Shown here: positions 1 to 64,000 of the stretch, one piece after another | How the letters are laid out: every line of letters begins with the position of its first letter | How positions within the stretch are numbered: position 1 is the stretch's first letter | Source: Penicillus capitatus | Taxonomy: Eukaryota > Plantae > Chlorophyta | Reading direction: 5' to 3' | Assembly (NCBI GenBank): GCA_965649825.1 | Contig: OZ287696.1 | Coordinates: 62,001-126,000 of the forward strand | Length of the DNA stretch: 64,000 nucleotides | Made by a program: the position numbers and the translations under genes | The notes under the pieces: model-generated | Seen by the model: the letters and a program-made list of their open reading frames with translations, nothing else | The model's database searches: none | Told to the model about the DNA's origin: nothing

Positions 1-283
1 GTTATTGTAACGCTACGTCTTTTTGGATCACAGAAGCGAGACCAATGAGTTCCTGTGGCAATGGATCCTGCGAAGCAAGCACATGCACATATGTCGCTTC
101 GGCAATGCTTTTGCCCAGCATAGGATGGTGAACTCTGTCGAGATGGACTCGAGCACGAGTGCTGCCTCGTCGACTGCCCCATTATACAGCGCAGCTGTCC
201 ACGAAACGACGAGCAGCAACAGGTTGCTGTCCAGAACTGCCACGAAAGACGGGACAAGCTACAACAAAATGAGGTCTGTGTAG

Positions 284-2598
284 GAGTGTTCTGGAAATGG
301 ATTGTGTATCTATTCGTCGGGATCTTGTGCCTGTTGGGAGGGATTCACAGATGATACCTGTTCAGAATGTCGAGAGGGATACAAGGAATACCCAACACTC
401 GGAATCTGTCTGCCGTATAAAGAAGAGGCATCGAGTGTACGCATAGCGATGCCCGACACGAGTGAGAATTTTCGGTAGAGAGAAGAAGAGAGCGAGGCTC
501 CAAGTACGCCGCCAATGGAGTCTATAGCTATAGGAAGTAGGTTTGTTCACAATTCGCAAAGATATATCGTGATTCGGCGATTCTTTGACGCGACCAGGCG
601 AGGAGGCATTGCCCTCGGAAAGTTTGCCAGATGATAATCAGGTGGCCTCGGCTCCGTCACCCCTGGAAGAATCGTTAGGTAGTGAACAAACGATCTGCAG
701 TTTTCTTTTGCTTCCAGGAATTTTTTGAGTTAGATTCGGTGTCGGCGGTGTCGGCGGTAGCAGACGAATCTATTTCAGGTGTCGAGCACTTTCCCGCGAC
801 GTCGACTCCCTTGTTCGATGCTCCGGCAACAGCAACAGCACCTGCGTATGATGATGGCCTTGTCGAAGACAGCGAAGGCTCTGCTGCGTCGTTAGCATAC
901 CTAGCAGACGCACCAGCTTCAGTTGACGACGCGTATTGGGCCGAATGGAGTGGAGAGTCCGCAGTGGAGTTGGCTGCGTCATCCGTCAGTGACGGCCCAG
1001 AAGCCGTTCCATTCAGCGCCTCACGTAACTTTATTGGCATGGATAAAGACCACATCCCTGTGTGGTTTGGATGACGTTTAGCTGAAGTAGCCGCTGAAGC
1101 GCCGGCGGTGTTCGAACCTCTTCCACAGTGGAGAGAACTCGGACGGATATCGGAAGATCTATCCTTCGATAAAGGACCGTCCACGTCTTTCTCTATCTAC
1201 TTCGACAAAGCGGATAATACTCCGTACGTCGCATTCACCGTAATGGCCATGGCGGGTGATGTCTGTCCCCTGAAAATGCGATTTCTTAGGATCCCATGGA
1301 GGTGCTAGGAATCAACAGACCGACACTGATCTGGCTGAATGGCTCGCACTGGCAGATCGTCGGTAAACGCGGTCGGCTGGTTACATATGTGCTTGATTGG
1401 CACAGTCACCCTTTCTACGGCAATGTCAATTTCGTTGTATAGCAAGACCCACTATCGTGAACCATTAAATTGTCTGATTACAGGTCGAAAGAGGAGGCGA
1501 GCATCCCAAGAAATCATGGACGAGTTCGTTTACACTACTGAATTCTACCTGCTCCATAAGGTCCGCCGTCCTCTTCCCTGCTGCGCTTCCCTTGTCATCT
1601 GTTCGATAGGTATTTTGAAGAACCGTTGGACCGATGGATGGATTACCCCATTCCCTTTTCGTCTTTGACGCATCTACCATGCGAGGCGCAAGGAAACAGT
1701 TTTATGGATGACTACGACAGTGCGTCGGCAGAAGAATCAGTTGACACGATGTATGTTCTGTACTCCTCTTGGGAGGCAATGGACACGAAATCCGGCATTT
1801 ACAGCTTCAGAATCGCCGATGACGTCTTCACAAATCTGAACTTCGACGGTTATCTAGAGCCCACACGCTTCGTTGAATTTCAAAGAAATCCATTGTCTGG
1901 CAATATTTACGCAGTCGGACGACCCTGGTAACCTGCCTCTACTGCGACAAGAGAGACCTTGAAAAGGAAGGACTTTCAGGTCGGATGCGCTGAGTACGGG
2001 CTTCGGCGACTCGCCGTATCCGCATGTCTATTTGTGGATCCCTGGATCGAGTAGTTGGATCAATGCGACACGCCTAAGCGGTGGCGAGAAGACAGGATAT
2101 GTCTATTTCTACGCCCTCTCTTTCTTCCCAAACGGACGTCCCGTCGTCGCATATATCTTGACATCCGATAAGGAAACCATACACTTGATGACTTACGATG
2201 AAGACACGGGTCAGTGGACAGATGGGCCGTCTATTACGCGAGCAGACCTTCCGATCGACGAGGATGTGTTTCGAATGTATTGGGACGGTGAGGAATGGCC
2301 GCCGCCTTTTCGGTATGGGATCGGGGCCCTACTCGTAGGCATGAAGTTTGCCCGAGACATCACAGGCAATGTTTATCTCTACTTTAAGACACATCGTCGA
2401 CGAGATCCGTGGCCAGACAGGACCTTCGCAGCGAAGCTATGGATATTTGCCTTTACCGGGTCGGACATGCATTCCTACAAAGTTTACCTCACTCTCGACG
2501 ACATCTATGGCACGCATACGACTCTTCACAATAACCACTTCGAAGATCGATCTCTTGGACATCTCGCCTTCGATCTGTACAGTAAGCACGTCTGCTAG
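284..2598 (+). CDS. Multi-exon extracellular-type protein, ends unresolved: EGF/laminin-EGF-like domain, acidic Ala/Ser-rich spacer, then an aromatic beta-rich C-terminal region
   Basis: Exon from 284 reads ECSGNGLCIYSSGSCACWEGFTDDTCSECREGY (EGF-type Cys spacing). ORF pieces 682-1074, 1108-1308, 1626-1931 and 2032-2598 are separated by short GT-AG gaps. The 5' exons (possibly before base 1) and the last exon (possibly to about 2760-2840) are not resolved. Confidence 0.55.
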
Positions 2599-3327
2599 TG
2601 AGCTCCTTCGCATGAACAGTATGTCATAGATCTACCGCATTATGCTTTCTGCAAAGAGGCTTACTGGATATCGTGGTTCGGCCGGTTGCGGGACATTGTG
2701 GTAGAACGGGATCATCCCAACCGCTGTGTTCCTGCGATTTTTCGATATTCGACTGTGTAATGACATCTGCCTTGCCGCGAGATGACCGATGCGATTACCG
2801 TTTCTCCTGCCGCGTCTATTTTTGCTGTCCTTTCGACTGACGACTCCGTTAGGTAACTACAGGAAAAAAGGTCGGCGCAGAAGGGTGTTCATTACTGCCA
2901 TCCATCTATGTAACAGTCGAGAATCTCCAGAAGACGGGGGTTCCTTCAACATCACCTCGGGTGCAACCAAAACTTGCATTAATTCGCTAGTTCATCTCCA
3001 AGTTAACGTTGTAATCGTTACTTTAACACGGACACAGATAAGATGCCACCAATAGATAACAATCTAAATACTGCGGGTTGACTTCGCAACTACCCGGCGT
3101 ACTACACAACCAAAAACTGCAATGAGAGAGAGAGAAATTCTTAAATCCAGGGGGGCGGACAGCACGCTGCCTAAACAACACGGCCATATCAGCAAAGGCA
3201 TATTGCCCTTCATCGGGTGTGCCGAGTGCCAGCGTCGCCTGCGGAATGTTGCCCTTGGTCCCCTGGTGGTTAGTACAGCATGCTCTATCAGGATTGTTTA
3301 ACATTGTTTGATGGGTTCAGGGCAGGG

Positions 3328-4330
3328 TCAGGTCAAATCGATAGTCTTCTGTTTATTCTCTTTGAGTATGTGGACGATGTCTTTATAGTACGTTACGAAG
3401 CTGTGGTAGAGTCGGCCTTCCTGGACCAGTGCGCCTATCTCCTCTGATGGTAGTTCGTCTTGGTAGAACAGCTGTCTTCGTTTCTCTCTTAAGCCTTCGC
3501 ATCGGAGGACGTGGTCTCTTGTTTCTTGTTGTTTCCCGCACCCTCTGCATATGTCATTGTCTATTTCGGCTCCCTTTTATCGGCGGTATTCCAGTGTTGG
3601 CAGGTGTCCTGAGAGTACTTGATGGACTCGTGAGGCGTCGGCTCTCGTCCATGTCGTTGCTTGGAACTACGGTTATCTGGCTTTGCATCGTTTCCAGCCT
3701 GTAGCTTTCAGTTGATTTGATTTCTCCACTGTCTTCCATTGGCGGTCTGCTCTGCGTTCTATGAATTCTTTTATTTCCTTCACGTAGGTGTCTTTCTTTA
3801 TCCTCGATTGAATGGTTTGAGCTATGTCCAGCTCTTGTTTCCGTCGATCGGTTCTGCTCGTTTCTTTCTCCATCATTTGTCCGAGTTCGGCTCTGAGTAA
3901 ACTTAATGGAGTACAGTGAGTGGTCGGTTCCGGTGTACGGTGAGGTTCTTCTTCTCTCACTGCCGCTTGGGGTGCTGTCCTGAGGAGAGTCTCAGTGGCT
4001 AGTTCGCTGAGTGGTGTGATGTGGGCTAGTGCCGTGGCGATATCCATTGATGTTGTTCTGTCTAGGCCCGCTATTGTTAGGCCCGCTAATCTTGATATGC
4101 GGTCTATTCTTTTGGCGCCTTCTTGGGTCTTGAGACTGGTAATCCAAATCTCAGCTCCGTACAGTATTACCGGCTCGAGACAGGGTTTGTAGAGGTTTCT
4201 GAGTACTGTCGGGGCTATTCGCCAGTATGCCTTCGCCATCTTTCTGATAATGAAAAACTGCAGTGAGAGTGGCCAATAGACATACCAACACAACGGGATG
4301 TTTGTTAATGTTGGCCGTAGAAAAGGATGC
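3328..4330 (-). mobile_element. 5'-truncated, decayed non-LTR retrotransposon (3' end of RT ORF plus CCHC zinc knuckle); 3' UTR probably extends to about 3050
   Basis: LYKPCLEPVILYGAEIW...RLAGLTIAGLDRTTS..ATALAHITPL (RT thumb/connector). After a frameshift: ASRVHQVLSGHLPTLEYRR*...CRGCGKQQETRDHVLRC. This aligns with the C-terminus of the LINE at 12.2-15.0 kb (ASRVNQFLANHFPSKAY...CVCGQDVEDRDHLLYSC). Confidence 0.8.
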
Positions 4331-5614
4331 GTATCTTGAAGCACAACAACGTAATTCACGGGATCATTATTAGTTTACTCAAGATGATGGTTCCATTTTG
4401 TACTCTTCCGCCAGCGTGTTGTGCATTGTATTGGTAGTAGACTTATATATGTACGCCACGGCAAGTTCGGGTCACAGCTCGAGCAAATATGGCATCATAG
4501 GATCACAAAAAAGTCAAACGGTTCATAACACATACAAACATTAGGTCGTTGATGGTCTAACGTTTGCCAATTTAGATTACCGAATCAAAGTAACTATGAG
4601 TTGTAATGAGAAGAGCTATCAGCTTCAGTAAACAAAATTCAGTGTCCGTCGCCTATGTCAAGTCTTTTGCATTTCGAATTCGGAAAAATTCACACATTCC
4701 AAATCAAGTAGGAGATTGGGCCATTCGAAAGGACCGCGATTAAAGTAATACGTTTTAGTAAAGGAGCCTGGTTTTGGGCTTTTTGATAAAGATTCGCCAA
4801 AAGAACTAAGATAGGAGATTATTTCCTTAGAAGAATGTCGGAGGTGTTCTTAACATGAGTTTTCGATATATCTACTATAGTTTTATCCAATAGCCCGTCT
4901 AAACCCCTTCGCCTACCACATCGCTAGTATTTTCTCATCATGGTTTATGGAACACGAACATGGCCACTAACTGTGGTGCAAGTTTTACGGAAGTTTCGAA
5001 TCCGGTGCTTTAGAAGTTTAGTGAGGACGTTAAGGTGTGAGAAGACATTCGTGAGAATGTGTGTTTTATCTAAGAGAACGAATGTTGGAAATACTCGTTC
5101 TCTGTTTGAAGGACTTATTGAACCTCATAAAGAAGAAAGGTATTTGTTTCTCAAACCACAAAGCAACTGACGACACAGTTATCTACTTTTCCGTTCATCC
5201 CTTTCATTAGAGACTACCTCATAGTCCCCATAAGTCTAAACCTTATAGTGAGTGACACGACAAAACCCTGCTAAGAATTCACAAGAAGGTAGATTGAGTT
5301 TTTCGGAAGAAAGTGCGGATCCAAAACCGCACAAATATCAACCGAACGTGGAGTTCGTTTGTAATATCGCCAACCACACTTACTCTATATGGCCATGTTC
5401 TCTATTCCTTTGGAGCATTCTCTCCTTTTGTAAACCCATCGAACGCTGTCGCGTTGTCGGTTGACGACGAAGGCTTATAGCTTACAGAAGACTGTCAGAC
5501 AATGAAAGGTCGAGGTTAAATACCCGAGGAACGAACTAACAGGTAACATCAAGTGTTCCTGGGCCACTCGTTGGTCCACTGCGCTGAGCTGGGCATTACG
5601 TAACTGTGACAACG

Positions 5615-5990
5615 CTTGCTTTAATTGCTGTTTAGATGGTCTTTGCAATACCGAAAGGAAGTTTAATAACAACATACCAACAGCATCTTCTCAAATCTTT
5701 CTCGAATAAATAGGGACATGAGAGTTTACCTGTTTGTATAATAAATCCGGTCAATATAACATGTCAGGCTTTCGCAACCTCGTGTCTAGTGTTTCGATCT
5801 CCCTGGATCTTTAACCACACCCACTATCTATCATCAAGTCCTCTATTTCTTTTCGAATAATCTTCTTTTGCAAGCTCATCGAATGCTGGTTTTAATTGCT
5901 ATTTAATGGTTCTTGCAATATCAAAAGGAAGTCTGTTAACAACATGCCAACAGCAACTTCCCAACTCTTTTTCAAACAAATCAGGAAAGT
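5615..5990. repeat. Diverged direct duplication (~110 bp units at about 5615-5730 and 5885-5990) in an AT-rich tract
   Basis: tttaattgctgtttagatggtctttgcaataccgaaaggaagttt...aacataccaacagcatcttc versus tttaattgctatttaatggttcttgcaatatcaaaaggaagtct...aacatgccaacagcaacttc. Confidence 0.75.
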
Positions 5991-6327
5991 TTTATGTCTC
6001 TGTAATCAATGAATGGATGTAACATGTTATGTTTTCGCCTTCTGATTCGCGGAGATTTGATGATCACTCATCTCAGGGTTGCACAGCTCTGTGGCACCGG
6101 TATTTGCGGCACAAAGTTCTAGGACGGTCTCGTCAAGTTTGTTCGGTCGATAACATTTGTCGGCCCACGACATCCCGCCCTGCTCTACGTGGAGCTTCGA
6201 CGCAGCGGAAAGTGAGACGACAGAATTCGCGAATAATTGTTACATAGGGCCGGACGCTCAATGCATGCGTCCGACGCGACGTCTGTATTCAACCGCCTCG
6301 ACAACGTTCTCTGCGATTTCCTCGATC

Positions 6328-7254
6328 TGTTAGAACATGGAACGTCACAGTCAACTGACGTGACGTTCCATACAGATACGATGTACCAACGCACCTGTGA
6401 GTATACCTATCGCCGAGATTTCCACGGCGATGGGACTGCCTAGTAAGGAAGGGGCACGTTGGTGAGGGGACGCTTGCTGTCTTGTCAGAAGGGACCCTTG
6501 GGCTTCACGGGACGCTTTTCTCTGGTCATGGAAGTACGATGACTCATCTGCCTAGAATGTCACATCACTTAGACTGAACAAAAGGCTTAGGATTCGCGGT
6601 GTTTTGCTTCTTGTTTGTTGTTGTAAATCCTTTTTGTCTCGACCTTCCCTGTCGCTCTTGTCGCCAAGCCCTCATTGGAAAAGTGACTCCATCGGGGCCA
6701 AGGGGTCGGCTGTGAGAAGGGACGCTTGTTGTCATGTCACGGGGGCTCTGTTCTAGGAAAGGGTCCTTTTCTCTGGCTTCGCATTCGAGGTGACTCAACT
6801 ACCTAGAAGGTCATGTCATCAAGGCGGGTATAAAAGGGGGGCATTCTGAGACCTTTTTGTAAGCTTTTTCTTTTGTTCGGGCCCGCTCTGGCTAACAGTG
6901 ACGCTGAGTACAACATCCCGCGAGCGACTGTCCCATACGCACCGCTCTACCCGACTTTCCAAGAACGCCTTAACCGCTTTCGCCAAGGAGAGTCGTCGGA
7001 TCTACACCAACGAGGCGCAGAGCGCGTCATCGACAACGTTGGACTATACGACACCTAGCGGAATTCTGAGGACCGAGGCATCGACTTCGTGGCTTTCGCT
7101 CCCGAAGACCTTGTGACCCCGGGCCTTCTGAGACGTATCTCGGAGAAGAGGAGCCAGTAGACCCACCGACCGGCGACAATACCCGTCGTCCGATTCGTTT
7201 CTATCAGTTGCCTCGACGCGCCCAGACCTCTCGCGACACCCCTCGGTCCTAACA
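6328..7254 (+). mobile_element. Solo LTR, copy A (927 bp)
   Basis: Termini TGTTAGAAC...GTCCTAACA (imperfect inverted repeat). GATC duplicated on both sides (6324-6327 and 7255-7258). Internal U3-like ~115 bp unit present twice (about 6460-6568 and 6710-6820). TATAAAAGGGGG at 6829, TGTAA at 6858. Confidence 0.85.
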
Positions 7255-7274
7255 GATCCAATTTCCATTCGTCT

Positions 7275-8512
7275 TGCGACGTCAAACGTGGCCGAAAGCT
7301 CAACTCCGTAGAGAATTAATTCTTCCTGCGCATGTTGTTCTGATGGGATACAAAACGGAGAACATTTAGAGAATGAACATTAAAACGGACGCGCATTATC
7401 ACAGATATGTAACTGCGACGACCCTGTACGTTTTCACGAACGAACAGCCTGTTGGTCCGCTGGCTGATCAAGCGAAGAAGTCTTAGGCGACGGTTTGAAG
7501 GCCGTCAGGACTGGTCGCTTGAACGTGAGGAAGCAGTCAGCGACGGTTAAGAGAGCGCTCGAGAGGGTCGAGAAATGACCGAAGTAGGGTGAAAGTCGAG
7601 AATTGGCAAGTATCCAGAGTTCAAGTCTGGGTGACGTGTATTCTCAGAATGGTGGAAAAACGTCACTGTCATCTGTGAACACTTAGACACTCGCCAAAAA
7701 TCTCAGAAACTGGTGGAATTCGATGATTGCTGAGGTCGCAGCGACGTCGAGTTTAGCGCTGCAAATGACCTGCGAGGTGCAAGCGACGTCGAGTTCTGAG
7801 CCGAAAGTCTGAGGCGACGGACGATGCTGTAACCCTGAGTGATCAGCCTGGATTACAGAAAAGGGCGAGGAAAGCGTGGCAGTCAGTTGACGTGACGAAA
7901 TGGACAGTCAACGCGCTGAGAAGAAGACGCAGCCAGTGGTAAAAGCTTGAAGATGCAGCGTCGCAGTGAGGCGAAGACATGAAATTGAGGTGTCGCCAAG
8001 AGGCGACGTAAGACGCGAATTTAGTGTGTGTAACTAAGAAAAACGCAAATGAAACGGACAACATGGGCATATAGAATAAGAACTTTAGGGGCAAGTTTCG
8101 GTTTAAAAGCTTTCGGTGTTGCGTGCATATTCTGTCGATCGAGTCGCTTTGCGCTGCTAACGACTACAAGCGTAATCCCGCTGCCGTGCTGACGATTTTG
8201 GCCTGTTTTTCAGTGCCAATTCTGCCCCATCGTCGCATAGTACTGCAGAAAACCAACACAGCCTACCGCGAACACGCGTTCCTTTACCGTTTCAAGCGAA
8301 TCACACATCAATGTGCCGTTCTTTGACTTTTTTAAAGACACCAAGCGTTCGCAAAATCGTTGGATTCGTTCTTGCCAGCAGCAGCAGTTGCGATACCTTG
8401 ATATCACATCATATCATCGTGCCTTTCATCAATAAAACTAAGAGTGCCTGCGGACACCGATTGCATTTCTGGAGTTTTTTGCGATCATAATACAGTTTGA
8501 GGGACGCACGAT
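7275..8512 (+). repeat. Dispersed repeat X, copy 1 (about 7275-7331 plus 8340-8512, split by about 1 kb of unrelated sequence)
   Basis: gcgacgtcaaacgtggccgaaagctcaactccgtagagaattaattcttc and ttttaaagacaccaagcgttcgcaaaatcgttggattcgttcttgccagcagc...gagggacgcacgat match 17264-17522 colinearly. Confidence 0.75.
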
Positions 8513-9533
8513 ACAGGAGAGCTGTCCCTTTTGCCTCTTTTAAGGATTCTCATGGAGCGGTGCCCTCCGGCGCACAAGACACGACGTCGTTCACCACATC
8601 CAGGTCGTTTTTTGGCATCAAATACCCCACCGGATGTCCCGAAGGACCACCATCAGTCTCGGGAGTTCGTCGGGCAACGAGATCTCGGTGCTCAGCCCAT
8701 TGGGTTCATAGAATCGAAGCTAGATGCTGTAGTGAGTCATCGCTGGATGTTGACCTTGGCAATTGGCTTAGCGTTTGTGATCTGTGACATGGACAAGGTG
8801 AGATTAAGATGCGACAAAGATAGTGAGAAAGTGTGATGTAGTGTAGAGTGGGCGGTGAGAAAGTTCTGTTAGTGGGGGTGGCGCTGTGGTCCTTGGGGAC
8901 ATTTCTGGCACCGTCTGCGACACACGTCGGCTTCCTCACGCTATGCGCTTCCCGCGTCTTGGTACATCTCACTCTCCAAAAGAGTGAGATCAAGCATGTT
9001 GGATGGACAGGTGGGTTTAGCAGAAGGACTGGCGCCTTCTGCTGCCACATGTGTGTTGTCAAAACAGGTTCCGACATCATCAGAGCGTTCACGGGCCGTG
9101 TCCACCGTCTTCGGAGGATTGGATCTGGGTTGTACCTGCCTTTTCACGACAGTGCCTGATGTGACTTTATTGATGCAGAGCCGTCCAAATTGATCTTCAT
9201 CTCGAAGACGGTCAATACCACGTGCCTCTGGATGGAATTCATCGTAATGTCCGCGAGCACGATCCAATTCCTTTCCCCACAAACTCCACAGATCCTGACA
9301 TCACACATTCTCACTTTCCTCTCAGCTTCCCATCTCACACCCAACAATGTCACTCGTGCCAGTCTCCTTGCTGGCTCTTGTGGGGCTTGAACAAACAGGC
9401 TGCACTTGGGACATCTCTCCAGATTCCGCTTGTGCACGGCATCAGCCCTCAGTCGCATCAACGGCAGTCCCTGGAGTACCACCACTTCACAAAATCTTGC
9501 CTCCTTCGTGCTCAACCGAAATCATACATCTGA
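8497..9533 (+). pseudogene. PHT4;5: Fragmentary plastid anion/phosphate transporter, PHT4;5/ANTR6-like
   Basis: RWMLTLAIGLAFVICDMDKV, GGEKVLLVGVALWSLGTFLAP and GLAEGLAPSAATCVLSKQVP..ERSRAVSTVFGGLDLG match PHT4;5 as I recall it. The ~45 aa between MDKV and GGxKV are missing, the transit-peptide frame is shifted relative to the domain, and the C-terminal half is absent. Confidence 0.7.
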
Positions 9534-9781
9534 GTCAAGGACGTAGGCGACATAGGTGCAAAGGGGAGCGCCGTCTTGTGTCGGGGTCGACAGTGTTCCG
9601 TGGTGGACAGTACTGACAACGGTCTTGGCCGTTTCGCCGATGGAAGGCGTGGCGAACCTTCGCACACGAGTACACGGTCTGGCGTGTGTCGGCAGCACTG
9701 TCAACGCACGCTTTTCCGCCGGAGTGTCGTACAACGCCTCACTCGTCGATCTTGATCGTCTACTTCTGTCCGGCGTCGAAA

Positions 9782-11411
9782 ATGAAGCGCCTAACGCGCT
9801 GCGTCATACCAATCACACGACCCACACTCTCTGTCTATCGCATGAACACGCATACCATTCCTATACCACGCAGATCTTCGGCCAAGAATCGACCACCATT
9901 ATGTCCCTCATCATCTCTGGCGACGCCAGATCAAGAGCGCGCCGAAAGTGAGAGGTTGATGAGAATGCGCGAGAGAGAAGAGAGTGAGTGATTTGCAGAT
10001 GTGGAGAATAAGGCAGAGGTGGGTGAGATGCAGAGGACGAAGGTGCTGATTGCCAGAGCTGGGGTTACAGGATTGGCGACTGCTTTGGGTTTATTGAAAC
10101 AAGGATTCGACGTCGTGATATTCGAACGAAATCTGACGGCGATCCGAGGCGAAGGAAAATACAGAGGGCTTATTCAAGTGTGATCTCTGTTGCTTTGATT
10201 GTATCGGATGCATGCATCAATGATGTGACAGATCCAGAGCAATGCCTTGGCTGCTTTGGAGGCGATCAATGCCGAAATGGCAGAGGAGGTCTTCGAACAG
10301 GGGATGGTCACAGGAGATCGTATCAATGGACTTTGTGATGGCTTGACTGGAGAATGGTATGTGAAGTTCGATACCTTCACACCAGCAGCCGTAAACGGAT
10401 TGCCTGTCACACGTGTCATCAACACGGTCACGCTTCAAGTGCGAAAAAAGAGTGAGAAGTGAGTGAGATTGATACGTCATGGCAGGAGATCCTGGCACGA
10501 CATGTGAAGAAATGGTCGGATCGAGGAGAGGGAGTGATCTGTGAAGACTGTCACGTCGTCGGGTACGAAGAGAGGGAAGCTGTCGGGAAGGTGGCCATTG
10601 TTGGCGAGATGGTGATGGGACGGCGCATTGATGGGGGCATGATGGAGCGAACACGGAGAAGGAAGGCGATTGAGGGGACTGTCTGGCTGACGATGGGTGC
10701 ACGGCGCCAAAGGGCAGTCAGGGTCTTGTCAGAGGGGGCCTTAGTCGTTGGAGGGTCCTGATTCTCTGGCTCGGGACGAGGGGTGACTCGTCGGTTTAGA
10801 GGGTCACATCACCTGAGCAGGTTAAAAGGGGGGCAAACTTTGGGTCTGGAGCTTCCGTTGTAAGAGTTTGTTCGGTGTTTGGAGCCCGGACATTCAGTCT
10901 GGCAGACGACGAGAGACAATCGGTTTCGCGTGCGACCGTTCGGTATCCGCCGTTATACCAGAACCCTCTGTTCCTCGCGGCACTCGGACATTTTCGGGAG
11001 GCAGAGCGCCGGAGTATCGACGCCACTGATCTGTTTCAGCGGGGCGCCGATCGGGTGGTTCATAACGCCGGGCTGTTTGATTCTCGACGTAGCTCGACCC
11101 AGGACGACCGACCCGAGCTCGTGGTAGAGGGCGGGCCATCAAATCTTGGGGTGGAAGTAGGGGAACAAGGCTTCACTACACGTGATAGCGGCCCCGTAGT
11201 GAGTCCGACGCGACAAGGCCGACAGCCATCGTTCTCGAAAACGGAGAAAGGCACGAAGGAGATCTCCTCGTCGGCGCAGACGGCATCTGGTCCAAAGCAC
11301 GGATCGCACTTTCGACCTCGCGCATTTCGCATGACTCTTTTGTGTCACTCAGATTCGGACACAACTCTTTGGACCGGCAGCACCGACCTATTCGCAGTAT
11401 ACATGCTACAC
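9782..11411 (+). pseudogene. ZEP: Zeaxanthin epoxidase pseudogene, 5' part, interrupted in an exon by solo LTR B
   Basis: KVLIARAGVTGL (FAD GxGxxG motif broken), AIRGEGKYRGLIQ|IQSNALAALEAI, GDRINGLCDG..GEWYVKFDTFTPA..GLPVTRVI, KVAI[LTR]VLENGERHEGDLLVGADGIWSK|IRTQLFG...YSQYTCYTG. Confidence 0.92.
10599..11224 (+). mobile_element. Solo LTR, copy B (626 bp), same family as copy A
   Basis: Termini TGTTGGC...GCCGACA with a perfect 5 bp TSD GCCAT (10594-10598 and 11225-11229). Removing it restores ZEP K-V-A-I-V-L-E-N-G. Shares the U3 unit, GTCACATCAC, TTAAAAGGGGGG and TGTAA with copy A. Confidence 0.92.
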
Positions 11412-11570
11412 TGGTGGCCGCGATGAATGCCGTTTCCTTACCTGCATACGGATGCCGACAACCCTCCAGACAGTGCCTCGGACATCGCCGACGCCCTGCT
11501 CTTCCTATCCGCCGGTTCTGCATCATCGTTCATACTGTCGCGTTACCTCTGTGCGAACCGCCGTCGTTTA

Positions 11571-11653
11571 CAGCCAGCGCCTCCAGCCGCTCCTCTTCCG
11601 CAGCCAGCGCCTCCAGCCGCTCCTCTTCCGCAGCCAGCGCCTCCAGCCGCTCC
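11571..11653. repeat. 30 bp tandem repeat, about 2.8 copies
   Basis: cagccagcgcctccagccgctcctcttccg at 11571 and 11601, partial at 11631. Confidence 0.95.
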
Positions 11654-12215
11654 CCTGCTCTTCGTCTCTTGCCACTCGGAATCCTGATGGCCGCGCACAG
11701 TAAGAATTGTTGTCGAATTCTTACTGTGCGCGGGTAATGTCGTGAAGACATTGCAACGTCCGTGAATGGAAACTGGAATGGTGTTCCATTCACAATCGAT
11801 TGCGTGCAGGTTGAAGAATCCATTGCCGAAGTGCATGTATGCGTGTAGTATTGCTGCTTATCGACCTAAGCACTCCTTTGGTTTAGATATCTGCCACCGC
11901 GATCATGCAAGATCTGCTGTACAACGTTTTTCGTCAGCCAACCGATAAGATTCCTTCGATTTTATCGGTAAGTTACATGACATAAGACGAACGCGTTTTA
12001 AACGTCACTGATCATCTTGTTCAATACAGGTTCATACGTTTGCACAGAACACGAAATGATCAGATCAATGTTTTTTGGCATCTGGCCTCTCAAATAGAAG
12101 GAAATCAACAACAGTATTGTGGTGGAACTAAAGGAAGGAAGATAGAAATCACCATCAAGCTGCCAGCATGACAACGCATGACGTGAGGCTTCGCGTCATG
12201 CAAGCCGGCATATAA

Positions 12216-14972
12216 TTCTTAGCAAGCAATTCCGAAACTCAGACTGACATGTGGAAGACGGTTAGAAGAATCACCAAAGCACAGAAGCGTCCAGCGCTAG
12301 ATTTCGTGCAGAACCAGAATGGAGACATCCTCCACGACCCAGCAGACATCGCGGCGGCTCTACAAGTAAAGTTCTTCCCGATATCGGAAGTCACACCTCA
12401 AGACAGCACACGCACAACAGAAACTTTGCTGCCTCGATTGCAAGCTGAAGACATACCTCCGGTCTCAGATTTGGAAGCACGGAAATCCTTCGGCAGCGGA
12501 CGCCCCCTAGCGGCCCCGGGGCCGGATGGCCTTCCCAATGCAATCTATCAGAGATGCATGAACAGCATCTGCCCACGGCTCAAGGAACTTGCCTCTGCCA
12601 GTCTCCAGCTCAGCATCTGCCCACAGCACTGGAAGCATTCCCAGGTTGTAGCCCTCCACAAGGGCAACAATCCGGGACACGAGGTCGGCAAACTACGGCC
12701 CATCAGTTTACTCAACACACTGGCAAAAGGCATGGAGACACTCGTGGCATCACGGCTGAAGTACTGGGCAGAGGCAAACATGGTACTGGACCCCTTTCAG
12801 TTTGGTTTTAGACCTACAAAGAGCACAACAGACGCACTGCTCATGGCAACTGATTGGATTGCAGAACGCACCCGAAGCGGTGGCATTGTCTACGGAGTTG
12901 CTCTCGATCTTGTTGCGGCCTTTGACTCCATCAGCCGGGCATACCTGGTGCAAACGCTCAGACAATTGGAAGCCCCTCCGTTTCTGACCCATTGGTGCAG
13001 ATCCTTTCTTCAGGACCGCACGGCTGAACTGCTGATCTCTGGCATCAACTTCACCACGACGACACTCGCCGGCGTCCCACAGGGATCTCCCTTGAGCCCG
13101 CTGCTGTTCATTTTAGGGGTCAATGCTGCCTTGCAGATCCCAAAGGGCACAGGGGTGCATCTACAGGCGTATTCAGACGATATCCTTCTCCTATGTAGTG
13201 CGCCATCAGACGAACTGGCCCGTCACAGGGCGCAGAAGACCTTGGATCAACTAGTGGAATAGAGCCGCGTAGCTGGAATGCAGTTCTCGGAGAAGAAGTG
13301 CCTGGCGATTAGATTTCAAGAGAAGGTCAGACGATCGGAGATGCTCCCGCTGTATCTAGGCACGGCCAAGCTCAGAGCAGTCAAGAGTTGTAGATACCTA
13401 GGAATGATTCTAGATGAAAGACTTACTTGGAAGCCACACCTGCAATTTGTTCAACAGCGCGCCCGGGAACGCCTGGCCGTCATAAGAAGGTTCTCAGCTA
13501 AGACTTGGGGTTTCTCACCGGAAGCTATGTGGCAACTTACGACCAAGGCACTGGAACCAGCACTGTACTACGGAGCAGAAGCTCTAAGCCGCATCCAAGA
13601 CTCCCCTCAACACCTGCTCATCCTCAACCGAGTCGTTCGCCAAGCTGGCCTCCTGATCTCGGGATGCCTGAGAACTACCTCCTACGAAGCAGTTTTCGCC
13701 CTGGCTGGCCTCCTCCCAGCGCAAATGGAAATCAAACGCAGAATTCTCTACTGGCATTTACAGAAGGACAAAGGAAGAATGCCTTCGACGGTCTCCGAAC
13801 TTCACTCAGACAACTGCAAAGATCCCGGCCTACTCCGTCGCAGACTGACTGCCAGACAATGGCACCGGAACCTCTCAATCAAACAGCAGTTTGAACTTCC
13901 ACCGAAGGAGCTGTGCAGCTTTCCCCCAGAACTGGTGGGTTTCCTGGAAGCAAACGTAGAGGAAGATCACCGTCCAGAATGGATACTCGCAGTGGCAGAA
14001 GCAGATCTAAACTCCACAAACGGAACAAGAACGGCCATTGTTTGGCAGCTCACAGGGAGGCAGAATATCGCCGGGAGAGGGGTTTTGGCTGCGCCGCACC
14101 AATCAATAAAAGCGGAGGTGCTGGCGAGCATCCGAGAAGGTTTATACTCCCTGAGTGATCTCCTTCATGAAGCAAACGGTCCACAGTCCCTCGGCATCAT
14201 CGCACGCAGAAGCATATATCAACAAGAGCTTACATCCTCGTTCAACGTATACAAGGACATGCACCTCATCCAACAGTGGTGGATCAAATGGACAATGGCC
14301 AGCAACCAAGTGAAATGGTTCACACAAAGCTGCCCCCCAGGTCGAAGCCCCTACCAAGCAGCCAAACTCTCAGCAGAACACGGTCTGGCGCAGTCACGAA
14401 GTCCACCCCAAGCAGCGAAGTACACCGCCCTCGGTTGGTGTAAAAGACACATCAGCTTCACACTAAACAGTTGGACACAAGAACAACTGGCCAACGGTGA
14501 CAAGGGAAGAGCAATTCTCGACCTAAACCCCCCGATGGGGAAAGGACATTTCCCCGCGAGGAAACTTCAACGCACCGAAGCCTCACGGGTCAATCAATTT
14601 CTAGCAAACCATTTCCCGTCCAAAGCATACCTCAGACGCTTTCACTGTTCAGAAGACGAGGAGACATGCGTATGTGGCCAAGATGTAGAAGACAGAGATC
14701 ACCTGCTCTACTCCTGCCCTCGCCTGCACCGACGAAGAATGATCTACAGACAAGAATCTCAAGCTGAAGCGGAACAGTCCCACCCCCTCTGAAATGCCCC
14801 TCACGCTCTGGCGGCTTTCCTGGAAGAACTCGCCCAAGAATGGCAGAATCAAGGAAGGTCCTGGCACTGATGCGGCCCCCGGCATGGTGCGACTGTACTC
14901 CTGAACACTAGATTTGGCCCTCTCCTCTGATGTTTAACTTGAAAAGGGGATGTAAGAATCGCCAATTTTATT
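12216..14972 (+). mobile_element. 5'-truncated non-LTR retrotransposon (RT, degenerate RNase H-like region, CCHC knuckle) with one in-frame nonsense codon
   Basis: PGPDG, RPISLL, QFGFRP..ST, LDLVAAFD, GVPQGSPLSPLLF, YSDD, YLGMILDERLTW. ORFs 12249-13262 and 13278-14792 are in frame across a TAG where Trp is expected. 14 bp TSD AAGCCGGCATATAA at 12202-12215 and 14973-14986. Confidence 0.95.
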
Positions 14973-14986
14973 AAGCCGGCATATAA

Positions 14987-16901
14987 AACGACGTATTTTG
15001 TATCAAACACAGCCTTTTTAACACGTTTACGATTTTTCCGCGCTCACACGAAAGACCAGCACATCAAGACGGTTTCGGAGCTACGACTCTCGAAGATGGA
15101 CCGTGAACAGTTCACGTCCCTTCTCGACTCGGCAGCTTTCGTGGAAGACAATTACCGCCCACGCCTGAAATACGTTGTCGAAAGGTTGGAACCTAGGTCC
15201 CCGGCATTCGACCTCGTACGTCAAGAGCTCGACCGAGTGGAACCGCACTTCGAGGGACTCGCGGCATTTAATGCAGCATTCGCCGGACCCGCGGCGACGG
15301 TGCGCGCCTTCTGGGGAGCCGCACTCCCTAACGTGAGAGCGGCGGACAGATGGCGCGTCTGAGGGAGCTCCTCATTGGGACATGTCCGTAAACGACGTTG
15401 TCAGCGGAAGAACGACTAGCGAAGATGACGAAGACAAAAGGGGAAACGTGCTGTTCTCCTATTTACCTGGAAACCTGAACCAGATAGCCGACCAGCTTTC
15501 CCGATTAGACTCGAGTGGAGTTACGCAACAGCCCTTAGACAAGGCGATCATGGCGATTGACCGCCCCTCGGAACAAGAGATCTAACGCAAGATACGTTCC
15601 GCCCACTTCGGACGCTGGGGATACATGACGACGCTCCAGAACCTGCTCCTCGAGTCGGAGAGGTGGCCAAACATGGAACGGGACGTGCGCAACTTCCCGT
15701 CGAGTTGTCCGAACTGCGCCTTCAACGGCGAAGAGCAGAGGAGGGATGTCCCGAGCACCGAAATATCTCGCAGAATCGGCGAGACAGTGTCCATGGATCA
15801 CTGTAGGTTATTTTTCGACGGATTGCATATCCTCGTAATTGTGGACGACGCGACAAAATGGGTAGAGGCTCTGAGAACCCCAGGAACTGGAGCCGTGCAC
15901 GCCATGAGAGCGTTGGATCAATGGCAAACAAAGCACGGAAGGATCGAGCTGCTTTGCACGGACAATGCAAGCGCTTGGAACTCAGACACCTTCCGACGAT
16001 GGGCAGCAGACCGACGCATCGACACGAGGAGAAGTCCGAGTTATCACCACCAGGCCAACGGATTGACAGAGCGCACCATCAAGACGGTGTGCAAGCGAAT
16101 CAGGCGCTTCCTAAATGGGTCGACGAGGGCGTGGCTCCAAGTGATACAAGGAGCCGTGGACGCCATCAACACATCGTGGAGCTCGGTGATTAAGACCACG
16201 CCGCAGTCTCTCATGCTAGGCCTCGATCGACACGGCGTCTTGCTGGACGAGAAAACAAGCCGAAAGGCTTGGGAAGATGCGTGGAGAAACGCTCAGATCG
16301 CCAAGACATACGAGCACGAGCGATTCAAGTGGAAACACCTGCGGTTGTCGAAGCCACTGCGTCCAGGCAATCGGGTGCCGATGAAGAATTACCACCGGTC
16401 GAATCACCCACTCGGAAAGCTGGGCCCGAAGTGGATCGGTCCCTTTATGATCGAAGAGCAGAGATCGGAATCGACCTGGATCGTGCGAGAGTGACGAGGC
16501 TCACCGCCTGTTCTGGTTCATTCCTCCCAAATAAAGCCCTATCTAACATAAAATCACCTAGCGGGAACGATTTTTATACTTTCCCTCAAGTCGTGCACGT
16601 CGTCTCCATGTGGCCTCTTTTTCCTTCGGGGTTTGCGCTCGGAAGGTGATGAGCCCATGTCAGACCAAATGAAACACAATGAAGGCATTCCCGACTGTAT
16701 AAGGGAAGTCACATGAGAACCTACTACATGTCACATCAGAACCTCTAACACTATAAAAGGGGGACAAAGCGTTGTTTACGTCATTCTGTTTAAAGTCTTC
16801 CTCTAATGCGTGTGTTTGTTCACCGACAACGCGACATGCTTCCATCCGTCGCTTCACATGTCTCACAGTGGCTGCGACGCTTGCCTGAAAAGGGTGAGAC
16901 A
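14987..16901 (+). mobile_element. Internally deleted Ty3/gypsy LTR-retrotransposon remnant: leader ORF, RNase H tail, integrase and putative 3' LTR (about 16658-16901)
   Basis: YLPGNLNQIADQLSR (RNase H C-terminus), WPNMERDVRNF..SCPNC (Zn-binding remnant), SMDH...IVDDATKWVEA, TDNAS, PSYHHQANGLTER (rve core), GKLGPKWIGPF (GPY/F motif). The LTR-like end runs TGTC...GACA and contains GTCACATCA followed by TATAAAAGGGGG. Confidence 0.85.
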
Positions 16902-17055
16902 GTTACATGTGTACGGATTTTCGATTTCGTACCACCGGATATCGACACGGTTGGCTACCGAGTGTTTCTCAGAACGGCAAGTACTTTGATTGCTCTGCGA
17001 TTTAGGCAACGGAAAGATGCATCGGTATGGGTTTCACAAGGAACTTGAAGGCACG
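16898..17055 (+). pseudogene. ZEP: Zeaxanthin epoxidase pseudogene, downstream fragment
   Basis: DFVPPDIDTVGYRVFL, then after frameshifts GKYF..SXDLGNGKMHRYGFHKELEG. This is the segment that follows YTCYTG in ZEP. Confidence 0.85.
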
Positions 17056-17263
17056 GCATTTTTCGTCCTAAAATTACACAAAAAAGAGAGAAAAACATGC
17101 CAAAGAGGCCGTCTACCTCCTTCTATTCATTAAACCAATCCTAACCAATTTGTAGAACAGTCAAATAGAGGTAAACACGCCTTCTTGAACAAATGGCCTT
17201 TGCTCCTAGTGCCGAGTGACCACAATCATATCCTTTGCCGCAAAGACTAAACGACATACAGCT

Positions 17264-17522
17264 TTTGCGACGTCAAACGTGGCCAAAAGCTCGACTCCGT
17301 AGAGAAGTAATTCTTCGTGCGCGTGCGCAATTCTTCATTTTTTTAAAAACACCGAGCGTTCTCAAATCGTTCGGATTTGTTCTTGCCAGCAGCGTCACTC
17401 TACATCCCTTCCTATCGCGTCACCATATGTGCTTTTCGTCAAGAAACTACGCGTGTCTGTGGACAGCGCTTGTATTGCTTAAGGTTTTTTGCGATCAAAT
17501 CACCGTTCAAGGGACGCACGAT
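17264..17522 (+). repeat. Dispersed repeat X, copy 2 (uninterrupted)
   Basis: Colinear match to 7275-7331 plus 8340-8512. Confidence 0.75.
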
Positions 17523-17606
17523 TCGACTTTGACATCTGTTACCCTCGCACATTCTCATCGTTAAATCTCACATGATGTTTGACATAAACACTTATTCTCT
17601 TCAGAG

Positions 17607-18842
17607 TCATGTAATCGGTTCGATGCAGTATTCGATACGGGCCGTCTTGCCCTCTGGCCATTTCCAGGACCACTTGTATCCGTCCACCTCGACAGAGTCT
17701 CCCTTCGCTTTTTCAATCGAGCCGGGAACAATGCCAACGTCTACGGCAGCATCGATCAGGAAAAACACCCGCTTGGCGCGTTTCTTCTCAAGCAGATCGT
17801 AGAATTTCTGCTTAAAGACCTCGATATGCTGCCCAACTTTTTGAGCTTCTTCGGTATTAGGTGCCTCGACACAGACATCCAGTGTCTCCAGCGATGCGTC
17901 TTCGTTCTCTGACAGACTGTCGAGGAGCTGCACGGACATCTTCAGCCAATCCCGAACATCTTCAAGGTACATCGTCAAAGCCTTCAGCGTTCTGTTGTGG
18001 CTCACAATACTCTTAAACGGCCCCCACAGCTCCAAGAGCATCGGATTGTCGAAAAACTGCACCAAAACAAACTCTGCAGTGTCTTTGTACAGATCGAAGA
18101 TCGGAAAGAAATCCAAAGCGCTGGAAGAGATGATGCGGAAAGTGTTAAACACCGTCATTTCAGCGACTTTCATGAAACCACGTAGGATCCAGCACTTGTG
18201 TGCAAAGTTCAGAAAGGAAACGACCATACTCGAGATAACAGGGAAGCTGCGAATGGAGTCGTTGGAGTCAACGAGTGCCCCAAAAGCGGCGAGTTGGACG
18301 ACCATTTGCGGAATGGTCTCGAACAAGAGCTCGATGACGACAGTCTTGGACCAGTTGTCGTCCTTGACATTCTCGGCTCTCAGTTCCCTCGGATGACGTT
18401 GCCCGACCGTATCAGAATGGATCTTTTCTGCATTGGAGCGCACTCTGAACACTGCTCGGACTGCATAGGCAAACATGTTGATGAAGAACAGGAAGAAATG
18501 AAAAACGGCAAAAAGTGGCAGGGTCAAGATTTTGAAAACTAGGTTCAGCAATGGAAAAGGCGTCGGGTTGGACTGATAGAAATCCACGATGAACTTGGGA
18601 TAGTCATCGAACGCACCAACGTTGGCAATAATTTCGAAAACCAGAAAGGTGCTTTGGATGAGATGTGGCAGAAGAACAAAAAAGACGATGAGAACAGAGA
18701 TGTAGTAAAGTTCTTCTTCTTTCTGATAGTGGTAGGCAACCACAAGATCCGAAATGACATCGTAAAGAGGAAGAAGAACATGCATCACCAGGACACGAAC
18801 AAAAGTAAGAAGTGTGAGAGCAAGGAACGGCACCATTGTCAT
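17607..18842 (-). CDS. XK-related membrane protein (scramblase-like family) with soluble C-terminal extension; intronless, 411 aa
   Basis: LYDVISDLVVAYHY and ELLFETIPQMVVQL resemble the D..SD..A..Y and E..E..PQ..Q motifs of XK-related proteins; several hydrophobic segments; uninterrupted ORF. Confidence 0.6.
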   Translation of the reverse strand: MTMVPFLALTLLTFVRVLVMHVLLPLYDVISDLVVAYHYQKEEELYYISVLIVFFVLLPHLIQSTFLVFEIIANVGAFDDYPKFIVDFYQSNPTPFPLLNLVFKILTLPLFAVFHFFLFFINMFAYAVRAVFRVRSNAEKIHSDTVGQRHPRELRAENVKDDNWSKTVVIELLFETIPQMVVQLAAFGALVDSNDSIRSFPVISSMVVSFLNFAHKCWILRGFMKVAEMTVFNTFRIISSSALDFFPIFDLYKDTAEFVLVQFFDNPMLLELWGPFKSIVSHNRTLKALTMYLEDVRDWLKMSVQLLDSLSENEDASLETLDVCVEAPNTEEAQKVGQHIEVFKQKFYDLLEKKRAKRVFFLIDAAVDVGIVPGSIEKAKGDSVEVDGYKWSWKWPEGKTARIEYCIEPIT

Positions 18843-18949
18843 AAGGCGCTTCCTGAAACGCCTCAGGATAAAGAGGAGGGTTCGAATGACGGCGGCGGTG
18901 ACTTTGAAAGGCGCCTTGAAAAATCCCTCTATACGAAGTTCTCACTCAA

Positions 18950-19783
18950 TTAAGCAGAAAAGAGTGAGAGATTACTTGAAATGTCGGAAATGAATGAACT
19001 GCGAGCCACTTCTTTGTCAAACAGAAAACCGACGCCAGTGATCGCACCTGGTGTAAATCTATTGTTGTGCTGTCTATAAATGGAAATGCTTACCCAAGGC
19101 GTTTTTCTCCTGTAGGACGCCATAGCACAACCCGGACCCCACGGTGACGTTATAGCGTGTCTTGAAGACGGACGGATCGGTTGCGATGACACTAAAATGA
19201 CGACCTTCGGTTGTTCGAAAATCAACACCACACAGCTGAGCCTTGTGCATGCCCCATTCGATCAATTCCCCTTCTTTGACGGCAGATCCCGCTAAGAGAT
19301 GATCACCATCCATGATCGGAAGCCGTTTGCAAATTGAATGCCGCTTTTCTCACTTGGCTTGTCAGACCCCGTGTGTAATGGTGTTTCAATATCTCTCGTT
19401 GTCAATCGTACGGCATTATCAACAGCTGCAAACAAAGGTGAGATCTGAGAGCGGTCTTGTCGACCGTCTGAGAAGCTAAAGAAGAGGCTGAGTTTCTCGA
19501 AACGCTCTCCTCTTCGGAAGACAAAATCCCTCTGTTTCACCCCTTGTGCTGTGGCATGGGAAAATTCCGACGAGGCGCCTTCTGTGTCGAAGAAGGGCTC
19601 GATAGAGAGAATCTTCTTTGTAGTGAACTCAAATCGCAAACGTCGAACGACAGAGTCTGCGTCTTCGAAGGCCAAACCACTGTAGCGGCTTGCGTTCTCG
19701 GCATCTAAGACGAGAGACGCACGGTCCTTAAACTCGTTTCCTAGCCAGCCGACGAGTTCGGCCAGAAACTCTTTGCCAGCCAT
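18950..19783 (-). CDS. Jacalin-related lectin-like protein resembling the lectin module of natterin-like/Aep1 (Dln1) proteins; probably 2 introns
   Basis: RDFVFRRGERFEKLSLF, QLCGVDFRTTEGRHF, KTRYNVTVGSGLCYG and GAITGVGFLF resemble EYVFTPGECFTSLSLW, RLGAIKFKTNKGGEFF, KTEYPMDVGSGYCLG and DIDCMGFMF recalled from zebrafish Dln1. Frame changes are bridgeable by GT-AG gaps of about 62 and 49 nt. Confidence 0.5.
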
Positions 19784-20095
19784 GGCGCTCCTAGAGAACA
19801 ATTATCGTTGCCAGCGAAATCCTTTGGCAAACGAATCAAATCCCAAGAAACAGCAGCAAAACGCCGCAGGTAACACACAGCTCGCCTAGGGATGTGACAG
19901 CAGGGTCATGAAAATGTCGAGCCAATTTCAAGCAGGAATCAATGAAGATGCATTCTCCTCTTTCTGTGCAACACTGCTAGAGGGTCATTCCGCTCCTGAT
20001 CGAAACGTCATATTTCCCTCGCCTCGCCGCGTTTGAATCTCAAAGGCCTAGGTAGTGTTGCAGAAGCCTAAGACGCATAGGAGCATAGGCGGTGC

Positions 20096-20101
20096 AAAAA
20101 A
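20096..20101 (-). terminator. Pol III oligo(T) terminator of tRNA-Val
   Basis: T6 on the minus strand about 11 nt after the tRNA 3' end. Confidence 0.8.
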
Positions 20102-20112
20102 TCTGCGGTGTT

Positions 20113-20185
20113 TGTTTCCGCCCGGCATCGATCCGGGGACCTTCAGTGTGTTAGACTGACGTGATAACCACTACACCACGGAAAC
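20113..20185 (-). tRNA. trnV-AAC: tRNA-Val (anticodon AAC), intronless, 73 nt
   Basis: GTTTCCG/CGGAAAC acceptor stem, TCAGT-CTAACAC-ACTGA anticodon arm, CCCGG-ATCGATG-CCGGG T arm. Confidence 0.95.
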
Positions 20186-20576
20186 AACGACTACCTGCCG
20201 CAAGATTCTTAATTCGTTCCGTCCATGGATCATGAATTGTCATAAAACGAGGATACATATCGACTCCTGCACAGCGCTTGACAGATAAACTTGGCGAGAG
20301 CCTGCGTTATAGCGTGGGCACGAGCGTTTCATGAAACGCGGCTCTGCGCGACATGAAGCTAACCGTCTCATGTCGCTGGATTAGACAGTTCATTTCACAG
20401 TCTACTTCACTACGCCGCTTGTGAATTAGAGCGAACGACCATCCGTATCTCAAGTTTCAGCGTCACAAGCCATTGTTGAGCAAATCCCTTTCGTTCTATA
20501 AGTCTCTGTCTTCTGTCGAAAACTGTTCTTGCACCGCTGCTGCCGTTGTTATATTTGATACACAGACCTGTTTCTT

Positions 20577-21169
20577 ATGTCGACTCTGGCTGTCCTAGTA
20601 ATCGTAGCCCTTTGTTCCGCCCCGGTGCTGCTGGCTCAAGAAGATATCACCGACATCTGTGATTACCCGTGCGTTCTCATCACGACTCGACGCCCCTCCA
20701 TCGGTTTGTTGTTTTCCAGGTGCACGCAAGAAATCTTCAATGAGCAATGCGGAGGGGCTGTGTGTCCTTTGCCTAAGTCGCCGAGTCAGGATGAGCTCGA
20801 TGCAATCTGCTCGCTGAATTGCCTATCTGCCCTTGAATTCGGAAACGTATCTGGTTGCATCGCAGATGTCGATGTCTGGCGTCCAGACATCGATGGAGAC
20901 GCCCGAGGGATGGCCGCAGACATCAGAAGTGCGGTGTATTCAACAGAACCCCTCGTTGAAGCTTGACATTCTATTGTGGTGTAGTCTTCTGTACGGAGAA
21001 TGGCATGGAAATCGAAGCACTTCCATCGTTGGGAGCACCTCCTCCATCGTTGGGAGCACCTCCTCCATCGATGGGAGCACCTCTTAACGAAGAAGAAGCG
21101 CATCCTTCGCAAGGTCTCGATGAGGATGATATCGACGATATCGTGGAGGCCGATCTCATTGATGGATAA
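20577..21169 (+). CDS. Secreted protein: signal peptide, 8-Cys domain, PSLGAPP repeats, acidic tail (paralogue 1)
   Basis: MSTLAVLVIVALCSAPVLLAQ signal; DICDYP|CTQEIFNEQCGGAVC...ICSLNCL...GCI...|IFC; 21 bp x3 repeat at about 21022-21083; two introns inferred. Confidence 0.7.
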
Positions 21170-22087
21170 CGGACCTCAATTCCAAGACATCTGCCTAAAG
21201 CATCATCCTGGCTTGCCTAATATCTCCACGTTCAGATACTGATAATGGAAGCAAAAGCTTAAACACATAATGACAGTTTCATTTGAAATGTATCTAGAGG
21301 TCATCGTTCGTTCCTCTCCCCTCTCGTGTCGCCGCCGTCAGCGCTCTCGATGTTATTCGAGGCCCTTCGTGATCCTGTCGAGAGCTGTCATCCCAGTCTC
21401 CCATTGCATCTGTATATCATGCGTGGAGTATCTGCTCTTCATGCTGAAAATCACAATTCGTGTCTCTTTCAGATAGATGGGTGTACGGCTGCCGTTAACT
21501 CTGCTAGGTTCTAATCGTCTCTGACGGTTTCCTGAAGAGACATTTATCGTCCACCGTGCTATTCAGCACCGTCTGTCTGTTCCAATTCTTCGCTTCTGTC
21601 TGTGAGTTAGTTGTCGGCTATATATCTACTCTATCTACGTGATTCCTCTTTCAACCGAAAACCGAAGTGAACTTGAAAAGTGAGTCTATGTCCCAACACT
21701 CATGCGTACATGTCAGCACCGTGTCAACATGTCGACCACCGGGCTACCTCTATGAGGCCCTCCGCTTTGCCTTATCTTAACGAGTCGCATCCTTTATCGC
21801 CGCCAGCGCTATACAGGCCGTGAATTGCATGTTCTTTCGTGACCTAACCGTCGTTCCTTTTTTCGAGTTCTTGCAGCTTGTCTGGCGTCTAGAACCTCTC
21901 AGAGGATTCTTACAATCAAGCAGCATTAGGTTCCATGGTCGTTTTTCCAAACGGAACGATCTTCGTGATATGACTCCTTCAATGTGTCCGTGAACTTCGC
22001 TAAGAACTCAGGCCATGGGACAGCTGCCAGCCCATAAAGCCGCAAGCGCTATTCCTGACTTCACTTTTGTGTTTTGTCCCAGAAAAA

Positions 22088-23270
22088 ATGGTGCATTCTC
22101 GTCTATCGTTGTCTCTGTGTCTGGCGGCCATCGTCTGGTCCATTGCCGTCGTGCAGGCACAGGACATCTGCCAGTATAGGTACGCATCGTATTTGTCACG
22201 TGCCATGAAGTCCGATGTACCTCTGTGCCATGCAGTTGCGTTGTCGGTCTGTATTCTCAGTTCTGTGGAGGGGCTCGATGCAACCCCAACGCACGAGCGG
22301 GAACGGAACAGGGTCTTTGTAACGCCGCCTGTCTCAACGCTATCGGCGGCGCAGCTCTTCAAGACTGCCTGGCTTCCGAACCGACGTTCGTCGGCTCCAC
22401 TGTGGATATGCAACTCGAAGTGTTGAACGAAGTTGAAAGTATGATCGCAATGGGCGCCACGTACCGTATGTGACAAGTTGTGTGTACTGCTCAGCTTTTT
22501 GTATCGCTATCGGTGCGTTAGACGTCAACAATGATACGGCGATACCCTCGGATATCGCAGACGAGGCGACTCCCAGTGGAGTCTCGGTAGTAGATGCCTC
22601 TATCGTTGCCGAAGGATCTGTTACCATCATAGAAATACCACCACCATCGGCAGAGGCTATCGACTCGATCGTTAGTGTGACCGCCATCGACTCAATTGTC
22701 AGTGTGACCGCCATCGATAGCGAAGCGGCTCCAGATTCTGATATCGTCCCCGAGTCGTCTCCGATGGTAGAGAAATCCGCCCCTGCTTGCGAACCAGAGA
22801 TAGAAGAGATAAGTGCCGTGGCCTCCGAATCCGAAGCTGCCGAGAGCAGCGCCGCGCCAAGCTCATCGGAAGAAGCTCCTGAATCGGACCCCCTCGATTC
22901 CGAAGAAGCCGTCGCAAGCGAATCGGCCGTTGCATCCGAAGACGCACCCGAGTCCGACGAGATTGAAGAGAGTGAGGTGGCGGAAGAGAGCACAGACAGT
23001 GAGGAGGCGGAAGAGAGTATCATCGAGAGCGAGGAGGCAATGGAGAGCATCGAGAGTGAGGAGGCAGAAGAGTCTGATTACGCACTCGAAAGTGAAGAGG
23101 CCGTCGAGTCCTCCGAAGCAGCTCCCAGTTCAAGCGAAGAGGCTCTCGAGTCCGACGAAGCCGCCGAGTCATCGATGGAACCCGAGGCCCTTCCGTCTTC
23201 CATCATTGCCGAAGACGCCGACGATGACGATCTGGATGAAGACGTCATCGATTTCCTAGACGATCTCTAG
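22088..23270 (+). CDS. Secreted protein: signal peptide, 8-Cys domain, long Glu/Ser/Ala-rich tail (paralogue 2)
   Basis: MVHSRLSLSLCLAAIVWSIAVVQAQ signal; DICQYS|CVVGLYSQFCGGARC...LCNAACL...DCL...|TFC; introns at the same positions as paralogue 1. Confidence 0.72.
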
Positions 23271-23976
23271 ACAACTTTCTTCGACGCGACTCTCTACGCT
23301 GCGTGAGTAATGTGCTCAGGTCGCGTGATGCATAGTTAGTAGTTTACTTGCTGTCTGCTGTTACACAATCCAATCGATCACAACTGAATCAATTTTTCAA
23401 GTTGCATCGTGCATCTCATAAAGCTCGAATCATCAGTCGCGCTTGGAGGAAGCAAACCAGCTGTTTTCTATGTAGACGACACCCAAGCCGTCGTTTGAAG
23501 GATCTTAATCTGATGAAGCTGACATGTGACAGCAGCTCGTGCAAGAAATACTTCGTGACGAACTTTCTATCGTTAGTGCTTGTGTCCTAACGCTTTAATC
23601 CTTTGTGTCCTGTGCTGAGTGACGTGCTAGTTCTTCGTAATTCCGTTCTTAATGACGGTGCGCAATAATGGCATCAACAACAACAACAATAATGCAGCGA
23701 GGTAGCACGCACGGATCTGTGAACCGCCAACGATGCAGGCTGCATTTCTTTTTTCAGCCGACGACGCGGCTTCCGCTCAGATTTCTAATTGGAACAGCTC
23801 TGTTGGAGACCTTTGATGTTAAATGCAAGGGGAGAATTGTTCCGAAGGAAAAAGTGTAACGGATGTGTGAAGTTTTCAGTAGAACCCTCATCATCATCGC
23901 ATCGATAGATCAACCACAAAGAGGACGACAAAACTCGTGGTTCCCTCCCCCCTCACGCACTCAGACAGATCCAGTG

Positions 23977-25271
23977 TTAACCTGAAAGGGAAGGAAAGAC
24001 GTTTTCGGATGCCATATCGATGTTTTGTCGACCGCCTCCCCGGCCATAGCCATCGCCACGGCCACGGTAACCACGACCGCGCCCAGCACGTCCTCTGCCA
24101 TCACCGACTGTCACATCAAGTCGGCATTGATCTGACGGTTACCTTGGGTAAGCACCACCAGAGTCGGTTCTGGGCAGATCGGGAGGGGGACCAGCTCCGT
24201 TCGTCCATTTCGGTGCCATACCATCTGATTCAAAATCTCGACTACGTCCGCGGCCGCGTCCACGACCACGGCGAATTGGTTCTCCAACACGGAAGGCGAC
24301 TTCCACTACCTCCACTTCCTTCTCTCTCTTCTCTTTTCTTTTACGAATTCTCTCCACTTCCAGTCCCTCAAATCCAGACTCTGCTGGAGATTTCTTTAAC
24401 ACGGCCATGCCATCGAACTGCGTTTTATCCACCATAGGTGTCTCTTTCTTCGTAGGAGCCAACAGCAGGACGTTCTTATCTTTCATCATCTCTTCGTATT
24501 CGGACAACGTAAACACAGGTTTATCCTCTGGCTTTGCCTCTTCTTCTTTCTGTTCCGTTTCTTCTTTCTCGGCGGCCTCCTCGCCTTCCGCTTTCACCTC
24601 ACTCGTCACACTAATGACTTTGATGTGACAGGCAGACGTCACATGTCCAGATGAAAGGCATACTTGTCGGTGGCGGGTGTCTCCTGTGGCGTCTCTTCTG
24701 GCAATCCCCATCCGGAGTCCTGATCTGGGGTGACTTCTCCTTCGACACCCCAGTTGCCTTTGCCGCCGCCGTGGCGCTTCTCAAACTCGTGTCTGTCTCG
24801 AACACTCTTTCTTTCGATGGGACGTCCTTCATGACTTCACAGATCTTACCCTCTGCCCGTGCCATCCCGTCGATCATACTGTCGCTTTCCAATGCGGCCA
24901 GGAGGCACAGCTCCACGCCCACGGCCGCGTGGAGCACGCGGTGCTTGATGTTGACGAGCCCCTTCAAAACCGCGGCCATAGTCACCACCTTCATAACTTG
25001 TTTCTCTGGAGAGTGCGTCCGGTCGACGAGCACCTCGACCCGTCCCGCGTCCTCGTCCCCCACCTCCACGTACGGCTAGTGGTCGGTATCTTTGAGAGAG
25101 AGGCACAAAATCTGTGAGAGCTATGCCTGTGGATGACGTGGCGGTCGGTGTCTGCGGCTTTTGTTTGGTCGGTATCGTCACTGTTTCTGCCAAACGCTCG
25201 GCATCGTCGTTCTGCTCGTCGTCGACCAATAATGCGAACGGATTGTCCGTCGCGACGCCGTAGACGGCCAT
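23977..25271 (-). CDS. Stm1/HABP4-PAI-RBP1 family RGG-box RNA-binding protein, 3 introns inferred
   Basis: NPFALL N-terminus, KRQYDRRDGTGRG|HEFEKRHGGGKGNWG, FTLSEYEEM, RGG repeats, C-terminal FPSL. Confidence 0.85.
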
Positions 25272-26508
25272 CTCCCTTCGAGCAAAATGCGAACGAACAA
25301 ACAAACAATCGGAAATTTAATGTCGCTTCTGTCTTCAGTACAGGCAAAACGCCATCGACTTCAGAGCGGCTCTCCTTCTAAACACATCATATCACAGCAA
25401 CACGGGAGGCGCCGCTGGCGACCGACGGTCCTGAAGCCGCGTCGACCACAACCGTGCGGCCCATGAGAAAAAAAGACAAGGAACTTACCGTTGTGGTCGC
25501 TTTGTGTACAATTCGTCGTCGACTTTTGTCTCTATCGGGCTGAGCTGACAGCGGCGACGTGGCTGACGTGACATTTCATTACGTAAACCATGCGCAACGC
25601 TATGAGGGAACGCACAAAACGAGTTCAGCTGCTATGTGTTCGGCACCTAATTCCAACGACTCCGCTGAAAACGGTGCGCGTACCGGTAGACACGTCGCAG
25701 AACACAGAACGCTTTTATAGATTTGCAACGAGTGTACCGGCGCTTCCTCCTTGACGAACTGGAAGACCCCTTCATGGAGTCACACGATTTTCGCAGGCGA
25801 GGATGACACGTCGCGATCGCTGGCTATGAGGTCTGCATATTAGGCGTTTTTCAGAGAACCGACGGAGACCGTTGCGTTCGTTCCCAAGACTACCAGCTCC
25901 GATTCAGCCACTAGAAGCTGGCCATCTACGTTACGAACTCGAACAATGCATTTCAGACGGAGGTCCGTGTGACACCGGCTGCAACTCCTGTCACATCATC
26001 CCTTAGGTTTCCGTCAGCTAAACGAACGCATTGGCCGTAGCATTGCTCAGAAAAACAATATCGATGTATCTCAAGCCAAACAGCCGACAGAACAGGAAGA
26101 AACGACACCTCAACAGTCAGGTGTGTGATCGAGCTGTCCTGGAAACGCATGAAACGCGCGCCTTTCACCAGATCCGTCATCATTAAGATCCATCATTAGG
26201 CATTATTTGTCTCCTCCCTTCTTTGGCTCTACACTTGACATGACGGCGCCGCCACCCAGACGACTGCCGAGTCAGTGGAACGCTGTGGATTTGATTTTTG
26301 GTCGAGAAGCGGGTCTCGGACGCACCAGTGCGTTACGCTTTTGAATACCCCCTTCTGTGCGCAATCGTGATGATCATGTTGCAGATCACTGGACACTCCC
26401 TCAAAAGCGCGGCGCTCTGTGTCCTTCTCAGATCCCTGCTTCCGTCAACAGAGTGGTAAGTCCATCATTCTCCATTGCATTTCCTTGCATCTTCCTGTGC
26501 ATCTCTAG

Positions 26509-27856
26509 ATCGACCGAAAACAGGGTCATGCATACACAGCGTCATTCTCGGATGATGGCAAGCTCTTTGTCGCCGGGTTCCAAGACCAACGCATTCTTGT
26601 CTACGAAGTATGACCTGCCTTTCGCGCTGCGCGTCTCTGACGGGGGTCTGTTGCAGCCTGAGTTCAACTGGGTTGTTCGGAAGGACATTACAGCACGGAT
26701 GTTGAGATGGACGATCACCGATACATGTCTCTCTCATGACAATGGCTATTTGCTGTATTCTACGATTCTACCCATCATACACATTGTCAAGCTACATGGC
26801 GAAGATAGCATCGTCGACAGTCAAGCAAACATTACAGAAATCCATGCCCCTATCTATATCGGAGAAGAAGATAGCGAAATGTGATGGCTGTCGACATTGA
26901 CCACGGTGTCACTCTTGTTGGATGTAGGTTCGGAATTTGGTCGATGGCCTGGTCGAAGGATTGTCAAGAAATTGTGGTGGGTACGAACGGAGACGAAGGC
27001 AATATCAAATTGTACAACATGCAACAGCAATACACAACGGCATCCGTTCCAGGTCGATCCAAATCGACCGACATAATGCACCTTAGCTTAACAGCCGTTG
27101 CCATTTCTCAGGTCATTTATCGGATGTCAATGCCGTTGCCTTTATGGACGATACCTCTCAAGTTTTCGTCTCTGGCAGCGACGACGCGGACATCAAGCTC
27201 TGGGATCGTCGGATTCTGGGACAGGACACGGCGCCGGCCGGTGTCCTGGTGGGTCATTTGGAAGGCATCACACATATCGATGCCAAAGGAGACGGACGTT
27301 ACCTCATCTCCAACAGCAAAGATCAAACGATCAAGTTGTGGGATGTGCGAAAAATGGTGTCGGAAGAGGTGGCGGACGGCCACCGTCAGACCAAGAACTC
27401 CACCATGCCGCATTTAGATTGGGATTATAGGTCTGATCCCGAAAAAAGAATGAGAAGGGATGAGAAGATGTGTGGCGTAGATGGAATGATTATCCTGCCA
27501 GTGAGTATCTACTGAAGCATCCTTGCGATGCGAGTCTTATGACGTTTCGGGGTCACCGGGTTCTGCAGACCCTCATCCGTTCTTACTTCTCGCCATCGTT
27601 CACAACAGGTTCACTCTTAATCGATACAGGCAAAAGTGTGAGATGTCTCAATGATGTAGGTCAGCGGTATATCTACAGTGGCTGTCGGAATGGCGCGATT
27701 CGTATTTTCGATATCTTGACAGGCGAGACAGTTCAGACCCTCAGCTGTCACAAAACCGTCGTCCGCGACTGCGCTTGGCATCCGTACGAGCCACTGCTCA
27801 TTTCAACCGCATGGGATGGACATCTTGTCGAATGGACACCTGCCCGTTCGGACTGA
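26509..27856 (+). CDS. DCAF11: DCAF11/LEC14B-like WD40 protein (N-terminal exons at about 25.8-26.5 kb not resolved)
   Basis: AYTASFSDDGKLFVAGFQ, LRWTITDTCLS, FGIWS, GHLEGITHID.KGDGRYLISNSKDQTIKLWDVRKM, WDYR, FRGHRVLQTLIRSYFSP, VRDCAWHPYEP. Confidence 0.92.
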
Positions 27857-27945
27857 CGGCGTCCACTTGTATTGCAAGACATGCATGTCTCTTTCTCGCA
27901 CACAACGGATGGATTCGTGCGATGTGATGTGACGTTTCCTTCACC

Positions 27946-29190
27946 ATGAACGGCGCTGCGATCTCATGGCAAGAAAACGTCGGGGTAACGACGCAGCGAA
28001 GGTCGGTGCGATCGTCGCGGCATCGAGAGCCGGAAGCCGCGTTGAAGACATGGCGCGTGGGGGCGCGTCATGTGCGTCGGGGACGCGTTTCCGTCGCCGC
28101 TGCGTCGGAGACACAGGTACGACGCTTGTTGCGTTCAGCCACACCAAGCCTCTCGCATTCAGAGCGAAGATCCCGTGATGATCATTCCAACCCGCCTCAA
28201 CAATGTCCCTCATCTCCGAGAAACGCGAAATTTTTTCTACGATGATGTCACACGCGGTGTCCGTGCCGCTTTGGCCGACGGCCAATCGCGTCTGTCCCTT
28301 CTGTAAGCGGCTTTTTGAAGAGATCGGAATAACAACCGCGTCTTTATTTGTAGTCTGACGATTCCGGAGACGAATCCCGAAATGGATGTCTATCGCGTGG
28401 GGACATTGCTAGAGATGGTGCGGACAGTGGCGCGTTCACTGACGGAGGATGGCGCCACTGTCAAGGTCTGCGTACAGCAGTCCATGGGTGAAGGCGTTTT
28501 CCAAGTACCCGCACGTCTTCTCGCTGTCCTTTACCCCACATAAAAGATCTCAGGGATTGCCTCTATCGCTGGCGGGTGTGAGGAGGATCATGGAAGTGAT
28601 GGACTGGGGTGATACGAAGGAGTTTGTGCAGTTCGGTGAGGTTCGGGCGTCCGAAGTCGACGACGTTTGCTCCTACTATCTGCTCATTGCCCCACAGAAC
28701 ATCGTGGGGAGCACCATTGTGACAGATCTCAAAGAAATGGTGCGTCACGTGCCTGCAAAAAGAGTGAGATGATGTGACGTCTCCCGGTTAGGTTGAGAAG
28801 ATCGAGGAGAAGGGCAACCAAATGGTACTCATCAATCCTCGTCTCCGCGATATACCATCGTCCGCAGGCGTCATGGGCGTCCGAGGACGCAAAGAACGCA
28901 TGGCATTCTCCAGTTCCTTTGCCCCAGCCTATCACTTCCGTCTACTCTACTCCTCCGGAACATTCTTTCCCATTAGGGGTGCTCTACGCTACACCTATGG
29001 CTCAACCTGGGATGTAATCCCCTCTGCACGTCTTTTCAGATGAGGACCAGATGTGCAGGTGTTCAAGAGAATGCGGTATGGAAAGAAGGAAGAGGGCTAC
29101 GAGCTATGTGGCAGCTACGATACCCAGCCAAGTGGCGCTGAGATAACCAATGCCATTCGGCAGAAGAAGACTTCAAATCGCTTCATGTAA
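27946..29190 (+). CDS. Plastid-targeted DUF1995 protein, homologous to the C-terminal domain of chloroplast adenylate kinase 5 but without a kinase domain
   Basis: Transit-like N-terminus; IPTRLNNVPH.RE.R.FFY.DV, IPETNPEMDVYRVGTLLEMVR, VKVCVQQSMGEG, PLSLAGVRRIMEVMDWG, NPRLRDIPSSAGVMGVRGR. Confidence 0.85.
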
Positions 29191-29311
29191 TGCCATCGAT
29201 CATTGAACACCGTCTCGCACTTTCGTCGAGGAAGGAAACGTTTCTGAAATGATGATCCGAACGCAAAGCACGGTGCGTGAGGCAATAGACGACATCGGTT
29301 GAGGATCTTCG

Positions 29312-30158
29312 ATGCAGGGATGGACGGCGTCACGATCGTCATGGCTAGGGACACGTATGAGTGGAGGGCTTGTTACGAGTGCCCCACCATCGCGTGCACT
29401 CTGTGCCAACATCGTGGACGAGACGCTCTACGGCGAACGTTTCCGTCTGCACAACCTTTCGCCTCAAGAGGCATCGCGAAAGAAGAAGAAGCGAAAGGGC
29501 AGGGGTTACTCGGCGGGACAGGGAGGCAGTTGTGGTTTTGGTATGCGCGGACAGAAGTCGCGATCGGGTCGCAGCGTCAGACCTGGATTCGAAGGCGGAC
29601 AGACACCGCTCTACCGACGCCTGCCAAAACTCAGAGGCATTGCAGGAGGTCTGTCTGCAATGTCCGATCCTTTAGACAAGGCAATCTGACGATCATAGGG
29701 ATGCCGGCTGGACGGACGAGATTTGTCACCATCAACGTGGGCACACTGGAGCAGCGATTTGACGAAGGCGATGTGGTGGATCTGGCAACACTGAAGGAGC
29801 GTGGCATCATCAATGCCACAGGCAAAGAACGCAAACTCCCACTCAAAGTCACATCTCTCACTCTTTTGTATCGAAGTGTGATGGCGGACGGCAACAGATA
29901 TTGGGCGAAGGTTTGATTCAGAAGGCGATCGAGATCAAGGCAGCTGAGTTTTCGAGTACAGCAAAGCAAAAGATTGAAGAGGCGGGCGGGACACCAACCG
30001 TTGTCCCTCTGAAGCCAAAGTGGACTCAAGAACTCCACGAGCAACGCGTTGCCGACGGTCTGATCGTTCCCAAGAAGACAAAGCGTTATTACTATCTCCA
30101 AAAGCTAGCGGCGGAGAAGGCGGCGGCGGAAAAGGCGGCGGAATCGACGAAGCCGTGA
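29312..30158 (+). CDS. RPL15: Plastid 50S ribosomal protein L15, 2 introns
   Basis: [58 protein letters not shown]|MP, LPLK|[19 protein letters not shown]. Confidence 0.97.
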
Positions 30159-31353
30159 GATCGACACAGATTTTATGTCGAATTTTGATGGAACTTGATT
30201 TACACTTTGGTTGAGACGATTCCAATACACAGACATAGATGTCCTTATGGAGCTTAACCATCCACCGTTCATGACTCATCTTTACGGACCCATCGTCACC
30301 ACAACGGGGCTGTACATCTGCATCGAGTAAACTCAATGCGTCAAGAGAACAACAACGACAATAGCATTCAATGATAAGAACGGCAACAACGACGATGGCG
30401 ACAAGAAAACGCACAACAGCCACAGAGTCTTGTCAGTAAGGGATTCTTGGCCGTTTCGCGTCGTCTCATCGTCCTTTGCTTTCATGACAGAAGATGGATG
30501 GCCATCAGCAGCAGTTTATAAAGATGCTACAGACTACTCCATGTTATGGGCCGCCAGACCTAGGGACGCCCATGACTAGATAACATGTCAGCAAAGCTCT
30601 AACTAAATGTCGTCGGAATGGAGAGAGAAGAGGACAGAAGACAGGATTCCGTACTTCAGCCTTTAGAGAATGGCAATCTTCTTAGAGAGACACATTCGTC
30701 TACAGTGCGTGTGCCAGAAAGGAGAGGAATGGCATCGACGCCCATGACCAGGAAATGGTTTTCGCCTTCAAGAGTGGTGGTCCAAAGAGACTTATTGCTA
30801 TGAATAGAAAAACAACATACAAAAGAGAAAGTCGTCTAAGAACAGCAAGGGCTTGGCTCGCCTGCAGCCCTTGGCTTCGAGCTTCACTCTATCGTCTGCT
30901 GCTCAGCGATGTGATAGAAAAAAGTGTAAAAAAGTTCTTTGCATGATGTGACCTTCCCGCTATTTCATTTCCGCGACCTCATGCCTCTTATAGTAATGTA
31001 AAAACATAAATAAAGACGAACCAATGGAAAGAATGACTGTGGGACTGACGCAGGATAAAAATGTGTCACTGAGAAATGCAGACTATCCATCCATGTCGAA
31101 CAGACACATTCCAGCACAATCGCTGTCCAAAAGTCAAGAAGAATAAAAGCCATCCTGCGTTTCCATCCCTACGCGTTTTCCTTCCTCGTTCGAATACCTA
31201 TGTCGCTGAAAAACTTCCGTGTTTATTCAAAACTTTGGGCGCAACGAAGTCCTTTGACCGGACTCCATTGCAGGGAAAGCGAAAGATAAGGCATGGCTGA
31301 AAGGAAAGGCGATCTGTCAACTACTGCTCTCTCCATTCGACAGTTGTTCCGGT

Positions 31354-32599
31354 TCATTTTCGAGTGGTACTGTGAAATTTGAACTCAACATCATCGTCCC
31401 AATCAAATTCCAGCTTTTCGGACTCGACCCAGTATTTGTTAGGCGACGATGGCACGTCGGCCTCGGCGTTGTCTGAGAGTGACGTCAACGTTTTGACTCC
31501 GGCAAGGACGACAACGGCAACAGCCCATGTCCACACGCTGGTGAGAACCTTCTTGCTGGCCTGAAGAAATCCATTGCCAAATCGCTGGTGCATTGACAAC
31601 TCATCTTCGTCATCTGTTTCGCTAGAGCATCGAGGAGAGGGAACGTAGATGCGTTTGGTAACGAAGCTCGCTAAAACACACACCCCTTGCATGACCACAC
31701 CATCGACAGCTGCAGTACATACCTCGTCTCTTGTCAAAGCACGAGAATTTGGTGGGCTCGTCGTCGTCATAGATGTCGAACGGACCACCCGTCAACGTGA
31801 GTAATTGCGGTTTTTCTGGGTCCCCATCACTGGAACGTTCCAGCGGCTGCATGGACCACGTGTTTCTGAGATTTCCAATTGAATCTTGCACGTCTGGTGT
31901 GACAATCTGGTCATCTTCCAAATCGTCCCACTCTAAATCGTCAAGTAGCAGAGCTTTGTCGTCATCTGAGAATAAAAGACTGTCGTCGTCTTCATCCCAC
32001 GAGAAGGCGACGTCCTCGTCATCCACAGAATAGCGACTTGTCATGGATGGCGGTACATCCAAGCTATGGTCGTCGTTATCGCCCAATGACAAGAGCTTCT
32101 GGGATGCTTCGAAACAAGAAGTAATATCCTTTTTCTTGATGTAAACTTCCGCATGGCCTCTGGCGCTGTCTGGGGAATGCGCTCTTTTCATAATGGCTCG
32201 GCGCAAATCGTTTTTAACAGCGGCGCGTAAGGACTCTAATTTTGCTTTCTGAGAATCGGTAGGGGAAGCGGCGCGCTTCGTCTCTCCCTTCTTCGTCGAG
32301 AAAGACTCGGTTTGGCAGATAAGCGGATGGTCGTCGATGTCTGGCTTCCAGTTGCGGAAAGACATCGATTTTTGCAGCTCACGGTCGAATTTGCGCTTCG
32401 GCGAGAGATCTAGTACCGGTCTGCTCACAGCGACTTCAGCATGTTGACGGCTGAAGCTCTCCCACGCACGGGCCGACTGTAAGCAACGTACATTCTCCTC
32501 TACAGAGACCAATGCGTCACATGCGTCGTCGAGAGGCGGGCGACACGAGCGACCGAGCAACAACGACGCGGCGGAGCACTCACCGTGTGGACTATCCAT
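31354..32599 (-). CDS. Hypothetical protein, acidic low-complexity middle and a hydrophobic segment near the C-terminus, one intron inferred
   Basis: ORFs 31622-32734 and 31354-31788 join in frame via gtatgt...ttttag; ATG at 32599. No family recognised. Confidence 0.55.
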
Positions 32600-32816
32600 C
32601 TGTCGAGGAATTGGCGATGAGAGGTTAGCGCTTCTTCGGGGAACAGGGTAGACGATGGTAAGCAAGGCGGAGTTTGTCGCGCGAGGGACAATACGGAACG
32701 CACGGACGAAATGGTGAGCTACACAAAGAAGCAACTGTTGTTCGCACGAACAAACAAATGAAGCCCTGACGGGAGCGAACGTTGCGACACGTCTGCCCGA
32801 ATGTGTCTAACCGTCC

Positions 32817-33905
32817 TCAATGGTTGGATCTAAGCTCTTCGCCACAAACGGAGCAGGTATCTCGTGAGGTGCAAAAAATAGACAGGCAGGTGGAGCAGGC
32901 AAAGCCAATGTCAATAGCTTGATCATGACAGAAACAGGAAGCAGTGAATTGCACTGTCTCGTTGCGTTCCAGTACAAACTGCTTGCGTATCGCCACGTTG
33001 CTGGCAAAGTAGGAATTTAGATACTGCAACAGGAGCGACGGTTCCTGTGGGCGAACGTAGATTCCTCCTACAGATATATCAAGGCAACGAGTCAGGAACC
33101 GTCGCAGATCGATGAGGGTTTGCCTGTCAGGTGGCTGGACTGCTGGAGAAAAGAAGAATCTGTGTGCCCAAGGTGGACAGTATCGATCGGAATGGCACTG
33201 CGCTGGGCGGCAAAGATCCCATTCATGAGTGGGATATAGTGCCCGGCAACATCTGCAGTGCACTGGAGGACAAGAATGCGTCTGTGTTGTGGACGTGACT
33301 GTCCATTCGAGATGCCTCGTGCATGCAGATAGCAGAGGGATCGAGACAGAGCTGCAGCTAAACTGGGATCGCCTAGGCCACATCATGCCACATCAGTCCT
33401 CGTCATCCGTTCAACAAGACACATACGATGTCTATCCGTCAACAAGGAGTTCAAGGCACTGTGAATCGAACGGTAGACAGCGCTGCCAATTAACAAGCCG
33501 CCTTTCTTGGCTTTCTGATCGGCATCATGCCGAAACAGCAACGGACTAAAAAAACCGTCGTCTCGTTCAAAGTGTGAGGTACGATGGTGATGTGACCTTT
33601 GAGAGGAGTGGATCGCAAAGAGAGCCAGTTCGTTTGAGGCATTGAGAAGCAGAAAACCGTTTATGAACGCCACGATCTGCAGGTGAAGTTCTCGGCTGTG
33701 CTGACAAAGGACGGTGGAGCACTTGCTGCAATGGAGAGGGTATGTGATGGTGTTCGCCTGAAGTCTGTAAGATCGAAGAATGGGCATCAATCAGGACGAC
33801 AAGACTTTCAGAGTCATCTGCAGAGAAGAAGAGTGTCTAGCCTAGTTATGGACTGCTGTGTGTCACATCACCTTCGGTCGTTTCTGTTTCGTTGTCCGAC
33901 GTCAT
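32817..33905 (-). CDS. TFB4: TFIIH subunit p34/Tfb4
   Basis: DDSESLVVLIDAH, IVAFINGFLLLNASNELALFA, LLLQYL, FTASCFCHDQAIDIGFACSTCLSIFC...CSVCG. Confidence 0.9.
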
Positions 33906-35457
33906 TTTCTCGGGGATGGGTGTGGTCTATGGGAGGCGAGACGACGTCTGCGGCAGTACTGTGCGGGGTTTTGCGTTGGTGGGTCATCAAGATCATCCGC
34001 TGCAGCGTTAACGTCTCTACACAACTGATGTGACATCCGTTGTTGCTGGCCACTCGACCCATGATGCGTTGCCGTGGTATCTGCGCCGCTCATTGCCGCA
34101 ACATGTACTGCGACCATCTTTTGATATTATTTGGCAAAATGCACATGATCTTGGAGACACGGCGTTCAGATCTTTTGGTCGGGCGACGGTGGCCGTCGCG
34201 ACCGCACGTCGGCACACCATCGACGTCCTTGTGCCCATCTGTCTCATCGTATCCGATGACGTTCGGAGTGACGGGCTATAAAATGCTTTGCTGTGCGATG
34301 TGCGCCGCAAAATCTGCCGAAGATAGAGAACAGAGACGCTCCGGAGTGTTCAATCAGGAGTCCGTCCTTTCGAGACGAGTATCCTTGTCAATAGAGACAC
34401 AAGGATTCGGATGGGTACATCGATATGATGCTGTGCCGCAGTGCTAAACGACGGCCGCTTCGATCTTCCTTCGACGTTCCGTCATGGGACGCCGGAGGGA
34501 AGTTCTTCGTACGAAAAGCAATGCCACCTCGACACCGCGTTACACTCCTGAACTTCTCGCGGCACGGCGCGGTTCTTGAAGTAGACGACGCGTCATTTGC
34601 TTTTTGACGACTGCGTCATTGGCGTGGATGGCGCCGCCTTTGCGAAACAAATTTTGAGCAGTTGACGAATAAAGCACTAACCGAAAGAGGACTCAAGAAA
34701 ACCTGTTTTATCCATCCTCTTCATTCACGCAATCGTTCTCGAGCGAAGGAAGAGGTATCTTGCACGTGACGCGCGATAGTGGCATCTTCGATGGTCCACG
34801 TCAGTGGCCGTCTTCTAGAGAGTATGGCATATGTGTGTCTATGGGATGCATTGCAGAAACAATCGCGCAGCAGAAGGTTAAAAAGTTGCGACAGAGAGTG
34901 CCTTAGCAATCAGATATGCAAAAGCCTCCCAAAGGCGTTGATCTCATTCGTCCAAATCGCAGCTATTCTTCTGAACCATAACGCCGGATACGCCTGCTGT
35001 GCACCGCAGAATAATGTAAGAAGGCGACGTCCATCGCTCTTCTAGTTACCCAAGTTGCTATGACGAACTTAGCGCCCGTCCACTTCCGTGTCGACAGAGA
35101 AAGTAATTTTTCTAGCAAAGGAGCTCCGTTATCGAGCTTGGTGTGGGAAATCTACTTGCGGTTCTCGATAGAGACAATCGAGGAGCTTCTGTCTCCAGAA
35201 TCTAGAGCACGATCTTATCTTCATGGAGCGACCCTTGTACGCATCACCGGAACGACCACGACCACTTTCGATTCCAGCGGCCACATGTGGCCGCCTTGCC
35301 CAGACACACGATAGCTTCGGTCGATGCACATGTACATATACTTGCCATGCATCTTTAACTATCTCACTTAGTTACGTTACGCAGATAGCTATTCTCTCGT
35401 TTAGATATTGTTAACACAACTCGCTTTGTTTAAGAAAAATCTGAAAATGTGTCACTT

Positions 35458-36251
35458 TCAGTTATCGCTCGGTGTCTCTTCTTGAAACCATTGCATCTTC
35501 CATGCGTAGACAGCACCACAGGCAATCACATCAGCCGTGAAAACGAAAGGAAAAGACTTCCATATGAATGGAAGAAGCACATTGATCAACGGTAAGAGCA
35601 AGAATAGAATATTCAACACATCCTTCTCCGTGGCAGTGCACTCCCGTGCCCTCAACGATGGCACCGAGAACATCCAGATAGACCACATCCTGTCACAGAA
35701 GAAGCACGTTGTCACCCTATCGTATCGCCAGCCGTTTCATACCCTAGCAATCTCGCAATGGACGGCTGATCCGAAGGGAAGAGCACATTGAAAGACAACA
35801 GACCTCCAGCAATGGCTCCTACCACAGCTTGGTATCCGAACAGATCATAAAGCAGTGTCCCTGTCACAGCAGAGGATGAAAACAGGCTTCATGTGTCGAG
35901 GCACACGCCTGGCGTCGCTGGGTTTTTGACTCTGCCCGAAGGACGTGGGGCAAAGGTCGCTGCGACTTTCTTGACAGCGCGTTCGGCGTCGAGCTCTGGT
36001 TGGGATGACCGTGCGATGCGCTCGGTGCGGTCGTCGGTTTGGGTCGCCAGAAGCTCAGCCGTGCCTTCACCTTCGTCTGCCGATGTCACTGTATCGCCAG
36101 GCGAAGCGCTCTTCTTCTCCGCAGTGCAGATGGTCGCTATGGAGACGCGCCTTATCCACGGCGGTCTGCAAGAGAGGCCTGCCTGTTCACCGCAAGGTCG
36201 TTTCCACAAACCGCGCAGCGACGTGCCGCTCGAGACGGTTTGCAATTTCAT
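35458..36251 (-). CDS. RPH1: Plastid membrane protein RESISTANCE TO PHYTOPHTHORA 1-like
   Basis: ELDAERAVKKVAATFAPRPS..KNPATPG, MWSIWMFSVPSLRAREC...EKDVLNILFLLLPLINVLLPFIWKSFPFVFTAD...YAWK. Confidence 0.88.
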
Positions 36252-36300
36252 TGTTACGAAGCATTAAGGGGAAACGCGTTTTGAAGGACTCCAATTCGTT

Positions 36301-36975
36301 ATGACCCCGGCGCCAATGCACACGCGACGTCCCTTTGCTGAACGACCCATGAGTTGGAAGCGTGCCAAGGAGCTCGTTCATGAAGGAACGGAGACATCGC
36401 TGGCCGAGTTCAGCAGATCCGAGGCACAATCGCGACGCTACAAGACATCCCGAACAGAAGTGCACCGACCACTGACAGAAACGCCCATCACGACCGCTAT
36501 CTGCCACAGTTAGCGAAGGAGTACGCCTCTATGCCCGATGCCATCAAGATTCGAATCCTCAACTACGAGTACGCCGTCAACAAGGGTACCCACGCGCTGC
36601 GTTTCTTACGTCATGACGCGATGCGATGGCAGATTCTCTCAAAGAAGCAACCGTCCGTCGAAACGACAACATCATTTTCACGGAGAACGTAAGCACGAGT
36701 TCAAAAGTGTGAGATGTCCACTCCACTTCACCGTACAGGAGTTCCCCTACTACTTTGAGGACGGAATTGAACATCATGTCGTGTGGAGTGAGAAGGAATT
36801 GACGTGTGACGAAGTGGAGAAGGTGATCCGTGAGAACAGAAATGGTTATGAGACCGTTTGGTTTCGCAATCCGCTTCCCCTACAGACGATTCCGGAACTC
36901 TGGCACGTTCATGTCCTATCCCATCTGTGTACTCGTGCACAGAGAGGACATTTGAACAGCGAAACCGAAGAGTGA
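36301..36975 (+). CDS. DUF3605 (GIG1-like) protein
   Basis: MSWKRAKELV, FPYYFEDGIEHHVVWS, WFRNPLPLQTIPELWHVHV. Confidence 0.85.
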
Positions 36976-37594
36976 ATGGGCGGGCGACACGTACGCTGCC
37001 CAGAGTCATAGAAAATAGGGAGGGTGCGTTTGGTGCATCGATCGAATGGCATCTTACCTTTTCAGAATCGTCTTTATTTTTTAGTGGGATCGTTGGCATC
37101 GTTCTGCCGCCAACTCGCTGGAATCCTCCCAGAGATACTTGTGTTGTGATCACGCTAATTCTTCAGTCCTGCCGTCTATTAAAGCAGTGCTATTCCTGCT
37201 GTAGCTGTGTAGAGAATTGTTATCAAATGTGTGTTCTGTAAGTGATGTGTCTACAAAACAGCGATCAGACTTCTGCACACACTTCCACGAATCGGCCACG
37301 TGAATAAGTGAGCGCAAGAGCTCTCCTGCCGTATCTCTTACTCAGTTGCTTGTTGTATCAGATCTCGGTCGTTGCTGACAGATGAGCATTTTCAAGCTGA
37401 TTTCATCTGCGGGCACGTCAGCATTTAAGTCACATCACAAGATCCTTGAAAAGCCACGTCGGTTCGGCACCGTCAACATTTATCGTTCCGCCGATTTTTG
37501 GCTGCTTGCGCCGACAACGCCAATATCGGCGATCCCTTGCGTTTGCAAAGGCATTCGACTGTCGAGGCAAAAATCTTCGAACGCGCAGCAAACC

Positions 37595-40500
37595 ATGGCA
37601 CGCGCCGCCATTTTTAGACTCTTCGTCTGCCTGACGGCGGGTTTTGTTTTGGCGACGAACGAATACGGTAAGATTCCGCTTTTTGGTCTGACAGCAAGGC
37701 GTGAACTTGAGCAGAGAACTCCGAATGCGCTCTTTCCGCTTCGTCTATGCCCGTTTGCGGTAAAGACGGCGTTACATATGCGAAACCGGCATGTGCATTA
37801 CGAGCTGGGGTCGATCTCAACTGCATGGGCGAATGCCCCTGTGCACAAAGCAGGTGTCCGAAAATCGGCCGACCGGTCTGCGGCAAAGATGGAAAGACGC
37901 GTGGCAGCGTGTGTGAACTTCGTTTTGAGAGGGTCGAACTTGCGTGTCGCAAAGCATGCCCGTGCGAGGAGCCATGTACGTGCAACGAGGAATACGAGCC
38001 TGTGTGCGGCGCCGACGGGAAAACCTACGGCAACAGGTGTCTGGCTAAATGCGAAGGGGTTGACATTGCGTGCAAAGGCGAATGTCCATGTGAAGAATGC
38101 AAGTGTCCGGAAAGCCGCGGTTTGGTGTGTGGGGATGACGGGAAAACGTATAGCAGTGCATGCATGGCAAAATGTACGGGTGTCGGCGTCGCTTGCAGAG
38201 GCGAATGCCCTTGCGGCACAGGAAGGTGTCCGAGATTTGGTCGGCCGATTTGCGGAAAGGATGGAAAGACGTACGGAAGTTTGTGTGCGCTTCGCCATGC
38301 GAGAGCGAAAATTGCTTGCGAGGGAACGTGTCCGTGCAAACCGAAACCCTGTCCCGCCATCCTTGCTCCAGTCTGCGGATCTGACGACAAGACGTACGAC
38401 AATGTGTGCCTGGCACAAGCCGCCGGTGTCGACGTCGCATGCGAAGGAGAGTGCCCCTGTCCTCCTAAAACATCGGAAGTCTGTGTCTGCCCAAGGATCT
38501 GGGAGCCAGTCTGTGGCGTCGATGGAAAGACGTATCCCAACGAATGTGCAGCAAAATGTACAAGTGTCTCTGTGGCATGCGAAGGAGAGTGCCCCTGTCC
38601 TCCTAAAACATCGGAAGTCTGTGTCTGCCCAAGGATCTGGGAGCCAGTCTGTGGCGTCGATGGAAAGACGTATCCCAACGAATGTGCAGCAAAATGTACA
38701 AGTGTCTCTGTGGCCTGTGGAGGAGAATGTCCCTGTACTCCTAAAACAACGGAGAAACCCGAAGCATCCGGAAAACCGGAGAAACACGTAGTGTTCAGAA
38801 AACCAGAGAAACACGTAGTGTTCAGAAAACCAGAGAAACACGATAAGCCGAAGAAACCTGAAGCCTGTCTCTCCTGTCCTCTGATTCTCGCGCCTGTTTG
38901 CGGCGCCGATGGAACCACTTACGACAACGAGTGTCTGGCCGATTGCGCGGGAGTCGAGGTCAAGTGCGACGGAGAGTGCCCTTGTGAGCCTGAGAAGCCC
39001 GAACCAACTGTCGAGCCGCCATCAGTAGAGGTGCCTGAGCCTGAAGTCTGTCAATGCCCCAAGATCTTGGCTCCAGTCTGTGGCGCCGATGGAAAGACAT
39101 ACGACAACGAGTGTCTGGCCGGTTGCGCAGGAGTCGAGGTCAAGTGCGACGGAGAGTGCCCTTGTGAGCCTGAGAAGCCCGAACCAACTGTCGAGCCGCC
39201 ATCAGTAGAGGTGCCTGAGCCTGAAGTCTGTCAATGCCCCAAGATCTTGGCTCCAGTCTGTGGCGCCGATGGAAAGACATACGACAACGAGTGTCTGGCC
39301 GGTTGCGCAGGAGTCGAGGTCAAGTGCGACGGAGAGTGCCCTTGTGAGCCTGAGAAGCCCGAACCAACTGTCGAGCCGCCATCAGTAGAGGTGCCTGAGC
39401 CTGAAGTCTGTCAATGCCCCAAGATCTTGGCTCCAGTCTGTGGCGCCGATGGAAAGACATACGACAACGAGTGTCTGGCCGGTTGCGCAGGAGTCGAGGT
39501 CAAGTGCGACGGAGAGTGCCCTTGTGAGCCTGAGAAGCCCGAACCAACTGTCGAGCCGCCATCAGTAGAGGTGCCTGAGCCTGAAGTCTGTCAATGCCCC
39601 AAGATCTTGGCTCCAGTCTGTGGCGCCGATGGAAAGACATACGACAACGAGTGTCTGGCCGGTTGCGCAGGAGTCGAGGTCAAGTGCGACGGAGAGTGCC
39701 CTTGTGAGCCTGAGAAGCCCGAACCAACTGTCGAGCCGCCATCAGTAGAGGTGCCTGAGCCTGAAGTCTGTCAATGCCCCAAGATCTTGGCTCCAGTCTG
39801 TGGCGCCGATGGAAAGACATACGACAACGAGTGTCTGGCCGATTGCGCAGGAGTCGAGGTCAAGTGCGACGGAGAGTGCCCTTGTGAGCCTGAGAAGCCC
39901 GAACCAACTGTCGAGCCGCCATCAGTAGAGGTGCCTGAGCCTGAAGTCTGTCAATGCCCCAAGATCTTGGCTCCAGTCTGTGGCGCCGATGGAAAGACAT
40001 ACGACAACGAGTGTCTGGCCGATTGCGCAGGAGTCGAGGTCAAGTGCGACGGAGAGTGCCCTTGTGAGCCTGAGAAGCCCGAACCAACTGTCGAGCCGCC
40101 ATCAGTAGAGGTGCCTGAGCCTGAAGTCTGTCAATGCCCCAAGATCTTGGCTCCAGTCTGTGGCGCCGATGGAAAGACATACGACAACGAGTGTCTGGCC
40201 GGTTGCGCAGGAGTCGAGGTCAAGTGCGACGGAGAGTGCCCTTGTGAGCCTGAGAAGCCCGAACCAACTGTCGAGCCGCCATCAGTAGAGGTGCCTGAGC
40301 CTGAAGTCTGTCAATGCCCCAAGATCTTGGCTCCAGTCTGTGGCGCCGATGGAAAGACATACGACAACGAGTGTCTGGCCGGTTGCGCAGGAGTCGAGGT
40401 CAAGTGCGACGGAGAGTGCCCTTGTGAGCCTGAGAAGCCCGAACCAACTGTCGAGCCGCCATCAGTAGAGGTGCCTGAGCCTGAAGTCTGTCAATGCCCC

Positions 40501-41691
40501 AAGATCTTGGCTCCAGTCTGTGGCGCCGATGGAAAGACATACGACAACGAGTGTCTGGCCGGTTGCGCAGGAGTCGAGGTCAAGTGCGACGGAGAGTGCC
40601 CTTGTGAGCCTGAGAAGCCCGAACCAACTGTCGAGCCGCCATCAGTAGAGGTGCCTGAGCCTGAAGTCTGTCAATGCCCCAAGATCTTGGCTCCAGTCTG
40701 TGGCGCCGATGGAAAGACATACGACAACGAGTGTCTGGCCGATTGCGCAGGAGTCGAGGTCAAGTGCGACGGAGAGTGCCCTTGTGAGCCTGAGAAGCCC
40801 GAACCAACTGTCGAGCCGCCATCAGTAGAGGTGCCTGAGCCTGAAGTCTGTCAATGCCCCAAGATCTTGGCTCCAGTCTGTGGCGCCGATGGAAAGACAT
40901 ACGACAACGAGTGTCTGGCCGGTTGCGCAGGAGTCGAGGTCAAGTGCGACGGAGAGTGCCCTTGTGAGCCTGAGAAGCCCGAACCAACTGTCGAGCCGCC
41001 ATCAGTAGAGGTGCCTGAGCCTGAAGTCTGTCAATGCCCCAAGATCTTGGCTCCAGTCTGTGGCGCCGATGGAAAGACATACGACAACGAGTGTCTGGCC
41101 GATTGCGCAGGAGTCGAGGTCAAGTGCGACGGAGAGTGCCCTTGTGAGCCTGAGAAGCCCGAACCAACTGTCGAGCCGCCATCAGTAGAGGTGCCTGAGC
41201 CTGAAGTCTGTCAATGCCCCAAGATCTTGGCTCCAGTCTGTGGCGCCGATGGAAAGACATACGACAACGAGTGTCTGGCCGATTGCGCAGGAGTCGAGGT
41301 CAAGTGCGACGGAGAGTGCCCTTGTGAGCCTGAGAAGCCCGAACCAACTGTCGAGCCGCCATCAGTAGAGGTGCCTGAGCCTGAAGTCTGTCAATGCCCC
41401 AAGATCTTGGCTCCAGTCTGTGGCGCCGATGGAAAGACATACGACAACGAGTGTCTGGCCGATTGCGCAGGAGTCGAGGTCAAGTGCAAGGGACAATGTC
41501 CATGCAGAAAAGGAAAATGCCCAGACTTTGTGAAAGAAATGTGCGGAAAGGATGGAGTGACCTACAAAAACCTCTGCACGCTCAGACATGCTCGTGTCGG
41601 AGTGGCATGTGAAGGACCATGTCCCTGTCCCAAACATTCAGAATTTTTCTTTGGCTATTCTGGATATCTGAACAAACGCATCGTTGTTTGA
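37595..41691 (+). CDS. Secreted multi-domain Kazal-type serine protease inhibitor 1 (24 Kazal domains)
   Basis: Signal exon [20 protein letters not shown], one phase-1 intron, then repeated C-x-C-x7-C-G-x-D-G-x-T-Y-x-N-x-C-x3-C units. Confidence 0.92.
38921..41487 (+). repeat. Coding tandem array, 14 x 180 bp; units identical except at one G/A site
   Basis: The sequence repeats every three 60-nt lines from about 38.9 to 41.5 kb. The only variable position is the codon ggt/gat at 39121+180n. Confidence 0.97.
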
Positions 41692-43790
41692 TTCCTATCC
41701 TTTCCATTTGCTATTTCCGTTCCCTGAGATTTGATTCGCTTATCCATCTGAGTTTTTCTGTTTATCAACTTGCAAACGTGTCAAACATTTCGGACGAATG
41801 AATCTCTGTTGTCTCCACACACGATTCGCGCATTATAGTATCAGCATACTGATCACCTAGAACAATCTTCTTCGGTTGAGGAAGAGATCATTGAAATCGA
41901 CGTTGATGCAAACTGTCCAATTTTGGGATGCTCTAGGTGCCAAAGTAACTGACTAAAGCACTGTCCCACCGCAATAAGCATCTGCTGCTGCTATCTTCTC
42001 CTTTCTACTTTGTACCATGCACAACGTTCCATGAAATCTCCACAGGAACGGTTTAGCGAGATCGTATCCGCTGACGGTCCTTCTTCATGTCCATCGACAC
42101 GAATTTCATGTTTACTCTTGGTTAAGATTCGAGAGAGCATTCGAGGTAATGTAGAACTAAATTTTTCGTTTCAGACCACTAGACACATGGATTCAAGGTA
42201 AGGGTCGTTATGGACCAGCGAAGCATGAAACCACGTCTGTATCAATTGACGATATTGTCTTGTAGACTTGACGTCTATGGGAAGGCAACCAGTTCGTACA
42301 CACTTCGAAACTCGCCTTCGCTTATCTAGAAGAAGTCGTTCATGGTTGATTCGGACTGATCTTGCTGCAAACTATGAGGTTCTTTGTAAATCCATCCGCT
42401 ATTTGTTTATCTGCTTGACGACTCGAATAGCCTTTATCTAAGTTCTGAGAAATCTGGCGACTCTGGCATCACGACAAGGTAGAAACTCTCAACGGCGTTG
42501 TTCAACGGAATCTTAGATTCGTGGAAAAGAAGGATAGCAGATGAAGGTATTCTTCATTGAGGAACCGCTAAAAGTACAAGTGAACGCAAACCCACGGAAT
42601 GTTGTCAAGAACAGGTGGTGTGGTCTTATTTGGGAAGTGGCAGCGTGTGGGAAGCTATGCGACCAGAGAGATTTACAAGAGAGGCTCTGCTTCGAGTCCC
42701 CTTCATCCAAAGCGTCAACATTTGCTTCTGCGTCGAGAATTCCACTGCTAACAACCATTGCAAAATGCAACCTACGTTCCAAACACCCTTTGATCTCCGT
42801 GGACGGACACTCAGGATTCATTTGTGAAGTCGACTAGACGCACAAAGCTCTTCAATTGGCTTCGGTCGGTGCTATAAGGCTTTCTTCAGTAAGGATCAAC
42901 GAATCGATATCATGGCCCTCATCAGCCATCTGAGGACAGAAATCCCTTTTCAAGCTATCTATGCCTAAGCAGCGTACCAGATGGAACGACAACTTCAGTG
43001 TTTTGATATGGCGACGACCTTCAAGGAAAACCGTTAACCGGTTAACGTCGACGCTTGCGTTATTGCTTTGTACGGAGCCTATCTCTCCCAGCAACCCAGA
43101 GCACTACTGCGTCCAACGACGTAGCGCGTTGTACGGACTGCGTTAGTTTTGTTGGCATCGACTGGTCGAGGCAATTGCACATTACCTGGATGTAAACGAC
43201 CCATCACCCTCATCCGACTGCCGTCGAAGCACAGTCTGCAAACCGCCCCTGCTTTGTAGAACCGTACGCGATGCAAGTGGTATGAGAGAGATCCGTCAGC
43301 AGATAATCCTCTAGACGAGGCAGTACTGTGCAGAGACACACGTCAAGCAGTGCTCGTTAAGACTGCCTCGCGCATTTCTCCTTGCACTCTATGACGATGA
43401 AAGACGCAGAAAAAGGCAGAGGTTGGAAAGCGGCATGCCTCGTTAATGAGCATGAGGGCGACAGGGTGCGCATACAACCAACGTCCATTACCTTGCTTCG
43501 CACGCGGCTACTAAGCATTTCAGCAAACGGATGTCCTTCATGCAGTCAAATAGACGGCTCTTGTCCAACGGTTGTGAATTGGGTTTAAGGGACTTTGCTG
43601 GATGACGCTGTTTGGAAGACGTGCGGCGGTCGAAGCTACGGGCGGTTTGCATTTTTGGATCGTCGTATGCAGCCGTGCTTTATTTTAAGTGCCAAGGCAC
43701 TATATAAACGAGAATCAGCTCGCTTAGTCAATTCCTTTCTTGCGCGCTACCTCTTCCTATATTTCAGTCTAATACCAGAACAGCAGCATC

Positions 43791-44340
43791 ATGGCTAAAA
43801 GCACCCGCGTCGAACTTGTATTGTCCCTGGGACTCGTTCTCCTTCTCCTCGCCACGACGACACGTGCGTTTCTCTGTGACAACGAGCTCCTTTATGATTT
43901 GACTGCTAACAGAGGCGCGTCAGCTGAAACAAGGTGAAGGGGAAGAGGAGGGAGAGGAGGCATCCACTACATCAACAGAACCGGCAGCCGAGGCATCCAC
44001 TACATCGCCGGGACAGGAGGCAGCCGTGGAACCCACTGCATCGACGGGACAGGAGGGAGAAGAGGCAGCCGAGACAGCCAACACTCCACCAAGTAAGTGT
44101 GTTCTCTTGTTACGTGCGTAAGAGGAATGCAACAGGCGATTGTACCAACGATCCGTGCTCGGAAGCGACCTGCGAAGACTACCCAGATGCGACATGTTCA
44201 GCAGTGCCGACATCTGAAGGTGAAGCGTGCACAGCGGAGTTCATGTTGGACAACGAAGTCGTGTCATGCGGTAAGTCCATCGATTTCATAGACATCATTG
44301 AGATGCTGTGACTGAAGGCACTGAATCGAGTGAAGAGTAA
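43791..44340 (+). CDS. Small secreted protein: signal peptide, Glu/Thr/Ala-rich spacer, 6-Cys module; 3 introns inferred
   Basis: TATATAAA at about 43700; MAKSTRVELVLSLGLVLLLLA; DCTNDPCSEATCEDYPDATCSAVPTSEGEACTAEFMLDNEVVSC. Confidence 0.7.
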
Positions 44341-47077
44341 GCTACTTTACACACTGGAGAGCTACTACTCAACAGTTAATATTGATTTATTCGTCCGTCC
44401 TTAGAAACCGTCAGTCTTTTAGAAACGCTTCGATTTTTCTTTATGGGTCGACCCACCCACTTACCAGATTCTTGACGAAAGGAACAGCTAGGGCTTACCG
44501 TGATTGTACCGACCTTTGTCCTTGCGGCAAAGGAACTCGTGTTCCGAGGGAGTATCTGAGACCACGTGAAAGACGTTCATGTAAAGCATGCGTTATTCGC
44601 ATAACGACGATTTAGCTAGGAGAACACAGCGCGAGAAAACGAAGGTAGCAGTAGAGACGACAACCTTATCAAACGGCATGTGCGCCGCGCTTGACGAAAT
44701 CGGTGTCTGTTTCGAACGCGTCGTCTTCCAGTAAAGCGCATTCACCTGAGACATTCTCTCTTTGGTCCAGCCTTGATGCGGAGACCACACATAGTTGCCT
44801 GTACCTTCGACTCTATCCATTAGCAGACAGTGCGAGGCGGAAAACAGATAAAAGCTCTAGGACACGAATGATGCAAAAAGCAACGCCTTGTTTTATCAAG
44901 ACAGATTTCAAGAGCAGTGTTTCTCATGATGCCTTAGTCACATGCTTCATCCACATCGATAGGAACTAGATAGGAATCGAATCGGTTGGACTTGAACGTT
45001 TCGTCTAAGGAACTGCAGAAGTTCGGGTTGGAGATGGTGGACAGGACTTTGAAGAACACTATTTGCCTCTGTGCTACGTGGGAATCGTCTAGATGTGAGC
45101 ACAAAAGCAGTGTCTCCTCAAAACTTCGATGAAATGGGACGCATTCAAGCAAGTAAGTGGCCAGTCACCTCTTAGCCCCGTCCGTCTTCATTTCTAGAAA
45201 ACCTCCCCCCTCATAATTCTCTCGATGAAGAGGGATCACGCGTTATCTTCGGTTCGTTGTCATGAACCACGATAGACCAATCGTCAGCTGAAGATGATCC
45301 ACGTTTGCCTCACGTCTGGAGCCGCTTACCCGACGGCGCAGATATTGATCGTCACCTGTTAGGAAGTCCTTGCCTTCTAAGAAGGACCGATTCAAACTTA
45401 GAGTCAAGCATCTGTGTTGATATGGAGCGAGACTTCGTCCCACTGAGCTGGTGCTCCTTGTGATGTGACATTAACGGTTTCCAAAATGAAAACTAAACAG
45501 AAAGCGACATTCGCAAACCTTTAGGCGTTTGAGAACTGCAACGGTAATGTCAACGGCGCCATTTTGTTAACCCTCCACTCCTGTAGGCTTCGATGCTCGC
45601 AATGAACCTTTAAAACGGTTTTCGATTTCTGTTGTATGATCCGCGTCTTTTGAAGACTCGGTTAATGCGGCGGAACTTTTTGCGTCACGAGCAATCGTGG
45701 GATAGATAGCATCCCGGCACTCCATTCAGTTGCTGCTCCGTATGCGGACGCGATAAAAAATTCATAGCTCGGTCGTTCAATGACCACTGCACTACTCTGC
45801 ATCTGCCTCGCCGACCGTGCGAAATCTCGCGCAATTAACTGCCGCGGATCACAGTGAAAATTAAAAGGGCAAAGTTTGCCCGCCACTGGCGATGAGGTTT
45901 GTGTCGCATAGATGTTCTTTTCTGTACGACCGCGTTACAGCGATCGGACAAATCTCTGCGACAACTTTTCATGTACTCTAAAATCCATGTGCCCGCGGGT
46001 GAATTCTACAGAGAGCTTACAACACGGCAACGATTTTGCTAGGGCAGGTACTGCATAGACACATAAAGACATCATGCATCACCTAAGGCGACTGATTGTT
46101 AGTATCGGACTGATAATAGGTATCCATGTAGGAATACATCTACAAGACAGATCGCAACAAAGGTAAGAATTCCGAAAAGATCGATTTGGCCGTCTATCGA
46201 TCTAATGTGTCTAGCTGATCGTTGACGTACAGAACCATAAGACATCGATCCGTAGTTGGCAGTGGATGACGACGACCCGTTCCGAAGGTCATTCGTTTTC
46301 TGCAGGGTGTTCATTTGGCAGGTACATCGACAGCGTATCTTACTGCGGCAGAATCAGATGCTCGTTACTCTTCTCTTCCTCCGTGCTCTTTGCTTGCTTC
46401 AGAATCTGCACACAGTGCGTTAGTTGTCATGACTGGGAATGCGATCATCGCTCATCCAATACCCATGCATGCATTGCCTCTATCTTCTTTGTCTGTCTAC
46501 CTAGCTAGCTGTGCATCTATCTCACTGTCGACTTTTTGATGTGACATGATGGCCCATACATTCAAATCATCCATCCCCATACGGCCTCCCATTCCTCTGG
46601 CAACTAAGGTCGGATTGGTCTTCGACAATGAGACAGTGACTTTTTGTTTCTTCCTTTCTCTTTTTTCGATCAATATCGGTGCTCTGAGTGAAAAAACGAT
46701 GAAAATTGAAAATGACGGCGGGCCTTAGATGCGATTTTCTGTGCGTATACTGGTCGATGCTCAGCTGAGAATGGTCAGAGACGTAGAACTCGATCTGCTG
46801 TTTTCGAGGATGGTGCGTCTTTGACCGCCGAGGCTTCGCATCCGTCCGTTTACCTTCTGCAAATGCCGCCGTTATTCGCGCCGTCATTCGGAATTTTAAT
46901 TTGGCCAAAGATGCGCTTGCTTCGGCCACGTCTGACAGACGCGGACGACAAATATGCTTCCGACGGTCTTAAAAACCTTTGCCGCCGTCATTTTGGCATT
47001 GTCGAACGACACGTTTCAGATCAGACCAGACGCCGGTTGCCATGTCGACTGTTCAACGGGGTCATAGAAGACCGGAC

Positions 47078-49170
47078 ATGTCTCTTTCTAAACTTTTAGT
47101 CTGTCTGCTGGCGACGTTCGCCCTTGGGGTCAGCGCATATGGTGAGATCTAAAACATGCTTTCGTTTAAAAAGCGTTCGCGTGTTTAGTTGAGCACGAAA
47201 GTCACGGTGGAGCGACATGGGGACCAGGGAATGTCCTCGCAAATGGTGAATGTGGCAGCATTGGCAAACCAGTCTGCGGCGTAGATGGAAAAACGTATGA
47301 CAGTCTTTGCGCGCTGAAGAAGAAGGGAGTCAAAAAGGCGTGCGAGGGAGAGTGTCCGTGCAAAGCGTGCGCTTGCCCTTTGAATTATGATCCAGTCTGC
47401 GGTGCCGACGGGAAGACATACGACAATGCATGCGGAGCCGATTGCGCAGGAGTCGAGGTTAAGTGCAAGGGAGAGTGCCCTTGTGAGCCTGAGAAGCCCG
47501 AACCAACTGTCGAGCCGCCGCCATCAGTAGAGGTGCCTGAGCCTGAAGTCTGTCCCTGCCCCAAGATCTTGGCTCCAGTCTGTGGCGCCGATGGAACCAC
47601 TTACGACAACGAGTGTCTGGCCGATTGCGCAGGAGTCGAGGTCAAGTGCGAGGGAGTGTGCCCTTGTAAGCCTGAGAAGCCCGAGCCGGAATGCGTCTGC
47701 TCCTTGGACTATAGACCTGTCTGCGGTGCCGATGGAAAGACATACGGCAATGAATGCGAAGCAAAGTGTGACAAAGTCAAAGTCGCATGCGCGGGCGAGT
47801 GTCCATGTCTGGAAGACTGCATTTGCCCTTTCAATTATGATCCCGTCTGCGGTGTCGATGGCAAGACGTATCCCAACGAATGTGTAGCGGAATGTGCCAA
47901 AGTCAAAGTCGCATGCGCGGGCGAGTGTCCATGTCCACCACCCATCTGTCCTGCCATCCTTGCCCCAGTCTGCGCATCCGACGGAAAGACCTATGACAAC
48001 GAGTGTCTGGCCGAGGCCGCCGGTGTCAAAGTCGCCTGCAAAGGAGAGTGCCCTTGTCGCACAGGCCACTGTGCGGAGATTTATAAACCGGTCTGTGGCG
48101 TCGATGGAAAGACGTATGGCAGTCTGTGCAAGCTTCGTCATGCAGGGACCGATCTCGCATGCGAGGGAGAGTGCCCTTGTGAGCCTGTCAAACCCGAACC
48201 AACTGTCGAGCCGTCTCCATTAACAGAGGAGCCCGAGCCCGAAGCCTGTCCCTGCTCCAAGATCTTGGCTCCAGTCTGCGGCGTCGATGGAACCACTTAC
48301 GACAACGAGTGTCTGGCCGATTGCGCAGGAGTCGAGGTCAAGTGCAAGGGAGTGTGCCCTTGTGAGCCTGTCAAACCCGAACCAACTGTCGAGCCGTCTC
48401 CATTAACAGAGGAGCCCGAGCCCGAAGCCTGTCCCTGCTCCAAGATCTTGGCTCCAGTCTGCGGCGTCGATGGAACCACTTACGACAACGAGTGTCTGGC
48501 CGATTGCGCAGGAGTCGAGGTCAAGTGCAAGGGAGAGTGCCCTTGTAAGCCTGAGAAGCCCGAACCAACTGTCGAGCCGTCTCCATTAACAGAGGAGCCC
48601 GAGCCCGAGCCGGAATGCGTCTGCTCCTTGGACTATAGACCTGTCTGCGGTGCCGATGGAAAGACCTATGGTAACGCCTGCGAGGCAAAGTGTGCTGGCG
48701 TCAAAGGGGCCTGCAAAGGCGAATGTCCATGCCGAAAAGAGATCTGCACTCTTGAATACTATCCAGTCTGTGGTGTTGATGACGTTACATATGGTAACAA
48801 GTGCCTGGCCGCAGCTGCCCATGTCAAAGTCGCATGCAAAGGCGAATGTCCTTGCAAGACGAAATCTTGCTTGTGCACCAAAGAATACAGTCCGGTCTGC
48901 GGAAAGGATGGCAAGACCTATGACAATGCCTGTGTGGCAGAATGCAATGGCGCCGAGATCAAATGCGATGGCCAATGTCCATGCAGAAAAGGAAAATGCG
49001 CAGACTTTGTGAAAGAAATCTGCGGAAAGGATGGAGTGACCTACAAAAACCTCTGCACGCTCAGACATGCTCATGTCGAAGTGGCATGTGAAGGACCATG
49101 TCCCTGTCCCAAACATTCAGAATTTTTCTTTGGTTATTCTGGATATCTGAATAAACGCATCGTTGTTTGA
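47078..49170 (+). CDS. Secreted multi-domain Kazal-type inhibitor 2 (13 Kazal domains)
   Basis: Signal exon [21 protein letters not shown], phase-1 intron gtgag...tttag, Kazal repeats including a 186 bp internal duplication; C-terminus shared with inhibitor 1. Confidence 0.92.
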
Positions 49171-50430
49171 TTCCTATCCTTTCCATTTGCCATTTCCGTT
49201 CCCTGAGATTTGATTCGCTTATCCATCTGAGTTTTTTTGTTTATCAACTTGCAAACGTGTCAATTGGTTGATGAGTAATTGTCGTACCACTCGCGCGATG
49301 ACGACAAAGACCTTCAGTCGTGTCAAACTCTCACCGATCGTCTCCTCTTTCTGTCACAGAGGACTGGATGCGTTTCTGTACGGACGACGCCTATCTCGTC
49401 GATCATCGGATCTTTCATGGGCCATCGCTGCGAAAGCGAGGCGATCGATCGTCATCGTCATTTTTCGAATCCATCAAAGGTGGCTTCGTTGGATCCTTTT
49501 TCACAAGCTTGATAGCCCTCCATGAGCTTGATTGCCGTCTGAGTTGTTTCGACAGCATTTCAGATTCGCACACCACTCACGCACGCACTGTAGATGTCAC
49601 GCACCGAGGCAATGATCGCAGCATGCAAACGAACGGCAGTGCAGAAATGCACCGCATGCATTTTTCGTCCAAGCGAACAATGAAATCGTCGACGTGGTGT
49701 CTGCCCATCTGATCACGGCGAAACGCATCCGGAAATGCACATCGATCACAGGATGCCCCAAGTTATGTGGGCACCCTCTCTGCGTTGCCTGAGCACGTGT
49801 CCAGAAGATAGCGACCGCGTAGATGTGTGAGAAATGAGTGATGCTGTTAATGCCTGAACAAGGGAGTCAATATACAGAACAGACTTCTTGTTCTTCTCAA
49901 ATAATACCCTACTTCCCTCAGACTCTCAAACAGTGCAACATACAGAACGCGTATCAATGATGGCCGTCCACACCACACGCGTTAAAAAGGCTTCTTCTGT
50001 TCATCAAAAAATCAAAGTACAGGATGACATGAAGTTGTTCAGTCGACCACATTTGTTTAGAAATACACAGAAAGGAAGGACATCAGCTGCACACATGCAC
50101 AAACAAACAAGGAACACCCGAATCCCTTCCCCTAATAGTATACAACTGATGTCACAAGCGTCCGTCAACTGAACACAGAGGAACATGAATGCATGTATTC
50201 TATTCTCTTCTCGGAGACCTGCTCCACAAAAAGAAGAATACATCATCGCGTTCTTCACACATACGAATCGACAAACAATAACAGTGAGGCATAATTGAGC
50301 AGAGAGAACACGTACACAGAAACAGCTTTCAGAATCGGCGAAACAATTGAAGCCTTACAGACTGAACCGTATGCGGAAAAGCCATTCGGCACTGTCATCG
50401 AGAGTCTGATACATACACCCACAGGTGGAA

Positions 50431-51596
50431 TCACCAAATCGGGGGTAGGACCTCAGAATCCGGCTCCTCAGAATTCTGTTCTTGTGCACTGCCGAATGTT
50501 TCCTGTCTAAAAAGCTGTTTGAGATTAATGAAGGACAATTCGTCCAGTTGCTTGATCACTAGATCTGCTGCATTGAGTTCGTACAGTGGTTGCGTGTTGG
50601 CCGCTGCCACACATTTCATGCCACAGTCGTGGGCCGCTTCACAAGAATGGTTGGAAGCGCCGATCACGACGCAGCGGAACGGCGGGCGATTCAATTTCTG
50701 AGCAGCATAGGCATAGGCTTCTGGATCCGGTGCACAACGCGAGACATCATCTGCTGACACGACAGCATCGACGTAGGGATAGAGTCCCAGCGATTGAACA
50801 CAGTCGTAGATCAGATGACGCTCCGTGGAGCACAGCGCGATCGGAATGCTGTGCTGCTTGAGCGTTTCTAAGAAACGATAGAGTCCATCGCGTGCCGTAC
50901 GTGCAATGTCCTGCGTCATCTCGGCAAACAACTCCTCTTTGCGCAGCGCCAGGCGACGGACATGAGTCGGTTCGCGACCCCAGCATAAGACCTCAGAAAT
51001 GGCCTATAGAACACGGGCAGCGGTGACGGTTGGTGGGGGTGATGGGTAAGGAATGAATGGACTTGTTCGGCCTTCATGGGTGCGGCTCTTTTAAGAGCAC
51101 TCTGCAAAGGACGCGGTCGATTCTCTTCTTCGGCGAGACGTATCCATGCTGCCATGTGTGCATCGAGAGCGCTCTGGACCACGACGCCTTCGAGGTCCAG
51201 AATCACACCAAACCATCCAGTGCCCATGCGTTCCATTCTTTCCAAGGGATTCTCCAGAGAAGGGTCGTCAGCGATGTTCTCGATATTTGTGGGCAACGGT
51301 TTCAGTGCTTCCTGCTCTGCGAGGTTCATGTCTGGGAAAGCGCTGACGAGGGCATAGGAGAGGGATTCTGTGTAGGCGGGGGAGAATTCTGTTTCTTCAA
51401 TCGGGTTGAATTCGACGTCCGGACTGTAACCGAGCGCCAAGACCTGTTTTCGGCGTGGAAGGGAGAATGCTCGTAGCGGAGAGTGGATGGAGAAGAGGCG
51501 CGAGGGGCGACATGGGCGAGAGCAGTGCAGTCGTCTTCTCTCTGGCTGTGGTCTGGAGGAAAGGAAACGCAGCGACACTGGACGAACGTGTCTCAT
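50431..51596 (-). CDS. PYRP2: Plastid HAD-superfamily phosphatase, ARPP phosphatase PyrP2 (At4g11570)-like, one intron
   Basis: NPLERMERMGTGWFGVILDLEGVVV, MKAEQ|AISEVLCW, SADDVSRCAPDPEAYAYAAQKL, EAAHDCGMKCVAAA, YELNAADLVIKQLDELS. Confidence 0.85.
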
Positions 51597-52471
51597 CGAC
51601 GCTGACGACAACAGGTATAGTCGGCGAAACGAAAAGTCAGTGAAGCGATTGCTAAGTGAGCGATTGCGTTTGCGAATGGTTACGTCAGTCGGCGTCGTTC
51701 ATTTCGAGCCGAAGAGTCGAACCACTTGGCGGATGCGATGACGGCGGGGCGACGCGAGTGGCAGAGAGCAACCCGTCGGCCAACTCTGCGACGGAGAAGC
51801 GAATGGTGCCTCTCCATGACAGCAGGGGACGATGCATGGTCCGTCGCATCTCCGACGACGCCTCAGAGGAGTGCCTCGTTCTGCCTTGTGCTTTGACTGG
51901 CGAGCGTTGTCGAATGCTCAGCGACCCAGACGAGATGCGTCGTCTGAATTCCCTTGATGCCAGCCGCTTCGTGACGAATTCTGCCGAATCCTGCGGGCAC
52001 GCGAACAGGAAGGTGCTTTCACCGAGGCAGGTTCACCAAGAAGAAATCACATCAGAGAGTGGACGGACCTATGCAGACGAGCGAGGCATTCGAGGCAGAC
52101 CTCTTAGGCAAACAAGGCACAAACGCGGAGCGGATGGAGTTTCTCTCGGTCGCGACCGACCTTCGTTCGCAAGTCGCTCTGTCGCGCGACGACTGCCGTT
52201 GGTGTCACGAATAACTTTGTCACGTTACACGAGTATCTTTTCACAGTCTCAGCTAACGCCTTAAGAAGCGCGTTTCTCTGCCTCGGAGACAGAGTAAGTG
52301 AAGTCAAGGCAGTCCCCCAAACCAATCAATCAAAATCCAGACGTGGGACGAGAAACGAAAAAAGCAGTAACTGAAGAACGTTAGAATTCTTAGTAATCAC
52401 TGATAGAAAGGAATCGAGCACTGAGTATCCTCAGTCTGGAAGTGTAGCTCCTCAAGAAGTAGCAGGAGGAG

Positions 52472-52979
52472 TTATGCGCCTATACAACAGCTCTCGTCAA
52501 CAGAGTTCAGTCAGAAGTGTTGGATGGCTTACAGCATTTCACTGTTTCGTCCAAGCCTGTCGCTGTGTTTGTCTTGGAGCACTGGGGCAAGATTCCGATC
52601 TCACACTCTCCAAGAATATTTTCAGCTTGTTCTCCGGTAAGCAGTTTGCAACTCATGCCCGTGAGATTGCAGGTTACATTCGTGAATTGGAAATAGCTTT
52701 CACAGGCAGTTGCTGCAGGGAAACACGCTACAGAACATCCACACTCGTCTCATGATACAAAAGAGTCTGGAACCTACTTCCTTCTTCTTCCACCTCCGGT
52801 TCTTCCGCTTCCTCGACCTCTGACTGCTCTACGGCTTGCAGGACATTACGAGCCGCTGTCCACAGTCAAACGTTTAGACAGGTTTGCGATAACTGAGGAC
52901 TTGTACATGTCATCGCCACGAAGAGAAGCAGAGCCAATCCAAGGGACAGGATGGCGTCGAAGGAGGTTCCGCGGGCCAT
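52472..52979 (-). CDS. Small secreted protein: signal peptide, Glu-rich spacer, Cys-rich module; 2-3 introns inferred (not in the ORF track)
   Basis: MARGTSFDAILSLGLALLLFVAMT|AARNVLQAVEQSEVEEAEEPEVEEEG|CFPAATACESYFQFTNVTCNLTGMSCKLL...GECEIGILPQCSK...VKCC. Confidence 0.65.
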
Positions 52980-54828
52980 GTTGATAATGTTCTTGTTGGA
53001 AGAGAAGGTCGCTGAAAGAAGTAAGAGGCAGAATGGGTGCCGAGGAACAGAATGGCTTCGTTTACATAGTGCCTTTGCCGCCAGAATAGCACGCGAAGGT
53101 TATACCAGAATCCAAATCGGTACACCAACAGCGGCTCTCAGGTGCAGGCGTCTCTTACGCGAAGCGCCACGCATGGAACTTCAGAGCTGAACTCGCAACC
53201 GCCTGGCCCTGTCTAGGCAAGCGATCAGCAAGCGCCGTCGGTCGGCTGCATGAAGCTCACCCGTCGCCTAAAATGCTGCACAGACTTGAGCCAAAGCCAT
53301 GTGATGAGCGTCAGGCATCGCACGTCTCCTTCTAACCTCCACCTCTCTGAGCGTCTCTGGTCGCCGGGGACGACGCCGAAAACCAGACGAGGCGGTCGCA
53401 GCGGGAACTGCCTGACGTGTTTTGACGCTTAGTGCTGTCTCGCTCGGAGAACAATTGACCGACCAGACACTCCAACGCCACAGTCTCCGCACGCGGTTTC
53501 TCCAAGGCGATGGTTTCTGACGGTTCGGTTGAACGGTTGTCGGAAGGGGGCGGTGCGCCGTTCGCGCCTAGGCGATCCGCATTTGCCTCGCCAACCCGAT
53601 GCCTTCGAGTTTTTCTGTGTCCTCGCGACGAGGCGCCCCTCTCGAAGACCGCATTCGAAAAAGTTATCCAGGGACAGAGGGTCGGGTCGGTGATTGGCTA
53701 TTGGGATAACGGTTAAGGGGCTTCGCTGGAAGGTCACTGATACGTCGAGGACTGGACAGAACAGCACCTGTGCAGCAGACGCGTGCCGTCTTCGGCTTCC
53801 TCCCAGAAGCCACGAAACACGCGTCCTTCCGCATCGTTGAACTCCGAATCAGCGACGCAAGACACTCGCGCTTCCAAGTCATGTTCGCCTCGATCCGCGT
53901 GCCGCCGAGAATGCCTCTCGTGTCTGGCACTTGGGCTCGGATGATGGCGAAGTTTGGTGGACAGAAAAACTGGAACCGATGTAGACAACGGCACGCGGAT
54001 GGCGCTCGCACGAAAAATGGGAAGTGGTTCTCCACTTCTGCCTGCCTTCGAAAGGGCCCGGAGCACTCACTCCCTTCTCATCTGCTTGGATACTGCACAG
54101 CTGCACTGTCAGATTCGCCTCGAAGTTACCTTGGCAGCGGCGAACAGAGTGACTGCGATGCTGACTAGCCGGAATCCACGCAGCTATCCAATGTGTGACC
54201 CTGTCTCTCGAGCAGGCACGGAAACGAGGAAGAGCAGTCACAGCGTCGATCGACGATGCACTTGACTTCCAGGAAGATTGCGGGAGCAGCAAAAGCTGTG
54301 AGGCCTTTATTCAGCAACTCGCCATTACCTCGTATGCGTGCGTCAGCCATTGGTTCTTCTGATTGTCAGAGTGATATAGAACGACAGGGTTTTAACAAAC
54401 GAGGCTGATCAAGTCTTAAGCGTTCATGGGTCGCTGTGCCCAAATTTCGAGAAGCAGATGGTTGATGCGACATTTTGTCTAGCGAAGCTGCATCTGTTCT
54501 CTTCGCATTGTTATATTCTTGGACAACATACCACATGCCTTCGACTCTTCCTGCATACTGTGGATGCATCCACATTGACATTATCGTCCAGCAATGCAGG
54601 GACGCGGAAATCGTCCATCATTAGAGAACCGTGCAGACTACGATGTGATTTGAACAAATCGCCGACTATGTGTAGCGCATGGGTTTGACGGTGCCACCTC
54701 ACAGTCACTTACTATTAGTGAGGGCAGTTCCATAGGAAAGCCTGGATCGATTCGACCTGTATGATACCCGTCAACCTTGACGCATTCGATGCGACGTCTA
54801 TCACATCCATCGTCCACAACGATCTGCG

Positions 54829-57800
54829 ATGGCAACATACTCGTTTCCTTCGACAGGACGCAGACGCGATTCTGATTTTTCCTCATGTGGCAAACGACGG
54901 ATCTGCAGCAGTTATCCATCGATGGCCAACTGGCCACCCTAGTCGCCGCCATCGCTGTCGCAATCTTGGCACTGCTCTGGTGTCTTCGACGAGTGTGTCG
55001 TGGAGCTGCACGAATATGCACACCTCGATTTTCCGTCGCGGGACATTCGATGGAAGTCAAAGGTGGACAACCGTTCGGCGAACTTGCTACAGTATCTGTG
55101 GAGGACAGAGGGCACTGGGTCGGTCAAGGGTGTAAAGTACGAGTACACGCTCAGCAAGCATTCGTGGTACGCGACCTACGAAGTGCGCGCCGCAACATGT
55201 GTCGACCGAATGTTGACACCTTTTCTGCGACAGTGGCGCATTCATCGCCGCCTGCTCGAGAAAAAATGCAAGATTCGTACGGGCACCTTTATCGTCGACG
55301 GCAAGAAATGGTCGAGCGAAGTCAAAACGCGTTTACCGCTCTCCGGGACGCGTTGTTGTTTCAGGCGAATCTTTGTAACGCATTTGGGCGACGAGCGTGT
55401 GGTCGTCCAGCTGAAGTCAGTAAACTGGATAAGCCTGCAAGCTCATTTCAGTTTCACTCTCGTGAACCTCGACAACGAAAGAAAGAATCTGCGTCGCGGT
55501 ATCATGGCGGCGCGTGACGGTCGATGTTACGAAAAGTGAGTGACGTGTGGATTCGCAGGAAGGCGCGCCGATTTTCGATGGTTTGCCAGCAGCAAGGCAG
55601 TCGATCCTATCAATATGGCATCGCTTAATGGCGAGGCATCGCCGGGATATGTGAAGGACGACCTGTTTATGTTGCGACTGGACCTGCGGGTCAGGCGCAA
55701 GAGCAATGAATCTTTCCGTCTTACTGTGAACAGAGAATCGACGTCGTGTCAAGTGACTCTACCTGGCGACAGTGCTGTGAATATAACGTAGAGCTTTTGT
55801 TAGTGGAAACTAAAGTATGCAGGGGACATGAGTCCGTTTGTCGTCTACTCTGACATTTTCAAAGTCCAAGGCAAAAGAATGTAACACTCTGAACTTAATC
55901 GTGCAGTCTGTCATGGGTTAATGTTCGTGGCTGCTCAGGAGATTGGAGATTGTCAGGAGAGGCGGTGACACACATGGACGTGGTCTGAGCGTTGTACTTC
56001 GAAACTTGAGTCACCAGCGTGTCTGGACAAAAGGGGAATTGATCATTATCCATCGCGAGTCCGCCGAACACAACCGACATGCAGGCAGATGCTACTAGTG
56101 TCATCTATTTGATGTTTACTCTCCTTTTATCCAGAGTTTGTAACGAGAATGGATGGCGGCGCTATGAAAGGATGGATCGGAGTTCTGGACGAGAAAGAAG
56201 TGGCAGACGGAGTTTCTCCTTTTTTAAACGATGGCTGGTTAAGCCTTTCCGCAAAGATCACACTGCTCACGAGAGAGAACTTCGAGAACTCCTTGCCGAC
56301 TGTTCCGAAGCAGACATTAAAGAAACAGTTTCCAACGATTGATTCAAACAGCGGAATCCAAACGGAAGGTGTGATCTGTTGACACTGTTGAGTCCGTTCC
56401 TTGGAAACAAACGGATTGCAGAGGGATATGGATGCATCGATGGTTATAAACACGCATATGTGTTCGTCAGAAACAAGTGGTATGCGACCTATGAGGTAAG
56501 ATACTTGATGCCCTTTTGTTCTTGGAATGCTTTTGTGTAGTGCTATGTACATCGATCTCTTCTGGAAACAAAACCTTTGTGCGTATTCACTAATCTGTTT
56601 ACGATCGAAGATTCGTGCTGGTCTGTGGAATCGCATTCTGATTTCTATTCTTGTGGATGTTGTTGCTCTTTAGGTATGTCGATCTCTCACACACCAAAGA
56701 TGGAAATCTTGAAACGTACCTACATTCCAATAGCGAAGATAACATAGGAGTTCATTATGGTTTCACTCTTGTCAACTTCGAAGATGAAAAAAAACTGCGT
56801 CCGCACAGGTGGAGAAGATGGATTTGAGAATCCATTATGAAAGTGTTGTGTTATGTGTCAGGTCGCTATCGCACGTTTTCGTCGATCAATGACAACTGGG
56901 GATGCGACATCCTTCCCTCAGCAGAGATACAAGCGGTTGATGATGGATTCATGCGCGATGATTTTTTTCTTATCCGTCTGGATATGAGACTCAAACAGGA
57001 GGACAGCGAAATCTTTCAGATGACTGTCAACGACAACACTGCTATGTTCCATGTATTCCCTATCTACGTCCAACGCCTTGGTTTGACTGTTTGATATTGG
57101 AGTTTAGTGGGAACTGCGGTTTCTGAAAGAGATGAGTCCTTACAGAATTGGACCGCAAAGAGTCTCGATTGGTGATACTAAGATGTGAGTCGCAACTCAA
57201 GTCCTTGTTGGATCAAGCTACTATTGATCTCTTTCTGCTTAGACAAATCTACCTCAGCCCAAAAGGGGCGACCGGTTCAGGCTCTTTAGAGCCCGTTGTT
57301 GGAAACCTTGGTCAAGGGATGCTCAAAGCAAAAGGTCAAATCAACGTCACCAATCATCTGTGCCCGGAGAACAACAGACTGCAAGGTGAAAGCAATTCTT
57401 GCTTTTGGATTCTGTGACGTGACGTACTGCAGAGTTCCATCGTGTGATCGGCAAAGGCAGTAATTCGATTGTATCGAAGGATTTCCTCAGTTTACATGAA
57501 TCAAATGACGAAGCACTTGGCTTTGTTAAGGACGGCTGGATTGTATTCGACATTAAGATCACTGTATTTGTCGAGGAGCAGAAATTCAATGAGGAGATTG
57601 CTCATGCCCCTAGACCGCCAGATGCAGTGTGTTATCCATGGAGAAATCCCGATCCAAACGAGATGATGGTGGTTGAAGGTCCGTGTGAATTTTCGTTTTC
57701 GTTATGGTTTTTTGAGATTTGAAAGTACAGCGGGAAAGCACTCTTGTGATGGAGTCGACTACAGCTTTATACTAAACAAATACCATTACTATGCGACGTA

Positions 57801-60634
57801 TGAGGTATGCCTGACGAACTGCTCAATTACATTGCCCACTCAAACTGGCGTTTTGGATGTCACAGTGTCGACTGCATCGGTCTCTGCTTGAGAAAAGAGC
57901 GAGAACACTATCGACTCAGCCTTTTGAAGTAGACTACCGAAGCTGGTCCCCTTTGGCATCCATAGCTTCTCTGTTGAAATGATCTCTCTCTAGGTGTGTT
58001 CGAGTGAGGTATTGGTCTTACGGACATTTGAGAACGGAGCTTTGTAACAGGGGCCTCACGCAGTCGACAGTACATTGCTCGTTCAGTCTTGTAAACTACG
58101 AAGATGAAGAAAAAAACGTACGACGAGGTGATGAATGCCCTGATAATCAAGACTTCTCTGAGAAGTGTATTTTCATCGGGTAAGGATGCTTCGCAACCTT
58201 CCATTCCACTGTTTGCAATGGCAATGCGGGATTCAATCTCTGTCGTGCCGCAAAAGCGAAGGAACCGGATTCGGGATATATGCAGAAAGATTTCTTCCTC
58301 ATAAGATTGGAAGTCAGATTGAAACTCCAGGACAATGAACGCTGGACATCGTCCATCACGCGAAAGACAGCCACATGCACGGTACACCCTTTTCTTCTTA
58401 GACGCAACGAACTCCGATTCGTGCAGTGGAAACTCAAAAATCTGAAAATGATGAGTCCATCGGAGTTGCGATCCGCAACATTTCAGATTAGACAGACAGA
58501 ATGGTCCGTCTACGATTCCGTAGCTGTTAATGCCTTCCCGACTGCTCATGTCTCTTCAGGTATCTTGTTCTTTTTCCGAATGGCCATAGTGCTCTGTCGG
58601 AAGACTTTGGCATATACCTTTTCAATGCACGAGACAATCCTATTCGCACCAAAACCGAGATCCGAGCAATTAATACGAAGTCTTCGAAGGCGACTTACAA
58701 AGACAAGGTGGCATGTAAGACGTGCCTGTCGCCGATCATCCTGATTCTAAAACGTCTCTTTCTCAGCGTTTAAAGATATTATCGATGGAGACAGCGGTTT
58801 GGGATTTTCTCAGTTCCTGACGACCGATGAGTTAACGGACAGCTCACACGGTTTTTTGAATCAGGGCTGGATCACATTCGTTATCAAACACACAGTCCTG
58901 GACGTGGATACTATACCACAGTGTGCGTCTTGCAAGGACGACCCTACGAGCTCCGTCCGCCACCAAAACACGTAAGAACTGCTTTTCATTGACACATGTC
59001 AAATGCCTTGTTGACAGAAAACACCTCTGTTACTGCACTCCCTGTGCAAAGAAGCTGCAGGAGGCATTGGATGATAAACAGGAGATCAAGTGTCCAGTGT
59101 GTGAAGAATTGGTGGAGAGAGTCATCAGGAACGATGGTCTGTGCTTCGAGCAGTGTCCAAAATGTCACATCGACCCAACATGCGCCGTTCGTCATGGCAA
59201 CACGTACTTGCACTTCTCTCCAAACCATGTTTTATCTCCCAGTGTCTCAGAAAGCATTTGTGTTACTGCCACGACTGCGGAGCAAATTTGGACAGAAGGG
59301 TGAAGGCACGTCAGAATCGGGAAAGGCAATTCATGAGTACAGCTCCATGGAAGTCAGTGATCGTCAGAGAAGAGACGGTGCAGTGTCAGTCATGCAAAGC
59401 CGACGGTCCTACATGTTCTGTAGGACATGCAAACATGTGAGATCATACTCTCCTAATGCCCTTACTTTATATACTGTCATTTCAGTCGTCATATGTGCTA
59501 CTGTACGGCTTGTGCATCTACCAAACTGGGTGAAAAGCTCTTTGGAAAGAGCCAAGTCAAGTGTCCCGTGTGTCAAAGAGAGGCGGAGCTGATCTTTTTC
59601 GAAGATACCTCTAATGAAAAGCATCACAGTTTGCGCAAATGCAAGAGTGCGATATTCTCTCGCCATCCGGCAGAAGAGTTTATCACGACGGAAAACAGTG
59701 AGACATCGAAACATCAAGACCCGACAGACCAGCCAGTCAAGAAAGAGGCAACGAACGATAAAGAAGCACGTGGGCTGCGCAGATGCAAAAGTGCAACATT
59801 CGATCACGAAGGGCCGTGCCCGATCTGTGAAGTCGATTTATCATGTGCTGCCAGACACGGCTATGCGTAACGGTTTCTCATCTGCTACAGTTATTCTATT
59901 CTTCCATGTGAACAGGATGCATCTCCACTACTGCACCAAGAGTGGCGAGGAGCTTGCCAGAAGACTGGAGTACATGCGATCTCGCTTATGTCCACGTTGC
60001 CGACAACCAGTGGAACGCGTCATTATGAATGCTGCTCCCTGGAAAGCGATTTCGCTCGAGGTGAAGATCGAAACGTGCCAAGTGTGCAAGAAAAAACCGC
60101 CCGTCTGTTCTGCACTCCACGAAGACAGGTCCGTCGCCAGGTTTATAACTTTATCATCACGTGTACTGCTGAAACAGAAGACATCGATGCTATTGCAAAG
60201 ACTGCGCTCAAGAAGAACTCAAGAAGATGCTCTTGGAGAAGAAAAAGATCCTATGCCCTGTGTGTCAAGGGACTGTCACAAGAATCGTCATGAACGATAC
60301 CACCGACGAAGATCATGCTCTCCGTTTGCGTAGATGCAAGAGTGCGGCTTTGGCTCGGGAGATGTCAACAGAGACATTTCCCACAAAGGGGATGAAGCGC
60401 CTTTGCTCTCCGGAATGGACGGATCAAGCCATCGCGGCAGATACACTGCCAAAAGAAGAGAAAGCGCCGGAGCTCCGCAGATGCAAGAGTGCCGTAGGAC
60501 GCATGATCGGTGAAGGCGACTTGTACCTGGACCAATCGGTCAAACCACGCAGATGTCAGAGTGTTGAAGAGCCAATGCTCACGAAAGACTTCACTGAGGA
60601 CAACGGTCTGCGCAGATGTCAAAGCACAGCGTAA
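54829..60634 (+). CDS. Intron-rich protein with about 6 MATH/TRAF domains (3 tandem pairs) followed by 5 MDM2-type C2H2C4 RING fingers; start codon tentative
   Basis: MATH hallmarks repeated: ATYE|WRI, FSFTLVN, GYVKDDLFMLRL, FLNDGWL, GFVKDGWIVFDIKITV, GLGFSQFLTTDEL..GFLNQGWITF. RINGs: CxxC-x4-5-[CS]-x2-3-H-x3-4-H-xx-C-xx-C...CPxC. Stop at 60634. Confidence 0.8.
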
Positions 60635-62363
60635 GTCGCTGGGAGCGGCATAAAACCAACGATTCGTAATTCGATGTCTCAATACTATTGCAGAGTTGCT
60701 TCATTCTTAAAGTGTTCACAGAATTGTCAGATCAAAGGGATGAACTGTTCAGAGGGTTTGTTGTGTTTGTATTGCACATACAGGGAAGGGCATGTCACAT
60801 CTTTGGCAGGTTATCTTGATCTGCCTATCGAAACAACTGATCATGCTTTGCATCAAGGCCATTTGATTCGTAAGCGAACTTGTTTTCTCTCAATCGGAAA
60901 TGTTCAATTGAATCTTTTTTTTTTTTTGTTGTTGGAACACCCACTGACAAAATTCTACAAAGGTGAATTTTGTCAGTGGGTGGTGTCTATGTTTATCTGC
61001 TTACTTGCCTTATCGTCGTGTTTGCAGAACAACTCGAGTCAGGCATTATGACATTCAACAAACACCTTTTCGTTTCTCGACAGTCTCATCCGCCTTTGTA
61101 TGAACTTGTTACTTGATTTGACACCTTACGGCATAGCGGCTGGTGTAATGAAAGGCCATCCAAAAGATTAATGGCATCACGAAACTGTCCAGCGTTCCAG
61201 AAGCGGTCTTCGTTGCTGGTTTCATCACATCCCGCGTCAGTGGTCGACATTCGACTGCAACGTCCACACGGACTCAGCAACAACGATCGATCAGCCGTCA
61301 CAGTTACCTGCAACAGAAAGCAAATCATGTGCCTGACGTTTCTGGAGTGATGCACATTTCAGTCTAGTGTTCCTTTGTGTCATTCATTCAATCTCAGCCA
61401 TTTCTCTTTTGTGGCTCTACTGCCGTTACTATCGTCGAATGTTCGATACGACGTCATTGCATAACAAAGATTCACAGATAACTGGCAGTTCGTCCTATCG
61501 GCAATCGACATGCAGCAGTCTATAATAGTCTATTAAGAAATATGCTGCATCCAAATAGTCGCTCCGGTTTCAAAGCTAACACCAGGACTGCATTTGATCA
61601 TCGTCTCAATCGTTCACCACAGTCTCGTGTACACCTGCATGCTGCACTTCAAACCTGAAGCTGATGGCGAATCCCCACGGACGGTAATATCAACCAATCA
61701 GGACATTTTTCAAACGCAGCACAACTTGCGTTTTTATGACGGCACAGTTGTTCGCACAATGTCGACGTTTCCATGGAAACCCCACTCAGTGAACAAATTC
61801 GCGACGCGCGAGAAATTCGTCGTCAGGAACTAATCTGACAAAAGACTGGACATCTTTCTTCTTGGTGACCCCGCAAGCCAAGGGACAGCGTCTCACTGTG
61901 CGACTTGTCTCGTTTCTCCATCTAACTTACGACGGGGTAGAGATCTTCGCAAGCTACATGTAAGGCAAACGAACAGAAAACTGTACAACCGAGAAGATGA
62001 GTTGTCTTCCGCCAACAGCTTGACTCAACGCGCCGTTGGCTGTAAAAGTGCAAACGTGGTGTTTCTGAACAAGACAGCTGGGACACGGAACGACGCGGTG
62101 TTTCTCGCCATTCATTTCGACAAATCAGCAGACGGGTTCATTACATCGAGATGTCTGCTAAATGGTTAGTGTCAAGATCATCGCCTGTGGCAGAAGGACA
62201 CAATACAGGCTGTCAAAAGAAAACAAAAATGATTCATTGCCTTGTGGATCCACAAGACTTCTCATCATCAAGAAAAGAAAAAAATCCATGCGCAAAAACA
62301 CAACCACTAGCGCACATCCTTCAATTAAGACAGTAGCAATCAGGAAAGCGCTAAACAAGCGGT

Positions 62364-62934
62364 CTAAGCAAGATTCAAGGCCGGAGAATGGTCGGCCGGG
62401 TCCTCCACGTCTGGCGCATCGTCGACCGGGTCCTCCACGTCTGGCGCATCGTCGGCCGGGTCCTCCACGTCTGGCGCATCGTCGGCCGGGTCCTCCACGT
62501 CTGGCGCATCGTCGACCGGGTCCTCCACGTCTGCATCGTCGGCCGGGTCCTCAACGTCTGCATCGTCGGCCGGGTCCTCAACGTCTGCATCGTCGGCCGG
62601 GTCCTCAACGTCTGCATCGTCGGCCGGGTCCTCGACGTCTGGTGCATCGTCGGCCGGGTCCTCAACGTCTGGTGCATCGTCGGCCGGGTCCTCAACGTCT
62701 GGTGCATCGTCGGCCGGGTCCTCCTCGTCGATAGCGTCTGGTGTATCGTCAGGTTCGCTCGGCTCCTCCTGTAACAATTCCTTGCGTGGGGTTTCGAGGA
62801 TATCTTGCATGGCTACACATGGGTACGATATAGACAAACACAACGGAAGTGTGCGTCTTACGTCGAGCTGAGACGTGGAACAGAGCAAAAGCAGCGAAGA
62901 CCAAAAAGATAACCAACTTCTGCCCGCGAGCCAT
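62364..62934 (-). CDS. Secreted Asp/Glu-rich repeat protein, (EDP[A/V]DDA[P]DV)n
   Basis: MARGQKLVIFLVFAAFALFHVSAR signal, phase-1 intron gtaag...tgtag, then about 12 copies of a 30/24 bp unit (about 62390-62730). Confidence 0.75.
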
Positions 62935-64000
62935 GACAACTGCTTTTCTTCGAAAAACAAGACAAGGACTTGCAAAAGCGCAGAGATCTTCGAAAACAAG
63001 ATAGGCTACAAAAACGCAAGAAAGTGTTCGAGGCAGAAAACAACCTCGAATTTATACGCCTGAAACGCGAAGCAACACGTGGTCTTCGCTGCCATGTAGC
63101 TGCAAGACGACACTTGTCAGGGAGCTTCGCTGATCCAAATCATCGGTCTGTTCGCGGATTCTGCGGCCAATGTCGCATTTCGTTCCACCCAGCGAAAATT
63201 TCTGTGGTCGATGAGCGAAGCGTTTCGGGCAAAGGTCGCATCTCGTTGTATCTGATCGGCACCTGGTCGATTTTTCGGTCGAGTCGCTTCCTATCACATG
63301 TCGCACGGGTCATGTCACCACGTGGCAGCACTTCGGGTGTCTCCGCCAACCGATTTTGCGTTCGAGGTCTTCACAAGGCACGACGCGATGAAGCATTCAG
63401 CTTACTAAGCGAAAGCGGCAGCAGCAGTTGCAGTCCATGTGTCTGTTTTGTTGTTCAGCGGCCTCGTGTGCTCGCTCTCGGCAAACCTTTGTTGACTTCA
63501 TCCTCGTGACTAAATTGTCTGAGCAGTCGACCAACGCGTGCTTACCGCAACACAGCTGCACGACGAAAGGTCGCTCGGGAAACTCCGTGGACACTAAGAA
63601 AGCCATGCGTGTTCCATTCCCAGCCACTTTAATGGCTCAGACGGGTTTGCTGCTCCTCTCAGAGAACCGTACCTGAAAGACAAGCGTTCTCGCTGCAACG
63701 ACGGGCATGTCGTCTTCGTCGCGCTCTGGCACTCGTCGTCGGCCTCGATTTCTCCCACCTAGCAACCGCAGACGCAGACGTAACGTGCCTTGTTAGGACA
63801 TTAACTTCTGTGGTTGTCGAGGCACGTTTTCAAACCTGTAGGGCGACGTGTAAGACCGCGGCCATCTTTGTGGTCCGTTGTCTACTGCCGTTTGAGGGCG
63901 TTTCGCCCGAGCATGTCGCCCAGCAGCATCTCGATCAAGATTATTTGTTCGCGTCCATGTGAACACCGGATGTTGTGTTTAAAGATCTGCGATTTGCGAG

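Follow-up and report, generated by a model that had tools for sequence, protein, structure and literature searches.

In annotation and in LTR-based dating, the U5 region of LTRs is treated as non-coding. Yeast Ty1, a copia-type element, starts its Gag at an AUG and has few LTR-encoded codons. The passages on Ty1 GAG in PMC4974528 place the beginning of the Gag frame upstream of the PBS, with the tRNA-iMet PBS inside the Gag coding sequence, an arrangement similar to the one proposed for the algal family described here. In contrast to Ty1, the algal family has approximately 100-120 LTR codons, which include a conserved helical domain and no AUG. A second similar system is glyco-Gag gPr80 of MLV, an in-frame N-terminal Gag extension initiated at a CUG in a favourable context and linked to the ER and to glycosylation, the algal CUG being a candidate start recognised by its sequence signature. 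According to PMC3265304, the PBS of MLV occupies nt 146-163 and the CUG lies downstream of it, at nt 357. The MLV extension is encoded between the PBS and the gag AUG and contains the signal sequence, so that the long form alone enters the ER. In the algal family, by contrast, the CTG is located within the LTR, and the extension precedes the PBS peptide. The hydrophobic segment is not part of the extension but comes after the junction AUG, so that long and short forms would both carry it; additionally, MLV Gag has a capsid domain, whereas none was detected in the algal Gag. The family shares TG...CA LTRs, a 5-bp TSD, C-terminal zinc knuckles and a retropepsin with a D[ST]G[AS] motif with the Gag-protease of Ty3/gypsy elements (Metaviridae; PMC2774666). 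It differs from them in its knuckle, C-X2-C-X3-H-X3-C, and in that two predicted membrane segments and a putative luminal coiled coil replace a recognisable capsid domain. Retrotransposon-encoded transmembrane proteins are also known from plants, as Env-like extra ORFs (PMC7264820), and from insects, as sORF2 (10.1101/2025.03.14.642691). Those ORFs are separate, and in plants most of them lie between pol and the 3′ LTR, whereas the predicted algal segments are inside the Gag-protease ORF. In the mainly open-access literature covered by our search, neither the algal family nor a long non-AUG extension of Gag encoded in the LTR of an algal element was described.

The window, a stretch of 64,000 nucleotides from Penicillus capitatus (contig OZ287696.1), contains two solo LTRs of this family, A and B, with the following features:

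6408..7178, forward strand: solo LTR A in its true extent, 771 bp, TATCG...CGACA
6829..6862, forward strand: TATA box (6829) and TGTAA (6858) of LTR A, read from the sequence; the U3/R/U5 border is inferred
6888..7058, forward strand: ORF A, which begins at a candidate CTG (GCT CTG G), is closed by a TAG in the same frame and forms a conserved 56-residue core
7059..7178, forward strand: broken remainder of the ORF A frame, in the original frame until 7124 and then shifted to the LTR end (tblastn)
10028..11290, forward strand: FAD-monooxygenase gene split by LTR B, out of frame with ORF B
10599..11224, forward strand: solo LTR B, 626 bp, TGTTG...CGACA, with the 5-bp TSD GCCAT
10822..10863, forward strand: TATA-like box (10822) and TGTAA (10859) of LTR B
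10899..11224, forward strand: ORF B, which begins at a candidate CTG (AGT CTG G) and has 108 codons without a stop as far as the end of the LTR

The bounds assigned to LTR B in the first-pass annotation (10599-11224) agree with its 5-bp TSD and with an empty site in runs X1 and X2, where 10593 is joined to 11225 and 631 bases are skipped. Those assigned to LTR A (6328-7254) had to be revised to 6408-7178, based on the flanking 5-bp direct repeat ATACC (6403-6407 and 7179-7183); the 5′ end of A lines up with that of B, and 7178 is also the end of another LTR A copy in the sequencing-run records. B has the properties of a solo LTR (ends, TSD and lack of an internal region), and A has them with starting letters that deviate from TG. 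The gene interrupted by LTR B, which is putatively zeaxanthin-epoxidase-like, has introns of approximately 55 nt. ORF B continues by chance into the flank as far as 11426.

Both LTRs keep a common plus-strand frame, as first proposed, with peptide blocks at 6921 and 6999 in A and at 10929 and 11028 in B. In these blocks, 20 of 28 residues are identical, and 14 of the 20 are encoded by differing synonymous codons; the mismatches are distributed 5/4/22 by codon position, with a pS of 0.93 and a pN of 0.16. Blocks picked on DNA alone (113 nt) gave 9/7/29, while a non-coding control block of 100 nt in U3 gave 11/13/14. A BLASTP comparison of A with B yielded 45% identity (E 9e-15), and the indels that separate the two cores preserve the frame. 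Among the ORF B variants listed from other copies (31), the distribution was 3/6/22, with 21 synonymous changes, 10 nonsynonymous and none to a stop. The purifying selection postulated for the plus frame is backed by the codon-position counts, by pS and pN and by the third-position bias of further copies. As previously noted, ATG is absent after the TATA box in both LTRs, and a coding frame with an ATG-less start is supported by these comparisons. The structure model of ORF B predicts two helices at residues 23-53, the remainder being of low confidence. Pfam had no match for ORF A or for ORF B, the ESM Atlas none usable for ORF B, and a word-based search of ORF B against longer proteins retained 0 of 462 candidates.

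A profile search with HMMER returned 45 matches, 44 of which are true relatives; P0038 was removed as a repetitive protein, i.e., a repeat artefact. The relatives are known as predicted proteins, on which their PBS, CTG codons and pol order rest, and none of their DNA loci was found in metagenome contigs or in viral contigs. P0018 (724 aa) and P0029 (670 aa) have the conserved block at their start, followed by Gag and an aspartyl protease, and P0058 (734 aa) is organised likewise; in these three lineages, the frame stays open from the block through the end of the LTR and the PBS peptide into Gag-protease. The best fold match of the protease in the Gag-joined relatives was EIAV protease (Z 13.6, rmsd 1.9, 102 aligned). 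In a tree with 42 rows (4 rows skipped), the Gag-joined proteins occupy three separate positions. They account for only 2 of the 44 profile matches, and none of approximately 11 B-like matches is a Gag-joined protein with the B-type core. The near-identical pairs P0020/P0058 and P0040/P0018, each consisting of a solo-type partner and a Gag-joined protein, diverge at the N/D-M junction. A junction motif, [MVI]-V-S-E-[RL], is present there in 13 proteins; that of P0060, R-Q-V-V-S-E-R, is distinct, yet the frame crosses it. The N-terminal linker of P0060 had the B-like P0003 as its best match (0 of 5000 shuffles, best of 45 comparisons), and a direct BLASTP of P0060 against ORF B was not significant (E 0.83). 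At the peptide level, V-S-E-R is the sole trace of the PBS, and it presumably corresponds to a tRNA-iMet PBS translated in frame. Since the frame runs into Gag-protease and the solo-type partners diverge at the junction, we consider it probable that the frame encodes, within U5, the N-terminal 100-120 residues or so of a green-algal Gag-protease, likely started at a CUG, and that its solo-LTR copies are a by-product of recombination.

This finding bears on the first-pass annotation, which had postulated a separate small protein or uORF, had regarded solo LTRs as potential self-contained expression cassettes, and had specified beforehand that a frame joined to gag would speak against the small protein. 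Such a join is what P0018, P0029 and P0058 display, and with the Gag junction in the relatives, the expression cassettes are not supported either. A narrower version, which we consider unlikely, is that at least in the subfamily of copy A the 56-residue core is a free peptide that ends at the TAG, with Gag made separately from the junction AUG, in which case solo LTRs could express the core. The TAG at 7056 is right behind the most conserved part, and a second A-like copy has the same TAG although 9 of 30 nearby letters differ, with 5 of 6 changes among those listed at third positions. Nevertheless, that copy has an additional one-base gap, apparently the frame shift of A, as expected of decayed copies. 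Moreover, all 44 relatives are open past the position of this stop and none ends there (short ORFs being less often called), other lineages are fused to Gag, and homology in A, overlooked earlier, extends past the TAG and, with a frame shift near 7124, as far as the end of the LTR (tblastn with P0018, P0029, P0058, P0009 and P0021). Copy A is a broken copy, with one stop and one frame shift.

Regarding the start of the Gag extension, the TTG (6873) and GTG (10875) first suggested were rejected, as they are upstream of where family conservation begins. Its onset is abrupt, at a CTG in a strong start context, with none further upstream; the Leu codon is CTG with a purine at -3 and a G at +4 in 4/4 DNA copies. 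Among the relatives, the residue that precedes this Leu was T (17), I (9), S (5) or N (1) (n=32), never one with a pyrimidine-initial codon, while pyrimidine-initial residues made up 9-16 of 24-31 at positions -2 to -8; these counts, from 33 anchored proteins of 45 (12 had no anchor), are partly built in because the anchor pattern accepted only A or E after Leu, and those for -3 and for CTG are not independent because the relatives are kin. The host context at -3 was uninformative (6 purines at 11 guessed starts). TGTAA was not enriched downstream of 15 ORFs of the window (5 sense, 6 antisense); UGUAA has been reported as the chlorophyte poly(A) signal, approximately 17 nt before cleavage (PMC1868727).

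It is also unlikely that the extension begins at an ordinary AUG, spliced in from an upstream exon or at a GTAAG donor, instead of at the CUG. Both LTR copies have GTAAG followed by AG 41-46 nt on, which fits the intron size of the interrupted host gene, and the L-A-N/D codons are able to spell a branch-point-like word. However, the AG is at no fixed place, in neither copy does an ATG occur between TATA and GTAAG or arise across the joints, and splicing would delete the conserved Leu-Ala codons. An origin of the pattern in RNA structure or an antisense gene is extremely improbable: although the antisense frame with common third positions is also synonymous in 17 of the 31 listed variants (14 not), it has stops in copy A, as already annotated, and 3 of those variants turn to a stop, the folding of four U5 segments is not stronger than that of shuffled sequences (z 2.0, 0.7, -1.3 and 1.3), the frame-keeping indels of the cores do not fit it, and the Gag-protease fusion in the relatives largely refutes it.

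Downstream of the LTR-encoded extension, Gag has two segments that are predicted to span the membrane, together with a conserved site for N-glycosylation and a zinc knuckle. The N-x-T site directly follows the first membrane segment in all 4 proteins that have this segment, the variant CCHC spacing of the knuckle was found in 5/5 long relatives, and the Gag-protease ORF ends in Q-K-N in 5/5 relatives, which would fit an A-AAA-AAC frameshift site. For a capsid domain, there was no Pfam, PDB-profile or fold match, the model being poor (mean pLDDT 49) and protease matches filling the lists. Fold searches returned only the protease and generic coiled coils for the whole Gag model and no match for the N-terminal domain model, and the ESM Atlas had no usable match for Gag residues 105-530.

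In our model, transcripts of the 5′ LTR would start near TGTAA, and ribosomes, finding no AUG, would initiate at the CUG some 30-40 nt further. Translation would then proceed through the conserved domain of two helices, an acidic linker and the PBS, read as V-S-E-R. It would continue into the hydrophobic segment, a glycosylated coiled coil predicted to be luminal and the second membrane segment, followed by a cytosolic coiled coil, the zinc knuckles and the protease. Ribosomes missing the CUG would instead use the AUG at or just past the LTR end; in the resulting shorter form, the hydrophobic segment would serve as a signal peptide. Selection would operate on full-length elements, and the LTR copies would inherit its outcome. 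In this scheme, the start codon, the translation and the membrane topology are deduced from sequence. More speculatively, and with a rather low probability in our view, the family may represent a clade that has lost the canonical capsid and relies on a single structural protein, a membrane glycoprotein that starts at a CUG in the LTR and passes the membrane twice. This protein would be joined to nucleocapsid and protease, and its ectodomain would resemble Env (coiled coil, C-x-D-L-x-C-C, Trp-rich stretch and membrane anchor). Particles would form on ER membranes, and leaky initiation at the CUG versus the junction AUG would set the ratio of the two topological forms.

The apparent hidden gene of solo LTRs gives way to a simpler fact and an odder protein. 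Protein constraint on approximately 300 nt of U5 would bias age estimates and conceal the true start of Gag. If the CUG start and the topology are true, a strategy similar to glyco-Gag would exist beyond the retroviruses of vertebrates, and retrotransposon particles would be built in a novel way, from a Gag that has its own membrane anchors and in which no capsid was detected.

Two further observations concern LTR A. A code with TAA/TAG as Gln, which would open its stop, was rejected based on four long ORFs of the window with 80 Gln codons and zero in-frame TAA/TAG. LTR A is also nested in a separate repeat of 151 bp, the two pieces of which are:

6328..6407, forward strand: left piece of the repeat split by LTR A, with a hairpin (fold z -3.6)
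7184..7254, forward strand: right piece, recognised by contig depth and varied flanks

Because of this nesting, a frame reaching 7254 in phase was dropped. The summed contig depth of 7224-7255 is approximately 10 times that of its flanks, and the flanking sequences are varied. In run X2, a loose end before 7187 corresponds to the unsplit repeat with a single ATACC, 24 of its 30 letters agreeing, as judged by eye, with 6378-6407.

The two solo LTRs of the window, copies A and B, have the following limits:

6408-7178, LTR A, with TSD ATACC
10599-11224, LTR B, with a 5-bp TSD and an empty site in two public sequencing runs

The first-pass annotation was correct on LTR B, while the ends that it gave for LTR A (6328 and 7254) belong to a 151-bp multi-copy repeat. 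The peptide blocks that it reported were confirmed in one ATG-less plus-strand frame per copy (ORF A and ORF B): the same residue is found at 20 of 28 codons, in 14 cases through different codons. The mismatches between the blocks of A and B are distributed 5/4/22 by codon position (pS 0.93, pN 0.16), and the two ORFs align with 45% identity (E 9e-15). The best ungapped DNA blocks were used as well, so that the choice was independent of the protein, and these gave 9/7/29 mismatches in U5 versus 11/13/14 in U3. More copies are present in the contigs of the public runs, a second organism included. Among the ORF B variants listed (at least 31), the distribution is 3/6/22 by codon position; 21/31 are synonymous and none leads to a stop, while three stops arise in the antisense frame that shares third positions. 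Folding of the segments was not better than that of shuffled sequence. Based on the third-position bias, the pS and pN values, the stop-free copy variants and the absence of excess folding, these comparisons indicate that the LTR frame is under purifying selection as a protein, as had been proposed.

A profile built from A and B matched 45 proteins, of which 44 remained after removal of one repeat artefact. Most of these relatives have 72-242 residues and tail off into unrelated sequence, as expected of LTR-plus-flank frames. In P0018 (724 residues) and P0029 (670 residues), the block lies at the start and the frame continues into a retroviral-type protease; P0058 and six further cluster members have the same arrangement, and the Gag-joined proteins sit at three places in the tree. 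Near-identical short and long partner proteins separate at an N/D-M-V-S-E-R junction, which we take to be the LTR end and the tRNA-iMet primer-binding site (PBS) read in frame. None of the 44 relatives ends at the place of copy A's TAG. The open run into the protease, the split at the junction and the lack of ends at that stop argue that the frame is the front of a Gag-protease ORF; predicted proteins show this for the A-like lineages, and it may, more tentatively, hold for the B-like lineage. Only 2/44 profile matches are Gag-joined, neither with a B-type core. The related protein P0060 crosses the junction as R-Q-V-V-S-E-R, with the AUG placed later; the best match to its linker is in the B-like protein P0003, and no such match to ORF B itself was found. 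The earlier reading of the frame as a small protein or non-AUG uORF that makes solo LTRs self-contained cassettes is thus unlikely, since the frame joins gag in predicted relatives.

Copy A is broken: homology passes the TAG at 7056 and extends to 7124, then follows another frame to the LTR end. A second A-like copy aligns ungapped over this frame shift. It has the same TAG and differs mostly at third positions, which could reflect a real stop in A's subfamily, where the cassette idea would stay alive. The common TAG could also derive from a shared defective ancestor or from recurrent mutation.

Considering the frame as the front of Gag, conservation in the family sets in abruptly at [T/I/S/N]-L-A-[D/N], with nothing conserved upstream. 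In start-context counts drawn from kin sequences, the residue before Leu needed a pyrimidine-first codon in 0/32 versus a third to two thirds at -2 to -8. All four DNA copies examined use CTG for this Leu, preceded by a purine at -3 and followed by G at +4, and other Leu codons of the frame vary. The constrained -3 position, the fixed CTG and the abrupt onset of conservation are the signature of a CUG start, for which the candidate positions are 6888 (A) and 10899 (B). The TTG or GTG starts proposed previously were not borne out, as conservation begins later, at the CTG. An upstream AUG gained by splicing at GTAAG is unlikely, because the splice would supply no ATG. A TGTAA sequence, 30-40 nt upstream of the CTG, matches the chlorophyte poly(A) signal as described in PMC1868727; if it serves as such, the CTG would fall in U5. 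The TGTAA signal gave a null result in the window genes.

Past the junction, the long relatives have a hydrophobic segment, followed directly by N-x-T in 4/4, and then a coiled coil, a conserved C-x-D-L-x-C-C with a Trp-rich stretch, and a second hydrophobic segment. The C-terminal order is coiled coil, C-X2-C-X3-H-X3-C knuckle, protease and an invariant Q-K-N end. Pfam, PDB profile, Atlas and fold searches found no capsid domain, though the Gag model was poor; two helices were predicted by modelling in the LTR-encoded core, with no match in a fold search. A two-form mechanism is likely for this membrane-type Gag: leaky CUG initiation would yield a long form that has a signal anchor and keeps its N-terminal domain in the cytosol, and an AUG at or after the junction would yield a short form carrying a signal peptide. 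Either form would reside in the ER membrane and expose its knuckle and protease to the cytosol. The reading that most merits further work is that of a membrane-type Gag with a probable CUG start.

In Ty1, the PBS lies inside GAG (PMC4974528), and the MLV glyco-Gag extension is CUG-started and ER-targeted (PMC3265304). By analogy, the algal Gag extension may work like MLV glyco-Gag, of which it is not a member; unlike in the algal Gag, the MLV extension is encoded downstream of the PBS and holds the signal inside it (PMC3265304). The extra transmembrane ORFs described in PMC7264820 and 10.1101/2025.03.14.642691 are separate genes, and PMC3601003 describes LTR motifs without coding frames. Our literature search found no account of this element family.

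The following features also lie in the window, where the standard genetic code applies:

6328-6407 and 7184-7254, 151-bp repeat, present in many copies, with TG...CA ends and a strong hairpin inside it
10028-11290, FAD-monooxygenase gene split by LTR B; its glycine motif is altered
15400-16828, Gypsy remnant with RNase H end and integrase with GPF motif
12216-14792, reverse transcriptase of a non-LTR retrotransposon, its frame broken by a single TAG at 13260
3673-4374, minus strand, second non-LTR reverse transcriptase fragment
37711-41691 and 47170-49170, two large ORFs of cysteine-rich repeats (1326 and 666 aa)
8328-8512/17339-17522, 7274-7334/17265-17325 and 5611-5711/5882-5981, dispersed repeat pairs, 76-92% alike

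The FAD-monooxygenase gene, presumably zeaxanthin-epoxidase-like, is out of frame with ORF B; the runs contain filled and empty LTR B sites and two downstream-exon versions. A green-algal host is indicated by the nearest named relative of one window gene, which comes from Ostreobium quekettii (56% identity). The 3' LTR of the Gypsy remnant (~170 bp, 16658-16828) has the same TATAAAAGGGG box and lacks the long U5 frame. By their motif, the cysteine-rich ORFs are presumably Kazal-like, and one of them comprises about 14 near-identical 180-bp units.

The 151-bp repeat was found uninterrupted in public run X2. In many independent copies, GA or GATC comes next (contigs ending at 7255-7258), which suggests a GATC target preference with a 4-bp duplication. 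In a contig of run X5, from the second organism and aligned at 10932, a B-like frame adjoins the right end of the repeat, suggesting reverse nesting of the repeat and a B-like LTR. Additionally, the U3 of LTR A contains a 100-bp internal duplication (6463-6561 and 6715-6812, 71% alike) of the motif block common to LTR B.
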